From an uncultured Rivularia sp. (GTDB lineage: Bacteria > Cyanobacteriota > Cyanobacteriia > Cyanobacteriales > Nostocaceae), in assembly GCA_963665115.1 (NCBI GenBank), contig OY762007.1, forward strand, positions 2,784,001-2,848,000: a stretch of DNA of 64,000 bases, read 5' to 3'. A program made the position numbers and the translations under genes. Positions 1-64,000 of the stretch are shown here, piece after piece. Within the stretch, counting starts at the first letter, position 1, and every line of letters starts with the position of its first letter. The notes under the pieces were generated by a model that saw only the letters and a list, made by a program, of their open reading frames with translations, did not search any database and was not told the DNA's origin.

Positions 1-153
1 GGATTTAGGGGGCTAGTAAATATAATAAAAATAAATTCATATTTCAATTAAGCAACGCCAAAAAATTGATTACCAGAATCATCTCAAGTAATGCATTACA
101 AATTTTATTATTCAAGAGCCGCTCCTATCTAAAGGTAATGCAGTACCATATTA

Positions 154-168
154 CGAGAATGATTTTCA
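154..168 (+). promoter_or_regulatory. Putative Zur box upstream of COG0523 gene
   Basis: CGAGAATGATTTTCA, a 7-1-7 match to the cyanobacterial Zur consensus TGATAATnATTATCA, 18 bp before the ATG at 187. Confidence 0.7.
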
Positions 169-186
169 TTGTCTCGGAGAATAAAG

Positions 187-1155
187 ATGACTTCTCAAAC
201 ACTAGATACAGTCCCCGTAACCGTTCTCACTGGTTATTTAGGAGCGGGAAAAACAACTTTACTTAACCGGATTCTCACCCACGAGCATGGTAAGAAAGTC
301 GCGGTGATAGTCAATGAGTTTGGAGAAGTCGGGATTGATAATCAATTGGTTATCGATGCTGATGAAGAAATCTTTGAAATGAATAATGGCTGCATTTGCT
401 GTACGGTACGCGGTGATTTAATTCGCATCATTGCTAATTTAATGAAGCGACGCGATAAATTTGACCATTTAGTAATTGAAACTACTGGACTCGCAGACCC
501 AGCACCTGTAATTCAGACTTTCTTTGTAGATGAAGATATGCAGGAAAAATTGAATTTAGATGCTGTAGTTACAGTAGTTGATGCCAAGCATATTTGGCAA
601 CATTGGGATGCGGATGAAGCTCAAGAACAAATTGCTTTTGCTGATGTAATTTTACTTAATAAAACTGATTTAGTAACCCCAGAACAACTTGAAGAATTAG
701 AACAGAGAATACGGGGAATGAATGCAATGGCAAAAGTCTACCGTACTCGCAATTCTGAGTTAGAAATGGATGCGCTTTTAGGGGTGAAAGCTTTTGATTT
801 AGATAGAGCTTTGGAAGTTGACCCAGATTTTTTAGGCGAAGATGCTCACGAACATGATGAAAGTGTTTATTCTATAGCTTTGGTGGAAAAAGGTGAATTA
901 GATGGGGATAAATTAAATCAATGGTTGAGTAATTTATTACAAACTAAAGGACCCGATATTTTCCGCATGAAAGGTATTTTAAATATTGCTGGAGAAGATG
1001 AAAGGTTTGTATTCCAAGGAGTACATATGTTATTAGATGGAAAACCAGACCGTTTGTGGAAAGAAGGCGAACAACGTAAAAATGAACTGGTTTTTATTGG
1101 TCGCAATTTAGATGAAACTCAGTTGAAAAAAGATTTTCTCGCTTGTATGGCTTAA
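187..1155 (+). CDS. COG0523/CobW-family G3E GTPase (Zn metallochaperone)
   Basis: GYLGAGKTT Walker A, NEFGE, GCICCT metal motif, ETTGLADP, NKTD, CobW_C tail. ATG at 187 preferred over TTG at 169. Confidence 0.95.
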   Translation: MTSQTLDTVPVTVLTGYLGAGKTTLLNRILTHEHGKKVAVIVNEFGEVGIDNQLVIDADEEIFEMNNGCICCTVRGDLIRIIANLMKRRDKFDHLVIETTGLADPAPVIQTFFVDEDMQEKLNLDAVVTVVDAKHIWQHWDADEAQEQIAFADVILLNKTDLVTPEQLEELEQRIRGMNAMAKVYRTRNSELEMDALLGVKAFDLDRALEVDPDFLGEDAHEHDESVYSIALVEKGELDGDKLNQWLSNLLQTKGPDIFRMKGILNIAGEDERFVFQGVHMLLDGKPDRLWKEGEQRKNELVFIGRNLDETQLKKDFLACMA

Positions 1156-1364
1156 TTTTTATTAATAGTTATAGCTATTGATGTATACCTCAAAAACTCA
1201 CCTCTAACCCCTCTCCTTAATAAGGAGAGGGGATATAAAGCACAGCTTTATTGGGGTGAGGTGAAGCTGTACCTCGACTGCTTAATAAATGCTATATTAC
1301 GCCATTTTATTCCTTCTTACTTCTAAATTCTAAATTCTAAATTCTTCCTTCGTTTAAGGTACAA

Positions 1365-2438
1365 ATGAAAACTATTAAATCTACAGACTTTGATCTAAAT
1401 TGGAATCATATACTTTCTGATTATATAACCGCTATAAAATGGTCGCCTAATGGTAGTACTTTAGCGATGAGTTCTGCTGCTGGAGAAGTAAAAGTTGTTG
1501 TAGAAAACGAATTAATAACTTTGCAAGAAATCACTAATACTTCCATTGATGGATTAGCTTTTTCTACTGATGGAAAGTTTTTAGCAGTTGGCGGACAAGA
1601 TGGTAAAGTAAAAATTTGGAGTACCTCTAATCATCAACTCATTGCTACTTTAGAAAATGCTCCAGCTTGGGTGGATAAATTAGCATGGAGTCCCCGCAAA
1701 AATTTACTCGCTTTTAGTTTGGGACGTTACGTACAGGTTTGGGATGCAGACATTCAAGAAATTGTTGTCACCTTAAACTTTGATAATTCTTCAGTACTGA
1801 GTATTGACTGGAGTCATGATGGTAAATTTCTGGCGATCGCTGGTTATCAAGGTGTAAAAATTTGGCGCTCTGATGAATGGGATGAAGACCCGTATTTCTT
1901 TAGCGTACCATCGGCTAGTGTTGCTGTGGCTTGGTCGTCTGATGGTAAATACATTGCTTCGGGTAACATGGATAAAACCATCTGTGTATTGCAAACAGAT
2001 TTTATTGCTAATGCAAAACAAGCCGAACCTTGGTTAATGCATGGTTTTCCAGGTAAAATTCGTAATTTAGCTTGGTCAAAAGTGACTACATCTAAAAAAG
2101 AACCATTACTCGGGTCTTCTAGCGCAGAAGGTATAGTTGTCTGGGAAAAGCAAGATGATGCATCTTCGGGTTGGGGTGCGACTGTATTAGAAAATCACAC
2201 AAATATTGTAGAAGCAATCGAATTTGCACCCGATAACTTAATGATTGCTTCTGCTGGTGCTGACGGTTGGCTTTGTTTGTGGAAAAAAGCAAAAAAAGTA
2301 GCGCAAGTTCTCCAAGGTGCTAAAAACGGGTTTTCTTGCATCGCATGGCATCCCCAAGGTAATAAAATTGCTGCTGGGGGTAAAAATGGTGAAGTGTTAA
2401 TTTGGTCTAAAGGTAATCGTGGGATTGGTTTTGGTTGA
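1365..2438 (+). CDS. WD40-repeat beta-propeller protein
   Basis: Repeated WS-P/S-DG...DG-x-V-x-IW units; follows a COG0523 gene as in other cyanobacterial Zur operons. Confidence 0.92.
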   Translation: MKTIKSTDFDLNWNHILSDYITAIKWSPNGSTLAMSSAAGEVKVVVENELITLQEITNTSIDGLAFSTDGKFLAVGGQDGKVKIWSTSNHQLIATLENAPAWVDKLAWSPRKNLLAFSLGRYVQVWDADIQEIVVTLNFDNSSVLSIDWSHDGKFLAIAGYQGVKIWRSDEWDEDPYFFSVPSASVAVAWSSDGKYIASGNMDKTICVLQTDFIANAKQAEPWLMHGFPGKIRNLAWSKVTTSKKEPLLGSSSAEGIVVWEKQDDASSGWGATVLENHTNIVEAIEFAPDNLMIASAGADGWLCLWKKAKKVAQVLQGAKNGFSCIAWHPQGNKIAAGGKNGEVLIWSKGNRGIGFG

Positions 2439-2505
2439 AGATTGATAATGACTTGATGATCTCAGATAAAATCGGCAACAAAATCATTACTATAGGTATG
2501 AAAAA

Positions 2506-3207
2506 ATGACGAATCAAGAACCTGCTATTGTTTTCGAGAAAGAACGTGCTTCGTCTTATGATGAAACATTTGCGCGTTTGGCTCCAATCCGCGATGCACT
2601 TCATCTGTTAATCCGTCAAATATTTTCAGAGCTTCCTGCCAATGCAAACATTCTTTGTGTTGGAGCAGGAACAGGAGCAGAAATGATTTATCTTGCACAG
2701 AATTTTCCACAATGGCGATTTACTGCGGTAGAGCCAGCCTCAGCAATGCTCGATATTTGTCGCCAGAAAGCCGAAGAATGCGGTATTTCGTCTCGTTGCA
2801 CTTTTCACCAAGGTTATCTCGATTCGCTTCCTACTTCAAATTCTTTTGATGCGGCAACGTGTCTTCTGGTTTCTCATTTCATTATGCAACAAGATGAGCG
2901 AAGCAATTTTTTCAAGCAAATCGCTGCACGGCTTCATCCGAATGCATATTTGGTGAGTTCTGATTTGACTTGCGATATGGATACTTTAGAGTATCAAAGC
3001 CTGCTGGAAGTTTGGCTGCGAATGCTTAAATTTTCTCAAGTACCTGCTGCCGAAGTTGAAAATATCCGCTCCTCCTATGGACAAAATGTCGCTTTGTTGT
3101 CACCGCAAAAAGTTGAATCGATTATCATCAAAGGCGGCTTTGACTCACCTACATTATTTTATCAAACCCTTCTTATTCGTGCTTGGTATTCTAAACGAAC
3201 TGCTTAA
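2506..3207 (+). CDS. Class I SAM-dependent methyltransferase (CmoA-like)
   Basis: ILCVGAGTGAE motif I, AVEPA, FDAATC. Confidence 0.88.
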   Translation: MTNQEPAIVFEKERASSYDETFARLAPIRDALHLLIRQIFSELPANANILCVGAGTGAEMIYLAQNFPQWRFTAVEPASAMLDICRQKAEECGISSRCTFHQGYLDSLPTSNSFDAATCLLVSHFIMQQDERSNFFKQIAARLHPNAYLVSSDLTCDMDTLEYQSLLEVWLRMLKFSQVPAAEVENIRSSYGQNVALLSPQKVESIIIKGGFDSPTLFYQTLLIRAWYSKRTA

Positions 3208-3354
3208 ATTAGGATTTGCCGAAAGTAACAAGCTCGCGATACACCTCCGGTGTCTAGCGGAGCTAATCGCAATTTTTAAGTTACTTGATTGCGATTCGAG
3301 TATTTCATTTCTTTCACCTTGTTGATGGATTCATATTCTTATTGGTTATAAAGA

Positions 3355-3362
3355 GCGATCGC
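3355..3362. repeat. HIP1 octamer GCGATCGC (example; many copies across the window)
   Basis: Also at 4789, 6793 and many later positions; typical of cyanobacteria. Confidence 0.9.
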
Positions 3363-3656
3363 ACCTTCAATCTCTCCCTGTTCGCTTTTAAACCTGCCAT
3401 ATTGTGGAGTCCTTTCTTCCCATCCAACTACTGATACAACTTCCGTCCAATCTTCTATCTTAGTAATTTTTCAGACAAGATGAATGGAGTTACTTGCAAA
3501 TCACCAGCATCGGAGAGTATTTTGGTTTTTCTGGTACCGTAGGAATTTACTGAGGTTTTTACACAGTATTTATGCCATAAAAAACACAAGTAATTTAAGG
3601 TGGCTTAATCTTATTGGCTACATTTACAGTATCCTACCTATCTCTTTTAAAATCCT

Positions 3657-5333
3657 GTGTTTAAAGCTTTGCTAAGTTCTATACTTCAGTTGATTCGTAT
3701 TTTTAAAAACTTCTATTGGGAATTTAAAGGGTGTAATTTTTTAGTGCTTGGACGGGAGAAATATGATTCGAGAAAATATCAATCCGCAGTAGAAGCTTGG
3801 AATCAAAGCTTAACTTCTTATCAAAAAGCTGATTCCCAGGAAAATATCGGTGTAGTATATTCTTATTTAGGCATGGCATACAGGGAGCTATCGGAGTATG
3901 TAACAGCCTTAGAGTATTCCCATCGCGCTCTTATAATTCATCAAAAAGTTAAAAAGGGTGATTGGGAGAGAAGAACACTCTGTCATTTGGGACTAGGATA
4001 TCACTACCTGGGAGAATATACAAAGGCTTTGGATTATTTTCAGCGTAGTTTGGTTTATTGTCGGGAATTTGGCGACCGCAATTTGGAATGTCAAATATTG
4101 GGAAATATTGCGTTAATACACAGCAATTTTGGTGAAAATAGAAAAGCTCTTGAATTTAACGAGCAAGCTTTGAAAATTGCCGAAGAGATTTGTAACTCAG
4201 ATATTCGAGCAAGTATTCTGAGTCGTATTGGGCTAATTTATTCAGAATGGGCAGAACATGAAAAATCTTTGGAATACTATGAATTATCTTTAAGGTTGTC
4301 CACAAACATTAATAATCCTAGTGGTGCTTCAACTTTAACTAATATCGGTGCAATTTATCGGGATACTGGAGAATACGACAAAGCGGAATCTTATTACCAA
4401 CAAGCGTTAGACATTTTGCAAAAAACGGGTAATCTTAACCTTGAAGGAACAATTTTAGCTAACTTAGGTGATTTGTGCTGTGTAAGAGGTCAATATACCC
4501 AAGCGCTCGAATTTCATCAGAAATCGCTCAAAATTAGACAACAAATTGGCGATAGAGATGGAGAAAGTATTGTTTTATCTAATATTGGGGCAGTGTACGC
4601 TTACCAAAATAACTTATCTGCGGCATTACCATACTACCGACAGTCTTTAGAAATTTGCGAAGAAATAGGCAATATAAGCTCCAAAAGTAGTAAATTAAAT
4701 AATCTGGCACATTGTTACACTGTATGTGGCTACTATGGCGAAGCAATGGAATGTTACGATGAAGCTTTGGTAATTGCCAGTAAGACAGGCGATCGCACTC
4801 AAGAATGTACTATTTTTAGCAATATTGGACTTTTGTACAATCAGCTTGGTGAATTTCTTAAAGCTTTAGAATACGCGCAATTAGCAAAAGGATTGGCAAG
4901 GGAAATTGGAGATAAGCAAACTCTTGGATGGGCTTTTAATTGTATGGGAAATTCCTATCGAGGATTGAAAGAGTGTTCAAAAGCTCTGTCAAATTACCAG
5001 CAAGCATTACAAATATATACTACTATTGGTAATAATTCCGGTCTAGCAGATACCCATACAGATATTGGTGAGACCTATATCGACTTAGAAAGACCGCAAC
5101 AAGCATTATCCCACTATCAGATAGCATTAAATATTTATCAAAAACTAGGAACGCTATCGTCCGAATATGGTCTTCTCGAACGTATTGCTACAGCGTATTC
5201 GCAGATTGGGAACAATGCAGAAGCATTGAATTATTATCAGCAAGCTCTCGCGATTGTCAAAGAATTAGGTCACGACAACAACGAAGCCAGGATTTTAAAT
5301 CGCATTGTAGAAATACAAAATGGAGAAACTTAG
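3657..5333 (+). CDS. Tetratricopeptide-repeat protein
   Basis: About 12 tandem ~40-aa units of type NIG-x-Y---GEY-KA--YYQQAL-I; no CHAT domain. Confidence 0.88.
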   Translation: MFKALLSSILQLIRIFKNFYWEFKGCNFLVLGREKYDSRKYQSAVEAWNQSLTSYQKADSQENIGVVYSYLGMAYRELSEYVTALEYSHRALIIHQKVKKGDWERRTLCHLGLGYHYLGEYTKALDYFQRSLVYCREFGDRNLECQILGNIALIHSNFGENRKALEFNEQALKIAEEICNSDIRASILSRIGLIYSEWAEHEKSLEYYELSLRLSTNINNPSGASTLTNIGAIYRDTGEYDKAESYYQQALDILQKTGNLNLEGTILANLGDLCCVRGQYTQALEFHQKSLKIRQQIGDRDGESIVLSNIGAVYAYQNNLSAALPYYRQSLEICEEIGNISSKSSKLNNLAHCYTVCGYYGEAMECYDEALVIASKTGDRTQECTIFSNIGLLYNQLGEFLKALEYAQLAKGLAREIGDKQTLGWAFNCMGNSYRGLKECSKALSNYQQALQIYTTIGNNSGLADTHTDIGETYIDLERPQQALSHYQIALNIYQKLGTLSSEYGLLERIATAYSQIGNNAEALNYYQQALAIVKELGHDNNEARILNRIVEIQNGET

Positions 5334-5443
5334 CGTTCGGGTTGATACACAGGGCAAACGCACCTAAATTCTAGTAAATTTCCTCTTGTGTTCCACTTTA
5401 CAATTACATTTGTTGAAAAATATAACTTTAAATTTTACCATTA

Positions 5444-6256
5444 TCAAGATTCTCCCCCACTTTGCTTTTCAATAGCTTTTCTCACAACCTCAACTTCTAA
5501 ATCAAGTGCTTGAGCAATTTGCTCGACACTCAATCCCATATTTGACAAACGGGGGATTGCTTCAAGTTTTGTTGCTATTTTTGTTTTTTGTTCAACCTCT
5601 TGCTCTACTTCTTCTCGAACTTCCTGATAAAATCTAGTTTTTCGCCACTCGGTTAATCCAAACATCGCTGCTAACTCCTGTCTAGTTTGATTGGAGAATT
5701 TGTAAATCAACATCCTTTCTACTAATTCTAAAAGCTGCCGACGATTGTTTACATCTGCTTGTTGGACTTTTTGGATTAAATTTCTGGCAACTTCTACAGC
5801 TTCTTCTTCCGGAGCAACTACCAATCCAATAATCCCCAACCCAACTGAAGAAGAAGTATCACTCAATTCATCGAGATATATTACTTGTATTTGCCCATCA
5901 GATAGTGATGTCTGATACGCAATCGGAATACCTGGATCAAGGCTACGTTTAGCCCATAAAACTACTGCTTTCCAGTTTTTATCTGGTTTATACTGGTTGA
6001 GATAAACAAATGCTTCCGTAATTAATCGCCAGTATAAATCATCATCCGATTGATATTGTACCTCTACAAAGTAAATTGGGTCTTGAGGGTATTCGGGTTT
6101 GGGTAGAAATAAACCATCAATTCTTCGCGCAAGCTCTTTTATCTCTACAGAGGAAAATTCATAGTGTGAAGCTTGAGTGGGAGACTGTTGCAGTATTTCA
6201 AATAGTACGCTGGGAAGGTTTTGTAGCAGCGTGTAAAAGATTGTATCTGTTTTCAT
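5444..6256 (-). CDS. Rpn-family recombination-promoting nuclease / DUF2887 protein
   Basis: MKTDTIFY start, EIKELARRIDGLF, YFVEVQYQ, C-terminal GLSVEQIAQALDL. Confidence 0.88.
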   Translation of the reverse strand: MKTDTIFYTLLQNLPSVLFEILQQSPTQASHYEFSSVEIKELARRIDGLFLPKPEYPQDPIYFVEVQYQSDDDLYWRLITEAFVYLNQYKPDKNWKAVVLWAKRSLDPGIPIAYQTSLSDGQIQVIYLDELSDTSSSVGLGIIGLVVAPEEEAVEVARNLIQKVQQADVNNRRQLLELVERMLIYKFSNQTRQELAAMFGLTEWRKTRFYQEVREEVEQEVEQKTKIATKLEAIPRLSNMGLSVEQIAQALDLEVEVVRKAIEKQSGGES

Positions 6257-6464
6257 CCATTAAAACTTTAGAATCACTGGTAGAGCATATGTATTATACA
6301 GTAATGTTTATGCCAATTTTTATCACCAGCGACTGATATCAGGTTCGCTTAATTACTTATAAATAAAAATATGTTTGTAGTTGCGCTTTAGCGCTCCTCT
6401 CGTTGTGTTCAGCGAAGACGGCGCAACTACGAGCATTTTCATAAGTATTCATCAAAAACAGCAT

Positions 6465-7076
6465 CTAAACCAAAGCTCTCCAAGACTGTGAAAGTACTGT
6501 CCCTGCCGACTTTGCAAACACAAACGTTAATAACAAGCCTACTGCTAAATCAGGTAATATCGAACCCGTCAGAAAAACTAATCCTGCTGCTATAAGAACA
6601 GAGATATTGGCGATGATGTCATTTCTCGAACATAACCACACAGAAGACATATTCAGATTATCCCTTCTATGTCTAGCTAATAAAAACAAACAGACTAGAT
6701 TGGCAAGTAACGCTATAACTCCAATCGCACTCATAACTGTTACTTCTGGAGATACACCCGAAGAGAATTGATAGACAGCTCTAGCAAAAACTGCGATCGC
6801 AAACACAAACATGATAATTCCCTTCAAAAATGCCGATCCAGCCTGAGCTTTACTACCTTTATTAATGACATACAAACTGGTTGCGTAAACCAAGGTATCA
6901 CCTAGCATATCGAGGGAGTCTCCAGTCAAGGATATCGAATCCGCGCGAATACCTGCTCCAAACTCAACAAAGAACATTACTAGGTTGATAAACAAAACTA
7001 CCCAAAGAACATTAGCTTGCTGTTTTTTCAGCTGCGTTAGCTCAGAACCTTTGTTTTGACAACAGTTGTCACTCAT
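6465..7076 (-). CDS. Cation diffusion facilitator (CDF) metal-efflux membrane protein, TM domain only
   Basis: Several TM helices, DSLDMLGD and WLCSRND motifs, N-terminal CC. Confidence 0.85.
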   Translation of the reverse strand: MSDNCCQNKGSELTQLKKQQANVLWVVLFINLVMFFVEFGAGIRADSISLTGDSLDMLGDTLVYATSLYVINKGSKAQAGSAFLKGIIMFVFAIAVFARAVYQFSSGVSPEVTVMSAIGVIALLANLVCLFLLARHRRDNLNMSSVWLCSRNDIIANISVLIAAGLVFLTGSILPDLAVGLLLTFVFAKSAGTVLSQSWRALV

Positions 7077-7096
7077 AATTTTCCTCTTATTCTAAT

Positions 7097-7157
7097 ATTC
7101 AAACGACCATTAGAATGATATCACAAAAAAAGTTCATTCAAACGTTGCTTAGAATGA
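7097..7157. promoter_or_regulatory. Two ArsR/CadC-type operator repeats upstream of the CDF gene
   Basis: ATTCAAACGACCATTAGAATGA (7097-7118) and ATTCAAACGTTGCTTAGAATGA (7136-7157), each an imperfect palindrome. Confidence 0.7.
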
Positions 7158-7158
7158 C

Positions 7159-7524
7159 TTACTCAGCAAGTTGCTTTAAGGTGTAGCAAAGAACTTCGGC
7201 TATACGTTGGTCTTTAAGAGAATAGTAAGCTAGCTTGCCATCGTTTCTATACTTTAAAATTTTGAGGTCGCGCAGTTTCCGCAGGTGATGAGAAGCAGAC
7301 GCAATCTTGACATCAAGCAAAGAAGCCACATCACACACGCAAAGCTCTTGACCATTACTCAGAGCGTGAAGAATCTTTAAGCGCGATTTATCAGCTAAAG
7401 CACCAAAAAGAATTTGAGCATTTTCGATAATATCATCTCCCGGCAGTGCTTCACCAACCTCTTGCACTAACTCCGAGTTAAAGCACTGGGTTTGGCAAAC
7501 GTCACTTTCCTTGGCTTTAGTCAC
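7159..7524 (-). CDS. ArsR/SmtB-family metal-sensing repressor (CadC/AztR-like)
   Basis: N-terminal CQTQC, ALADKSRLKIL, ELCVCDVA, SHHLRKL, GKLAYYSL. Confidence 0.92.
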   Translation of the reverse strand: MTKAKESDVCQTQCFNSELVQEVGEALPGDDIIENAQILFGALADKSRLKILHALSNGQELCVCDVASLLDVKIASASHHLRKLRDLKILKYRNDGKLAYYSLKDQRIAEVLCYTLKQLAE

Positions 7525-7639
7525 AAATCTTGACGTACACGAGGTTTTACAACTTAATTATAGCTGAGGCGTGATCATCGGTTTATTTTTGTGACTACTC
7601 AAAAAAGCCTTCACATCAAACCAACTTTTTAAGCTATCA

Positions 7640-7654
7640 TGATAACGATTCTCA
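7640..7654 (+). promoter_or_regulatory. Zur box upstream of thrS2
   Basis: TGATAACGATTCTCA, near-consensus 7-1-7 palindrome 12 bp before the ATG. Confidence 0.85.
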
Positions 7655-7666
7655 TTCTAATTATGT

Positions 7667-9541
7667 ATGGTCAGTTCATTATCCCAATCTCAGGAAGGCT
7701 TGCAAGAAAAAGATGCCCAGCAACTTGAGCGGATTCGTCATACTTGCGCTCATGTCATGGCTATGGCTGTACAAAAGCTGTTTCCAGGGACAAAAGTTGC
7801 AATTGGACCAGTTACCGATACGGGTTTCTACTACGACTTTGATTGTCCGGTAAGTATTACGACCGATGATTTAGGTAAAATTGAAGCCCAAATGCGGCGA
7901 ATAATTAAAGCTAATTTACCTATAATTCGTGAGGAGGTGGAAAGGGAAGACATTCAAAAAGAAATTACAGCTTTGAATGAAACATATAAGTTAGAAATTT
8001 TAGAAAGAATTCCTGACCAAGAAATAATTACTCGTTATTTTATTGGTAGTCCCGATGCTGGTAATAGAGAATCATCATTGCTTACTGTAGATAATAAAAA
8101 TAATCCAATAAATAATACAAAACCTAATCAAGCTGATAGTTATTGGTGGGATTTATGTGCGGGACCTCACGTAAATTTTACTAGAGAAATTGATAAAAAA
8201 GCCTTTGCATTATTAAACGTTGCGGGTGCATATTGGCAAGGAGATGAAACCAAGCCGATGTTACAGCGTATTTACGGTACAGCTTGGGAAAATCCAGAAG
8301 AATTACAGGCTTTTTTGAAACAAAGAGAAGAAGCATTAAAACGCGACCATAGAAAATTAGGTCAACAATTAGATTTATTTAGCATTCAAGAAGATGCTGG
8401 TGGAGGGTTAGTATTTTGGCATCCAAAAGGTGCAACAATTCGCTACATAATTGAAGAATATTGGCGCAAATCTCACATAGAATCTGGCTATAAATTACTA
8501 TATACACCCCATATTGCTAATTTAGATTTATGGAAAACATCGGGTCATTTCGATTTTTATAATGAAAATATGTTTGATTCGATGGAAGTGGAAAAACAAG
8601 CTTATCAAATTAAGCCGATGAATTGTCCTTTCCACGTTCTAACTTATAAAAATAAGCTACATTCCTATCGAGAATTACCGCTAAGATGGGCGGAATTAGG
8701 AACAGTTTATCGTTACGAACGTTCTGGAGCGCTACATGGTTTGATGCGGGTGCGTGGGTTTACTCAAGATGATGCTCATATCTTTTGTTTACCCAATCAA
8801 ATTGCTGATGAAATTTTAGGAGTACTGAATCTTACCGAGCAGATTTTATCTGATTTTGGTTTTAATAATTACGAAATAAATCTTTCTACTCGTCCCAATA
8901 AATCAGTAGGGACAGATGAGGTATGGGAGTTAGCAACTGCGGCTTTAAAAGAAGCATTGGATAATAAAGGTTGGAATTATATTGTAGATGAAGGTGGTGG
9001 TGCTTTTTATGGGCCAAAAATAGATATAAAAATTCAAGATGCGATTGGTCGTTTGTGGCAATGTTCGACGATTCAGGTAGATTTTAATTTACCTGAAAGG
9101 TTTGATATGCAGTATGTTGCTGATGACGATACAAAAAAACGACCAATTATGATTCATCGGGCTATTTTTGGTTCGATAGAACGTTTTTTTGGAATTTTAA
9201 TTGAGAATTATGCTGGTGATTTTCCTTTATGGTTAGCGCCGATTCAATGTAGATTATTACCAGTCAGCGATGAAGTGCGAGAATATGCAGGATTCGTAGC
9301 GGGGGAATTACATAAAGAAGGATTAAGAGTAGAAGTTGATGGTAGTGGAGAAAGATTAGGTAAACAAATTCGTAATGCGGAATTAGAAAAAATTCCTGTA
9401 CTTGCTGTAGTTGGAAAACGAGAGATGGAAAACCAAAATTTAAGCGTGCGTACCCGGAAAGGTGGAGATTTAGGAGCGCTATCAATCAATGAAACAGTTA
9501 CTCATTTGCAATCGATTATTGCTTTGAATACAACGATTTAA
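7667..9541 (+). CDS. thrS: Threonyl-tRNA synthetase, probably the Zn-starvation paralogue T2
   Basis: RHTCAH, DLCAGPH, RDHRKLG, KPMNCP, RVRGFTQDDAH, IHRA; upstream Zur box. Confidence 0.97.
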   Translation: MVSSLSQSQEGLQEKDAQQLERIRHTCAHVMAMAVQKLFPGTKVAIGPVTDTGFYYDFDCPVSITTDDLGKIEAQMRRIIKANLPIIREEVEREDIQKEITALNETYKLEILERIPDQEIITRYFIGSPDAGNRESSLLTVDNKNNPINNTKPNQADSYWWDLCAGPHVNFTREIDKKAFALLNVAGAYWQGDETKPMLQRIYGTAWENPEELQAFLKQREEALKRDHRKLGQQLDLFSIQEDAGGGLVFWHPKGATIRYIIEEYWRKSHIESGYKLLYTPHIANLDLWKTSGHFDFYNENMFDSMEVEKQAYQIKPMNCPFHVLTYKNKLHSYRELPLRWAELGTVYRYERSGALHGLMRVRGFTQDDAHIFCLPNQIADEILGVLNLTEQILSDFGFNNYEINLSTRPNKSVGTDEVWELATAALKEALDNKGWNYIVDEGGGAFYGPKIDIKIQDAIGRLWQCSTIQVDFNLPERFDMQYVADDDTKKRPIMIHRAIFGSIERFFGILIENYAGDFPLWLAPIQCRLLPVSDEVREYAGFVAGELHKEGLRVEVDGSGERLGKQIRNAELEKIPVLAVVGKREMENQNLSVRTRKGGDLGALSINETVTHLQSIIALNTTI

Positions 9542-9562
9542 AGTTAATTTAGGCTATTAATA

Positions 9563-9838
9563 ATGGTCATTAAATATATGAGTTTTTCTTTGGGTAAACA
9601 ATTTCAGAAAGCCGGTTCTCAGAAAACTAAGCAAATTAAACAATGGATTTATCAAGCTTTGCAGATTGATGATGAAATTTCTATTTCTTTAAGTCAGTTA
9701 CAATGTACAGAACCTGGATGTCCACCAATTGAAACGGTAATTAATGTGATGACTAATCCCGTACAACAATACAAAATTCACAAATCTATTGCTGAGATAG
9801 AATATACAGATATCAGTTCGCTTAAGCAGGATAAATAA
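9563..9838 (+). CDS. Small conserved protein with CTEPGCPPIET putative metal-binding motif
   Basis: ORF with C-x-E-P-G-C-P-P-x-E-T motif in an operon-like position; start could be 9578. Confidence 0.75.
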   Translation: MVIKYMSFSLGKQFQKAGSQKTKQIKQWIYQALQIDDEISISLSQLQCTEPGCPPIETVINVMTNPVQQYKIHKSIAEIEYTDISSLKQDK

Positions 9839-9987
9839 TCTTTGTTATTATTTGTTGTTAATTTTTACCTAATATCGATTCCGGTTGCACCAGAATGATA
9901 AAAAACCGCAGAGGACGCAGAGGACACAGAGGAAAGGGAAAGAAGAGAAACTTTAAATAATTCCGATATAAACGGAAAAGAGATAAT

Positions 9988-10368
9988 ATGGCTTCTCACA
10001 CATTATTTGTTTGCAAATCCTGTTCTTTTTCAACTACACAACGCAATTATATGGGTCAAAGAGGTGGTAAATATTTATTAAGTAAGTTACTAGAATTGCA
10101 TCAGCAATGGTCGTTCAAGTCTGAATTTATGATTGCAGAAGTAGAATGTTTAAGTGCTTGTAAGAGACCTTGTGTTGTAGCGCTAACTGCTCCAAACAAA
10201 ACTAGTTTAATGTTTGGTGATTTACCACCATTAGAAAGTGCAGCAGATATATTAAAATTATGCGAAAAATATCGTGCTAGCAATAATGGTATAGTTCCAC
10301 GAAATGAGCGACCAGAAATTTTACAAAAAGGAATATTAGCACGAATTCCCGCACCGATAGACCAGTAG
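9988..10368 (+). CDS. DUF1636-family Cys-rich putative metal-binding protein
   Basis: LFVCKSC...VECLSACKRPCVVAL...FGDL...LARIP. Confidence 0.85.
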   Translation: MASHTLFVCKSCSFSTTQRNYMGQRGGKYLLSKLLELHQQWSFKSEFMIAEVECLSACKRPCVVALTAPNKTSLMFGDLPPLESAADILKLCEKYRASNNGIVPRNERPEILQKGILARIPAPIDQ

Positions 10369-10450
10369 CAATAAAATTAATTTTACGTTTAAATAATCTT
10401 ACACAAATCAAACCTTAGTCACAAACTAGTAATAAGTACAAGGAGAAATC

Positions 10451-11491
10451 ATGACTCAACTAACTGCACCTAAATCCGATATTATTCCTAATATTCCTAA
10501 GCGAGGAATGCCAGTTACTATTATTACCGGATTTTTAGGTAGTGGTAAAACAACATTACTCAATCAAATTCTTCATAACAAAGAAGATTTGAAAGTTGCT
10601 GTGCTTGTAAATGAATTCGGTGATATTAATATTGATAGTCAGTTACTCATTTCTACCGATGATGACATGATGGAACTGAGTAACGGCTGTATTTGTTGTA
10701 CTATTAATGATGGATTGGTTGATGCAGTTTATCGCATTTTAGAAAGAGACGAACGCATTGACTATATGGTCATAGAAACTACAGGTGTAGCCGACCCATT
10801 ACCAATTGTTTTAACTTTTCTAGGTACAGAACTCAGAGATTTTACCAATATTGATTCCATACTTACTCTTATTGATGCAGAAACTTTTAATAGCGAACAT
10901 TTCCAAAGTGAAGCTGCTTTAAAACAGATAACTTATGGTGATATTATCCTCCTCAACAAAACTGATTTAGTTGGTGAAGAAAAATTAGTAGAGCTAGAAA
11001 GTTTTATTAAAGAAACTAGAGTTGGCGCAAAAATTCTCCGCACTTCTTACGGTGAAGTTGCTTTACCATTAATCTTAGATGTGGACTTGACTCCTAAAGA
11101 TGAATATTCTTCCTTAATTGAGGAAGATAGCCACGAACACCATCATCACCACCATGACCATGATCACGACCACGAACACCATCACCATCACTCAAATCAT
11201 CTAGAAAACGATGGATTTGTTTCTATTTCTTTCCAGAGCGATCGCCCTTTTGATGTGCATAAATTTGAGACATTTCTTAATGAAAAAATGCCAGAAAATG
11301 TGTTTAGAGCTAAGGGTATCCTCTGGTTTAGCGATAGCGAACTACGACATATTTTTCAACTTAGCGGTCCTCGCTATCAACTCGATGCTGATGAATGGTC
11401 TACTGCAAACCGTCAAAATCAGTTAGTTTTCATTGGTCGCGATTTAGATAAGAATGAAATTTATTCTCAACTTAATAATTGTTTACTATAG
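10451..11491 (+). CDS. Second COG0523/CobW GTPase with His-rich insert
   Basis: GFLGSGKTT, NEFGD, GCICCT, ETTGVADP, poly-His/HD tract; AGGAG RBS. Confidence 0.95.
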   Translation: MTQLTAPKSDIIPNIPKRGMPVTIITGFLGSGKTTLLNQILHNKEDLKVAVLVNEFGDINIDSQLLISTDDDMMELSNGCICCTINDGLVDAVYRILERDERIDYMVIETTGVADPLPIVLTFLGTELRDFTNIDSILTLIDAETFNSEHFQSEAALKQITYGDIILLNKTDLVGEEKLVELESFIKETRVGAKILRTSYGEVALPLILDVDLTPKDEYSSLIEEDSHEHHHHHHDHDHDHEHHHHHSNHLENDGFVSISFQSDRPFDVHKFETFLNEKMPENVFRAKGILWFSDSELRHIFQLSGPRYQLDADEWSTANRQNQLVFIGRDLDKNEIYSQLNNCLL

Positions 11492-12033
11492 CAATCCTAA
11501 ATGATTTATGAGAAAACACCATACTCATAAATTTTTGGGAAGTCAAAAAATTGACCAGAGATTGATAGCTCAAGTAAGGCCTTAACCACAGAGAAAGAAT
11601 GACAAAAAAAGTAAAATTCTCGAATTAACCTTTTGGCTTGCAGCCAAATATCTTCAACAGGGTTTTGTTGTGGAGCATTCGGAGCAAATCGATAGGCAGT
11701 TATCAACCATTCTTCTTTATTTAAACCATTATTTAAAGATTCTAAGTAATCTTTGATTGCTTGCAAACGATGATAGCTAGCACCCTTCGGGTAAGGCTAA
11801 CGCCTCGCTCCGCTAAAACGCTTTTTGGGGGACGGAAACCGACACCCCCAACTAGACTCACCATCCCAAATTATTAAAAGCTTAGAGCCTTGACGTTGTG
11901 AACGCAAAAAATTTAAGAAGTTATTTGATAAAATCATCCAGTGACTGAATCAACATCGATACACCTATATGCTTGTTTTCATAAATACTTATTGATTATT
12001 AAGTATTTTCTCACGAATAACTTAGGATTGCTA
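11489..12033 (-). mobile_element. Internally deleted IS630-family element (545 bp)
   Basis: Imperfect TIRs TAGCAATCCTAA.T.ATT..TGAGAAAA at both ends with flanking TA dinucleotides; transposase remnant LIIWDG/ASYHR...FAPNAPQQNPVEDIW. Confidence 0.85.
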
Positions 12034-12115
12034 TATAGTCTAAATTATTAAGTAAACTTTGAATTTGGATATTCATGAAAATATATATCTAAATCCTAAA
12101 TATTCGATGTAATAG

Positions 12116-12646
12116 CTATTCCTTTTTTTGTATATCTTCTAGTCTTGCTAATAAAAGGTCACTTATAATTACACCCACTAGCTTAGAATCGTCATTAAAC
12201 ACTGGAACAGAATAAGTTGTTAAAAGAATATCCTCGCCAGCTTTTCCAATATCAAAGTAAGGAACGCTCCAGACAGCTTTTCTTTGCTTTACTGGAACGT
12301 CATACCAAACTGCATTGGCATACATAAATTCCTTGGCAATATCTTTACTTTGAAATCCACTTTTATTTCTGAATACGAAAGGGCAAGAACAAAGTCTTTC
12401 AGGTGAGAATGCAAAGGCACTGCCGAGTATTTCTGGTTTTTTTATTAAATGATTTGTTAAACAAGCAAAAATATCATTTATATCTACAGGAATATCCTGG
12501 AAATAAGGAACTAGTTCTTCGGTAGCTTCTTGAATAACTTTCCTTATTTTATCCCTATGGTTGGCTACTTTTTTACTTTTTAAAATAGCGAGATAGCCTT
12601 CTAAATAAGAAATATCAAAGTTAACATTTTTAAAGATATTATTCAT
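12116..12646 (-). CDS. Stand-alone Cache/PDC-like sensor domain protein
   Basis: WY...AVWSVPYFD...TTYSVPVF...LVGVIISDL; no TM segment. Confidence 0.75.
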   Translation of the reverse strand: MNNIFKNVNFDISYLEGYLAILKSKKVANHRDKIRKVIQEATEELVPYFQDIPVDINDIFACLTNHLIKKPEILGSAFAFSPERLCSCPFVFRNKSGFQSKDIAKEFMYANAVWYDVPVKQRKAVWSVPYFDIGKAGEDILLTTYSVPVFNDDSKLVGVIISDLLLARLEDIQKKE

Positions 12647-13160
12647 TTTTTCTTAATGCTATTTCTGAATTGTCAGCGAAGTAATGATGCACCGCTACTA
12701 ATCATTAGTAGGGTGCATCAGTTTATTTTAAACAGCTGCATTTCTAAAAAGTCGAGATGCAGGCTTATTACTAAAATCTAGCCTAGTCAAGGAACAGAAG
12801 GGAGGAGAAGGAGAATCAACCCCTAAATCATTAATATCATACAAAAGATTTATACAATAAAAATTTAAATTTAAAAAGGATGTTTTTTTGCGAATTTTTG
12901 GTAAATTTTTAGATTTGGAATAAAAAAAATTTCTCAAGAAGAAAAATAATATATAATGTCTAACTGTCGATATTTTATTATGATTTATTTATCAAAACTA
13001 TATCAATAATTTAACTCGGTACCTAGCAGAGAATTGGGATTAGGGAGTAGGGAGAGGAAAAATAACATTGGTAATCTTCTATAGCTCGATAAGAATAAGA
13101 TTATTTATGTTCTCTGTTTACCATTGCCCCCCAAACTCATTTCATAATATATAGTTATTT

Positions 13161-14471
13161 TTATAGCAAACGTAACTGTGTATTTTCACTATTTGCAGAA
13201 GCTTTTGCATCTTCTGAATGCTCGCTATTAAAGGAGTCTAATAAATCAGTATTATCATCACCTAATAAAGTATGTGCTGCTTCCAACATAAAACCTGCTA
13301 TATCCTGAAGGTCTTCACGGTTGTTTAAATAAGTTTTCAATGCTTCCATCGGATCGATACTGCTACTAGCGCTTAATTCCGGAAGGCGGGGACGAGCTAA
13401 CTGACTTACCAATTCCGGATGAATAGTATAAGTATGCGCCGGACTTAATATTTCCTGCAATGAAGAGTTATCAATTAAATCTAGCTGTTCCGAACGAAGC
13501 TTGTAAACCAACCTGACAACTGCATCTTGTATATTATTTTTGGCTACAGATTTGGCGATTTTATCTAATGGATCTTCACTTTTTGAAACGTCTACTTCGA
13601 TAGTACGAAAAGGGCGAGCTGGTAAAGCACAAAATTCCCATTTAGCGCTACCCGATTCGACTTCTACCATTACATAGCCTTTGTCTTCCTTTTCTTCGCT
13701 AAAATCAACCCGTTCGATGCTTCCGGGATATATCACTGGGGGTTTGTTTGATTTATTCAAATTTTGGTGACGATGCACGTGTCCTAAAGCTACATAATCA
13801 AAGCAAGGACGTGTTATTAAAGATAGAGGAAGAGTGAAACCTTTACCCACCGCTAAAAAACGTTCCGCTCCCAAGTTTGCATTATCAGCCATTAAATGAG
13901 CTAAAAGTATAATCGGGATATCGGGATCGAGACGACGTATTTCTCCTTCCAATACAACTTGCAAACGTTCGGTTAATAGTTGGTTGATTTCTCCTAAGGA
14001 TAAACCTTGAGTTTCTTGGCGAGTCATCAAAGCAGAACGAGTTAACCAAGGTAAAGTAATCACCTGTACTTCACCGCTACGAGTTTGAATATTATGCGTA
14101 TCTAAAGTATCGCCTACCACAACTCCGGGAACCCCCAAAGTACGGTAAATACATAAACTAGCTCCACCTTGCCCCTGAGAATGTTGGTCATGATTCCCCA
14201 CAAGTAATACGGTGGGAATTTGGGCATCTACCAAACGGCGAAACTGACCGGCAAACGCTTGCTGTACGTAGGGCGGCGGAGTTGCATCGGGGAAAGCATC
14301 GCCACCAAACAACACTAAATCTACTTGTTCATCAATAGCGCGGTCAATACATAAAGATAAAGTACCGACAAAATCTTCCAATCGCGTATTTAAGCCAGTT
14401 TCCGGATTGATACGTCCGTGGGTAAAGCCGCTTCCCATGTGGATATCTGAAAGGTGGAGGATTTTAATCAT
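13161..14471 (-). CDS. sbcD: Exonuclease SbcD
   Basis: HLSDIH, GGDAF, GNHD, ALGHVH, YPGSIERVDFSE. Confidence 0.93.
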   Translation of the reverse strand: MIKILHLSDIHMGSGFTHGRINPETGLNTRLEDFVGTLSLCIDRAIDEQVDLVLFGGDAFPDATPPPYVQQAFAGQFRRLVDAQIPTVLLVGNHDQHSQGQGGASLCIYRTLGVPGVVVGDTLDTHNIQTRSGEVQVITLPWLTRSALMTRQETQGLSLGEINQLLTERLQVVLEGEIRRLDPDIPIILLAHLMADNANLGAERFLAVGKGFTLPLSLITRPCFDYVALGHVHRHQNLNKSNKPPVIYPGSIERVDFSEEKEDKGYVMVEVESGSAKWEFCALPARPFRTIEVDVSKSEDPLDKIAKSVAKNNIQDAVVRLVYKLRSEQLDLIDNSSLQEILSPAHTYTIHPELVSQLARPRLPELSASSSIDPMEALKTYLNNREDLQDIAGFMLEAAHTLLGDDNTDLLDSFNSEHSEDAKASANSENTQLRLL

Positions 14472-14879
14472 AAGAAGATGGTTAGTTGTTAGTGGTTAGT
14501 TGTTAGTTGTTTCATTAAACGAAAATATTATTGAAGTAATTTGAGTATTGAGCGATCGCCAGTAAATAATCATTAGATTACCTAACGATTGTGCAAACTC
14601 TATTAGCTCATAACTTATAACTTATAGTTTAAACGTACATCTTGCAGCATTCTCAATAACACCGGAGAATCAAATTTCACGGCTCATAACTAAATATAAT
14701 TTTTAGTCTACATAAATTCCAAAGCGGATTAGCACTAGATTTGAGGGCTTTCCGTAAGTCCTGCATTTATACAACCCAAAATACATAAAGACGTTGCAAT
14801 GCAACGTCTCTACACAATTGATATGTATTATCTATTTGTTAAAACCAAAAATTAACTCCTAGCTCCTAATTGCTAACTA

Positions 14880-15602
14880 TTAAATGTGAATTCCACATTC
14901 GGTTTTGCCGCTACCACGCCATCTTCCATCGCGTTCGCTTTCACCTTCTCCAACTTTGGTGGTGATAGGTTCATCGCCAATGCTGGGATAACCTTGGTCG
15001 TGTAAAGGATTGTAAATAACTTTGTGTTCGCCAACAAAATCCCAAGTTTCTTTGCGAGTCCAGGTAGCTAAAGGATTGATTTTAAGACGACCTTTTTTAT
15101 CTAATTCAAAAATCGGCATACTTGCACGAGTTGGGGCTTGATCGCGTCTGCGTCCAGTTATCCAAGCGACGGTATCAAGTTCGTCTAAGCCTCTTTGCAA
15201 AGGTTCTATTTTAGTAACATCGTGGAATTTTGCAATGTCTTTATCCCAAAGCGCTTCACCGTACTTAGCATTAAAAGCTTCGCGGCTATCAACTTCTTCG
15301 TTTGTGTAAACTTTCAAATTAACGTTATAAAGCTGCTTAACTTTTTCCACTAATTCCAAAGTTTGGGGGAAATGGAACAGCGTATCGAGAAAAATAACGG
15401 GTGACTGCTGCTTGAGTTCGCGATAAAGAATGTCAGTGATAACAATATCATCCACATTAAAAGCGCTAGTTTGCACCAACCCTGTAGGAATATTCTCGGC
15501 ACTCCATGCCAAGATTTCTCTGGGATGAGCAGTTTCATATTTTTGGTTCAACTCTTCCAAGTTGAAATCACTCTTATTAGTAGATGCGGTCGAAATAGTC
15601 AT
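14880..15602 (-). CDS. cysH: Phosphoadenosine phosphosulfate reductase
   Basis: LDTLFHF, WITGRRRDQ, GYPSIGD, GRWRG..KTECGIH; start could be 15629. Confidence 0.95.
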   Translation of the reverse strand: MTISTASTNKSDFNLEELNQKYETAHPREILAWSAENIPTGLVQTSAFNVDDIVITDILYRELKQQSPVIFLDTLFHFPQTLELVEKVKQLYNVNLKVYTNEEVDSREAFNAKYGEALWDKDIAKFHDVTKIEPLQRGLDELDTVAWITGRRRDQAPTRASMPIFELDKKGRLKINPLATWTRKETWDFVGEHKVIYNPLHDQGYPSIGDEPITTKVGEGESERDGRWRGSGKTECGIHI

Positions 15603-15964
15603 AAAAATTAATCGCTCAAATGCTTGCATCGTAAGGATAAAATAATTCTACCGCACAAAGGCACATATTCCGGTCGGGAATTAGGAGTTAACAGTTAGCA
15701 GTGACCAGTAACCAGTTAGCAGTTAGCAGTTAGAGAGAGAGTAAAATTAAAATTTACAGCTTGATTTTGAATATTTTCAATAGGGAGCGAGACGCTCCCA
15801 CTACATTCCAAACCGCTCCCTGCTCGCTACTCGCTGCTCCCTGATTGTTCACTGTAGTAATTACTAAGTAATATTGCGTGATTTTAAGTTTTGATATAGT
15901 TTTGTAGAGAATTATACGGATGTTGGTAATCTAAGAGAAGGTTTAAAACAAAAGGTTGTTAAAA

Positions 15965-16069
15965 ATGAAGGAATCAAAAACTGTCAATCCACTCAAAGAA
16001 TCGTTATTAATGGGTCTTTTGGTGATGATGACTGGTGCAAGTGTAATCACTATCATGAATATGTTTTAA
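15965..16069 (+). CDS. Candidate 34-aa single-TM small protein (not in ORF track)
   Basis: MKESKTVNPLKESLLMGLLVMMTGASVITIMNMF; AAAAGG upstream, hairpin downstream. Confidence 0.4.
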   Translation: MKESKTVNPLKESLLMGLLVMMTGASVITIMNMF

Positions 16070-16104
16070 AACAGAAGATAATTTTTCATTTAATATAACT
16101 TTAC

Positions 16105-16135
16105 AAAACCCCACTCTTTGCTGAGAGGGGTTTTT
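16105..16135. terminator. Probable bidirectional intrinsic terminator
   Basis: AAAACCCCACTC-TTTGCT-GAGAGGGGTTTTT between convergent ORFs. Confidence 0.6.
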
Positions 16136-16227
16136 AGATTTTGGTTTTTAGATTTTAGATTTTGGATTGTAAGCTAATCCTGTTTTTTTTAATTCCCAAT
16201 GCCCAATTCTCAATGCCCTGTTCCCTG

Positions 16228-18862
16228 TTACCTATAATAAATAGGAATATCAATAATAAAACTTGTTCCTTTGCCAAGTATTGATTCGCAAGATAATTTT
16301 CCACCATGTTTATCTACAATAATTTGGTAACTGACTGATAACCCTAATCCCGTACCTTTGCCTACATCTTTAGTAGTAAAAAATGGGTTAAAAAGTTTTG
16401 AGATTATACTTTCAGAAATACCGTTGCCGTTATCTGAAATGCATATTTGAGCGGCATTTTCGCTGGCTTTTTTAGTATTAATAGTAATTTGAGGAATGAA
16501 ATCATTGTTTTTACAAGTATTCTCTTCTAATGCATCAATTGCGTTAACTAAGATATTCATAAATACCTGATTTAGTTGGGAAGGATAGCATTCAATTAAA
16601 GGAAGATTGCCGTATTCTTTAATAACTGCAATACCAGAAAAATTCGGTTTCTTCTTCAAACGATTTTGTAAAATCATTAACGTAGAATCTATTCCTTCGT
16701 GGATATTTACTTCCTTAGATTCAGCTTCATCCAACCGTGAAAAATTACGTAATGATAAAACAATTTCGCGAATGCGTCGCGTACCTTCTTCCATTGAGCG
16801 AATAATGTTTTGTAAATCTATTTTGAGAAAATCAATTTCTATATTTTCAATTTTTTCTTGAATTTCTTCTGCTGGATTTGGATAATTTTTTTCAAAAAGT
16901 TCTAAAAGTCCGATCAAATCTTGAGTATATTCGCTTATGAAAGAAAGGTTTGCATGAATAAAGTTTGCAGGGTTGTTAATTTCGTGAGCGACACCTGCTA
17001 CCATTTGACCTAACCCGGACATTTTTTCAGTTTGAATTAATTGTGCTTGAGTAAGTTGTAACTGTTGTAAGGTATTTTCTAACTCCTTAGCTTTTTCTTG
17101 TACCTTAATTTCTGCTAATTTACGTTGAGTGATATCGGTTGCAACACCTAATAATTGCTTCACCGTACCATCTTCTTGACGATGAAAAACCATTTGTCTA
17201 TCGTAAAGCCAATGCCATTCACCATCTGAATGTTTGACGCGATATTCAAATTCTAAAACATCCCCATCAGCAGCAGCAACGATCTTTTGCTGTTGACAAA
17301 TAGTTTTTTCAAAGTCTTCTGGATGAGTTATCTTGGGTATTAGCGTATCTGTCGTTGCTTGAATTTCGTCGTTAGAGTAACCCAGAAAAGTAGTAGCTTC
17401 TTGATTTGCGTAAATAGTTCTTTGTTCTTCAATGTCGTGGATATAAATAATACTTGGAGAAGAATCTGCAATCCTTTGAATAAAGTGCTGACTGGCTTTA
17501 AGTTCTTTTTCTGTTTTTTTGATTTTGGTAATATCAACTACGCAACCGTACCAAATAATAGAACCGCCTGATTGCAATTCAGGTTTAGCAATACCTTTTA
17601 ACCATTTTGTTTTACCGCTTGTAGTTGTAATTCGATATTCATATTCCCAATTTTCAAAAGTTTTTGCAGAAGTCGCAATACTGTGTTGCAAGCCCGGAAA
17701 GTCTTCGGGATGAGTAATAGTAAATAATAATTCGCTGTTTAGAAGAGCTTGCGATCGGTTAACTTCATAAATATCTCCACACCCAGAAGAAAGGTAGGGA
17801 AATGACATTATACCGTCGGGATGCAAGCAAAATTCGTAAATCATCCCCGGTACGTTATCTGTGAGTTTTTTTAATCTTCCTTCAGCTTGATTTAGTGCTG
17901 CTGTACGTTGTTCGACTCTTGTTTCTAATTCTTCGTTAAGTTTTTCTAGTGCATCTTCGGCTTGTTTGCGCTGGGTAATATTAACAACACAACCATCCCA
18001 AAGAATAGAATTATCTGCTTGCAATCGAGGTTTAGAAAAACCTTTTAGCCATTTATATTTACCACTTGGAGTCGTAATCCGCCATTCATATTCCCAATTT
18101 TGCAGAGTTTGAGCAGAAGTAGTAATTGCTTGGTTAATTCCATCAATATCGTCCGGATCGATCATTGCGAATAAAAAATCAGCGTCTTCTTGAATCTGTA
18201 GCGGTTTCTATTTCCAAAATATCCCGACACCCAGAAGAAACGTAGGGAAAAGACATCGTACCATCGGAGTTTAGTTGAAACTGGTAAATCACCCCTGGTA
18301 CGTTATCTGTTAACCGGGAAAGACGCATTTCAGTTTCACGTAACTGCGCTGTACGTCTTTCAATTCTTGCTTCTAATGTTTCGTTTGACTTTTTAAGGCT
18401 GTCTTCTACTTGCTTTCGTTCGGTAATATTTTCAAAAGTACCAAAAATACCCACTACGTTACCTTCAGCATCTCGTAACGGAATTTTATTTGTATCCAGC
18501 CAGAACAGGTTTCCATCTGCTTGTACTTGAGTTTCAATAATATTGACTTCGGGTACACCACTATCCATAACCCGTTTATCGCATTCCCGAAACCATTGTG
18601 TTTCCTCTTTTGTCCAAGGTAGATCGTAATCGCTTTTACCGATTATATTTTCCGGCTCTCCGATACCAGCATCTTCAGCAAAGTTGCGGTTACAGCCCAG
18701 ATAAACTGAATTGCGATCTTTCCAGAACACAGAATACGGGATATTATCTATAACTAGTTGAAATAAATGTTGCGAGCGTTGTAATTCGACTTTTAACTGC
18801 TGCAAATCTTCTTTGAGGGATTCACAAATACTTTTATCAATAGCGATAGAATTTTCAGTCAT
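16228..18862 (-). CDS. Multi-PAS/PAC sensor histidine kinase (one gene, apparent +1 frameshift at 18205-18207)
   Basis: PAS/PAC domains, AHEINNP H-box, N/G1/F/G2 boxes; removing one base joins ILEIE-PLQIQEDADFLFAMIDP. Confidence 0.88.
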
Positions 18863-19064
18863 GGTAAAAACGTTATTTATAATTAAAGCTTGTAATATTT
18901 ATAGTTCCCAAATATCAGTTAACAGTTAACAGCGATCGGTTAGGAGCTAGAAATGTAGTGGGAGCGTCTCGCTCCGTGCCAATAATAAAACTGTAAATTT
19001 CTAATTTCTCCCCATCACCTTTTCCCCCCATCACCCATCACCAATTACGAATTACCCAATAATT

Positions 19065-19331
19065 ATGAAATTAATCTTATACAGCAAACCGGGATGTCAT
19101 CTATGCGAGGGTTTGCAGGAAAAGTTGGAAACCATAAAGCAAACTCCAGATTTCGCTTCTCTTGATTTGGAGGTACGAGATATTACGACTCGTGAAGATT
19201 GGTTTGCTGCTTATCAATATGAAGTACCAGTGCTGTGCGTACTAAAAAATGATAATTTGCTTTCCATTCCCCGCCCTTCTCCTCGTACTTCGGTAATTCA
19301 GCTAGAAAAAACTCTCCGGAAGTATATTTAG
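19065..19331 (+). CDS. Glutaredoxin-like protein (DUF836)
   Basis: YSKPGCHLCE, YQYEVPVL. Confidence 0.88.
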   Translation: MKLILYSKPGCHLCEGLQEKLETIKQTPDFASLDLEVRDITTREDWFAAYQYEVPVLCVLKNDNLLSIPRPSPRTSVIQLEKTLRKYI

Positions 19332-19397
19332 GTATTTGTATATGGTGAAAAATGTTGCAGAATAGGCGCAAGCAATGCGTGTGACGAGGTTGACTAG

Positions 19398-20918
19398 ATG
19401 AAACTGCGTAAATTACTTGGTGCTATTGATGGTATGTCGCAATTACCCCAACATCCGGCTATGGATGCTGAGGTAAACGGTTTGACGACAAATTCTCATG
19501 CTACTAATGTTGGGGATGTGTTTATCGGAATGCCCGGTACAAGAGTTGATGGTGGAGATTTTTGGCAAAGTGCTGTTAAAGCTGGTGCGATCGCCGCGAT
19601 AATTTCTCCCCAAGCAGCCGAAAAGTACCCTCCTCTAGCTCCTCCTTATCAAGAAGGTGTTGACGGAAATACTCCTTTGGTTATTGTGGCGGCAGATATG
19701 AAGTCAGCTTGCGCTCAACTAGCTGCGGCTTTCTTCGATTATCCCGGACAAAAATTAAAGTTAATTGGGGTAACGGGAACTAACGGTAAGACTACAACCA
19801 GCCATTTAATTGAATATTTTCTGGGGCAAGCTGAGTTATCTGCCGCTTTGATGGGAACTCTGTATACTCGCTGGAAGGGTTTTGTCCAAACTGCTGCTTA
19901 TACTACTCCGTTTGCGGTGGAGTTACAAAAACAATTAAAAGCCGCTCTCGATGCTGGTAACGAATACGGAACAATGGAAGTAAGTTCCCATGCTTTAGCA
20001 CAAGGAAGGGTTTTGGGTTGCAAATTTGAAGTTGGAGTATTTACCAACCTGACTCAAGATCACCTTGATTACCACAAGGATATGGAAGATTATTTTGCTG
20101 CCAAAAGCTTACTATTCAATTCCGATTATCTCACCGGAAGGGCAATAATTAACGCCGATGACCTTTATGGTAAGCGGTTAATAAAATCTTTAAGCGACAG
20201 AAAGGTGTGGAGTTACAGTGTTAACGATTCCACTGCCGACTTATATATGAGTGACTTAAGTTACGAACCTAATGGAGTTAACGGCACCCTGCACACGCCA
20301 AAAGGTGACGTAGCTTTTAGTTCACCCCTAGTCGGACAATTTAACCTAGAAAATTTATTAGCAGCCGTAGGAGCCGTTCTAAACTTCGATTTAGATTTAC
20401 AGTTAATAGCTGCCGCGATACCCAAATTTGAGGGAGTTCCCGGACGAATGGAAAGAGTACAAATTGACTCAAACCAAGATATCAGCGTGATTGTAGATTA
20501 CGCTCACACTCCTGATAGTTTGGAAAACTTGTTAAAAGCATCACGCCCATTTATTCCGGGTAAAATGATTTGCGTATTCGGCTGTGGTGGAGACAGAGAC
20601 AAAACTAAGCGTCCAAAAATGGGTAAAATCGCCGCTCATTTAGCCGATTTAGCTGTAGTCACTTCCGATAATCCCCGCACCGAAGATCCAGAAGCCATTT
20701 TACAAGATGTCTTAACCGGAATTCCCGATACAGTTAAGCCGATAGTAATTGGCGACAGAGCCACCGCTATCCGCACTGCGATCGTAGAAGCAAAATCCGG
20801 AGACGGAATATTGTTAGCAGGCAAAGGACACGAAGATTACCAAATTCTCGGCACTGAAAAGATTCACTTCGACGATAGGGAACAGGCGAGAGAAGCTTTG
20901 GCAGAAAGGATGAAGTAA
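19398..20918 (+). CDS. murE: UDP-MurNAc-Ala-Glu:meso-DAP ligase
   Basis: GVTGTNGKTTT, MEVSSHAL, DHLDYH, VDYAHTPD, SDNPR, AGKGHE. Confidence 0.97.
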   Translation: MKLRKLLGAIDGMSQLPQHPAMDAEVNGLTTNSHATNVGDVFIGMPGTRVDGGDFWQSAVKAGAIAAIISPQAAEKYPPLAPPYQEGVDGNTPLVIVAADMKSACAQLAAAFFDYPGQKLKLIGVTGTNGKTTTSHLIEYFLGQAELSAALMGTLYTRWKGFVQTAAYTTPFAVELQKQLKAALDAGNEYGTMEVSSHALAQGRVLGCKFEVGVFTNLTQDHLDYHKDMEDYFAAKSLLFNSDYLTGRAIINADDLYGKRLIKSLSDRKVWSYSVNDSTADLYMSDLSYEPNGVNGTLHTPKGDVAFSSPLVGQFNLENLLAAVGAVLNFDLDLQLIAAAIPKFEGVPGRMERVQIDSNQDISVIVDYAHTPDSLENLLKASRPFIPGKMICVFGCGGDRDKTKRPKMGKIAAHLADLAVVTSDNPRTEDPEAILQDVLTGIPDTVKPIVIGDRATAIRTAIVEAKSGDGILLAGKGHEDYQILGTEKIHFDDREQAREALAERMK

Positions 20919-20924
20919 GGGAAG

Positions 20925-21165
20925 TGGGGATTGGTAATTGGTAATGGGTAATTGGTAATTGGTAATTGGTAATTGGGCATGGGGCATGGGGGATTGGGCA
21001 TGGGCAATTGGTAGTTGGTAATGGGTAATGGGTAATTGGTAATGGGGAGAAAATTAAATTTCGCGACTTTATTTTTAGTAGGGAGCGAGACGCTCCCACT
21101 ACACATTAAATTCCTAACTCCTAACTCAATTCCCAATCCCCAATCCCCAATTCCCAATCCCCAAT
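20925..21165. repeat. STRR heptamer arrays (GGTAATT/GGGCAT(G/T) and inverted CCCAATC/T) around a REP-like palindrome
   Basis: Visible tandem heptamers after murE; GGGAGCGAGACGCTCCC at ~21081. Confidence 0.85.
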
Positions 21166-21287
21166 TCTTAATTCTTAATTTTCTATCTTTTTGTGAAAAA
21201 ATTACACTTAGGGGGGAGAATCTAAGAAAGTATTATTTATTGCTATATACTTCTTAGGTTTTCTTTCTTTTTTTTTCTGTAGTTGTT

Positions 21288-22718
21288 ATGAATTTATCTC
21301 CACCTCAGAACTTATCTATTTATCAGTTGGCTTTGGATGTACAAGTGCCTCCAAAACGTCTAATTCTTAGTTCTGCAACTCTGCTGTCAATGGTTAAGTC
21401 ACAAATTGATTTACTCATAGAACAGAAGATTTCGGCTACTATTCTGGCTAAATTTCCACCGTTGAATATTTTTGAGTCGGAATTAAAGCGTTATCATCAG
21501 CATTTAGGTGATGCGACTATTTACAACTGCCAACTGGCTGAGGTTGGAGAAGTTAAAGCGGATGTTAGTTCGGATATTTCAGAATCTATGCCCAATTCTT
21601 CTGCTGCTTCAGTAATAAAATCGTATCGTTTGCTGCAACTCGCCACGGATAATCGCCAAGTTGAGCGAGAATACTTTTTTATTGTTTTATCTGCGGAATT
21701 TTGCAGTTTTATTTTGGCACATCGTCCGCAAAGGAAGATTAAAAAGCAGATTTTAAACCAAAGAAATAATCAAAAGATTCCGTCGATGGTAACTGTCCAG
21801 ACTTTTGATGGTAAAGTCATTCAGCGAGTATTAGATGGTATTAAAAATATAATTAATTCAAAAGATTTTAATAAAATAACTGACGAATTTGTTTATCCTC
21901 AAGCACCACAAGCAGCGTTAAGTAGTCGATTATTCCTGACACAAGTTAAAAGACAAGAGGAGATAAATTCTCGAAAATATAAAAGTTGTTTCAGCAACTT
22001 CAAAGATCGAAATCAAACACTTCGTAGCAAGTTGCAAGCGAAAGATGAATATTTAAAAAACGTGTGTCAAGAATTACTGTCTCCTCTTACGCATATAAAG
22101 ACAGCACTTTCGTTATTAAATTCTCCAAGTATTAAAGCACCTCAGCGACAGCGTTATTTGGACATGATTAAACGAGAGTGCGATCGCCAAAATTATTTAA
22201 TGACTGGTGTAATGGATCTTGTCGAGTTGGAACGTAATTTAGACAATACTTTTTTGGAACCTGTATGTCTGTCTGAGGTAGTTCCAGGTGTTGTCAGCAC
22301 CTACCAACCTTTAGCACAAGAAAGAGGCATCATGTTGGCATATACAGTACCCAACGATCTACCAAATGTCTGGTGTGTCAGCGGTGGCTTAAGACAAATT
22401 GTAATTAATCTTCTTTCTAACTGCATTAAATTTACACCCAATGGCGGTCAAGTTTGGGTAAGAACTCGCATACATCCTGGTTACGTACAGCTAGAATTCC
22501 GTGATACTGGTATAGGCATCCCGGAACCGGAAATTTCCAAAATATTTAATCGCTTTTACAAAGTGCGCCCCGTTGTCAACGAAGAAACAGGAAGCGCTGG
22601 TTTAGGTTTAACTATTGTAGAAAAATTGGTCGCCCGTTGTGGTGGAAGTATCTCCGTCTCTTCAATTCCCGGTGAAGGTACTAGTTTTAAAGTACTTTTA
22701 GCCAGCGTTTCGGGGTAA
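21288..22718 (+). CDS. DICT-like sensor histidine kinase with His-to-Gln H-box
   Basis: REYFFIVLS DICT-like segment; CQELLSPLT; NLLSNCIKFT, DTGIGI, FY, GLGL boxes. Confidence 0.85.
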   Translation: MNLSPPQNLSIYQLALDVQVPPKRLILSSATLLSMVKSQIDLLIEQKISATILAKFPPLNIFESELKRYHQHLGDATIYNCQLAEVGEVKADVSSDISESMPNSSAASVIKSYRLLQLATDNRQVEREYFFIVLSAEFCSFILAHRPQRKIKKQILNQRNNQKIPSMVTVQTFDGKVIQRVLDGIKNIINSKDFNKITDEFVYPQAPQAALSSRLFLTQVKRQEEINSRKYKSCFSNFKDRNQTLRSKLQAKDEYLKNVCQELLSPLTHIKTALSLLNSPSIKAPQRQRYLDMIKRECDRQNYLMTGVMDLVELERNLDNTFLEPVCLSEVVPGVVSTYQPLAQERGIMLAYTVPNDLPNVWCVSGGLRQIVINLLSNCIKFTPNGGQVWVRTRIHPGYVQLEFRDTGIGIPEPEISKIFNRFYKVRPVVNEETGSAGLGLTIVEKLVARCGGSISVSSIPGEGTSFKVLLASVSG

Positions 22719-22918
22719 TCAGTTATCAACGATCAATTATCAATTATCAATTATCAATTATCAATTACGAATAAAAAAACATCTGGTTGGTAGTGGGAGC
22801 ATCTTGCCTCCTTAGTAATCAGGAATTAAGATACTCCAACTATGGAAATTAATTGGAATAACTATGTATCTATAAACGTGCAAAACTGATAATTGTTCAT
22901 TGATAATTGATAATTGAT

Positions 22919-24455
22919 TTAACCTTTAACCTTTGCCCTTTGCCCTTTAAGCTTTAACCCATATTGTCCAAATTTATCAAAGCAATTATTAGAATTACTG
23001 ACTCCTTCCAAGGGCAAATAAATAGTTAATACTTCGCCGTGTTGAGGGCGTTCGCGTACAATCAATTTACCGCCGATAGCTTGGAATAAATGCTTTGTGG
23101 CAGCCAAATTCAGGCTAATTGTGCCAGTTTCTGGTTGAAACATTAATAATTGACCAATTGCTTTGCGAATTGGTGGCGTATTACAAGATTGGGCTGTTTT
23201 AATGTTTTGGGGAAAATTAGGTAGCAGTTGCAGCTTTAGGCGATCGCCAGCTTGAATTACTCGTACTTGAATATTACTACCCGCAGGTAAGTTACGAGTA
23301 AAGTTTTCTATCAAGCCAGTCAGAAACTCGATCGAGCATAACTGGATTCGTGACTACCGTAGGTAAAGAAGGCGGTAATACCACATCCAATGTTAAGTTG
23401 CGCCGATTTGCAGCTTGTTGCCAGCGAGGAATACTCTGCTGTAACATTTGGTCTAAACACATAGACGTTAGCTGAGAGCTTGATTGGTTTGTGGAAGATG
23501 TTTCTAATTCCGCAGCCCTAAACAGCAATTCCATCCGATCTATTTGCTCGGTACATTCGCGATCGATAGATTGTAATCGTTTAATAACTGAGGCAGGTAA
23601 ATCTTTCTGCTTTAACAACAAACGAGTTGTAGTGCGAATCGTTGTTAAAGGAGTACGCACTTCATGAGCAAAAGCTTGTAACAGTTCTATATCAGAACGA
23701 GATGCATAATTCGTTGATGTAGAAGTGGAATATTCGTGGGAGTAGTTAACTTCTTCAAACTTACTTTTATGTTCTGCCGTTCCTTTACCGTGAAATTTTG
23801 TTTCCTTATCGTAAGATTCGGGATACTCTGCGAGCAACAACTGACTAAACTGCATAACCAGTCGGTAATCAGGTGCTACCGGGCAATATTCTTGTACTAA
23901 CTCATCCAATTCCATGAAGAAACTAGGATTAGTTAACATTACCCTACCAGCAAGAGCCTGCCATGCTTTCTCAATTACTTCTGGTTCAAAAGAAAATAAA
24001 AACTTGCTTTTATTATTATCTTCCTCTACTAGAACTAATATTAATGAAAACTTTTTTGTAAAAATTAGACAAAACTGTTCCTTCGATAAGGGATCTACCT
24101 TTAGCAGAGGTAATACCGACTCATCAGAAAGATTTTCTTTTGTTGCGATCGCGTCGCCGGACATATGAAAAGGCATCAAAGCCAAAGGATTAAATGGCTT
24201 GGCCGTAAAAGTTACAGTCCGTAAACACTGATTAAGCCTTGACTCACACAGAACAGGTGCGGGTGCAGCCAAAACTAATCCTTGATTCGCATTATGTGCA
24301 ACTACAGATAAAGAATTTAACAGCAACTGTTGAGCAGCAGAAGTAGCTATACGCCATTGTTGTCGTGCTTTATGCAACGAACATTCAGCTTCAACTGCTC
24401 CCCCTGCAACTAAAATTTCCTTTAAACTCGGCAAAATCCATTTATACTCATACAC
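22919..24455 (-). CDS. Atypical histidine kinase (Hik34-like), apparent +1 frameshift at 23324-23326
   Basis: AHEVRTPLT H-box; degenerate ATPase domain (FQPETGTISLNL); removing one base joins MLDRV-LTGLIENF. Confidence 0.8.
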
Positions 24456-24884
24456 TAGGGTTCACCCCTTGATTTCAAAGCGACTAACAGCTTCAGAAAC
24501 TGGTGATTCACTATTACTTATGAGCTTACCTAAAATATGTCTTCTAGCAAAAGTAGTAGAACCGAACAACAATAGGGGCGATTTCCGTTTTCAGTTAACA
24601 GTGAACAGTAAGAAATGTAGTGGGAGCGTCTCGCTCCCTGCTAACAATAAACGAAAGTACGAAATAACTTCCCCCCTCTATCCCCTCTACCCCCTCTACC
24701 CCCTCTCCCCCCTCTACCCCCTCTCCCCCCTCTCCCCGTCTCCAAATCCCCAATTTACTACTAAAGATAGATGCGAATTCTCAACTGAGGGTTGATTGCA
24801 ATTGGGGTTTGACAAGAGAGAAATGTAGTACAACGCATCAGTGTGTTGCAACCTATTTTTTTTATTGTTAAAGGGAGAATTTAA

Positions 24885-25526
24885 ATGGCTTTGGGCGAAA
24901 ATAGACGTGCTGTTGGAACTTTTTCAAGTCGCAACGATATTGAATATGCTCTGCGAGAACTCAGAGATGCTGGCTTTGATATGAATAAAGCTTCTGTAAT
25001 TGCTAGAAATAATGATACTGGGAATCAAGTCGCTGGTGTAGAAACTCAGGAACAGGTTGGAAACAAGGCTGATGAAGGTGCAGCAGCAGGAGTGCTTACG
25101 GGTGGAGTTTTTGGAGGTATAACTGGTTTACTGGTGGGTTTGGGTAGTTTAGCTGTTCCCGGTGTTGGTCCGATATTGCTTGCTGGTGAGATTGCTACGG
25201 CTTTAATAACAACTGTTGCTGGTGCTGGTATTGGTGCTGCGACTGGTGGTTTATTAGGTGCGCTGGTTGGTTTGGGAATTCCTGAAGAACGAGCAAGAGT
25301 ATACAATGAGCGAATCGAGCGCGGCGATTATCTATTAATTTTGGATGGAACGGAAGCTTCTATTAACGGTGCTGAGGTTATTGTCAAAAATCGCGGTATT
25401 GAAGAATTTGAAATTTACAATGCTCCTAATGCAGCATCAAGCAGTTCGGATAATCTAAATCAGAAGCCGATTGCCGATACAGATTCTCAAGTTGTAATTA
25501 TTGATAGTCGCGAATCTGCATTTTAG
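24885..25526 (+). CDS. General-stress membrane protein (Gly-zipper)
   Basis: RRAVGTF, GAAAG..TGG..GG..GLLVGLG.LAVPGVGP, LGIPEERA. Confidence 0.82.
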   Translation: MALGENRRAVGTFSSRNDIEYALRELRDAGFDMNKASVIARNNDTGNQVAGVETQEQVGNKADEGAAAGVLTGGVFGGITGLLVGLGSLAVPGVGPILLAGEIATALITTVAGAGIGAATGGLLGALVGLGIPEERARVYNERIERGDYLLILDGTEASINGAEVIVKNRGIEEFEIYNAPNAASSSSDNLNQKPIADTDSQVVIIDSRESAF

Positions 25527-26503
25527 AAAATAGAGGATTGGGGATTGGGCATTGGGAGCAGCAGAGTTAGGAAGAAAACTGGTAACTGTTCACTGCTGAC
25601 TATTCCCCATTCCCAAACAATTAATATTACTAAATTTAATAGCTGATATAGTTTTTGTTTAATTTATTTCGCGTTTTGCGCCATTCCCAGAAACCGGGTT
25701 TATTTGTGCTTGTCGATAATGATGCAATGATGTCGGATTTATCAAAATCTTTGATAGGAACTAGATTGATGAGAAGTAGGTCTTATAGAAAATAAATGCT
25801 GAGAAATTTCAGCCTCATACTCACAAAATTCGTAATTGATTTATTCGCTTCTCAAAACAAATCAAAAGTGTCAAGAGTGTAAAGGGTGAAATTTTAGTTA
25901 TTTTTTTAAACACGAGTATCTATAAATAACTAAATCTCGATAGTAAAGCATTAAGCTTATTGCGACTCAAGCGATAATTAGTTGTTAATTATTAATGAAA
26001 AGTGCAACCATTTATTAAGCTTTGATATATACTGATATTTTTTAATACCTAACGCTAAATATTAATGCTTAAGCTAGAGCAAAAAAAGTTGCCTAATTTC
26101 ACTTCCGTGTAAAGATAGATGAATTTGCTGAATTTGGCTTCTGTAAACTGTTTTGAAGTTTGATTCTCAATAAGTTTTATCAAGCTAATAGAAACTTAGA
26201 AAAAATGTGGTTAATTTTTCCAAATTTGCTAACATCAAATAGCTGCTGTCCGGCGGCCTTGCATACAAGCATTTAAAAACTCTTGACGAGGGTGTCAGGT
26301 AGATATAAATGTAATTCTTATGCTTTGTCGCACCTGCTGGTGATTTACACCGGAAGGAGTACAGAAAAACTTGGTTTTCGTTTAATTTAGTGCCTAAAAT
26401 GGTACTTGCTCAAATTCATCTTCGATTGTTTTTTAAACATTCGCTCCTCAACACAACACACCGATTTATTAGTTGCTTAGAAGGGCCTTATTAGGAGATT
26501 CAA

Positions 26504-26992
26504 ATGAAAAAATTTATTCCTCTTCTCATTAGCGGTATTTTAGCTACAGTTGCAGTTGGTTGTGGTGAAGAAGCCGCTAAGACTGGCTCTGAAAATCCTA
26601 ATGCTTTACAACCTTCTGCAAGAGAAGCTAGCGAGACAGAAGGTTTAAATCAACCTTTAAGTGAACCTGGAGCAGTTCCTGGAGCGGAAAACGTACCTAC
26701 CGATCCAACTGCTGCAACCGAAGGCGTAGATCCGCTAGCAAGCGATTTATCAAAAGAAGTTAGCAAAAAGCTCAAAGAAAACTTACCAGCTAGCAACTTA
26801 GAAGTTCAAGAGCAAGAAGGAGTTGTTACCGTTGGTGGTACAGTTTCTTCTCAAGAAGAACTTCAGCAAGTTGAACCTTTGACTAAAGGTGTTAAAGGTG
26901 TCAAAGGAGTAAACGTGGAAGCGAATGTTGATGCTGTCGCTCCCGCTCCCGAAGATGTTGTACCTGGTGCTGAAGGTACCGATCCTCAGTAA
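26504..26992 (+). CDS. BON-domain lipoprotein
   Basis: Lipobox AVGC; GVVTVGGTV...VKGVKGV BON signature; AGGAG RBS. Confidence 0.85.
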   Translation: MKKFIPLLISGILATVAVGCGEEAAKTGSENPNALQPSAREASETEGLNQPLSEPGAVPGAENVPTDPTAATEGVDPLASDLSKEVSKKLKENLPASNLEVQEQEGVVTVGGTVSSQEELQQVEPLTKGVKGVKGVNVEANVDAVAPAPEDVVPGAEGTDPQ

Positions 26993-27093
26993 GTAAATCG
27001 CATTTATTTCTAATGTAGAGACGTAATATCCATACGTCTCTTTTATTTTGGATTTTGGATTTTGCGGAAAGTTGAGCCTTCATAAGGTGCGCG

Positions 27094-27828
27094 GTGAGAG
27101 CAGTAGCGTTAGCTCCTAAAATTAGACCAAGTTATATTGCTGCGATTGAAGAACGTGTTTATGAAATGAATGAGGAAACTTCATTATTAGTAGGTATTCC
27201 TGATGTATCGGTACAAAGTTCTAAAAAAGCAGTACCCCGTAGGCTTACTAGTGAAATTTCAACTGCTCGAACTATTACACAACCTATAGAAATAACCCTT
27301 CCTTTAATCGAAGCTTCGACAGAAGGTTATTTAGAAATTCGTTCTGTAGAAACAGGTGAAGTAATAACTGCGATTGAAGTTTTATCTCCTAAGAATAAAC
27401 AATCTGTGATTGGTCGTCTCCAATATGAAACAAAGCGACAAAAAATATTAAGGAGTGGCATTAATTTAATCGAAATTGATTTACTACGGCAGGGAAAATC
27501 CATGCCAATTTTAGAAACAGAGATAGATAGCGATTATCAAATTTTAATAAGTCGCAGTAATATTCGTCCTAAAGCAGAACTTTATTATTTTAATTTACAG
27601 AATAAAATACCTTAATTTATCTTACCATTACGCGATGAAGATACAGAGCCTATAGTTGATTTACAGACATTATTAGATGAAATTTATGAGCAAGGTGGTT
27701 ACGATTTGAGATTAGATTACAGTCGTTCTCCCGTACCCAATTTATCGAATCAGGATGCTGTTTGGGTTGAGGAATTATTGAAGCATCAAGAGCTTTATCT
27801 ATTGGATACTATATCTCTCAAACCATAG
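27094..27828 (+). pseudogene. DUF4058-family pseudogene (5'-truncated, internal TAA at 27613-27615)
   Basis: IEVLSPKNK, EIDLLRQG; reading continues in frame after the stop as FILPLRDEDTEPIVDLQ...YDLRLDY; usual N-terminus absent. Confidence 0.8.
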
Positions 27829-27991
27829 GAGCCATAGTAGAAATGCATCCTATCTTCGCAGTAAAATTTGGATTTTCGTAAATAAATTCGCTATAGTCAG
27901 CTAAATCATCGATGCCAACCAAGTTGAGGATAATTTCGGTTGCTAACCAAAAAGAAGTTTTTACTAATAATTTTTGCCAATCTACTTTCAT
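27818..27991 (-). CDS. 57-aa small membrane protein (not in ORF track)
   Basis: MKVDWQKLLVKTSFWLATEIILNLVGIDDLADYSEFIY...; strong AAGGGAGGGAG RBS; resembles a recurring cyanobacterial small protein. Confidence 0.7.
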   Translation of the reverse strand: MKVDWQKLLVKTSFWLATEIILNLVGIDDLADYSEFIYENPNFTAKIGCISTMAPMV

Positions 27992-28078
27992 AACTCCCTC
28001 CCTTGACTGATTTAGTCGGAAAAATATTTTTTTTAACTCTTACTTATTTATTAGTGTCAGAGTTGGGATGTTATGCAG

Positions 28079-28181
28079 TAAGCTGATGTGCAGCTAAATA
28101 GTATAAAACAAAATTTGGTAATTATTGTAGTGCGGGCATCTTGCCCGCTAGTACTATAAAAATTAAGTGCGTAACAACTTA
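28079..28181. mobile_element. MITE-like repeat, copy 1
   Basis: TAAGCTGATGTGCAGCTAAA...AGTGCGTAACAACTTA; related copies at 29152 and 47734. Confidence 0.7.
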
Positions 28182-28337
28182 GTAGAATAAGTCAACTCTG
28201 ATAGTTGATTACAGCACTGTGGAAGTCAATTCCGTATTGAAGAGAAATTTACGGTATATCTATTGACGCTGAAATACTTGCAGTGAGTAACTTTGAAACC
28301 CAGAGCTAATTTTTTTTAGGACATTATTCAATCCACT

Positions 28338-29010
28338 TTAATTTTCATATCTATCTAAATATCTGATTTTACCGTAAACAAATTCTCCATTACAGCTTCC
28401 TAGTTTCTTGTGCGGCGGGATATTGACAGTTGTCTAAAGATTCTTCTTCTACAATTTCACCTTCTTGATTTAAACAAACGAAGTAGAGATTGCTTCTCCA
28501 CTCAATGTCACGTTGATACTCCCGAACTTTTGGGTTTACTTCAACTGAAAAATTTCCTTTTTTTATAGTTTGCATATTAGATTTACCGTATTTACCATCG
28601 TAAATTAGATAAGTAAATTGATTGACACCAGGTTTAATTACAAATTTACTTCCTCTATGACTTGTATCAAAATCAAAACCTATGATTTGAGAATTCTCAT
28701 TTTTTGTGTATTTACGATCGGTATAGGGAACTTTATTTGTAATGTTTCTGAATTTTTCATTAACAATTCTTACCCTTCTACCTTTCTTTGTTGGTACTTC
28801 TTTATGCCGAAACCAACCAATAACACTTTCACTGTACCAGCCCGGACAAGTTCCGACATACTTTACTACATCAACTATTTTTTTATTCAAATTAGTTCCA
28901 TCATTAAATACAATACCCACATCTTCTAATTTTTCCTGTGCGTAGCTAATAGATGTCATCCCGCATACGAAAATAGCACCTGCGAGCAAAAATAAATTCC
29001 TAAGTTTCAT
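28338..29010 (-). CDS. Secreted hypothetical protein (probable +1 frameshift at 28404-28406; as read, ends at 28390)
   Basis: Signal peptide ending ISYA; removing one base extends the ORF with ELGSCNGEFVYGKIRYLDRYEN. Confidence 0.65.
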
Positions 29011-29151
29011 CTTTTTGAACTGTTCTACGTAGGTACTTATGATTCGGTCAAATTCTGTTTAATTATGATTTTTTACAGCAACTCGACTATTTGCAATGTG
29101 CGAATTCAAACGATCGAGGCAATCTCTGCACTCATCGCAGATAATAGCTGC

Positions 29152-29279
29152 TAAGCTGTTACGCACTTAATTTGTATAATACCCTTCGTGCAAGATGCTC
29201 GCACTACAATGCTTTCATTTTTATGTCCTTCGGACACGCTGCGCTAACGCATTATATAATTTAGCTGCACATCAGCTTA
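29152..29279. mobile_element. MITE-like repeat, copy 2 (inverted relative to copy 1)
   Basis: TAAGCTGTTACGCACT...TTTAGCTGCACATCAGCTTA. Confidence 0.7.
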
Positions 29280-29335
29280 TATATGCTGCGTTCGTTATTA
29301 TTGAGACGTAGCAATACACCCCGTCTCTACATTAT

Positions 29336-30493
29336 TTAATCAAATTTCTTCAACACTTCCACCAATTTCTCAATCTGACTTTGTTGATGAGTAGCCATCA
29401 GGGAAATGCGAATCCGACTCGTAGGAACTGTGGGGGGACGAATTGCTGGCGCAAAAATTCCTTCTGCTTTAAGATAATTTCCGATTTTTAACGCTTCTGC
29501 CGCACTTTCTACCTGAAAACAAATAATTGCAGATTCTGATGGTAATATTTTCAGGTTTTCTAAACCAGACATCAAGTCTTTCAAATAATTTATGTTTTTC
29601 CACAACTGTCTGCGACGAGTGGGTTCTTTCTTAACTATATTTATTGCTTCTAATGCCGCAGCTGTATCGCTCGGTGAAAGCGCTGTGGTATAAATCCAGG
29701 TAGAAGCGCGATTTCGTAAAAAGTCAATTAAATTTTTACTTCCGGCAACGTAACCACCCAAACTACCCAAAGCTTTACTCAAAGTACCAACTTGAATTAA
29801 CTGCTTGGAAGTACAACCGAAATGTTCGACGCAACCAGCACCAGTTTCTCCCAATACTCCAGTAGCGTGAGCTTCATCTACCAACAACATACAGTTAAAT
29901 TCTTCAGCAATATCCAATAGTGACGGTAAAGGACACAAATCACCATCCATGCTGAAAACGCTATCGGTAATTATCAAACAGCGACGATAATTTTCCCGAA
30001 TTTCTTGCAATTTACTTTTCAAAGCTGCAACATCGCAATGGGGATATTCCACAATGGCAGCACCACTAAGAATTGCCCCATTTTTCAAACTCGAATGATT
30101 GTACTCATCCGATAAAATTAGATCGCGTTTACCAACCACGGCGGTAATTGCACCCAAATTTGCTAAATATCCCGAACTGAATACTAAAGCATCCTCCGTT
30201 TTTTTGAGAGATGCGATCGCGCTTTCCAATTCACCGTGTAATTCCCGATGCCCGCTGAGTAATCTGGAACCAGTACTACCAGTACCGAAATATTGAATAG
30301 CAGTAGTTGCAGCCTGGATTAAACGTTCATCCCCTGCCAAACCGAGATAATCATTGCTGGCAAAATTAATTACTTCGCGCCCTTGTAAAACCACCGTAGC
30401 GCCAGCGCCACCGTGGATAGACTGCACCGAGCGGTACCAATGGGCGCGGTGAATAGTTGCCAAAGATTGCTCTAGCCAAGCATAAGGATTCAT
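29336..30493 (-). CDS. bioF: 8-amino-7-oxononanoate synthase
   Basis: [43 protein letters not shown]. Confidence 0.95.
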
Positions 30494-30568
30494 AATAATA
30501 AGGTCAAAGGTTAAAGGTCAAAGGTTAAAGGTTGTAATTTATAACTCATAACTCTTAACTCTTAACTC

Positions 30569-31211
30569 CTAACTGTTCACTGATTCGCTGCTGCTGAGAT
30601 GGGCGATCGCCTGCTTAATCCAATCTTCGACGAAAGCATCTTTGGGTAATCCAATATCTTCGCCGACGACGTGTAAAGCATAACTAACTTCGTGGGCGGT
30701 GTAGCCCAAAGCCAGTAAAGTCATTTGTACTTCTTCGAGAATTCCTGGTGCGGGGGCCACCTGTCGCTACGAAGAAACCAGCATTTTTACGCCAATCAAT
30801 CAATTTACTTTTTAGCTCCAAACAAATTCGTTCGGCAGTTTTCTTACCCACACCGGGAGCTTGAATTAATAACTGAACGTTAGCAGCAATAATCGATTGG
30901 ACTAACTCGGGTAATTCCAAAGTATCCAATAAGGCAATTGCACTAGCGCTACCAATCCCGCTAACACCGATTAAAAAGCGAAATAAATCTCGTTCTGCTG
31001 GGGTAGTAAAGCCGTAAAGTATTGGTACCTCTTCCCGAACTTGGTAATGGGTAAAGACTTGGACTTCACCCCCCGAATCCGGTAATTGTTGAGCCAATCG
31101 TGCGGGAACTTGTAAATCGTATCCGATACCGTTCACCTCTAAAGTCAAAACATGACGATTGGCGCTATTTTTCTGGATACCAGCAACGATTCCTTTGAGA
31201 TAACTAATCAT
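30569..31211 (-). CDS. ruvA: Holliday junction helicase subunit RuvA (apparent +1 frameshift in G5 at 30752-30756)
   Basis: [38 protein letters not shown]; domain III (LLALGY) in the next frame. Confidence 0.93.
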
Positions 31212-31963
31212 AAGAAACCAAAATATTTTAAGCCTTCAATAATTCCACCTGCATATTCATTTTTCGCCAGGTAACGGTGGTTAGCAGGATTTTTATTATG
31301 CCACTGGATTAATTCCGGACGAGCGTTTCCCACAAGGATACCTCGTTCTTCTCCAACTGCAAATAAAGCAGTATCATTGCCCGAATCACCGCAAGCTACC
31401 GTTCTTTCTGCTACAAAATTCCACTTTTGGCGAAGAAATTGCATTGCCTGACCTTTATCGCTGTTACTGGGTACAATGTCAAGGTCAATACCACTGCTGT
31501 AGATCAATTTGACATCTAAACCGCACGAGAACAAATTAGATTCCAATTGCGGTAAAATCCCTGTCGCAACTGATTCTTCAAGGAAAAAGCTTACCTTGAA
31601 TTCACCTTGTTCTGTCTCTGGTTGGGGACGTAACTCGGAGAAATCAGCAGTTTTAGATAATACCACCTCTCGGTTCCATCCTTGAGAAAGTTTTTTTGAC
31701 CAGCCAGTATCGGGAGTATCGCTTTTATCTAAGTAAATCTCCGTTCCTACTGATAAAACCAAAGCATCTGGCTCCATCAGATTTCTTTCCTGTTTGAGCT
31801 TCTGATATAAAACTGGCGATCGCCCGGTAGCATATACAATTTTAGTGCCATGTTTTTGACGGTGTTGGCTCAGAAGTTGCTCTAATTCCCTTAAAGCATC
31901 ATCGTCACCAACAAAAGTGTTATCTAAATCCGTGACAAAAAGAAATCTAGCCACTTTTCTCAA
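31208..31963 (-). CDS. spp: Sucrose-phosphate phosphatase (HAD)
   Basis: [35 protein letters not shown]; start may be GTG at 31954. Confidence 0.92.
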
Positions 31964-32366
31964 TCCCTGGTTACAGCTTTATCATCTGCATAGTTTACAT
32001 TAATTGTTAGTTGTTAGTGGCTAGTTGTTAGTGGTTAATTTTCAGTTCGATGATGCGAGAAAACTATTTATCAACTAGAAACCCGCTTTTTCGGAAAAAC
32101 CAGGTTTATCAATACTTAATTATTTTTCTATTTTTAAGTTTAAATTATTACCAATGACTGAATAAAATATTTATATTGAAAACCGTAAATTGAATATATA
32201 AATGATTTGTAACTATTATTTAAAATTTACTTACAGATAAAATTATAATTTCTGAAGCTAAAAAAATCTTTGAAATGATAATTAAATCATAATTTCCGAT
32301 TCGGAAATTTTTTGTTTGGTGCGGCGATGTTAAAGAGATGTAGCAATACGCCCCGTCTTTACATTA

Positions 32367-32474
32367 TTATTTATGGTTTTTAGCATCCAAAAATTTAAGT
32401 TGCCGATCCAAACATTCAATTTGCGGTAAGTTAACACCTTTTTCTTGGGCTTTTCGTAGGGGATTACCAAAAAC
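32367..32474 (-). pseudogene. C-terminal fragment resembling cyanobacterial 2-dehydropantoate 2-reductase
   Basis: VFGNPLRKAQEKGVNLPQIECLDRQLKFLDAKNHK* with no matching upstream coding region. Confidence 0.55.
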
Positions 32475-32548
32475 AATATATACCTGCGCTTTTACAGGGT
32501 AAATATGAATTTTCTGTTTTTCATTGATAATTGATAATTGATAACTGC

Positions 32549-32755
32549 TTACTGCTCGCTGTCTTGTAGAGTTTCAATCGTTAAATCTACCTGTTGCTGT
32601 CGCTGCTGTAGAAAACTTTCGCATTCGCGTAAAGATTTTACAGCTGTGCCAAATTGTTCAAATACTTCTTCTAGCTGCAATTCTCCTGCTTCAATACGAG
32701 ATATTATGGTTTCGATTTCTGCGACTTTGGTTTCGTAATTCCATTTTTTTTTCAT
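32549..32755 (-). CDS. xseB: Exodeoxyribonuclease VII small subunit
   Basis: WNYE...[16 protein letters not shown]...C..FL. Confidence 0.9.
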
Positions 32756-32791
32756 AATTGTTTTTTCTTGTTAGAAGAAGGATTAAATATA

Positions 32792-32902
32792 CTAGTACCG
32801 CTGCGCGGAAGTAAAAAGTCAAAAGTAAGAAGTAAAAAGTATTATATGATAAGGCTTTCAAACTTTTTAAATGGGTGCTTTATTTACGCCGTACTGTACT
32901 AG
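32792..32902. mobile_element. MITE-like element with CTAG ends
   Basis: CTAGTACCGCTGCGCGGAAGTAAA ... TTTATTTACGCCGTACTGTACTAG imperfect terminal inverted repeats. Confidence 0.6.
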
Positions 32903-33087
32903 GGAATGAAATTAAAACTATTTCAACTATGTAAGTAGGTAGAAAAATGCGTAACAGCTGACTACAAACATTTTTTTAAATAAGTAATAACGGCAAACTG
33001 GATATTAATTGTTTTATGGCATTTCAACCATCAAATCAACTTGTTGCTGTTGATTCTTGTGTAAGTGATGAACCGCACCTCCGGTGA

Positions 33088-34327
33088 TTATTTATCCTCG
33101 GTTTGCGCGTCATCAAGAAAGCCCTCAAATAATTTTAGATCAAATTGTTCTTTAGCAACTGCCTTGCCAATTTGACTTAATTCCTCGATTTGATCGATGC
33201 AATCCATCCCCTCAACCTTTTTTGGATCTATATCATTAGGTAAACCATATTTTTCAAGTTGTTTAAAGCGCCATTCCTCAAATGAGGTTGTAAATCGGCA
33301 ATAGGTAAGAAGTTTTTGATCGAAAAGGACTTTTTCTTGTTTTTCCTTTGGACTATCTTCATCTCCTTTCTTTCTTTGCTCGCTAATCAATTTTAGAAGC
33401 AAATTCTGTTCGACATTAGCATCTTCCATCAAGTCACTAATTGTATACTTTGCCCAATTAAGATTATTGTATGTACTTGCCTTTTGGAAAGGAATTTTTG
33501 AAGTCTTAAATCCAGTTCCTATAGACACTAACAAAATCTTATCGCTACCGGAATCCCAACTCAAACCAAATTCCGGTAAAACTGACATTAGAAACAGTTG
33601 AAACGAAGAATTATTGAATGAACTAACGCCACCATCAATAAATTCATAAGATTTTTCCTTCACTTTAAAACTATGTGGAGGGAAAAACGTAGGTGCGGCA
33701 CTACTAGCACGCACAATATGCCAAAGTGGAATTGTACCCTCTGTTTCAAATTCCAAGTAAGGATTTTTTTTGATTGGGTTATAAGGCTGCCTCTTGGTGT
33801 TGTTTACAAAAAAACAAGGCTTCCCCGTAGTCACATTTTTGGTTACAACCAAAAGATTTGTTTTTAGCTCATCAGACCCCAAGAGTCAATGGCTGCCGCT
33901 GAGTATCAACAAAAACGTTTTGTAACTCTTTTTCCAGGTTTTTCGCCGTGTATTGATTTAGTAGTGCTGCAAGAAGCTTTTCCTTACCAGGTATTCCATT
34001 AAGCAGCCATAAAGGAACCTTATGTAGCGGGTTTTTAGAATCTAGCCCATCCAAAAGCTGCTTCCAACTATGCTGCTCTTTTGTAAAAATTTCTTTACCT
34101 TTCTCTTTATAAATTGAGAGTAGTTCTTCAGCAGACTTCCCAGCCGCTAATCCTGTTGCTAATATTGAACCCGTACTTGTACCGCTGATAAAATCAAAGT
34201 AATCGCTGAGGCGCTGAAATTTAGGATTATGTTGCTTTAGAGTCTGTTCAATTTTCAACAATATTTCGGCAGCAATTATGCCACGAATACCACCACCATC
34301 AATAGAAAGTAACCGTTTTACTGGCAT
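33088..34327 (-). CDS. Patatin-like phospholipase (apparent +1 frameshift at 33877-33880)
   Basis: DGGGIRG, GTSTG, ASSAAPTFF, DGG; removing one base joins PLTLG-SDELKT. Confidence 0.88.
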
Positions 34328-34430
34328 TGATTTCTTAACTCCTACTGGTCGAATGATAATTTTACTCTATACCATTTTTTGCGCTTAAATAATACATCTT
34401 TTCCCTGATAATATTTTTTATTTTGTGTCT

Positions 34431-35663
34431 TCAATTTTTAATTTCAATAACTTTTACTTTCGCTGCACCTTGACTCAACTGAATTAATAATTCTTCTCCG
34501 ATTTCTAATTCCGAAGCATCGCGGGCAATACTTCCATTTTCTTGTCTGACTACTGCATAGCCGCGTTGCAATACTGCTGTGGGATTTAAAGTTATCAATT
34601 TTTGTCGCAATAATTCTAAATGCTGCTTTGATTGTTGCGATTTGGAATTCATTGCCTGCACAAGTTTTTCGCGTTTCCAAGCTAAAGTCTGCATTTCTTG
34701 TTCGACTTTTTTATCTAATTGATATCGCTGCAAACGATTTCGCAATGTTTGTATTTTATTCTGGGCAGTTTTCACCGAATCATTAACTACTTCAGATAAA
34801 ACTGCAATTCTATCGCAATGCTGATTGTACAAATCATTTAATGATGGTACTACTATTTCTGCTGCTGCTGTAGGAGTATGCACGCTTTCATCTGCTGCTA
34901 AATCGGCTAAAGATTCGTCGCGCTGATGTCCGATACCCGTAATTATCGGAATCGAACAATCGGCGATCGCCCTTATTACTCTTTCGTCGTTAAAGCAGGA
35001 TAATTCTTCTACCGCACCTCCTCCACGCCCTAATATCAAGACTTCCGCGCGTCCATCTTTTTCTACTCTTTGAATTGCTTTGGCTATAGAATTCGGCGCT
35101 TGCTCTCCCTGCACCGTCGCGGGTGAAAACAAAACCTGTAATCCGGGATACCGGATTTTAAGTGTTTTCCGAATATCACCCCAAGCCGCAGCAGTTGGTG
35201 AAGTGACAACGGCGATGGTTTGCGGATGAGCGGGAAGCGGCTGTTTTCTTTCTTCGTCAAATAAACCTTCTGCTGTCAAACGGTTTTTTAATTGCTGGAA
35301 ACGTAAAGCCTGCAAACCAACACCGGCGGGTATCGCTTGCCATACGCTTAACTGATATTCTCCCCGCGCCGGATACAGTCGAATGCTGCCTAAAACTATT
35401 ATTTGCTCGCCAACAGTCGGCATTTGAGCAAGTTTTGGTATTTGACTTTTCCAAGTAATACATTTAATAGAAGCATTACCATCCGTATCTTTTAAAGTAA
35501 AAAATAATCCCGCACGATGGTTATTGGCGCTAGAAACTTCACCAGTTACCCAAACTTGTCGCAATACAGAATCTTCTTCTAATAAAAGTTGGATATAGTC
35601 AGTTAAACCAGCAATTGAAAGCGCCGAATCGGGAATTAAAGATTTTTTTTGTTCGGAATTCAT
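34431..35663 (-). CDS. xseA: Exodeoxyribonuclease VII large subunit
   Basis: VWVTGEVS, VTSPTAAA, VQG, RGGG, GIGH, TPTAAAE, LQRGYA. Confidence 0.95.
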   Translation of the reverse strand: MNSEQKKSLIPDSALSIAGLTDYIQLLLEEDSVLRQVWVTGEVSSANNHRAGLFFTLKDTDGNASIKCITWKSQIPKLAQMPTVGEQIIVLGSIRLYPARGEYQLSVWQAIPAGVGLQALRFQQLKNRLTAEGLFDEERKQPLPAHPQTIAVVTSPTAAAWGDIRKTLKIRYPGLQVLFSPATVQGEQAPNSIAKAIQRVEKDGRAEVLILGRGGGAVEELSCFNDERVIRAIADCSIPIITGIGHQRDESLADLAADESVHTPTAAAEIVVPSLNDLYNQHCDRIAVLSEVVNDSVKTAQNKIQTLRNRLQRYQLDKKVEQEMQTLAWKREKLVQAMNSKSQQSKQHLELLRQKLITLNPTAVLQRGYAVVRQENGSIARDASELEIGEELLIQLSQGAAKVKVIEIKN

Positions 35664-37266
35664 TTTTTCAGTTAACAGTGAGCAGTGAGCAGTTAACAGT
35701 TATCAATTATTTGTTGATAAGTCTATAAATTAACGGTTGGGTAGTCGGAATCGAATTTGCGATGTTGTTGGTGATTTATACGGCAAATAATAAATTTATC
35801 TAATTTTCCCCGTGGGTTTAAGCATCCTACGGAAGATTTTATGCTTTTTTGCACGCGACTTGTGTAAAGCCCTGCTTTTTATGGGGATCTTAACGGCTGA
35901 AATGCTTGATTTATTGTTACGGTTGCGTAAATCCTGTTGCAGATAAATTTTTAATTATCTGACGGACAGTTTTTAAAGTAAATTCACTAATAATAATAAA
36001 ATGATTCAATACATTTTATACTTAATACCTTGCGTCGTTATTTGAATATTGCAGGTTTGAGAAAGTACAAATTTTTTTATTCCTTTAATGCGTTTCACAG
36101 TTACTAAAACGCGATATTTATTGCTATTGATAAATCACTTTAATAAAATTTTGGAATTGACTTAAATATATAAATACATGACTTCAATGTAAAAAAATAT
36201 ACATGAATACATATGTTGCTATTTTTTACGTAAGAACATTTCCTGAAAAGGTTGTTGAAAATTTTACTGTCACTTTATTTTTATTTTGTAAAAACAAAAG
36301 CATTATTGAATTACTTTCAAATGAAATTTTTGTTTTGAAATCTTTATAAATTAAGGATTTCAAGGATGTCTTTTACCATAGGAATATTTATGACTTCTTG
36401 CCGAGTAACAGATTGTTCGTCTTTGTTAACGCTTTTGTATCGCTCTATAGCAAAGCCTGCTGCCGTTATCGCATATCAAGAATTAGTTCATTATTTGAGC
36501 GTTGCGCCAACCATTCTATCTCTTCTACTATCCCAAAAGAATCGAAGCGCTCAAAAATAGAATTTAAACAACACTAATTTAATAACACTACAAATAATTT
36601 GTTATCCGATATCTTGACAATATACGTTGGAAGTTATTGGAACACAAAGCGAGGAAAATATGTTTGAGAAAATAAACACACCTAAAGTGGGTGGCTACAC
36701 TGTCAATGGCGATCGCCAAGGGCTAGTTACTGTTAGGGGAATTGATAGTGGCAAAGGAAGTGATAATCTTTATAACTTTATTGAATATCTGAGGTAATCT
36801 ACCGTGATTATAGGTGATGAATAAATCTTAATATGTAGTATTGAGTACTACGCGATGTTGCACATATACTCTAAATATTTAGGGGATGTTAAGAGCTTGA
36901 TGAATTTTGTGTAAGGTGGTTGTGCAATTACTTAAATAATTTTATGTTGATTATATCGGTTTTAATTAAGATAGTAATTGTCAGCATAAACACCGAGGAT
37001 AATTTTCTCAACATCCTTATAAACTAAGTTTTCATTTATATGAAATACTTATCAGTATTTAAAATAATTATTGATAGTAGTATCTTGTCGCTATTAATTA
37101 TTAATCAGTAAATACAACTGCAATTTTTTCTTCTAAATACAAGTACATTTAGGTGAAACATTTAATAAGTGAGGGATAGTGATGTGTCGCACTCTGGTTT
37201 ACCCATCTGTATTGCGATTACAATTGTTAGTGATTGCGTAAAATAAGTTATTAAGCGGATAAAATA

Positions 37267-38374
37267 ATGGCATCTTCTGAATCAAATAATAGCAACAAAA
37301 TTGAAGCAAATGGCATCCATATGGAAATTCTGGAGCCAAACTTTATAGTCCTACCTATTCCTGACAAAATAACGGGTATTAATACTTGTTTACAAATTCA
37401 TGTAACTATTACTAACAATATACTAGAACTTTTTCCCTTCATTTATGACCTTTTAATACCAGAATTATTAGTACCAGGAGGACAAGTACTACATCCACAA
37501 AAACTAATAAATAGGCAAGCTACTCCAAATCAATACAACGGCATGGGAATTCCCCATAAAAAGACTTTGAGTTGCTATTTGATTGCAAAGATTTCTTGGC
37601 ACAACAACTTGCTGAAACTTCAAGCGGCTATCTCAAATTCATCCCAGGTTTCTATAGTTCCTGACTATCTTTGGTCTTTTGAGGCTCTACAACTAGGAAC
37701 ATATCAATTAAGATTTACCTACTTAAGTCCTGAGAGAGAATTCTTATTTTTTGACGCAAAGAACATGGAAGTTAGCCAAGTACAAACCTCCATAACAAAT
37801 CTGCTAGCGACTTCTTGGGTAAACCTTCAACTTATTAAACCTGTAGAATCTAACAAAAATGGAGTGCAAGTGGATGGCATTCGCTTTGAAACTGTAGTGC
37901 CACAAAAAAGATGGAATATCTCATGTTCTGAGCTATCTGATAGCAGTTCTCCTATACAAATTGGGATTAACATCACTAATAACACATCAATCGAGAAGCG
38001 TTTTTGCTCATTTAATACGCTAATGCCAACACTCATGGGAGCAGATGGTTTTATACTAGGGCGCAATCTTGGGGGCGGCAGCACTGGGTGGGGTCAGTCC
38101 TAGCGAATCCGATTTTTACTCGGTCAGCAGCGGAGAAAGCCTAACTTTTTTCGTTAGTGTACACATTGAGAAAGGAAGGGATGGGTTATTTAATCTAATA
38201 GTTAATGGTACGGGCTATGGCTATTGGTTACTTACTGATTTAAAGCGGGGTATTTATCATGTTCGATTGACATACAGAGCGTTGACAAATCTATATGATA
38301 TGGAATTGTTTGGAGATTTCTGGAGAGGTGCGGTACATACACCCTTTGTAGAATTTTGTTCAATTAAACCTTGA
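37267..38374 (+). CDS. Hypothetical protein with two tandem beta-rich domains (apparent +1 frameshift near 38090-38093)
   Basis: NGIHMEILEP...ITNN...LGTYQLRFTY repeated as DGIRFETVVP...ITNN...RGIYHVRLTY across the two ORFs. Confidence 0.7.
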
Positions 38375-38461
38375 AGTGGATTGCATTTACAAATGCCATC
38401 CATCTCTAAATCTGTCATAAAGACGTTTTTTGCTGCTTGAATCTTAAGGAAATTATATCAA

Positions 38462-40102
38462 ATGTCATCACAAAAATACTTTTTCAGTTTACTAACAACA
38501 ACTCTGCTATTTACGCTTACAGGTCAGTCTAGTTTGGCGTTCACTATTACACCAGATCAAACACAACGAATAAAAGACAGCGACGGAACTTATAAGTACG
38601 AGGATTATTATGAATTACGTCAGGGCGTTACTAGATTAGATGCGTGGCCAGATTTGAATCCGGACACACCGTTTCCACCAGATCCACGCCGGAACCTTAA
38701 TCAAGGGCAAGTGGTTGAGATAAGACCAGGTGGAACGGATGCTTTGCTAGGTTTGCTAGATCAAAGATTTGGAAATTTCTGGGAGTTTGTGCCGAAAGGC
38801 GATTTGGCAGGTAGTTTTAATGTCGAGAACTATTTTGCCTGCGGTTCGGACTTTCGTTGCGAGAATGATGGAAGGGGAGTATCTAACGCAGTTGGAGCTT
38901 TTCTGAAATTAAATTATATTCCTGGAGAAGGCGATCCTACTGGTAATACAGTCCACTGGATTCAGCGGGTACAAAGTAATTATGATATTAACGAAAATTA
39001 CGAAGTCATAGATGATCAAGTTCCTAAAGACAGACTCGATATTCGTCCAGGCGCTACAAGTCCATACTTTGATGAGTCCTATCCCGGTTCTGGAACGAAC
39101 TCAACTAGATTCATTGATCTACCACATCTCCAAGCTCCCTTTAATAGGACAAACCATTACTTTTATGCTGAAAACTATTTAGTTAACGAGGTTCCAGGCG
39201 GGACTACAGATCCACAAACAGGGGTAGTTAAAAGGAAGGTTGAAATTTACAATGGGGTGAGATGGGGTTGGGAGAACACTTTTACACCTCGCGGATACTA
39301 CACAGACATAATTGGTGGTGGAATTGGAGGGTCTCCAAGTGGATATTATCCTAATGATGATGGGACTTTTGGTTCTTACCCTTTGGGCTTTTCATTGCCC
39401 TTTTTTGGCAACACATATGACAGTTTCTACATAAATAACAACGGCAATATTTCTTTTGGTAGCCCGATTAGTGCATACACCCCAGACTCAGGAGAAACAC
39501 AAGATTCTGCTCCGATGATTGCTCCTTACTGGGCAGATGTAGATACCCGTGGTACCGGAACTATTGCACTGCGGACAGATATTCCCAACCAAGTCATTGT
39601 TACATGGGATAAAGTGGGATATTACAACCAGCACACAGACAAAACAGCCTCCTTCCAGCTAGTCTTACGTGGTCCTAATTACCCTACTCCTCTAGGTGAA
39701 GGAAATGTTGGCTTCTTTTATAAGGATGTCGAATGGGAAACAGGTGATGCAAGTGGTGGTACAGGTGGATTTGGTGGTACTGAGGCAGCAGTCGGCTTTA
39801 GCGATGGATTATCAAGCATAAATTCAGGTGAATTTACTCTCTCAGGCTCGCAACAACCAGGCATCAATCGGATTGTTAACGATTACTCTTCCTGGTTGAA
39901 TTTGCCCACTAGTGATGGTGATGAAGGCGGTTGTACTGGTGGAAGTGGTGGAGGCGGTTGTAGTTCTAACCCTGGCGGCGGTGGCTTAGGGTACTCTTAT
40001 CAAAAATATAAATCTGTCCCCGAATCTACATCGACATTAGGTATGTTGGTACTCTCCGCATGGGGTATAGTGAAAACTCTAAAACTTAGAAAAAACAAAT
40101 AA
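38462..40102 (+). CDS. PEP-CTERM surface protein with NIDO-like domain
   Basis: Signal peptide; GFSLPFFG..Y...YINNNGNISF, IAPYWADVD, FQLVL; C-terminal VPES + TM + KLRKNK. Confidence 0.88.
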   Translation: MSSQKYFFSLLTTTLLFTLTGQSSLAFTITPDQTQRIKDSDGTYKYEDYYELRQGVTRLDAWPDLNPDTPFPPDPRRNLNQGQVVEIRPGGTDALLGLLDQRFGNFWEFVPKGDLAGSFNVENYFACGSDFRCENDGRGVSNAVGAFLKLNYIPGEGDPTGNTVHWIQRVQSNYDINENYEVIDDQVPKDRLDIRPGATSPYFDESYPGSGTNSTRFIDLPHLQAPFNRTNHYFYAENYLVNEVPGGTTDPQTGVVKRKVEIYNGVRWGWENTFTPRGYYTDIIGGGIGGSPSGYYPNDDGTFGSYPLGFSLPFFGNTYDSFYINNNGNISFGSPISAYTPDSGETQDSAPMIAPYWADVDTRGTGTIALRTDIPNQVIVTWDKVGYYNQHTDKTASFQLVLRGPNYPTPLGEGNVGFFYKDVEWETGDASGGTGGFGGTEAAVGFSDGLSSINSGEFTLSGSQQPGINRIVNDYSSWLNLPTSDGDEGGCTGGSGGGGCSSNPGGGGLGYSYQKYKSVPESTSTLGMLVLSAWGIVKTLKLRKNK

Positions 40103-40104
40103 CT

Positions 40105-41430
40105 GTGAAGCACCTGTACGCAGTGCTATTTTCCCTCAGCATCATTCTTATCAACCCAATTGGAAGGATGCGAGGGGAAATTTGGACTCAACCAAAAGTA
40201 TTCGTTATCCTAATAATCTGCATATTCAACGTTCTGATTTTGTGGGAAGAAAGAGACTCTCTAAACATTCCTCAATGCTGGAAGATTAACAGATTACTAT
40301 GGGAAATATTTCTCGGAATCGGACTAATATCAACTATAAATAGTCCTTTTCCGTTTCGTTCCTTATTTGCTCAAGAACAAATGGGTGATGGTTTGCTCTA
40401 CTGGCTGCTAATTGCAATCTTCACCCTCAGCAACAATTTACTATTAAGACTGCACCCAGAATTATTTAGTTCTCAATTACAAGGTTTAATAATTGGCGGG
40501 ATAATTCTTGCTTTAAGTATATTCCCTCAAGCAATTAACTGGCGAATTGACTACACCGCTACATCGGGACAATTATTTCAAAGTCATATTTTAGCCAGCA
40601 CTATCTTCAAAAACCATCAACCAATAGGATTATACTCCCATCGCGGTCATGCATCGTTTGTTTTAGCAGCTTGCTCAATTATTACTTTAATTGGTTGGCA
40701 AAAGAAAATCATAAATCAGCGAAATGCGATTATCGCTTTAACGTTAATTATCCCAGCACTATTATTAACTCAAACTCGTGCGGGAATAATCGCTTTTATA
40801 ATCGGGTTTGTTTATTGGGTTTACCAATCTGGGTTTAAAAACCGTCATCGCAACAAAATTATAGTTTGTGCTTGTTTAGTATCCTTATTATTCGTAGGTG
40901 CGGTTTCCGGTACTCGTCAACTTGCATTTAGCGATCGATCCAACTTTGATAAAACCACAGTATTAATCAAATATATTTCATCCGATAGAGAAATGCTTTG
41001 GGAACGAGCGATACGTGGAATTTCAATGCGTCCTTTGTTTGGATGGGGTATGAATGGTTTTGGTACGGTTTATCCCTACATTCATCATGGTGAACCAGTA
41101 GATAAAGTTCTACGTTTGGGTGACTTTAGTTATGACTACGAAAATAAAAATGGAGAAATAAAAAGAAAACAATTACCAACAGTTAAAGCACATAATTTAA
41201 TTTTGGATACTACTTTATCAGTAGGTCTTTTAGGTTTAATATCTTATTCAACACTTTTCGCATTCTGTTTTTGGCAGCTTATTAAATCGCCTTACCGTGG
41301 CGTTGAAGCAGTATTAATTGTTTATCTCGCTTTTACATTAATTTGGTTTGAATGCGCTCAATTTACTCATATTGCTTGGTGGGTGTTTAGTTTGTCAGCG
41401 CACGAGCGTCAAAGTGAAAAAACTATATGA
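40105..41430 (+). CDS. O-antigen ligase/Wzy_C-family polytopic membrane protein
   Basis: Many TM helices, LLTQTRAG, RPLFGWG, KAHNLILD. Confidence 0.85.
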   Translation: MKHLYAVLFSLSIILINPIGRMRGEIWTQPKVFVILIICIFNVLILWEERDSLNIPQCWKINRLLWEIFLGIGLISTINSPFPFRSLFAQEQMGDGLLYWLLIAIFTLSNNLLLRLHPELFSSQLQGLIIGGIILALSIFPQAINWRIDYTATSGQLFQSHILASTIFKNHQPIGLYSHRGHASFVLAACSIITLIGWQKKIINQRNAIIALTLIIPALLLTQTRAGIIAFIIGFVYWVYQSGFKNRHRNKIIVCACLVSLLFVGAVSGTRQLAFSDRSNFDKTTVLIKYISSDREMLWERAIRGISMRPLFGWGMNGFGTVYPYIHHGEPVDKVLRLGDFSYDYENKNGEIKRKQLPTVKAHNLILDTTLSVGLLGLISYSTLFAFCFWQLIKSPYRGVEAVLIVYLAFTLIWFECAQFTHIAWWVFSLSAHERQSEKTI

Positions 41431-41753
41431 CATCTTCCGAATTAAATAATCATGCCATTAAACTTTATTAACCGAATAAAACTACCATATCAAGTTCGGA
41501 TAATTACTTATAATACACAAAAAGTATTAGCCTTTAACCCTTCTTGTCGGAGGCGAGTACAGCGCTACGACAAAAATATTTTTATTCCCGCAATAGTATT
41601 AATTTTTATTACTTAACGTGATATTATCTTCTGTCCCTGAGAAGCCCACACTTACTCGCAAGATAAGTCAAGGTACTGCTTTCGGTAACTGCGGAACTTA
41701 CTGTATTTATTAAATTTACAGTTATAATTGCCATCTAAATATAATTTATTACC

Positions 41754-42407
41754 TTGACTATGCTGTTTAACTCAGCGAATATGCCCTACTGGATACTTTT
41801 GGGCATGGGAGTTTTATTGTTTCTATTTGTAATTATCTCTGGTGGTGGAGATGATGATATTGATGTTGATACTGATACCGACTTCGATCTAAGCGGGTTG
41901 GCGCTGGGATGGATGGGGATTGGTAAAGCGCCCTTAATTTTGCTGCTGGCAACCGATTTAAGTTTATGGGGCTTGTTTGGCTGGATGTTTAATGTTTGGC
42001 TGGGAGAATTTACCGATCGAGTTCCTAGTGGCGTATGGATTTTTATTGTGTTAATTTTATCGCTGGTTGCCAGTTTATTTACAGGGGGACTGATTGCCCG
42101 ACCAATCGGAAAAATTTTTGCAGAATTTGGTGAAGATACCAGCAGCGACCGCTTAATTGGTCGTCATGGTACCGTTAGCTCTGCAACTATCCCTGTAGAA
42201 AAAAGAGGTCGAATCGGTCAAGTTGATATCATCGATAAGTCTGGAAACTTGGTGACTATTAATGCCACCGTCCCGGAATGGGCAACAGTAATTCCCCGTC
42301 ACGGTGAAAAAGTTATTGCGATCGAGAGACAACAAGATGTTTATTTGGCGATCGCTAAAGACAGTCCAGATATAGATCGCTGGCTCAAAGTTACAAACAA
42401 AAAATAA
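41754..42407 (+). CDS. YqiJ/DUF1449 (NfeD-like) membrane protein
   Basis: TM helices, acidic loop, GIGKAPL, C-terminal OB-like GQV segment; precedes flotillin. Confidence 0.8.
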   Translation: MTMLFNSANMPYWILLGMGVLLFLFVIISGGGDDDIDVDTDTDFDLSGLALGWMGIGKAPLILLLATDLSLWGLFGWMFNVWLGEFTDRVPSGVWIFIVLILSLVASLFTGGLIARPIGKIFAEFGEDTSSDRLIGRHGTVSSATIPVEKRGRIGQVDIIDKSGNLVTINATVPEWATVIPRHGEKVIAIERQQDVYLAIAKDSPDIDRWLKVTNKK

Positions 42408-44454
42408 TTGAAGAATATGCTATTTTGGATAAATTTTATTGCATCATTACCGTTAACTCCGGCACCTTCCGCAGTAGCGCAGTTATCTAATATTAACGAC
42501 AATCTAGTTGCTGAAAAACCAGTAACAATATCTCCTCTTTCTCAATTTTCTACTCAGCCGACTCTTGCTCAAGTGGGTGGAGGCTTAGTTTTCCCTGGAG
42601 TAATTGGAGGTTTAGTTGTACTCTTGCTGCTGAGTATTTTCGCTTATACTCGCATTTATGTAATTACTCCCACTAACGAAGCATTTGTCAGAAACTGGTG
42701 GCGTGTTTGTTAAAAAGAAAACTGTATTTCTTAACGGTGGCTGCGTTGTCATACCTGGATTTCACGAGTTGACGCGGGTACCATTGCGGGAAATTTCCAT
42801 TAACGTTGAGCGTACTGGTAAATTAGCAGTTCGTACTCAAGATTACCTGCGAGCAAATATGCGGGTAACTTTTTATGTGTGCATTAGTGCGAGTGAAGAA
42901 GATGTGCAAATTGCTGCGGCAAGAATTTCCAGACAGGGTAGAATCTCATCGGAAGATATTAAAGAGGCTTTAGAAACCCGTGCTGATGATGCGATTCGAG
43001 CAGCTGCTAAAAAGAAAACTTTAGCAGAAATCGATTCAGATAAATTAGGATTTGCAGAAGAAGTTTTAAATTTAACTCAGCAGGATTTAAAGAAAGTCGG
43101 TTTAACTCTTAACAACATTGCAATTTCAGAAATAGAAGAAAGCGACACTTACGACACCAATAACTTCTTTGATGCTCAAGGTGTACGACTTCGCACCGAA
43201 ACCATTCAACGTTCAATTCAACAAAAGCGCGAAGTGGAATTAACAACCCAAGTCGCAATCGAACAGAAAGAATTAGATGCTCAAAAACTATCCCTGCAAA
43301 TTTCTCAAGAAAAAGAAACAGCCGAATTAGAGCAAAAATTAAAAGTAGAAGCGCTGACAGCACAACGAGAGCGGGAAATTCAAGAAGCTAAAGACAAAGA
43401 AGCTGCTGCAACTTTGCGAAGTAAAATTTTGCAAGATAAATCTGTAGAAGAAGAAGAAATTCGTAAAAAAGTGTCGGTACAGCAAAGTCAAATTGAAGCC
43501 GATATTGCCTTAGAAACCCGTAACAAACAACTGAAAATAGCGCAAACCGAGCAAAAGCAAGAAGCCGAAGTTGCCGAAATTACCCGTCAACAAGCAGTAC
43601 AATCGAATAAATTGCAGGCACAAGTACAAATAGCAGAATCAGAAAAAATTGCGAGATTAGCACAGGAAGATTTAGCTATATCAATTGCGAATAAGAAAAA
43701 AGATACTTTTTTGGCAGAAGCCGAACAAATCCAAGCTCAAGAAGCCGTACAAACTGCTAGTGAAACAGAAAAAGCCGAACGTAACAAAAATCTATCTGCA
43801 ATAGTCGCCGAGCAACAAGCCCAAGAAAGAGACATTCGCGAGCGTAAAGTTATTGAAATAGACTCTTTTCGCCGTCGCAAACAAGCAGAAATTGCTCAAG
43901 AAGCAGCAGAATTAGAAGCAGAATCAATTCGTATTCTTGCACAAGCCGAACGCGATCGATCCCTAGCTGAAGCTGAAGGTATTCAAGCTAAAATTACCGC
44001 CGAAAATAGTATTAGTAACGCCAGTTTGAGTGCTAAAATAATTACCACTATTTGGCCGGAACTGTCGGAGAAACTACCAGAAATAGTAAGTTCCTTAGCA
44101 CCACAACCGGGAGTTATAGGAAATACCAGAATTTACTCATTCCCAGGTGCCAATGGTAACGGTAAAGGCGCTGAAGATATTAACAAATTAATGTTATCTA
44201 CCAGCGGTTTTTCTATGATTAATAGCTTACTAGAAGAAGGTAATTTGGGAAAAATCATATCTCAAATTACTAAATTAGTGCAGAATAAAGATGAAGTGAA
44301 ACGAGATGCACCAGAACCAATAATTCCGGAAGTTGTAAATAATTCACCCAAATCAAATTTTAAAGATGAAGTAAAATTAGATCCAGTAATTCCGGAAGTT
44401 ATAGATAATTCACCTGAATCTAATTTTAGCGATAACGGCTCTCAAATTGGTTAG
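42408..44454 (+). CDS. Flotillin/SPFH (YqiK-like) protein (apparent +1 frameshift at 42692-42694)
   Basis: TM helix then NEAFVR-TGG; SPFH domain; long AEA/E/Q coiled coil. Confidence 0.88.
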
Positions 44455-44664
44455 TTGTTGTTAATAGGGGATTGGGAATTGGGGATTGGAAATAGGTAAA
44501 GCCGTATCTAATTTTTGCATCATTTTTACATCTTGCATCCGTTTCAAAAACCCGGTTTCTTCGATCTTAACGTTTAGTTTATAAATGACCTCTAACTGTT
44601 CCCCATGCCCAATCCCCAATCCCCTCAACTCTGGTAACATGATGGGAAAATTGAGGCAATCGCA

Positions 44665-45408
44665 ATGGTATGGCAGCGTCCGGATGGTAGAAAGGCTGAT
44701 GAACTGCGTCCAGTTATTTTTGTAAAAGATTTTACCCGCTATGCTGCTGGCTCGGTTCTAGCAAAGTGCGGTGAAACTCAAGTACTTTGTACCGTTAGCG
44801 TAAACGAAGGGGTTCCGAGATTTCTGATGGATAGCGGTAAAGGTTGGTTAACTGCCGAGTATCGAATGTTGCCCGGAGCAACCCAACAGCGACACCAAAG
44901 AGAAACATTTAAATTATCAGGGAGAACCCAAGAAATTCAGCGTTTGATCGGACGCAGTTTAAGGGCTGCCATAGATTTCGAGGCATTGGGAGAACGTACA
45001 TTAACAGTAGATGCAGACGTACTGCAAGCCGATGCAGGAACGCGCACCACAGCAATTACAGGTGGATTTGTGGCATTAGCGATCGCCATTTCTAAATTAA
45101 TCGAAGAAGGAGTTTTAGAGCGATCGCCAATAGTCGGACAAATCGCCGCCGTTTCCGTAGGTTTATTAGAAAAAGAAGCATTTTTAGATTTAAACTATCC
45201 CGAAGACGTTGCTGCTGACGTAGACTTCAACGTAGTAATGAATCAACACAGCGACATCATCGAAGTTCAAGGAACAGCAGAAGAAGGAAGCTTCAGCCGC
45301 ACTCAGTTAAATAATTTATTAGATTGTGCCGAAAAAGGAATCACTCAACTACGAGCCGCACAGCGAGAAGCAATTCCGAATTGGGATGAAATTTTTGTAG
45401 GGAAGTAG
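44665..45408 (+). CDS. rph: Ribonuclease PH
   Basis: [45 protein letters not shown]. Confidence 0.97.
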
Positions 45409-45411
45409 AGA

Positions 45412-45696
45412 GGGAATTGGTAATGGGTAATGGGTAATTGGGTAATTGGGAATTGGGAATTGGGAATTGGGAATTGGTAATTGGTAATTGGTAATTGGGG
45501 ATTGGGGATTGGTAATTGGTAATTGGTAATTGGTAATTGGTAATTGAGAGTATTAACTTTAAGTAGTGCGAGCATCTTGCTCGCTGGTCATAAATAGCGA
45601 GCAAGATGCTCGCACTACTAACCCCTTGTCTCCCCCTCTCCCCCTCTCCCCCTCTCCCCCTCTCCCCACGCCCAATCCCCAATTCCCAATTCCCAT
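45412..45696. repeat. STRR arrays plus inverted REP-like pair
   Basis: (GGTAATT/GGGAATT)n, GTAGTGCGAGCATCTTGCTCGCT...AGCGAGCAAGATGCTCGCACTAC, (TCCCCCTC)n. Confidence 0.85.
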
Positions 45697-45783
45697 TCTT
45701 AAAAGTTTCACAAAATAAAAAGCAAAATCTTGATATCGGCGCTATTGTTATCCCAGAAGTGAGCGAGATTGTAAAGCAAGTTG

Positions 45784-46506
45784 ATGACTAAAAAAGTTGA
45801 AGTATTAGCGGATAAGAAGGCGCTGGTAGAACGGGCGCTTTCTTTAATTTTATCGAAAGTAGAACCATGCATTCAACAACGCGGACGTTTCACTATTGCG
45901 TTGTCTGGTGGTAGCACTCCTAAACCTTTGTATGAAGCATTGGGTAAACAACAACTGCCTTGGGATAAAATTCATGTGCTGTGGGGAGATGAGCGTTATG
46001 TTGCAGCAGATCATCCCGATAGCAATCAGTTGATGGCGCGTAGTGCGTGGTTGGATAAAGTTGATATTCCAGCAGAAAATATCCACGCAATGCCTACCGA
46101 TGCACCTAACCCCGCAGATGCTGCGGCACAGTACGAACAAGAATTACAGAAATTGTTTGATGCAAAGCAAGGTGAATTTCCGGCAATTGATGTTATTTTG
46201 CTGGGAATGGGCGATGATGCTCATACCGCGTCTTTGTTTCCTAACACAGAGGCATTGAAAGTTACCGATAAGCTAGTTACAGTAGGCAACAAAGACAGTT
46301 CGGTGCGTTTAACTTTCACTTATCCATTTATTAACGCTGCTGAATGCGTGATATTTTTGGTTGCCGGTGAAAATAAAAGACCAGCTTTAGCCCAAGTTTT
46401 CGCACCAACAGCATCTGAAACTACTTACCCTTCTCGTTTGATTCAACCACAAAAAGAACTTTGGTGGCTTTTTGATGAAGCTGCTGGTGCGGAAATCAAA
46501 GTTTAA
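45784..46506 (+). CDS. pgl: 6-phosphogluconolactonase (devB)
   Basis: ALSGGSTP, WGDERYV, SN, LLGMGDDAHTASLFP, RLTFT. Confidence 0.95.
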   Translation: MTKKVEVLADKKALVERALSLILSKVEPCIQQRGRFTIALSGGSTPKPLYEALGKQQLPWDKIHVLWGDERYVAADHPDSNQLMARSAWLDKVDIPAENIHAMPTDAPNPADAAAQYEQELQKLFDAKQGEFPAIDVILLGMGDDAHTASLFPNTEALKVTDKLVTVGNKDSSVRLTFTYPFINAAECVIFLVAGENKRPALAQVFAPTASETTYPSRLIQPQKELWWLFDEAAGAEIKV

Positions 46507-46603
46507 CTGCGAAATTGTAAGTAATTGTTAAAATCAGAAGCGACTGATGCTCGTCTGCTTGCCAGCACTCTTTTACGATGAACTTGAAAAAAGGTTTAAT
46601 TCC

Positions 46604-47560
46604 ATGATTGTTTGCCCTAACTGCAATCATCCCAACCCAGATGGCGCTGTCCAATGCGAAGCTTGCTACACCCCCCTACCGGCAACTACTAGCTGTCCGG
46701 GCTGTGGGGCAACCGTGCAGGCAGATGCGTCTTTTTGCGGACAGTGTGGTTATAATTTACGCTCCTCTCCTTCGGGGGTAGAGCCAACCGTTGCACCAGA
46801 TACTCCAGTAGAAGTGCCGCCTTTAGGCGATCCACCAACTGCTAACTTAAACCCTGCCGAAGCTTCTTCTTTGCCACCAACAGCAGTAGCAATGCCTCAA
46901 GGATTGGGAACTCCTTCCACTGAAGGTAGCCCTAGCCCTCCACCGACGATGCCTTCCGAACCTGTAAGTGGAGAACAAGAAATAGCAACTCCACCTCCAG
47001 CGGTTACACCACCTCCGGTAAACGTTGCCGAACCTGCACCTGCTTCAGAAGAAGAGGAAGAAGCTTCTTTCTTTGAGGCATTACCAGATTTAACAATAGA
47101 ACCGGAAACTGCAACAGAGCCGGAAGTTGCATCTGCACCCGAACCAGAACCAGAACCCGTTGCCGTTCCCGCACCCGCACCCGCACCTGCACCGGCAGCA
47201 AGCCCTTCTCCATCTAGAACTCAATTACAGCAGGTAAGCGCTCGTTTAGTTCACATGAAAAGTGATACACAAATCGAATTACCGCAAAACCTTTCTGTAA
47301 TTCATATCGGCAAAGCAAACGATCGAGTTCCCCCCGATATTGATATTTCTGGATTTGAGAATTCGGAAGTTGTGTCGCGGATTCATTCCGATATTCGAGT
47401 TGAAGGTGATGCTTATTACATAGAAGATGTGGGAAGTTCTAACGGTACCTACGTTAATGGAATGTCCTTGCTACCGGGGAATCGCCACCGCTTGCGACCG
47501 GGCGATCGCATAAGTATGGGTAAAGGAGATTTGGTAAGTTTCTTATTCCAAATTTCTTAG
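46604..47560 (+). CDS. fraH: Double zinc-ribbon, Pro-rich, FHA-domain protein (FraH)
   Basis: Four CxxC pairs, Pro-rich linker, FHA (IGK..VSRIH..SSNGTYVN); directly downstream of devB/pgl as in Anabaena. Confidence 0.82.
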   Translation: MIVCPNCNHPNPDGAVQCEACYTPLPATTSCPGCGATVQADASFCGQCGYNLRSSPSGVEPTVAPDTPVEVPPLGDPPTANLNPAEASSLPPTAVAMPQGLGTPSTEGSPSPPPTMPSEPVSGEQEIATPPPAVTPPPVNVAEPAPASEEEEEASFFEALPDLTIEPETATEPEVASAPEPEPEPVAVPAPAPAPAPAASPSPSRTQLQQVSARLVHMKSDTQIELPQNLSVIHIGKANDRVPPDIDISGFENSEVVSRIHSDIRVEGDAYYIEDVGSSNGTYVNGMSLLPGNRHRLRPGDRISMGKGDLVSFLFQIS

Positions 47561-47659
47561 GTAAGCTATGTAATTTCACGCTGTTTATAATTTGAATTAT
47601 TTCTCGACTTGCAAATGTGGAATTAGAGAAACAGTCAAAAATTAGTAAAGATTAACTTT

Positions 47660-47689
47660 AACCCCTCTCTGGTTCTCGAGAGGGGTTTT
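47660..47689 (+). terminator. Intrinsic terminator after fraH
   Basis: AACCCCTCTC-loop-GAGAGGGGTTTT. Confidence 0.7.
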
Positions 47690-47733
47690 GCATTTTTTTA
47701 TATTTGTTTTTATATTTGAAATATTCTAAATAC

Positions 47734-47863
47734 TAAGCTGCTACGCATTTAATTTGTATAGTAATAGCGAGCAAGATGCTTGTCCCTGGCGGACACGCTG
47801 CGAAGGCAGCACTACAACCTTTTCAAATTTTCCCATTATCCTATTTAGCTGCACATCAGCTTA
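47734..47863. mobile_element. MITE-like repeat, copy 3
   Basis: TAAGCTGCTACGCATTTAATTTGTATA...TTTAGCTGCACATCAGCTTA. Confidence 0.7.
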
Positions 47864-48068
47864 CTATTCCACCACGTTGATTTGACTGGGTAATAATAGA
47901 GCCGAGAAGGGATTAGAAAATATTAGAAAAAGCCGATTAACCTTATTCAACGCGGCAAAGCATCATCTCAAGGACGCAATTGTTACAAACATCACCTATG
48001 ATTTTTGGTAGATGGAATCTCCAGGATAATGTTGTATCCTTATGCGTGTTTGTAACCAGGTGAATGCG

Positions 48069-48524
48069 ATGAAATTTCTACTCAGTGGTGTAATTGTTAC
48101 TTTGGGGCTGTTACCAATGACTGTACAAGCACAACAGCAATCCTTTAATACTCAAGTTTCAACAATGGTAGAAGCATTACGATTGGCTGCACCAAAAACA
48201 GGTTCTGAAAATGATGGATATTACAGCGAATGGCAAGTTAAACCAGAAACTTTGAAAAGTTGGTCAAAATTTTGTTTGAAAAAGGAAGTTTCACCAGCAG
48301 AATTTGAAAAGAATAATCAATTAGCTCGTCAAGTTGTTAGTTGTGTCGTGCAACGAGAGTTAAAAGGACAATTAGAAGCTACCAATAATAATGAAACACA
48401 AGCCGTGCGCGGTACTGCTTGTTGGTGGATGACTGGTGAATACAAAGGCTGCAATAGTGGTTTTACTGCTGATTATGTGAAAAAAGTTTTGGATTATTAT
48501 CAGAAACCGAAAATCAGTACGTAA
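48069..48524 (+). CDS. Secreted conserved hypothetical protein
   Basis: Signal peptide ending VQA; four Cys; YSEWQVKP, ACWWMTG. Confidence 0.8.
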   Translation: MKFLLSGVIVTLGLLPMTVQAQQQSFNTQVSTMVEALRLAAPKTGSENDGYYSEWQVKPETLKSWSKFCLKKEVSPAEFEKNNQLARQVVSCVVQRELKGQLEATNNNETQAVRGTACWWMTGEYKGCNSGFTADYVKKVLDYYQKPKIST

Positions 48525-48911
48525 ATTTTTTTGTTCGTAGTAAGCGATTTATGGCTTTTAATACTTACGCAAAGCTCCCCTTTTTTAGGGGAGCCACTGC
48601 TTTGCTTGCCCGGATTGTAGAGATAGTGGGTGACTCCCCAACCCACCAAATTAGTCAATTAATTAAAACTACTAGCACCTGATTTTATCCTATTAATTTT
48701 TTAGATACATTTTTAATACCTGATTTTATCCCCTGGATACTTTCTTTTAGCCAACACACAATAACTAATATCAAGCAATGAAATAAATTTTTATTGTACA
48801 TAGCTTGATGCAAATCTAGATTTTAAACCATCAATTCTCAGAAATCAATTCAATCGGATATTAGAGCAATTGATACCCTTTGCACAAATCATTTTTTTAG
48901 GATTATATTCC

Positions 48912-49226
48912 ATGATTAATTCAGTTCTACCCAAATTTTCCTTACTTCTAACCTCAACAATTGCTGCGGTTAGCTTCTATGCTGCACCGGGAATAGCTCA
49001 ACCTGCACCTGAATCGCTCTCGCCAAGTAAGGTTGAAAAAAACCAAGATGTACGCGAGATTACGCCATCATTAAACCCTAGTATGGGTACCGTATTGAAA
49101 GCCAAAGATTGTCCAGAAGGTACCTATTTAGTTATGTTTAAAATGCCAATTTATGATGGGCTGTTTGTTGTTGGTCATGAGCTTGTACCTTACTGCATTG
49201 ATGAAAATACCGTTCCTGCTGGCTAG
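48912..49226 (+). CDS. Small secreted hypothetical protein
   Basis: Signal peptide ending GIA; CPEG...C C-terminal hairpin. Confidence 0.6.
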   Translation: MINSVLPKFSLLLTSTIAAVSFYAAPGIAQPAPESLSPSKVEKNQDVREITPSLNPSMGTVLKAKDCPEGTYLVMFKMPIYDGLFVVGHELVPYCIDENTVPAG

Positions 49227-49345
49227 TTATTTGGTTTTTTGAGACATTTACACCACATATTAACCCAATACCAATTCAAAATTTGATGTTGGGTTTTACT
49301 TTGACTTTATCGTTTAGTTAAAAGACCTTAAGAAGAAAGCAATAT

Positions 49346-50047
49346 TCACGATTGTAGTATCAGTGTGTTATCTCTTACCTGAATTAATTTCAATTTTTTG
49401 ATAATGGGATTTGCTTCTTTTCTAATTTGTTCTCTCATTGATTGCAATGGTTTTCGACTATCAATAGTTTGGGAACCAAGAATAAAATAAATAATATCAG
49501 ATGAAAACCCTCTTAGATGAAGTTGATATTCGGAATTCTCAATATTTTTGTGGAATGTCCTAATAATTCTATAATATTCAAGGATCTGACCATTTTTAAT
49601 TTCAAATTTAACTGCTTTTTTAGTAATCAGGGGATTATTTGATGAAAAAAATAAAAAAGGCAATATTTCTGAAATAATAATTTCGTTATTTTGAATATCA
49701 AAATACTTGAATCCTTCCAAAATTTTATTTTTGATGGGTCTTCTTAAATATTCCAGATAAATTTCTACATAAAGTATATTGATATCTTCAGCAGATAAAA
49801 CTAATTCTACACTTCTGTCAAAACGAGCAGCCGTATTAAAATCGATTACACGTCCTCTAACTTCTGGATATTTATCCGCATTTATTTGTTTTATTTCAGT
49901 TGTAATTCCTAAATCGGAATCAACCTTATTACCAATAAATATTAAAGCTAATAAATTATCGCAAAACCATCGTAATGTAGTAAAGCTTGGTATCGATATA
50001 GTAATAGTTATATTTGGGAGTGACATCTTTTTGAAACAATTTATCAT
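49346..50047 (-). CDS. Hypothetical protein
   Basis: 233-aa ORF in very AT-rich DNA; no recognised motif. Confidence 0.5.
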   Translation of the reverse strand: MINCFKKMSLPNITITISIPSFTTLRWFCDNLLALIFIGNKVDSDLGITTEIKQINADKYPEVRGRVIDFNTAARFDRSVELVLSAEDINILYVEIYLEYLRRPIKNKILEGFKYFDIQNNEIIISEILPFLFFSSNNPLITKKAVKFEIKNGQILEYYRIIRTFHKNIENSEYQLHLRGFSSDIIYFILGSQTIDSRKPLQSMREQIRKEANPIIKKLKLIQVRDNTLILQS

Positions 50048-50549
50048 ATTTTCAATTCACATAGCTTGAATTTTTTAGATCGACTTACTCAAATAACTTA
50101 TCCAGTCCATTTTAATTCACATCTTGCACCAGTGTTAGAAACCCGGTTTCTTGCTCGTCGCACAACGCAATAATCATGGTTTCATCAACAGAAACCGGGT
50201 TTCTTCAAGCTTGTTGAGAATGGTGCAAGAAGTCAGTTTTAATGGACTTATGCTATTAGCCTGGGAATTACATATGACGATGGGTATGAACGAAATATCA
50301 CAATTTTTAATCACGCCAAAATGTTGGGTTAAAGGCGCAATTTCACTTTCTATAAATCATAAATATTATTAGTGCGCCTTTAACCCAACCTACAAAGTTA
50401 ATTAGTAATTGATAATTAATTCATCGTTAATTCACAGCTTCATAGTGCGTGACGCTACAAAATTATTTGTTTAATTTGATAATTATAATTTGCGTCACAC
50501 ACCCTACAATTTGATAATTGATAATTGATAATTGATAACTGCTCACTGC

Positions 50550-52811
50550 TCACTGCTCACTGTCAACTCCCACACAAGCATTCACTAAAGGCAACAACGA
50601 ACCAAGCTGCTCTTGCCCATTTACCGCTAATTCGCTGTGACACAAGTAAATCTTGTCGGAAACTCTAGCTAATAAATCGGCGATAATCCTTTCCAATCGC
50701 TCGTCTTCTGCTAATTTCTCATCTTCAGCATCCCAAGGTTGGGCAAATCTATCTTGTAGAAAGAACATCGAACCAAATAATGTTGCTGCACCTCCTTTAT
50801 TCCACAATGGTGAGCCTGCATCTAACCAAAAATGCCAGCGATGGGAACGACGTAGGGAACGGTATTGAAATATTGTGGCTAATGTTACCGCGTTCGCTAA
50901 GGTGCCGATGGGGCGTATGGGATAAGGGCTGGCGGTGACGGTTCCCTGTCGCAGCAATGCAATAAATTCTGTAATGGTTTTTGTTTTATTTTGCTGCTGT
51001 ACTACTTTACTTTCTCCTTCTACCGAAGACTGCAAAGCATCAAAGTTAATTTGACTATAGTTATACTGACTTAATCTAGTATCAATTTCCCAGTAATGTT
51101 GAGCGGTTTCTAGTAATTGCCGCAATATTGCAAGTTGTTCGTAGCTAGAGTCGCTAACGTCTGACATGAAATCTTCAATGGCGTTATATAAGAAGAAAAC
51201 TGGATTGGGAATTTGACGCTTTTCATATCTTAAACGCTGTCTTTCCAACCACTCCAATATCTTTCCATAAGCGGTTGTGGCACCGTAACCCAATCTATCC
51301 CATCTTTCAAATGTATCTACTGTTAGTAAGTTGGGGTTTTCTGGGTGGGGTTCAAAACAATAATCTGCGATTAATCCAGCGCGTACTGGATCGATAAAAT
51401 AGTTGTTGTCGGATTTACTACTCAATACCACTAACATTTCTGCAATCGCATCTCTATCTACTAAACGCCCCAAACCTGGATAAACTAAAGTTATCAAAGT
51501 TAGTAAAGCACGAACAAGCGGGGAGCCAATTAAAGGACGTTTATCTTGCAGCGAATCAACCGGAATGCCTGCCTTACTCAAAATTCCGATCAAAGAATAA
51601 CGCGCGATCGCATCTAAACCGGGAGCAATTATAGCTATTTCTCTGGGCTGTACTATCCCGGATTTGACTGTTTCAATTATCGTCTCTGCCGTTTCTTGCA
51701 ATAATGAAGCGCGGGAAGTGGTTTGAATTGACTGTACCGCAGAAGGCAAACTTAAAAGCGTCATTGGCTGCGTTACCAGTTGCGTCATTGAGCTTGCGAG
51801 CATATCGGATAAAGATAAAATAGGCGGTTGAGTCAAAGTTTCCCTCTGACAATATTCTGCTAACCCTTCCATATGATCTGGATCTGCTCCCAATCCCAAA
51901 CGCACTATACCGTCGGGGTTATAGCTAAAAGCTCCCATACCACCATCAATAATTAACTCGAATAATTGACGCATCAACGCTGGATAATCCTGTACGTCAT
52001 CGGCTAAAACTGCTTGATAGCGTTTTTTAAGTCGTGAAACATAATTATTATCCGATAATAAATATTGACCGTAAAGTTCGGTAATAATGCCGTAAGTTAA
52101 AAAACCTTTGTCTAAACACCATTTACGCCAATCTAATAACAAAGAGCCGACCATATCTGGCTCTAAATTAGTAAAATTATCTTGTTGCGATACTACTTTT
52201 GTTAAAACTTGAGCAATATCTTCGCATGGTGTTCCACTTAAAGCTGCTAATTGCAGTAAATCAAGGATACGGCGTACTAAACGAGACTGATTCATCCCGA
52301 CACTACGCAAAATTTCTTCATCCAATCGAGAATGCCACAGTTTAGTTGCTAATTCCTGTTCGGTTTCCGGACGCAATCTTACCGGAAATTGTGCTTTTAT
52401 TTTCAAGGATTCTGTCAAAAGGGGCCAAAATAATATCACCTCATCTTGAAAAAAACCTAAAGGAGTTTTCGCTATCAAGGGATATTTTCCCCAAGTAGCG
52501 GTAACAATTTTATCTGCTAATTCCCGGCGATTATCTCCATTAGCAGCAAATACTAAAACTCCGAGTTCATTATGTTGTGGATAAAGGCTTTTTGGTATGC
52601 TAGGACTATTTTTTTTCGGTGGGTTATCGGTATAAAATATTTCTTGATGACCATTGCGATCGTCCACCCAAATACAAAATTGCTGCACCAAACGTTCCGT
52701 TTTACCACTACGGCTAGGACCTACAATCCAAAGAGAATGATTTAGCACAAACCGTCTCCCAATGATTTTGTTAAGATATCGAACAGCGTTAACGTCTCTT
52801 TTAAGAACCAC
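50550..52811 (-). CDS. Cyanobacterial UvrD/SF1-helicase-like P-loop protein
   Basis: GPSRSGKT Walker A-like, VLADDVQD Walker B-like, EIAIIAP; true start probably GTG near 52748. Confidence 0.75.
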   Translation of the reverse strand: MVLKRDVNAVRYLNKIIGRRFVLNHSLWIVGPSRSGKTERLVQQFCIWVDDRNGHQEIFYTDNPPKKNSPSIPKSLYPQHNELGVLVFAANGDNRRELADKIVTATWGKYPLIAKTPLGFFQDEVILFWPLLTESLKIKAQFPVRLRPETEQELATKLWHSRLDEEILRSVGMNQSRLVRRILDLLQLAALSGTPCEDIAQVLTKVVSQQDNFTNLEPDMVGSLLLDWRKWCLDKGFLTYGIITELYGQYLLSDNNYVSRLKKRYQAVLADDVQDYPALMRQLFELIIDGGMGAFSYNPDGIVRLGLGADPDHMEGLAEYCQRETLTQPPILSLSDMLASSMTQLVTQPMTLLSLPSAVQSIQTTSRASLLQETAETIIETVKSGIVQPREIAIIAPGLDAIARYSLIGILSKAGIPVDSLQDKRPLIGSPLVRALLTLITLVYPGLGRLVDRDAIAEMLVVLSSKSDNNYFIDPVRAGLIADYCFEPHPENPNLLTVDTFERWDRLGYGATTAYGKILEWLERQRLRYEKRQIPNPVFFLYNAIEDFMSDVSDSSYEQLAILRQLLETAQHYWEIDTRLSQYNYSQINFDALQSSVEGESKVVQQQNKTKTITEFIALLRQGTVTASPYPIRPIGTLANAVTLATIFQYRSLRRSHRWHFWLDAGSPLWNKGGAATLFGSMFFLQDRFAQPWDAEDEKLAEDERLERIIADLLARVSDKIYLCHSELAVNGQEQLGSLLPLVNACVGVDSEQ

Positions 52812-52845
52812 TAAAAAGCTAAATAATTACTTGAAATGAATTAAA

Positions 52846-54216
52846 ATGAAAAACTTTGCCGTTAGCCAACAAATTTACTCATATTTAGTAAAAGCTTATC
52901 AGTGGTACTTACGAACCCAGCAACGTTCTTTGGATGAAGCTTATAAAGCAGCATTACAAATTAAAGCAATAGAAGATGAACATTTTAATGGTAAAAAAAT
53001 AGAAATTAATTCGGTGGTTTATAGCAGCAGTGTAATAGACTATTTTGAGTCAGACCTCAAAAAACTTTTAAGAATTGTCAGAATGAGGTTGACGGAGTTT
53101 AAAGCCACTCGTTATTTGCTAAGCGAATCAAATATAAAAGAGATAAATAAATTTGATGTTGAATATCCTAGCTCAGAATTGATTTTAGAAAAATTAAAAT
53201 TCATCGACACAATAGTTGCTAAATATACTACATCTTTTTTAGAAGAAATTTCCTCCCAATCCGATACAGTTGAATTTCCCGAAAAAATTTCCGATGAAGC
53301 TTCCAATCAAGCTTCTAAAATTATACCAAGAATTGAATCAGAAGTAGTTCAAGCAAAAACTGAAGATGCAGCAAAAAATAGATCGCCTAACCAGCCAAAA
53401 GGTAAGGTAAATACCACAGGAGTATTGCCTCGTTCTATTTTCAATACATTCAATCGTTTACAAGTTGAATTAGATCCAAATGCCGAACAAGATATTGTAG
53501 ATAAATTCCGTCAGTCTCAAAGAAGAACTATTATATCAGTTCGATTTTTATTATTACTAATTATCATACCTATTTTAACTCACCAATTATCGAAAGCTCT
53601 TTTAGTTAGTCCAATCGTCGATCGTTTTAGAGGTAGCGAAGATTCTCAATTATTTATTAATTATGAAATGGAAGAAGAAGCGCTATTAGAATTAGAAAGG
53701 TTTGAAGAAAAAATCAAGTTTCAAGCTTTAATTAATAGTACACCTTCACTTTCTCCGCGAGAACTAGAAGAACAAATAGAAGAAGAAGTAAAAGTAAAAG
53801 CATTTGAAATTGCCGAAGAATACCGGATTATGAGCGGCAATGCAATAAAAAATGTTTTCGCCGATATAATTTCTGTAATTGTGTTTGTATGCTTTTTGAG
53901 ATTTAGCAAGCAACAAATTGCTGTTTTAAAAGAATTTTTTGATTATGTCGTGTATGGTTTAAGCGATAGCGCCAAGGCATTTATTATTATTCTATTTACC
54001 GACATATTTGTAGGATTCCACTCTCCTCACGGTTGGGAAGTAATTTTAGAAGGAGTATCGCGTCATTGGGGTTTACCAGCCAATCACGAATTTATCTTCT
54101 TATTTATTGCCACATTCCCAGTAATTCTAGATACCATTTTCAAATACTGGATTTTCCGCTACCTCAACCGTATTTCTCCTTCTGCGGTTGCGACTTATCG
54201 TAATATGAATGAATAA
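52846..54216 (+). CDS. pxcA: Proton extrusion protein PxcA (CemA family)
   Basis: RSLDEAYKAAL.IK.IEDEHF; LSDSAKAF, FVGFHSPHGWE, FPVILDT.FKYWIF. Confidence 0.95.
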   Translation: MKNFAVSQQIYSYLVKAYQWYLRTQQRSLDEAYKAALQIKAIEDEHFNGKKIEINSVVYSSSVIDYFESDLKKLLRIVRMRLTEFKATRYLLSESNIKEINKFDVEYPSSELILEKLKFIDTIVAKYTTSFLEEISSQSDTVEFPEKISDEASNQASKIIPRIESEVVQAKTEDAAKNRSPNQPKGKVNTTGVLPRSIFNTFNRLQVELDPNAEQDIVDKFRQSQRRTIISVRFLLLLIIIPILTHQLSKALLVSPIVDRFRGSEDSQLFINYEMEEEALLELERFEEKIKFQALINSTPSLSPRELEEQIEEEVKVKAFEIAEEYRIMSGNAIKNVFADIISVIVFVCFLRFSKQQIAVLKEFFDYVVYGLSDSAKAFIIILFTDIFVGFHSPHGWEVILEGVSRHWGLPANHEFIFLFIATFPVILDTIFKYWIFRYLNRISPSAVATYRNMNE

Positions 54217-54406
54217 TTTGGGAATTGGGCATGGGGGATTGGGAATTGTTTATTGATGGCTGAATTTTCTAAGATTTTGATGAAATTCTTTTGAGAGCGC
54301 TTTTTCTTACGAATTACTCATTAACAATTACCTATTAACAAGAAAATCTGTGTTTAATACGATAGAATTTTGAGAAATATTGAATTTTAAGCATTCGAGG
54401 ACATTT

Positions 54407-55967
54407 ATGTTCCAAGATATTGCGGCTCGGATTACTTTTCCTTCCTCATCTCTAAATTTAGTTACAGTCTTAGGTGTTACCAGCACAGCAGGAATACTTG
54501 GTTGGCGATGGTGGAAACACAAAAATTATTATAAATCTCTACATTCACTTCCTTCTCCTCCCAAACATTGGCTGTTAGGAAATATTCCTCAATTGTTAGC
54601 AGCAGTCAAGCAAAGGAAAGTATTTAAATTAATATTTGACTGGAGCCAGCAACTAGGGGCCAATGTACGTTTACTGGAGAGGTAGTAAACCAGTTGTTGT
54701 GTTGAGTAAGCCAAAAGTAATTGAAGACACCATCATTAATGGAATGCGAGATGGTAGCTTAGTTAGATTCGAGTCAATTAGCGAAGCTTGGAACGATATC
54801 GGTGGCCCAATTCTTTTAGGACAACAAGGATCTGAGTGGCAGTGGCGACGCAAAGCTTGGAATCCCGAATTCAGTTCTAGCAATCTCTCTAAATATGTGG
54901 AAATTATCAACCAAGCTTGCGAACAAGTGGTTGAGGAAATTCAGGAAGCTGAACTATCACAAGAGATTCGAGTAGATCCTGTTTTTGTAGAATTGACTAT
55001 GAGGGTTATTTGTTGTCTAGTTTTTGGGGTTCCTGTTAACCCAAAAAAACCTACTCTTGAAGGACCACCCCTCAACGTTGCGAAGCTATACGATGCCATA
55101 TCTGTTTTAAGCTATCGCTTTTTAAAGGCAGCTGTTGGTCAAAATAAATCGATAACATTTCTGCCAAATAAAGATTCACAAGCTTATTCTACTGCAAGGC
55201 AATGTATTAATGAATTTATCGCTCCTCGTGTAGATTTAGCTTTACAGATGAGAGAACAAAACAACACCGTAAAAGAAAATGTCAGTTCTTTGTTCCAAGA
55301 ATCAATGTTAGTAAAAATAGCTGCCAAAGAACCAAAATACAATCGAGAATCATTGATTGGAGAAGCTATTGAACTTTTACTAGCTGGTACTGACACGACA
55401 GCCCATACTTTATCTTTTGCAGTAGCAGAACTGTCTTTAAATCCAAGGGTTTTCCAGCAGGCACGGAGCGTTGTCGATCGAGTTTGGCAAAATCAAGGTG
55501 CTATCAGTATCGAAAACTTCAAGGAATTAAGTTATATCAGCGCTATTATCAAGGAAACTTTACGGCTTTATTCCGTTGCTTCCGGCTCAACTCCATTAGA
55601 GGCTAAACGAGAAACGGTTATTGACGGACAGGTGATTCCTGCGGGTACAGGAATATCATGGTCAATGCTTGCTGCTGGTAGAGATCCAGAAGTTTATTCT
55701 CCCAATCCTGAACAATTCATGCCGGAACGGTGGCTAGACAAAACGAAGGAAACTAGTCAACTGCCAATGATACATTTTGGTTCTGGTTCTCATCGTTGCT
55801 TGGGAGAGCATCTATCTATGTTAGAAGCAACCGTAATGCTCTCACTATTACTGCATCACTTTGACTGGGAATTAGTCAAAGGACGTTCATCTGTAGAAGA
55901 TTTACAGCAGAACATTTTGATTTATCCTGCCGATGGAATGCCAGTCCGCTTTGAATCGAGAAAATGA
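54407..55967 (+). CDS. Cytochrome P450 with N-terminal membrane anchor (apparent +1 frameshift at 54656-54659)
   Basis: AGTDTT, ETLR, PERW, FGSGSHRCLG; removing one base joins QQLG-PMYVYW. Confidence 0.92.
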
Positions 55968-56209
55968 GATCGCAACCACCTTGTAAGCCGGAGGCTTTCT
56001 AGCCCGCACGCGACCCGGGAACGCAGAGAAATCAATTTCAAGGCTAATAAACCAAGTACGTTAAAACGTACTAAAAGCCTTATTTAGTCGTCTGAAGACT
56101 ACTTTGTTTGCTCGGGGTTCCTATTTATTCCAAGGCGGTTATTAATAAAGATGTAAGATGTTAGTTTAAAATAACTTTTAATTTGTAATTTTCTACACTC
56201 AATTGACAA

Positions 56210-57490
56210 TTGCGAATGAAAAAGTCACTTCCTGTAATTATCGTTGCTGTACCAGTAGCCACTTTGTTAATAACCGTTAGCCCTCTCGGACGTTTATTAC
56301 TTAGTCCGCTAGAGTGTCAATTAAAGAGATGGCAATTACCAGTATCGATTAAAACTCCAAACTCAGAAACACCACCGCTAATTGCAACAACAAAACCGCC
56401 TTTTCCCTGTTGTGAAGGCGATACTTCTTGTTTAGATAGACAAATATGGGGAGAAAGTAGTCAACAATCGGATAGAAAAATTCTTTTAAGTTCTATAGAC
56501 AGTAGTTTGCAATATTTACAAACCGCCAGGGCTAAGAACACGTATGAAAGATATGAAAAAAACAAAGTACCCGGAATTAGTAGAGAAAGAGTAATCGAGA
56601 GTTTACAAAGATTTCGTCAATTGCTGCTCGAAACTAAATCCGCAGCAGAATTAAACCAAGCTGTTGCTGAAGAGTTTGTTTTTTATCAATCGGTGGGCAA
56701 CGATAAAAAAGGAAAAGTTTTATTTACTGCTTATTTCGAGCCGCTTTATATTGCAAGTCGCGAACAAACAGCAGAATACCGCTATCCTATCTATGCTATA
56801 CCTCCAGATTTGAAAGAGTGGGAAAGGCCACATCCTACACGTTTGGATTTAGAAGGTGCTGATGGTTTACAAGGTGGAGAAGGCAAATTAAAAGGCTTAG
56901 AATTATTTTGGTTTAAATCCCGTCTCGAACCGTACATGATGCAAATTCAAGGTTCTGCTAAACTTCGACTGCTCAATGGTACTCAAACCAGCGTCGGTTT
57001 TGCCGGAAATGTCGCTCATAATTACCAAAGCATCGGTAAAGCTTTAATCGATGACGGCGAACTACCATCAAGCGGTGTGACAATGCCGACTATTTTAGAA
57101 TACTTTGAAAAAGACCCCAAAAAATTAGACGTTTATATTCCTCGCGACCCTAGTTTTGTATTTTTCCAGGAAAATAAAGGTGCCCCAGCACGAGGTTCAA
57201 TCCAAGTAGGATTAAGTGCAGAACGTTCAATTGCTACAGATAAATCTTTAATGCCACCCGGAGCATTAGCCTTGATACGCGGTCATTTCCCCTTTGCCAC
57301 AGACAGCGGCGATCTGAAACACCGCACAGTCAGCCGTTATGTTTTAGACCAAGATGCAGGTGGTGCCATCAAAGGTGCGGGTAGAGTTGATTACTTCCTG
57401 GGAACCGGAAAAATTGCTGGCGATCGCGCTGGGGTAACTGTCACCAACGGACAACTTTATTACCTACTACTCAAGAACAAATCATCATAA
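56210..57490 (+). CDS. mltA: Lytic murein transglycosylase A
   Basis: FTAYFEP, QIQGS, SFVFF, SIATD, DQDAGGAIKG..RVD.F.G. Confidence 0.9.
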   Translation: MRMKKSLPVIIVAVPVATLLITVSPLGRLLLSPLECQLKRWQLPVSIKTPNSETPPLIATTKPPFPCCEGDTSCLDRQIWGESSQQSDRKILLSSIDSSLQYLQTARAKNTYERYEKNKVPGISRERVIESLQRFRQLLLETKSAAELNQAVAEEFVFYQSVGNDKKGKVLFTAYFEPLYIASREQTAEYRYPIYAIPPDLKEWERPHPTRLDLEGADGLQGGEGKLKGLELFWFKSRLEPYMMQIQGSAKLRLLNGTQTSVGFAGNVAHNYQSIGKALIDDGELPSSGVTMPTILEYFEKDPKKLDVYIPRDPSFVFFQENKGAPARGSIQVGLSAERSIATDKSLMPPGALALIRGHFPFATDSGDLKHRTVSRYVLDQDAGGAIKGAGRVDYFLGTGKIAGDRAGVTVTNGQLYYLLLKNKSS

Positions 57491-57786
57491 ATCATCTACT
57501 TTAAGATAGATATTATCAAATTATTTTAATTAATTTGTTTATAATTCTTATTGATTTCATTAAATAAAAAATGGAACCACTATAAAATTTTGTCGTCAAA
57601 TAAAATAGTGTCGTTTAAGCAATTAAGAATAGATCATTTTTGTCAATAGCTTCATATTGATCTTTATTTTAAAGACAAGAAAATATTTTTTTGCTAAATA
57701 ATTTGTAGAAATCAGAAAAACTGTGAGAGCAATTTGTATATAGAACTATTAATGCTGTAGAACATAAGAATATCAAGTTTAAAGTC

Positions 57787-58276
57787 TTGTTTACAGCAAT
57801 ATATAACGCTTTATCGGGGAGATTAAAAGTGATTAGGATTTTAGTTGATGCGGATCTAATTTTGGAAGCTTTAATGAATCGTAATACGGTACAAGATGTT
57901 AGAGAATTGCTAGATAAAGTAAACCCTTTGATTCAAATGTATATAACAGATGTTGGATGGCAAAAAATAGATACTTATCTTAATCATTTACAAAGTAAGA
58001 AAATTGCCGAAATAGTAATTAATTGGTTGGAAGAAAAAATTAAAGTTTGTTCCGTAAACCAATATATTTTAAAACAAGCGCGTTCCTCACCCATTAAAGA
58101 TTTTGAATCTGCTGTTGAATTTATCTGTGCTAGCTATCAACAATTAGATGCGATTGTCACTCATAAATACGACGATTTTGCCGAAGTATCAGATAAATTA
58201 TGGGTTTGGGTCTATGGCAGAATTATGGATACGTGCTAATTTAGAAACTCAACTCCAAACCGAAGCATTTATTTAG
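57787..58276 (+). CDS. PIN-domain protein (probable +1 frameshift at 58208-58210; as read, ends at 58239)
   Basis: ILVDADLIL, DFESAV, LDAIVT..DDF; the corrected tail reads WVWSMAELWIRANLETQLQTEAFI. Confidence 0.75.
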
Positions 58277-58609
58277 CTTCTTGTTCTGTATTCTTAGAAT
58301 ATTATAAGTATCAGAAAAACCAGAAGATTATTTTAAGCATTCTAAACGAATAGAACGGAATTCAATTTGCTTTGGCAAGAATGTTAAGTTAGCCTCCATG
58401 ATTTTCTTCTGAGTTTCAATAATTACGATTTCTTTTCCTAAACGAGACATTCTCAAATTACGATCTTTCGTTCGTGCTAGTTGAAAGATCGTACTAAAAT
58501 AAACTCCAGCATAAAAATTGTAACCGAAGTCGTTTTTCCTATTTTTATAGGCATTAGGAACATTGTTAAACGGGTAAATATTGGAATAATTAACATTATT
58601 CGAGCATAG

Positions 58610-59077
58610 CTATCGTACAGAAACCTCTAATTGGTAATTTAAAATGCCATTGCCGCTAGTTTGCTGAGTAAGATTACTATTCGGAGCATCAAACTCAACT
58701 TTTATCGGAGATATCGCAGGAGCATAATTTGCAGATATTTCGACTTTATGCTCCCCTACTGACAAATAACGCGATAAATCAATCTCAGTGTTTTGATAGC
58801 TTAGGTTTTTAACAACTTTTCCATTCACAATTATTTTGCCATTTAATTGAGTTGCCGAAGTTTCAATTTTCAGAATATGTGGTTGCGATAGATTCGCAGC
58901 ACTTAAACTAACTTTTCCACGTTGATATCCCGAAGAATTACTGGTAAATGTAGTAAAACTATTTGAATTATTGTTCATATTATTAATCTGGTTATTTTTA
59001 GTAAAATTACCTGCAAAAGTTGCGGAAAACGTAATTAATGCAGCCGCACCGCAGATAATAAAAATTATTTTTTTCAT
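58610..59077 (-). CDS. Secreted beta-sandwich-like hypothetical protein (accessory to the cluster)
   Basis: Signal peptide ending TFA; Asn-rich linker; alternating beta-strand pattern. Confidence 0.75.
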   Translation of the reverse strand: MKKIIFIICGAAALITFSATFAGNFTKNNQINNMNNNSNSFTTFTSNSSGYQRGKVSLSAANLSQPHILKIETSATQLNGKIIVNGKVVKNLSYQNTEIDLSRYLSVGEHKVEISANYAPAISPIKVEFDAPNSNLTQQTSGNGILNYQLEVSVR

Positions 59078-59250
59078 AACGTTTTTTTTTATTATTTTCA
59101 CTGTTGCTTGTTACCTATAAACTCCTTGATAATTGATGCGTGACGGCAACATCAAATTATTTCACGATCTATGAAATTAATCTTAGCCATCGCACACCCT
59201 ACAAACTATAAAATAAATAATTCTTATAAAAAATTCTTATAAAACAAACA

Positions 59251-59271
59251 AAAGTCCCCCACTAAGGGGAC
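59251..59271 (-). terminator. Intrinsic terminator after the 59299 gene
   Basis: GTCCCC-loop-GGGGAC followed by a U-tract on the minus strand. Confidence 0.6.
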
Positions 59272-59298
59272 AATATTTATCTTTAATTTAAAAAAAAC

Positions 59299-59697
59299 TT
59301 ACCGTCTAAAAGAAGGAGCTTTAGGTTTTTTTGGTGTTTTTACGTGTACCGGAACATCTACTTTAATACCGATATTATTAGTATTAACACCAGTACGACG
59401 ATTTGGATCTCCATCAAGTCGTTGCCTGCTAGTTCGTCTTTGTTCGCAATCGGAAGATTTGCAAACTTGGGTTGATGTTGTTACCCCAGTAGTACCAACG
59501 GTACCTTTACAATTTTCGCCAAATTCTTGTGTTACATCGTTTCTTTGTCGTCCTTTTGGTGAATCATCGATTGACACTTGGACGTTTACATCAATCGCGT
59601 TACATCCTGCTAATGCTTTATTGCTCAAAGAAGGAACAAAAAAAGAAGAAACAGTAGTTAGCGAAAATAAGCTTAGAGAAAATAATTTCAACTTCAT
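59299..59697 (-). CDS. Secreted small protein, four Cys, basic C-terminus
   Basis: Signal peptide ending ALA; IDVNVQVSI and IGIKVDVPVHV strands. Confidence 0.8.
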   Translation of the reverse strand: MKLKLFSLSLFSLTTVSSFFVPSLSNKALAGCNAIDVNVQVSIDDSPKGRQRNDVTQEFGENCKGTVGTTGVTTSTQVCKSSDCEQRRTSRQRLDGDPNRRTGVNTNNIGIKVDVPVHVKTPKKPKAPSFRR

Positions 59698-59711
59698 AGT
59701 TGCATCCTTGA

Positions 59712-60041
59712 TTATTGACAGGTTGTTGTTGTTGTGCGAGCGTAAGAACGATTATTACCAGAACCAGTTTTACGAGTGCTGCGGTAAGTTGTGCAATTAC
59801 CTCTTTTCTTTATGGTTTGACGGTAGATGCTACGTGAAGAATTGCGATTTGCAGAACCACGCTTAAATCGACGACGGTAGATTCTTCTACGATTATTTCT
59901 AATTTTTATGTCACCGTTGCGATTGATTGTTACCCTAGAATTTCCGTTTTGAACTTTAATATTTCCGGCTGTGGCAATTCCAGCAGGTAATATCATTAGT
60001 ACGGACAATGCCAGGATATAAATTGCTTGTTTAACGGGCAT
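59712..60041 (-). CDS. Secreted Arg-rich small protein, two Cys
   Basis: Signal peptide ending ATA; NNRRRIYRRRFKR; ends TTTTTCQ. Confidence 0.75.
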   Translation of the reverse strand: MPVKQAIYILALSVLMILPAGIATAGNIKVQNGNSRVTINRNGDIKIRNNRRRIYRRRFKRGSANRNSSRSIYRQTIKKRGNCTTYRSTRKTGSGNNRSYARTTTTTCQ

Positions 60042-60176
60042 AATTTTGTACCTTTTGTAATAGAAAAAACCGATTTTTATAGTAATTAAAAAAATAATTA
60101 ATAAAATCGGCAAAACTAGAATTAGGTAACACCCGGACTCAAACCGCAGACTCTTGAAAAAGATAATTTGGTCGCA

Positions 60177-60518
60177 TTAGTAACAGTAGCGAGAACCCAT
60201 TAGGAGTTGACGCTGAATGTTTACTTGATCGGCATTTTGGTTAACAAAACCACCATCAACAGCAACAGCATTTTGATCGATCCGCTGATTTGAATGCTGT
60301 GACTGGGAATCTTTACTACATCTGCGGTTGCGGGGACCTATTCTTTCTTGACGCTGAATGCTTATCTGTCTACCACTTTGAATAACTCTACTACCAGAAC
60401 CAAGTACTGTAGCTTCTTGGTTTGTCTCTTGAGTAGCTCCTTGCCCTGCAAATGCTGCGCTTGGTACAAAAATCAAAGCAGCAGCTAGTAAACCCAGCGT
60501 AGAAATTTTCTCGATCAT
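60177..60518 (-). CDS. Secreted Gln-ladder repeat protein, paralogue 5 (most diverged)
   Basis: MIEKISTLGLLAAALIFVPSAAFA; two repeats; central and terminal Cys. Confidence 0.82.
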   Translation of the reverse strand: MIEKISTLGLLAAALIFVPSAAFAGQGATQETNQEATVLGSGSRVIQSGRQISIQRQERIGPRNRRCSKDSQSQHSNQRIDQNAVAVDGGFVNQNADQVNIQRQLLMGSRYCY

Positions 60519-60745
60519 TTTTATAAACCTTATTAGTGTTGCGCGTGTTGTAATTCTTAGTTTGTAGAGACGTGATACAGCATATTTAGTTTTGGTGAAG
60601 TACATTCTGACGGGCAGGGATGCCCATCCCACAAGACTTTCGGAATATAGATTTGTACCTCATTTAGCTGCAAAGGGCTGTATATCGCGTCTCTACATCT
60701 TCCGGGATAACGAAAAATCCTTGGGGAAGGGGTTAGGTTTTGATA

Positions 60746-61120
60746 TTAGCGATAGCAACCAGTACTAGATACTACAACTTGATTTTGTTCGCTGACGCTA
60801 GTAGTAGCTTGAGCATTATCAGAATAATCTATAGCACCACCAGTTTGAGTCGATGCTTGAGTAGAAGCTTGTGACTGGCTGCTGTAACTACCGGGACAGT
60901 GACGGCGGAAACGCTTAAAAGCATTGCGCTGACGTAATTTAACTTGTTCTTGAATACTCAAAGCTTCTCCACTCTGAGCATTTACACTACCGCCGATCGC
61001 AGTACCATGCTGAGTATTAATTTGTACATTGTCTTGTCTTTGGGAATCAGCAAAAGCCGCACCGGGAGCAACCATCAAACCAGCAGCTAGTAAACCGAAA
61101 GCAGCATATTTGTTTAGCAT
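60746..61120 (-). CDS. Secreted Gln-ladder repeat protein, paralogue 4
   Basis: MLNKYAAFGLLAAGLMVAPGAAFA; GAGG RBS; two NAQ repeats; two Cys. Confidence 0.85.
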   Translation of the reverse strand: MLNKYAAFGLLAAGLMVAPGAAFADSQRQDNVQINTQHGTAIGGSVNAQSGEALSIQEQVKLRQRNAFKRFRRHCPGSYSSQSQASTQASTQTGGAIDYSDNAQATTSVSEQNQVVVSSTGCYR

Positions 61121-61196
61121 TTTTTAAACCTCAAAAATTTTCATTGGTTGTCAATTATCAGTTGCTAATTAACTGATAATTGATAATTGATAACTG

Positions 61197-61604
61197 TTAT
61201 CGACAAGCGCGGTTGGTTGAAGCAGTTTGTCTTTGGTCGCTAACGCTACTACCAGATTGAGCATTGTCAGAATAATCTACAGCCACACCGCTTTGAACGG
61301 TTCCCTGAGAAGAATTTTGTGCCTGTGCGCTAGAGCTACCACCGCAGTAGCTAGGACGACTGTAACGACGGCCGCGACCGTAATGACCGCCGCGACGACC
61401 ACCTACTTTTTTGCGAGTTTTCTGAATTTGCTCTTGCACGCTAAGAGATTCAGAACTTTGAGCATTTACACCACCGTCAATTGCGGTTCCTTGTTGAACT
61501 GTATGTTGAGTACTATTCTGAGTTTGAACATCAGCCAAAGCCGCACCAGGTGCAACCATCAAACCAGCAGCCAATAAACCGAAACCAAATGACTTCTTAA
61601 ACAT
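61197..61604 (-). CDS. Secreted Gln-ladder repeat protein, paralogue 3
   Basis: MFKKSFGFGLLAAGLMVAPGAALA; GAGG RBS; two 33-aa repeats; ends ACR. Confidence 0.88.
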   Translation of the reverse strand: MFKKSFGFGLLAAGLMVAPGAALADVQTQNSTQHTVQQGTAIDGGVNAQSSESLSVQEQIQKTRKKVGGRRGGHYGRGRRYSRPSYCGGSSSAQAQNSSQGTVQSGVAVDYSDNAQSGSSVSDQRQTASTNRACR

Positions 61605-61775
61605 TGTATTTTCCTCGTTGTAATTGTGTTGTGTGTTGTTGTGTTGAATTGAAATGGCATTGCACAGATGAACAATTATCAATTACCAATTATTAATGAA
61701 TTAACCTTCCACACTCGCTTCGGGTGAAAACTTTTTGTTGTTCATTGTTCATTGTTCACTGATAACTGTTAACTG

Positions 61776-62183
61776 TTACCTGCAAGCGCGGTTGGTTGCA
61801 GCAGTTTGTCTTTGGTCGCTAACGCTGCTACCAGATTGAGCATTGTCAGAATAATCTACAGCCACACCGCTTTGAACGGTTCCCTGAGAAGAATTTTGTG
61901 CCTGTGCGCTAGAGCTACCACCGCAGTAGCTAGGACGACTGTAACCACGGCCACGACCGTAATGACCGCCGCGACGGCCACCTACTTTTTTGCGAGTTTT
62001 CTGAATTTGCTCTTGCACGCTAAGAGATTCAGAACTTTGAGCGTTTACACTACCGTCAATTGCGGTTCCTTGTTGAACGGTATGTTGATTACTATTCTGA
62101 GTTTGAACATCAGCCAAAGCCGCACCAGGTGCAACCATCAAACCAGCAGCCAATAAACCGAAACCAAAAGACTTCTTAAACAT
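61776..62183 (-). CDS. Secreted Gln-ladder repeat protein, paralogue 2
   Basis: Differs from paralogue 3 at 4 of 135 aa; GAGG RBS. Confidence 0.88.
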   Translation of the reverse strand: MFKKSFGFGLLAAGLMVAPGAALADVQTQNSNQHTVQQGTAIDGSVNAQSSESLSVQEQIQKTRKKVGGRRGGHYGRGRGYSRPSYCGGSSSAQAQNSSQGTVQSGVAVDYSDNAQSGSSVSDQRQTAATNRACR

Positions 62184-62363
62184 TGTATTAACCTCGTTGT
62201 AATTGTGTTGTGTGTGTTGTTGTGTTGAATTGAAATGGCATTGCATAGATGAACAATTACCAATTATCAATTATCAATTACTAATTAATTAACCTTCCAC
62301 ACTCGCTTCGGGTGAAAACAAATCATTCTTCATTGATAATTGTTCATTGATAATTGATAACTG

Positions 62364-62762
62364 TTACCGGCAAGCACGGCTAGTTGAAGCAGTCTGCTTC
62401 TGGTCGCTAACGCTGCTGTTAGATTGTCCGTTGACCGAACCGTCGAAAGCTTCTCCAGTCTGAAGTGTTCCTTGTGAAGAGTTTTGCGACTGTCCGCTAT
62501 GGCGACTACCACAGAAAGCAGGACGACCGCGACGACGACCAAAACGACCACCACGACCACCTACTTTATTGCGAGTTTTCTGAATTTGCTCTTGTACGTT
62601 AAGGGTTTCAGAACTCTGAGCGTTGGTACTGCCATGTTCTGCGATGCCGTCTTGAATTGTTTGTTGATTGCTATTTTGAGATTGAGAATTAGCTAAAGCC
62701 GCACCAGGTGCAACCATCAAAGCAGCAGCTAATAAACCGAAACCCAATGACTTCTTAAACAT
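62364..62762 (-). CDS. Secreted Gln-ladder repeat protein, paralogue 1
   Basis: MFKKSLGFGLLAAALMVAPGAALA; GAGG RBS; two repeats; ends ACR. Confidence 0.88.
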   Translation of the reverse strand: MFKKSLGFGLLAAALMVAPGAALANSQSQNSNQQTIQDGIAEHGSTNAQSSETLNVQEQIQKTRNKVGGRGGRFGRRRGRPAFCGSRHSGQSQNSSQGTLQTGEAFDGSVNGQSNSSVSDQKQTASTSRACR

Positions 62763-63055
62763 TTTATAAACCTCGTGTAATAGTGTTGTGTGTTGTGTCG
62801 AACAAGAGTGTGTTGTTACCCAGAAAAGAAACGTTCTTTAAAGTTTTAGTGGGTGTTTATTAAGAACCCGTGATGAACTTTTAAAGATTGTATTTTTCTC
62901 TTGCGGTATATACGGGGCTACAAATTTCAATTTGTTGATTCCGGATTTCTCCGAATTTTTTTTGAAATAGATATTCTTTTGTCAGTTATCAGTGACCAAT
63001 GACTCAGATGCACTGCGAACAACTGATATATAGAATTAAATCTCTCTACCTAAAT

Positions 63056-63092
63056 ACTTTAACCAAAGAACTTAAGGGTGTCAAGTCTTTGG
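63056..63092 (-). promoter_or_regulatory. Sigma70-type promoter facing the secreted-protein cluster, overlapped by an inverted repeat
   Basis: Minus strand TTGACA (63084-63079)-N17-TAAAGT (63061-63056); CCAAAGAACTT-N9-AAGTCTTTGG. Confidence 0.55.
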
Positions 63093-63165
63093 GTAAGAAA
63101 ACTGGGCGCTATAATTTTTTTGATGTTACGATGTACGGCTATATAAGACAATAGCGCTTGTAATT

Positions 63166-63492
63166 GTGAAACAGAAACCAAAACCAAGAATAGCTTTCCT
63201 TCGTGAAAAGGCGGGTTTAACCCAGCTTGAACTGTCTCGTCTCGTAGGCGTGACAGAAAGCACCATCCAGAATTGGGAGAGTGGCAGGACGGGTACAGAC
63301 CACATTCAAAGAATAGTAAACTTCTGTAAAGCTCTTAATTGCAAAGTAGAAGATTTGATTGAGTTAAACGAAAGCGAACTTCCACAAGAAGCATCGACAA
63401 AACCTGCTTCATTACAAGAAATACAAAATTTACTAGGTACCGACGAAGAGAAAGCAAGGGAAGCAGAGCAAGCAATTATCAGTGAACAATGA
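63166..63492 (+). CDS. XRE-family helix-turn-helix regulator
   Basis: LREKAGLTQLELSRLVGVTESTIQNWESG...CKALNCKVEDL. Confidence 0.92.
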   Translation: MKQKPKPRIAFLREKAGLTQLELSRLVGVTESTIQNWESGRTGTDHIQRIVNFCKALNCKVEDLIELNESELPQEASTKPASLQEIQNLLGTDEEKAREAEQAIISEQ

Positions 63493-63524
63493 ACAATAAA
63501 CAATGAACAATTATCAAATATTTA

Positions 63525-63699
63525 TTAACCTTTAACCTTTGACCTTTGACCTTTGACCTTTGACCTTTGACCTTTGACCTTTGACCTTTAACCTTTGACC
63601 TTTAACCTTTGACCTTTAACCTTTGACCTTTGACCTTTAACCTTTGACCTTTGACCTTTAACCTTTGACCTTTAACCTTTGACCTTTGACCTTTAACCT
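63525..63699. repeat. Heptamer tandem array TT(A/G)ACCT x25
   Basis: 175 bp of uninterrupted heptamers; the same unit occurs at ~22918 and, inverted, at ~30500. Confidence 0.92.
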
Positions 63700-64000
63700 A
63701 TAACCTAATTCTTTCTTGCCATAAAGTATCTATAGTCACGAACGAATATCCCTGCTCTAAAAGTCTTGGGATGATAATTTGTGCTATTTCAGCTACGTTT
63801 TGTCCGCCACAAGCGCCGTCGTGCAATACTATTAAAGAGCCATTTTCTAAGTTATCCATAACTCTATTGACAACTTTGGGTACTCCCGGATTTACCCAAT
63901 CTTCCGGTACAACGCTCCACATTACAGGACGGTAATTCCACCGATAGAATAGCTGTAAAGTTTGAGGTGTAAATAAACCATTTGGCGGTCGGATATCGCG
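63698..64000 (-). CDS. Polysaccharide deacetylase (NodB-like), 3' part; runs off the window
   Basis: IRPPNG...MWSVVPEDW...GSLIVLHDG...GYSFVT. Confidence 0.88.
   Translation of the reverse strand, partial: RDIRPPNGLFTPQTLQLFYRWNYRPVMWSVVPEDWVNPGVPKVVNRVMDNLENGSLIVLHDGACGGQNVAEIAQIIIPRLLEQGYSFVTIDTLWQERIRL

Follow-up and report, generated by a model that had tools for sequence, protein, structure and literature searches.

Genes of the locus

In the window, a 64,000-nucleotide stretch of a Rivularia genome, five minus-strand open reading frames, p1-p5, together reach exactly from 60177 to 62762. They encode small proteins of low-complexity Q/S/N/G/T composition whose leaders, read by eye, look Sec-type and end in Ala-x-Ala. 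The first, p1 (132 aa; 62364..62762, minus strand), is a major-type subunit in which a predicted Sec signal peptide is followed by repeat 1, an Arg/Gly loop with Cys84, repeat 2 and a tail with Cys131. The major-type subunits p2 (135 aa; 61776..62183, minus) and p3 (135 aa; 61197..61604, minus) are 97% identical, which points to a recent duplication or conversion. In p2, again on the minus strand, repeat 1 (33 aa; 62007..62105), a predicted strand-arc-strand rung, is joined to repeat 2 (33 aa; 61806..61904) by a 34-aa loop rich in Arg, Gly and Tyr (61905..62006) that contains Cys87 (61923-61925), and the tail after repeat 2 contains Cys134 (61782-61784). Next comes p4 (124 aa; 60746..61120, minus), a major-type subunit that has diverged and whose loop is short and basic; it precedes the last-position subunit p5 (113 aa; 60177..60518, minus), for which we preferred the ATG at 60518, in line with the starts of the other paralogues, over an upstream GTG.

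Two plus-strand reading frames (61227-61577 and 61806-62156) were rejected as shadows of the real genes. C-ending codons in p1-p3 amount to 20/46 (0.43), at about the 95th percentile of the genome, on counts too small to bear a conclusion. A promoter scan performed at chance level (12 found, 13.9 expected), and Rfam gave no match within 57000-64000.

The subunit genes head a larger conserved operon that the original prediction had missed. In this unannotated operon the major subunits lead, followed by the minor subunit and then three or four accessory genes, and different genera and families share the order subunit(s)-A-B-C(-D). On the tree, last-position subunits form groups of their own, the p5 homologues clustering across genera separately from the major copies, and p5 may well be a minor or nucleator subunit. 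The arrangement is that of a dedicated operon with putative major subunit, minor subunit and accessory genes.

All four accessory genes lie on the minus strand. Gene A (109 aa; 59712..60041) has a predicted signal peptide, a beta-meander, a basic linker and a Cys pair that includes a near-terminal Cys; two Cys are present in 51/53 homologues. Gene B (132 aa; 59299..59697), the subunit's most constant partner outside Nostocales, is beta-rich with a predicted signal peptide, and 53/58 of its homologues have 2 or 4 Cys. An intrinsic-terminator-like hairpin (59254..59271, minus), a pattern match only, separates genes B and C. Gene C (155 aa; 58610..59077) combines a predicted signal peptide and a disordered linker with a confidently predicted Ig/FnIII-like beta-sandwich, and its product may be a chaperone or tip protein. 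Gene D (58331..58603) is a remnant without the N-terminal ~70 profile positions and 10 hairpin residues; intact homologues have a signal peptide, an amphipathic beta-hairpin and a coiled coil, and the gene is missing beside many intact arrays. The operon of the window contains no outer-membrane pore, gene D, the sole candidate, being a remnant. An XRE-family HTH gene (63166..63492, plus strand), divergently transcribed, is a candidate regulator of the operon.

Pfam and NCBIfam scans with the subunits and genes A-D returned nothing above cut-off, and PDB sequence searches with the subunit returned nothing at E up to 10 except signal-peptide noise. The ESM Atlas cluster nearest to p2 bears the automatic name 'filamentous hemagglutinin', has no Pfam family and shows low recognition; we rejected the name as a label. 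Identification as a RiPP precursor was likewise rejected, given the Sec-type leader and an operon with no modifying enzyme.

Subunits were found in 126/389 genomes of the same family and are present in other cyanobacteria too, with up to nine tandem copies per array. Single-copy operons occur as well, with proteins named for Dolichospermum and Nodularia. Since these are largely planktonic genera, the role of the operon would not be tied to biofilms alone.

Repeats, loop and cysteine pair

The gapless alignment of the two p2 repeats that the original prediction reported is sound: the 33-mers (mature residues 3-35 and 70-102) agree at 20/33 positions, and the best self-match in 500 shuffles averaged 8.1 with a maximum of 12. 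Identity falls on odd positions (16/17, against 4/16 at even ones; Fisher p 6e-5). Self-identity out of 33 was 17 in p1, 19 in p3 and 15 in p4 (shuffle maxima 10-11); in p5 the gapless match is marginal (11/30, shuffle maximum 10), because its first repeat has an arc one residue longer. A single-repeat HMM identified two repeats in each of p1-p5 and no further match in the genome at E<0.5.

Among 412 repeat-bearing proteins, 363 have two repeats and 8 have three, with one scored in 41. Repeat length is fixed at 33/34 residues, and the lack of longer or fused subunit forms among 7997 scored candidates is weak evidence. The set of 354 two-repeat homologues used below was obtained by excluding 74 of 428 candidates (16 with no repeat, 41 with one, 8 with three and 9 short); 6 reading frames were dropped in homologue collection by the leader regex or by length.

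Mean positional entropy in 74 non-redundant subunits is 1.4-1.5 bits at odd and 2.6-2.8 bits at even positions. Across the 354 proteins the odd positions, which we take as inward, are Q 41, S 17, N 14, A 10, T 8 and G 6%; V, I, L and M together make up ~6% and charged residues 0.2%. Outward positions vary (V 14, S 14, N 13, T 11, D 6, E 5%) and are ~17% charged. The alternating ladder of the original prediction is thus borne out at the conserved odd positions, except that the D of its 'A-x-D-x-S' lies in the turn, at a site charged in 22-49% across homologues. The arc is of the type X-G-X-X-N in 175/286 repeats and of the one-residue-shorter type x-x-G-S/N in 63; p1-p4 carry the short arc.

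All four loop sequences quoted in the original prediction occur in the paralogues. Its variable cationic loop needs narrowing: an overall basic bias is real, with loops net positive in 305/354 homologues, but 33/354 are net negative, and the Arg/Gly-rich loop is a lineage-specific feature, with at least two RG/GR dipeptides in 108/354. On these counts we rejected an Arg/Gly loop as a core feature. Loop lengths of 6-39 residues are tolerated.

As had been claimed, every paralogue carries exactly two Cys: a loop residue and a penultimate or third-last one. Both are present in 231 of the 354 homologues and neither in 116, with 7 other cases; a separate, hand-picked alignment of 143 omitted the single one-Cys sequence. 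A tree built on the repeat columns implies ~22 changes that affect both Cys at once; loop Cys and tail Cys behave as partners gained or lost together. Homotypic Cys pairs were rejected, as single losses would then be allowed. Absent from one third of two-repeat homologues, the pair is optional, and we rejected it as essential. Non-conservation of Cys and ladder residues in homologues had been named as a ground for abandoning the original prediction; it was seen in part for the Cys, and the ladder positions are conserved.

Proposed stacking of the repeats

If the repeats stack like beta-solenoid rungs, charges on the outward face are expected to pair in register. Pairs of opposite charge at the same outward position i in both repeats indeed occurred 60 times against 31 expected in 122 proteins under 70% identity (z 5.5), 45 against 23 in 93 proteins (z 4.9), and 27 against 14 in 53 proteins (z 4.2), although these z values overstate independence because the sequences are related. 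At offsets 2 or 4, z ranged from -1.8 to 2.5, and the in-register excess survived permutation within proteins (60 against 36 +/- 5). Together with the conservation pattern, this charge complementarity supports the inward polar ladder and cross-beta solenoid of the original prediction, as far as sequence can speak to structure. In the structure prediction that it had proposed as a check, AlphaFold2 places four strands in p2 (6-18, 22-37, 73-85 and 89-104) with turns at the predicted sites, but the monomer model is of low confidence (mean pLDDT 51.5, pTM 0.29). Fold searches with this low-confidence model found no match, a result that shows neither a new nor a different fold. Prediction of a four-copy complex scored 0.29 against a mark of 0.42 and is evidence in neither direction.

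We consider it probable that these proteins form a secreted cross-beta fibre that works in the manner of curli and Fap and is a member of neither; its staple is probably intramolecular, and its surface loop varies. The small proteins would be exported by Sec, with the signal cleaved after Ala-x-Ala, and the two 33-residue repeats would fold as two stacked strand-turn-strand rungs, their strands of ~15 residues connected by the x-G-x-x-N or x-G-S arc. Piled head to tail beyond the cell membrane, the subunits would then give a fibre of amyloid-like, cross-beta character. A polar zipper between two sheets, with ladders along the fibre, would be formed by the odd positions (Gln, Ser, Asn, Ala, Thr), and even positions would face solvent and be charge-matched between rungs. 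Outside the core, the loop would display a surface patch that differs between lineages, is usually basic and aromatic, and may hold the anionic polysaccharide of the sheath. Tandem copies p1-p4 probably raise dosage and vary the loop, p5 probably nucleates or caps, and genes A-C probably chaperone, cap or anchor.

As for the Cys pair, a bond between loop Cys and tail Cys of a single subunit probably seals rung 2 at its open end, as an optional staple. The original prediction had left stapling and cross-linking side by side; the coupling shows the two Cys to be partners and geometry favours an intramolecular staple, with the qualification that 116/354 homologues do without the pair. In a variant of the same fibre, which takes a minority share of the fibre model and is not additional to it, the loop Cys of one subunit would bond the tail Cys of the next to yield a covalent polymer. 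Joint gain and loss would suit such a between-subunit pair equally well, and with two rungs per subunit and a 4.8 A rise the neighbour's Cys would be only ~10 A away. Yet the two Cys, one 3-8 residues ahead of repeat 2 and the other 4-10 residues beyond it, flank one and the same rung at its open end, Cys-free and Cys-bearing paralogues share arrays (loci L033, L039, L040, L042 and L079), genes A and B have similar internal Cys pairs, and periplasmic oxidation would come before assembly. An intramolecular staple is likely.

The signals within each repeat bear on a different polymer, one built of same-face beta-hairpins (as antiparallel sheets, ribbons or a pilus-like filament with packed Gln-rich faces) rather than of a parallel beta-solenoid. 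Four of the top six covarying pairs cross the arch (9-27, 9-25, 11-23 and 1-33), in favour of the fibre model, and pairs summing to 34 fit a same-face hairpin also. A weaker excess of opposite charges links position i of strand 1 with position 34-i of strand 2 (z 5.6 with de-duplication at 70% and 4.2 at 60%), which is unexpected for an isolated arch and fits either a same-face hairpin, in a 15:19 register, or lateral packing. D-G and N-G, common hairpin turns, occur in the short-arc subfamily, and the Ig-like fold predicted for gene C is frequent in pilus parts. Against this, when sequences are de-duplicated at 50% the sum-34 charge signal drops to z 1.1 and the in-register signal persists (z 4.2), and most repeats have the curli-type X-G-X-X-N arc. 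It is thus the in-register charge test, not covariation alone, that carries the argument for an arch, and we regard the hairpin polymer as unlikely. Distinctly unlikely, too, are soluble proteins of the periplasm or sheath, either disordered hydrophilic stress protectants or small polyanion binders, with repeats that are a by-product of internal duplication. The low-complexity composition, the low model confidence, the basic loops of 305/354 homologues and a Rivularia genome with no linked outer-membrane pore would all agree with them, but disorder would not keep one face 0.2% and the other ~17% charged, nor would it lead one to expect repeats held to 33/34 residues, charges that pair position by position, or an accessory operon devoted to the subunits. 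Very improbable is an ice-binding or mineral-templating beta-solenoid whose function lies in a flat face and not in polymerisation. Rivularia-type cyanobacteria do calcify, and the solenoid-like repeat contains Thr, Ser and Asn, but two rungs would be too few for a monomeric flat face, and we rejected the ice-binding solenoid because the outward face is variable and without a Thr or Asp array.

Relation to known fibre systems

Like curli (CsgA/CsgB; csgBAC-csgDEFG) as described in parts of PMC10192328 and PMC12822426, the subunits are small, apparently Sec-exported proteins with imperfect strand-arc-strand repeats, predicted inward N/Q/S ladders, a variable charged outward face, and a logic of major plus minor subunit. 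The curli arc signature given in a portion of PMC10192328 is X-G-X-X-N; here, an X-G-X-X arc followed by Asn/Ser likewise accompanies putative inward polar ladders and a variable outward face. They differ from curli in a repeat of 33-34 rather than about 23 aa, strands of ~15 rather than 7 residues, two repeats (rarely three) rather than 3-52, an almost complete lack of a hydrophobic zipper, and a long loop with the optional Cys pair. The Curlin repeat PF07012 is marked by N-x-Psi-x-Psi-x-Q motifs and a QX10Q kernel. A family scan of 143 members listed 25 families, PF07012 not among them, and each of the 25 matched at most 3 members; a PF07012 search of the genome gave 0 matches with a positive E. 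coli control; the curlin motif regex matched 0/5 paralogues; and hhalign probability was 0.2% against E. coli CsgA and 0.1% against CsgB. A Stanieria homologue has the UniRef label 'Curlin associated repeat-containing protein', which the curlin scans do not support. CsgF had 0 matches in the genome, and two CsgG-family genes, at 114.5 kb and 598.5 kb, are more than 2 Mb away from the operon (2,845 kb) and have no subunit gene in their vicinity. For gene C with CsgC the hhalign probability was 0.5%, and its fold searches gave only generic Ig/FnIII/jelly-roll matches (best Z 6.8), with CsgC and CsgH not among the matches listed.

The repeats of the Fap fibres of Pseudomonas (FapC/FapB) are ~37 aa long. 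The PDB matches (E up to 10) include no Fap chain, and the 25 NCBIfam families listed contain no Fap model; these libraries may lack FapC. As in the Fap system described in part of PMC12392863, there are few long imperfect repeats, variable linkers predicted to lie outside the core, a putative Asn/Gln polar core and a single operon; the same source has unlike repeats of FapC stacked with matched charges, as proposed here. In contrast to Fap, subunits have two repeats (363/412 proteins) instead of three, a simple two-strand arch is predicted instead of a five-strand Greek key, and subunit genes are amplified in tandem, to as many as nine. The fapABCDEF operon includes the FapF beta-barrel and the FapD peptidase. 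Between the XRE gene and the PIN gene of the window there is no barrel-sized or peptidase reading frame, and the operon genes of the other loci compared showed none either.

The amyloid-like protein SH, which builds the filament sheath of the archaeon Methanospirillum hungatei (PMC10593813), offers an analogy for location only. EbfG1-4 of Synechococcus elongatus are, as is proposed for the present subunits, small secreted cyanobacterial matrix proteins in an operon; according to part of 10.1101/2022.07.13.498973, EbfG1-3 form amyloid in a heterologous assay and EbfG export needs the C39 peptidase transporter PteB. The present subunits are set apart from EbfG, by description, through their Sec-type leaders and 33-aa tandem repeats, and the operon of the window has no peptidase transporter gene.

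In section 10 of PMC12822426 a survey of bacterial genomes covers two dedicated amyloid operons, curli and Fap, and the phyla that this section names for them do not include cyanobacteria. It is conceivable, if somewhat doubtful, that the operon represents a third, independently evolved and cyanobacteria-specific Gram-negative amyloid system. Such a system would be built on a wide glutamine zipper that is polar almost throughout, with two rungs in each subunit, a disulfide staple that is optional, a swappable loop, and tandem gene copies that tune the surface; gene D, as a hairpin plus coiled-coil oligomer, would be a new outer-membrane pore or anchor, and the fibres would be the sheath or mat skeleton of Rivularia-, Calothrix-, Scytonema- and Fischerella-type cyanobacteria, their basic loops gripping anionic polysaccharide. 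Cyanobacterial sheaths and mats are usually treated as polysaccharide; a fibre operon, conserved, unannotated and carried by roughly one in three of the genomes sampled in this family, would supply them with a named, testable protein component. A nearly hydrophobe-free glutamine zipper, if confirmed, would also be a natural model for polar-zipper amyloids, and a loop that accepts 6-39 residues of any charge would be a ready display site for engineered fibres.

Paired repeats in the subunits

The interval 60177-62762 is occupied by five paralogous minus-strand genes, p1-p5, each encoding a hydrophobic leader with an Ala-x-Ala end, as read by eye from the sequence, and a mature protein rich in Q, S, N, T and G with exactly two Cys residues. 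The two 33-mers of p2 are identical at 20 of 33 positions (16/17 odd, 4/16 even), compared with a best self-match of 12 in 500 shuffled versions. Shuffles were also beaten by p1, p3 and p4, the ungapped match of p5 was marginal, and a single-repeat profile detected two repeats per protein in all five. The original observation of two 33-aa repeats in the paralogues stands. Between p2 and p3 there are 12 codon differences, four of them residue-changing; a search of the 8.69-Mb genome for additional subunit copies found none. Inverted short heptamer repeats lie between the subunit genes (61140-61200, 61660-61775 and 62245-62365), where mRNA hairpins are possible, and p1-p3 share an A/C-rich 5' leader with a GAGG end seven bases before the ATG.

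The alternation within the repeats is equally established. Among 74 non-redundant subunits, entropy was 1.4-1.5 bits at odd positions, which would face inward in a cross-beta fold, versus 2.6-2.8 at the even, outward ones. In 354 two-repeat proteins, odd positions comprised 41% Q, 17% S, 14% N, 10% A, 8% T and 6% G, with 0.2% charged residues and V, I, L and M together at about 6%; at even positions about 17% of residues were charged. Of 286 repeats, 175 had the turn X-G-X-X-N and 63 a shorter form, x-x-G-S/N; PMC10192328 gives the curli arc as X-G-X-X before Asn. The design is real and conserved, apparently undescribed, and apparently of the bacterial functional amyloid kind.

Covariation across the turn (pairs 9-27, 9-25, 11-23 and 1-33) is compatible with either an arch or a same-face hairpin. 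Charge pairing is a sharper test of repeat stacking: in a stack of repeat 1 upon repeat 2 with matching register, equivalent outward positions would be expected not to carry like charges. Pairs of opposite charge at equivalent outward positions numbered 60 versus 31 expected (z 5.5), 45 versus 23 (z 4.9) and 27 versus 14 (z 4.2) at 70, 60 and 50% de-duplication, with z from -1.8 to 2.5 in controls offset by 2 or 4, although kinship among the sequences inflates every one of these z values. The excess persists under within-protein permutation, and duplication by itself would be expected to give like charges, not opposite ones. Unlike repeats of FapC stack with the same charge matching, according to PMC12392863. 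Counting against the in-register reading, opposite charges were also in excess within repeats, between each position i and position 34-i (z 5.6, 4.2 and 1.1 at the same three levels, similarly inflated), which a lone arch does not account for. The AlphaFold2 model has its four strands and its two turns where expected, but with a mean pLDDT of 51.5.

The cysteine pair and the inter-repeat loop

In the 354 proteins, a set weighted to close relatives, a single loop Cys accompanies a single tail Cys in 231, neither is present in 116, and 7 show another state (one a truncated record); in a 74-member set the counts were 50, 23 and 1. On a rough tree the state changes about 22 times versus a shuffled mean of 47, so the coupling is repeated. 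This joint presence or absence shows that the two residues are partners and dispensable. The pair noted in all five paralogues is real and coupled, yet it is not required. Because the Cys residues flank repeat 2 (3-8 residues before it and 4-10 after), whose first and last positions covary, the simplest reading of the predicted bond would be an intra-chain disulfide closing rung 2. A bond from the loop of one subunit to the tail of its neighbour is a less likely alternative. Genes A and B retain Cys pairs even where the subunits have none.

The loop, 6 to 39 residues long, is a variable surface decoration. The 74 Nostocales subunits carry 249 basic versus 15 acidic loop residues, with none net negative; 68 have an aromatic residue or His, and at least three Arg are present in just 30. 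Across the 354 proteins, the loop is net positive in 305, neutral in 16 and net negative in 33, and 108 loops contain at least two RG/GR dipeptides; Asp/Tyr/Gly loops occur in distant members that lack Cys. The basic bias of the proposed cationic Arg/Gly loop thus held, whereas its generality did not. In this lineage, putative polyanion binding by the loop is plausible.

Accessory genes and proposed assembly

Downstream of the subunits, the minus strand continues with gene A (59712-60041), then gene B (59299-59697), then gene C (58610-59077), directly followed by a degenerate remnant of gene D (58331-58603). An arrangement of subunit(s)-A-B-C(-D) is kept across genera and families, with one to nine subunit copies per array in the fetched loci and A, B, C or D occasionally missing. 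In an approximate tree built from repeat columns, p5-like last-position subunits cluster across genera and major copies group mostly by lineage, a pattern that fits p5-like proteins being a separate minor subunit.

Gene C, matched in 122 of 389 same-family genomes, has a confident predicted structure (95 residues at pLDDT >= 90) resembling Ig, FnIII and jelly-roll sandwiches (best Z 6.8, no specific match). A few homologues occur without subunits (loci L091, L093, L095 and L096), preceded by two further unannotated genes that look secreted, of which one is helical and Ala-rich, so this beta-sandwich also serves in a second small operon. Intact gene D (L084:967-1518, L139:4493-5005 and L140:3028-3597 in homologous loci) encodes a leader, a short Asn/Gln-rich stretch, an amphipathic beta-hairpin and some 45 residues of coiled coil. 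It has no Pfam family, two phage clusters are among its ESM Atlas look-alikes (at 0.93), and its product is a candidate outer-membrane oligomer. It is broken in the window and in a number of related loci, and many arrays lack it; because matches are partial in L037, L038, L068, L072 and L074 but the gene is intact in L058 and L071, gene D appears to be decaying within one lineage.

From these features we infer fold, export, polymerisation, accessory-gene roles and ligand binding. Most likely, and with reasonable probability, subunits would be exported via Sec, closed by a disulfide in the periplasm and passed across the outer membrane; p5, helped by the products of genes A-C, would nucleate a cross-beta fibre in which subunits stack head-to-tail, two rungs each, loops outside. 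Export is the weakest step, because gene D is broken in the window, the genome's two CsgG-family genes are unlinked to the operon, and CsgF was not found in the genome.

Relatives, known systems and neighbouring genes

The system is probably functionally like curli and Fap but falls outside both on repeat length and number, motif and secretion genes (related literature: PMC12822426, PMC12392863, PMC10192328, PMC3521004, 10.1101/2022.07.13.498973 and PMC10593813). Profiles of E. coli CsgA, CsgB and CsgC gave no match to its proteins, nor did Pfam, NCBIfam and PDB sequence searches with the subunit family. No description of the operon was found in the titles and abstract openings searched, mostly from outside the subscription journals; proteomic tables could list such proteins as hypothetical.

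Close relatives are hypothetical proteins in Rivularia, Calothrix, Plectonema and Richelia. Against 1.84 billion representatives the subunit profile gave 144 matches at E <= 0.001, three of them unrelated long repeat proteins. Among 30 homologues looked up, many without an organism name, all names were cyanobacterial: Xenococcaceae, Stanieria, Chroococcidiopsis, Picosynechococcus, Synechocystis, Crocosphaera, Rippkaea, Nodularia, Anabaena, Dolichospermum, Trichocoleus and Allocoleopsis. With only the top candidates per genome scored, matches occurred in at least 126 of 389 genomes of the window's family and at least 22 of 401 sampled across the phylum, almost all from the same order. Unicellular relatives (L127, L128, L130 and L136) have three-repeat Cys-free subunits beside gene B or gene C only, which suggests a minimal version of the system. 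Orphan subunit genes lie outside the operon at L035:6704-7051, L143:6389-6748 and L144:6029-6376 (equivalents of L032:6029-6376); those of L035 and L144, with second strands rich in Arg, Lys and Ile, may be specialised tips.

Divergent from the operon, an XRE-family regulator gene (63166-63492, plus strand) has homologues in 26 of the 28 Nostocales-type loci that were fetched, the other two ending at a contig edge, and in 0 of 12 others; one Nostocales-type locus retains it without the other neighbours. Upstream, on the operon's strand, a polysaccharide deacetylase (PF01522; 63698-64000, also L036:9699-10268) occurs in 23 of the 28, an adjacency that may reflect either plain synteny or a connection with matrix polysaccharide. 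Some 25 heptamer repeats (TTTGACC/TTTAACC type) at 63530-63710 separate these two genes, an array typical of heterocystous cyanobacteria. Elsewhere, a cytochrome P450 at 54380-55967 appears to be divided between a short N-terminal ORF (54380-54685) and, in a different frame, the main ORF (54663-55967), possibly by a frameshift.
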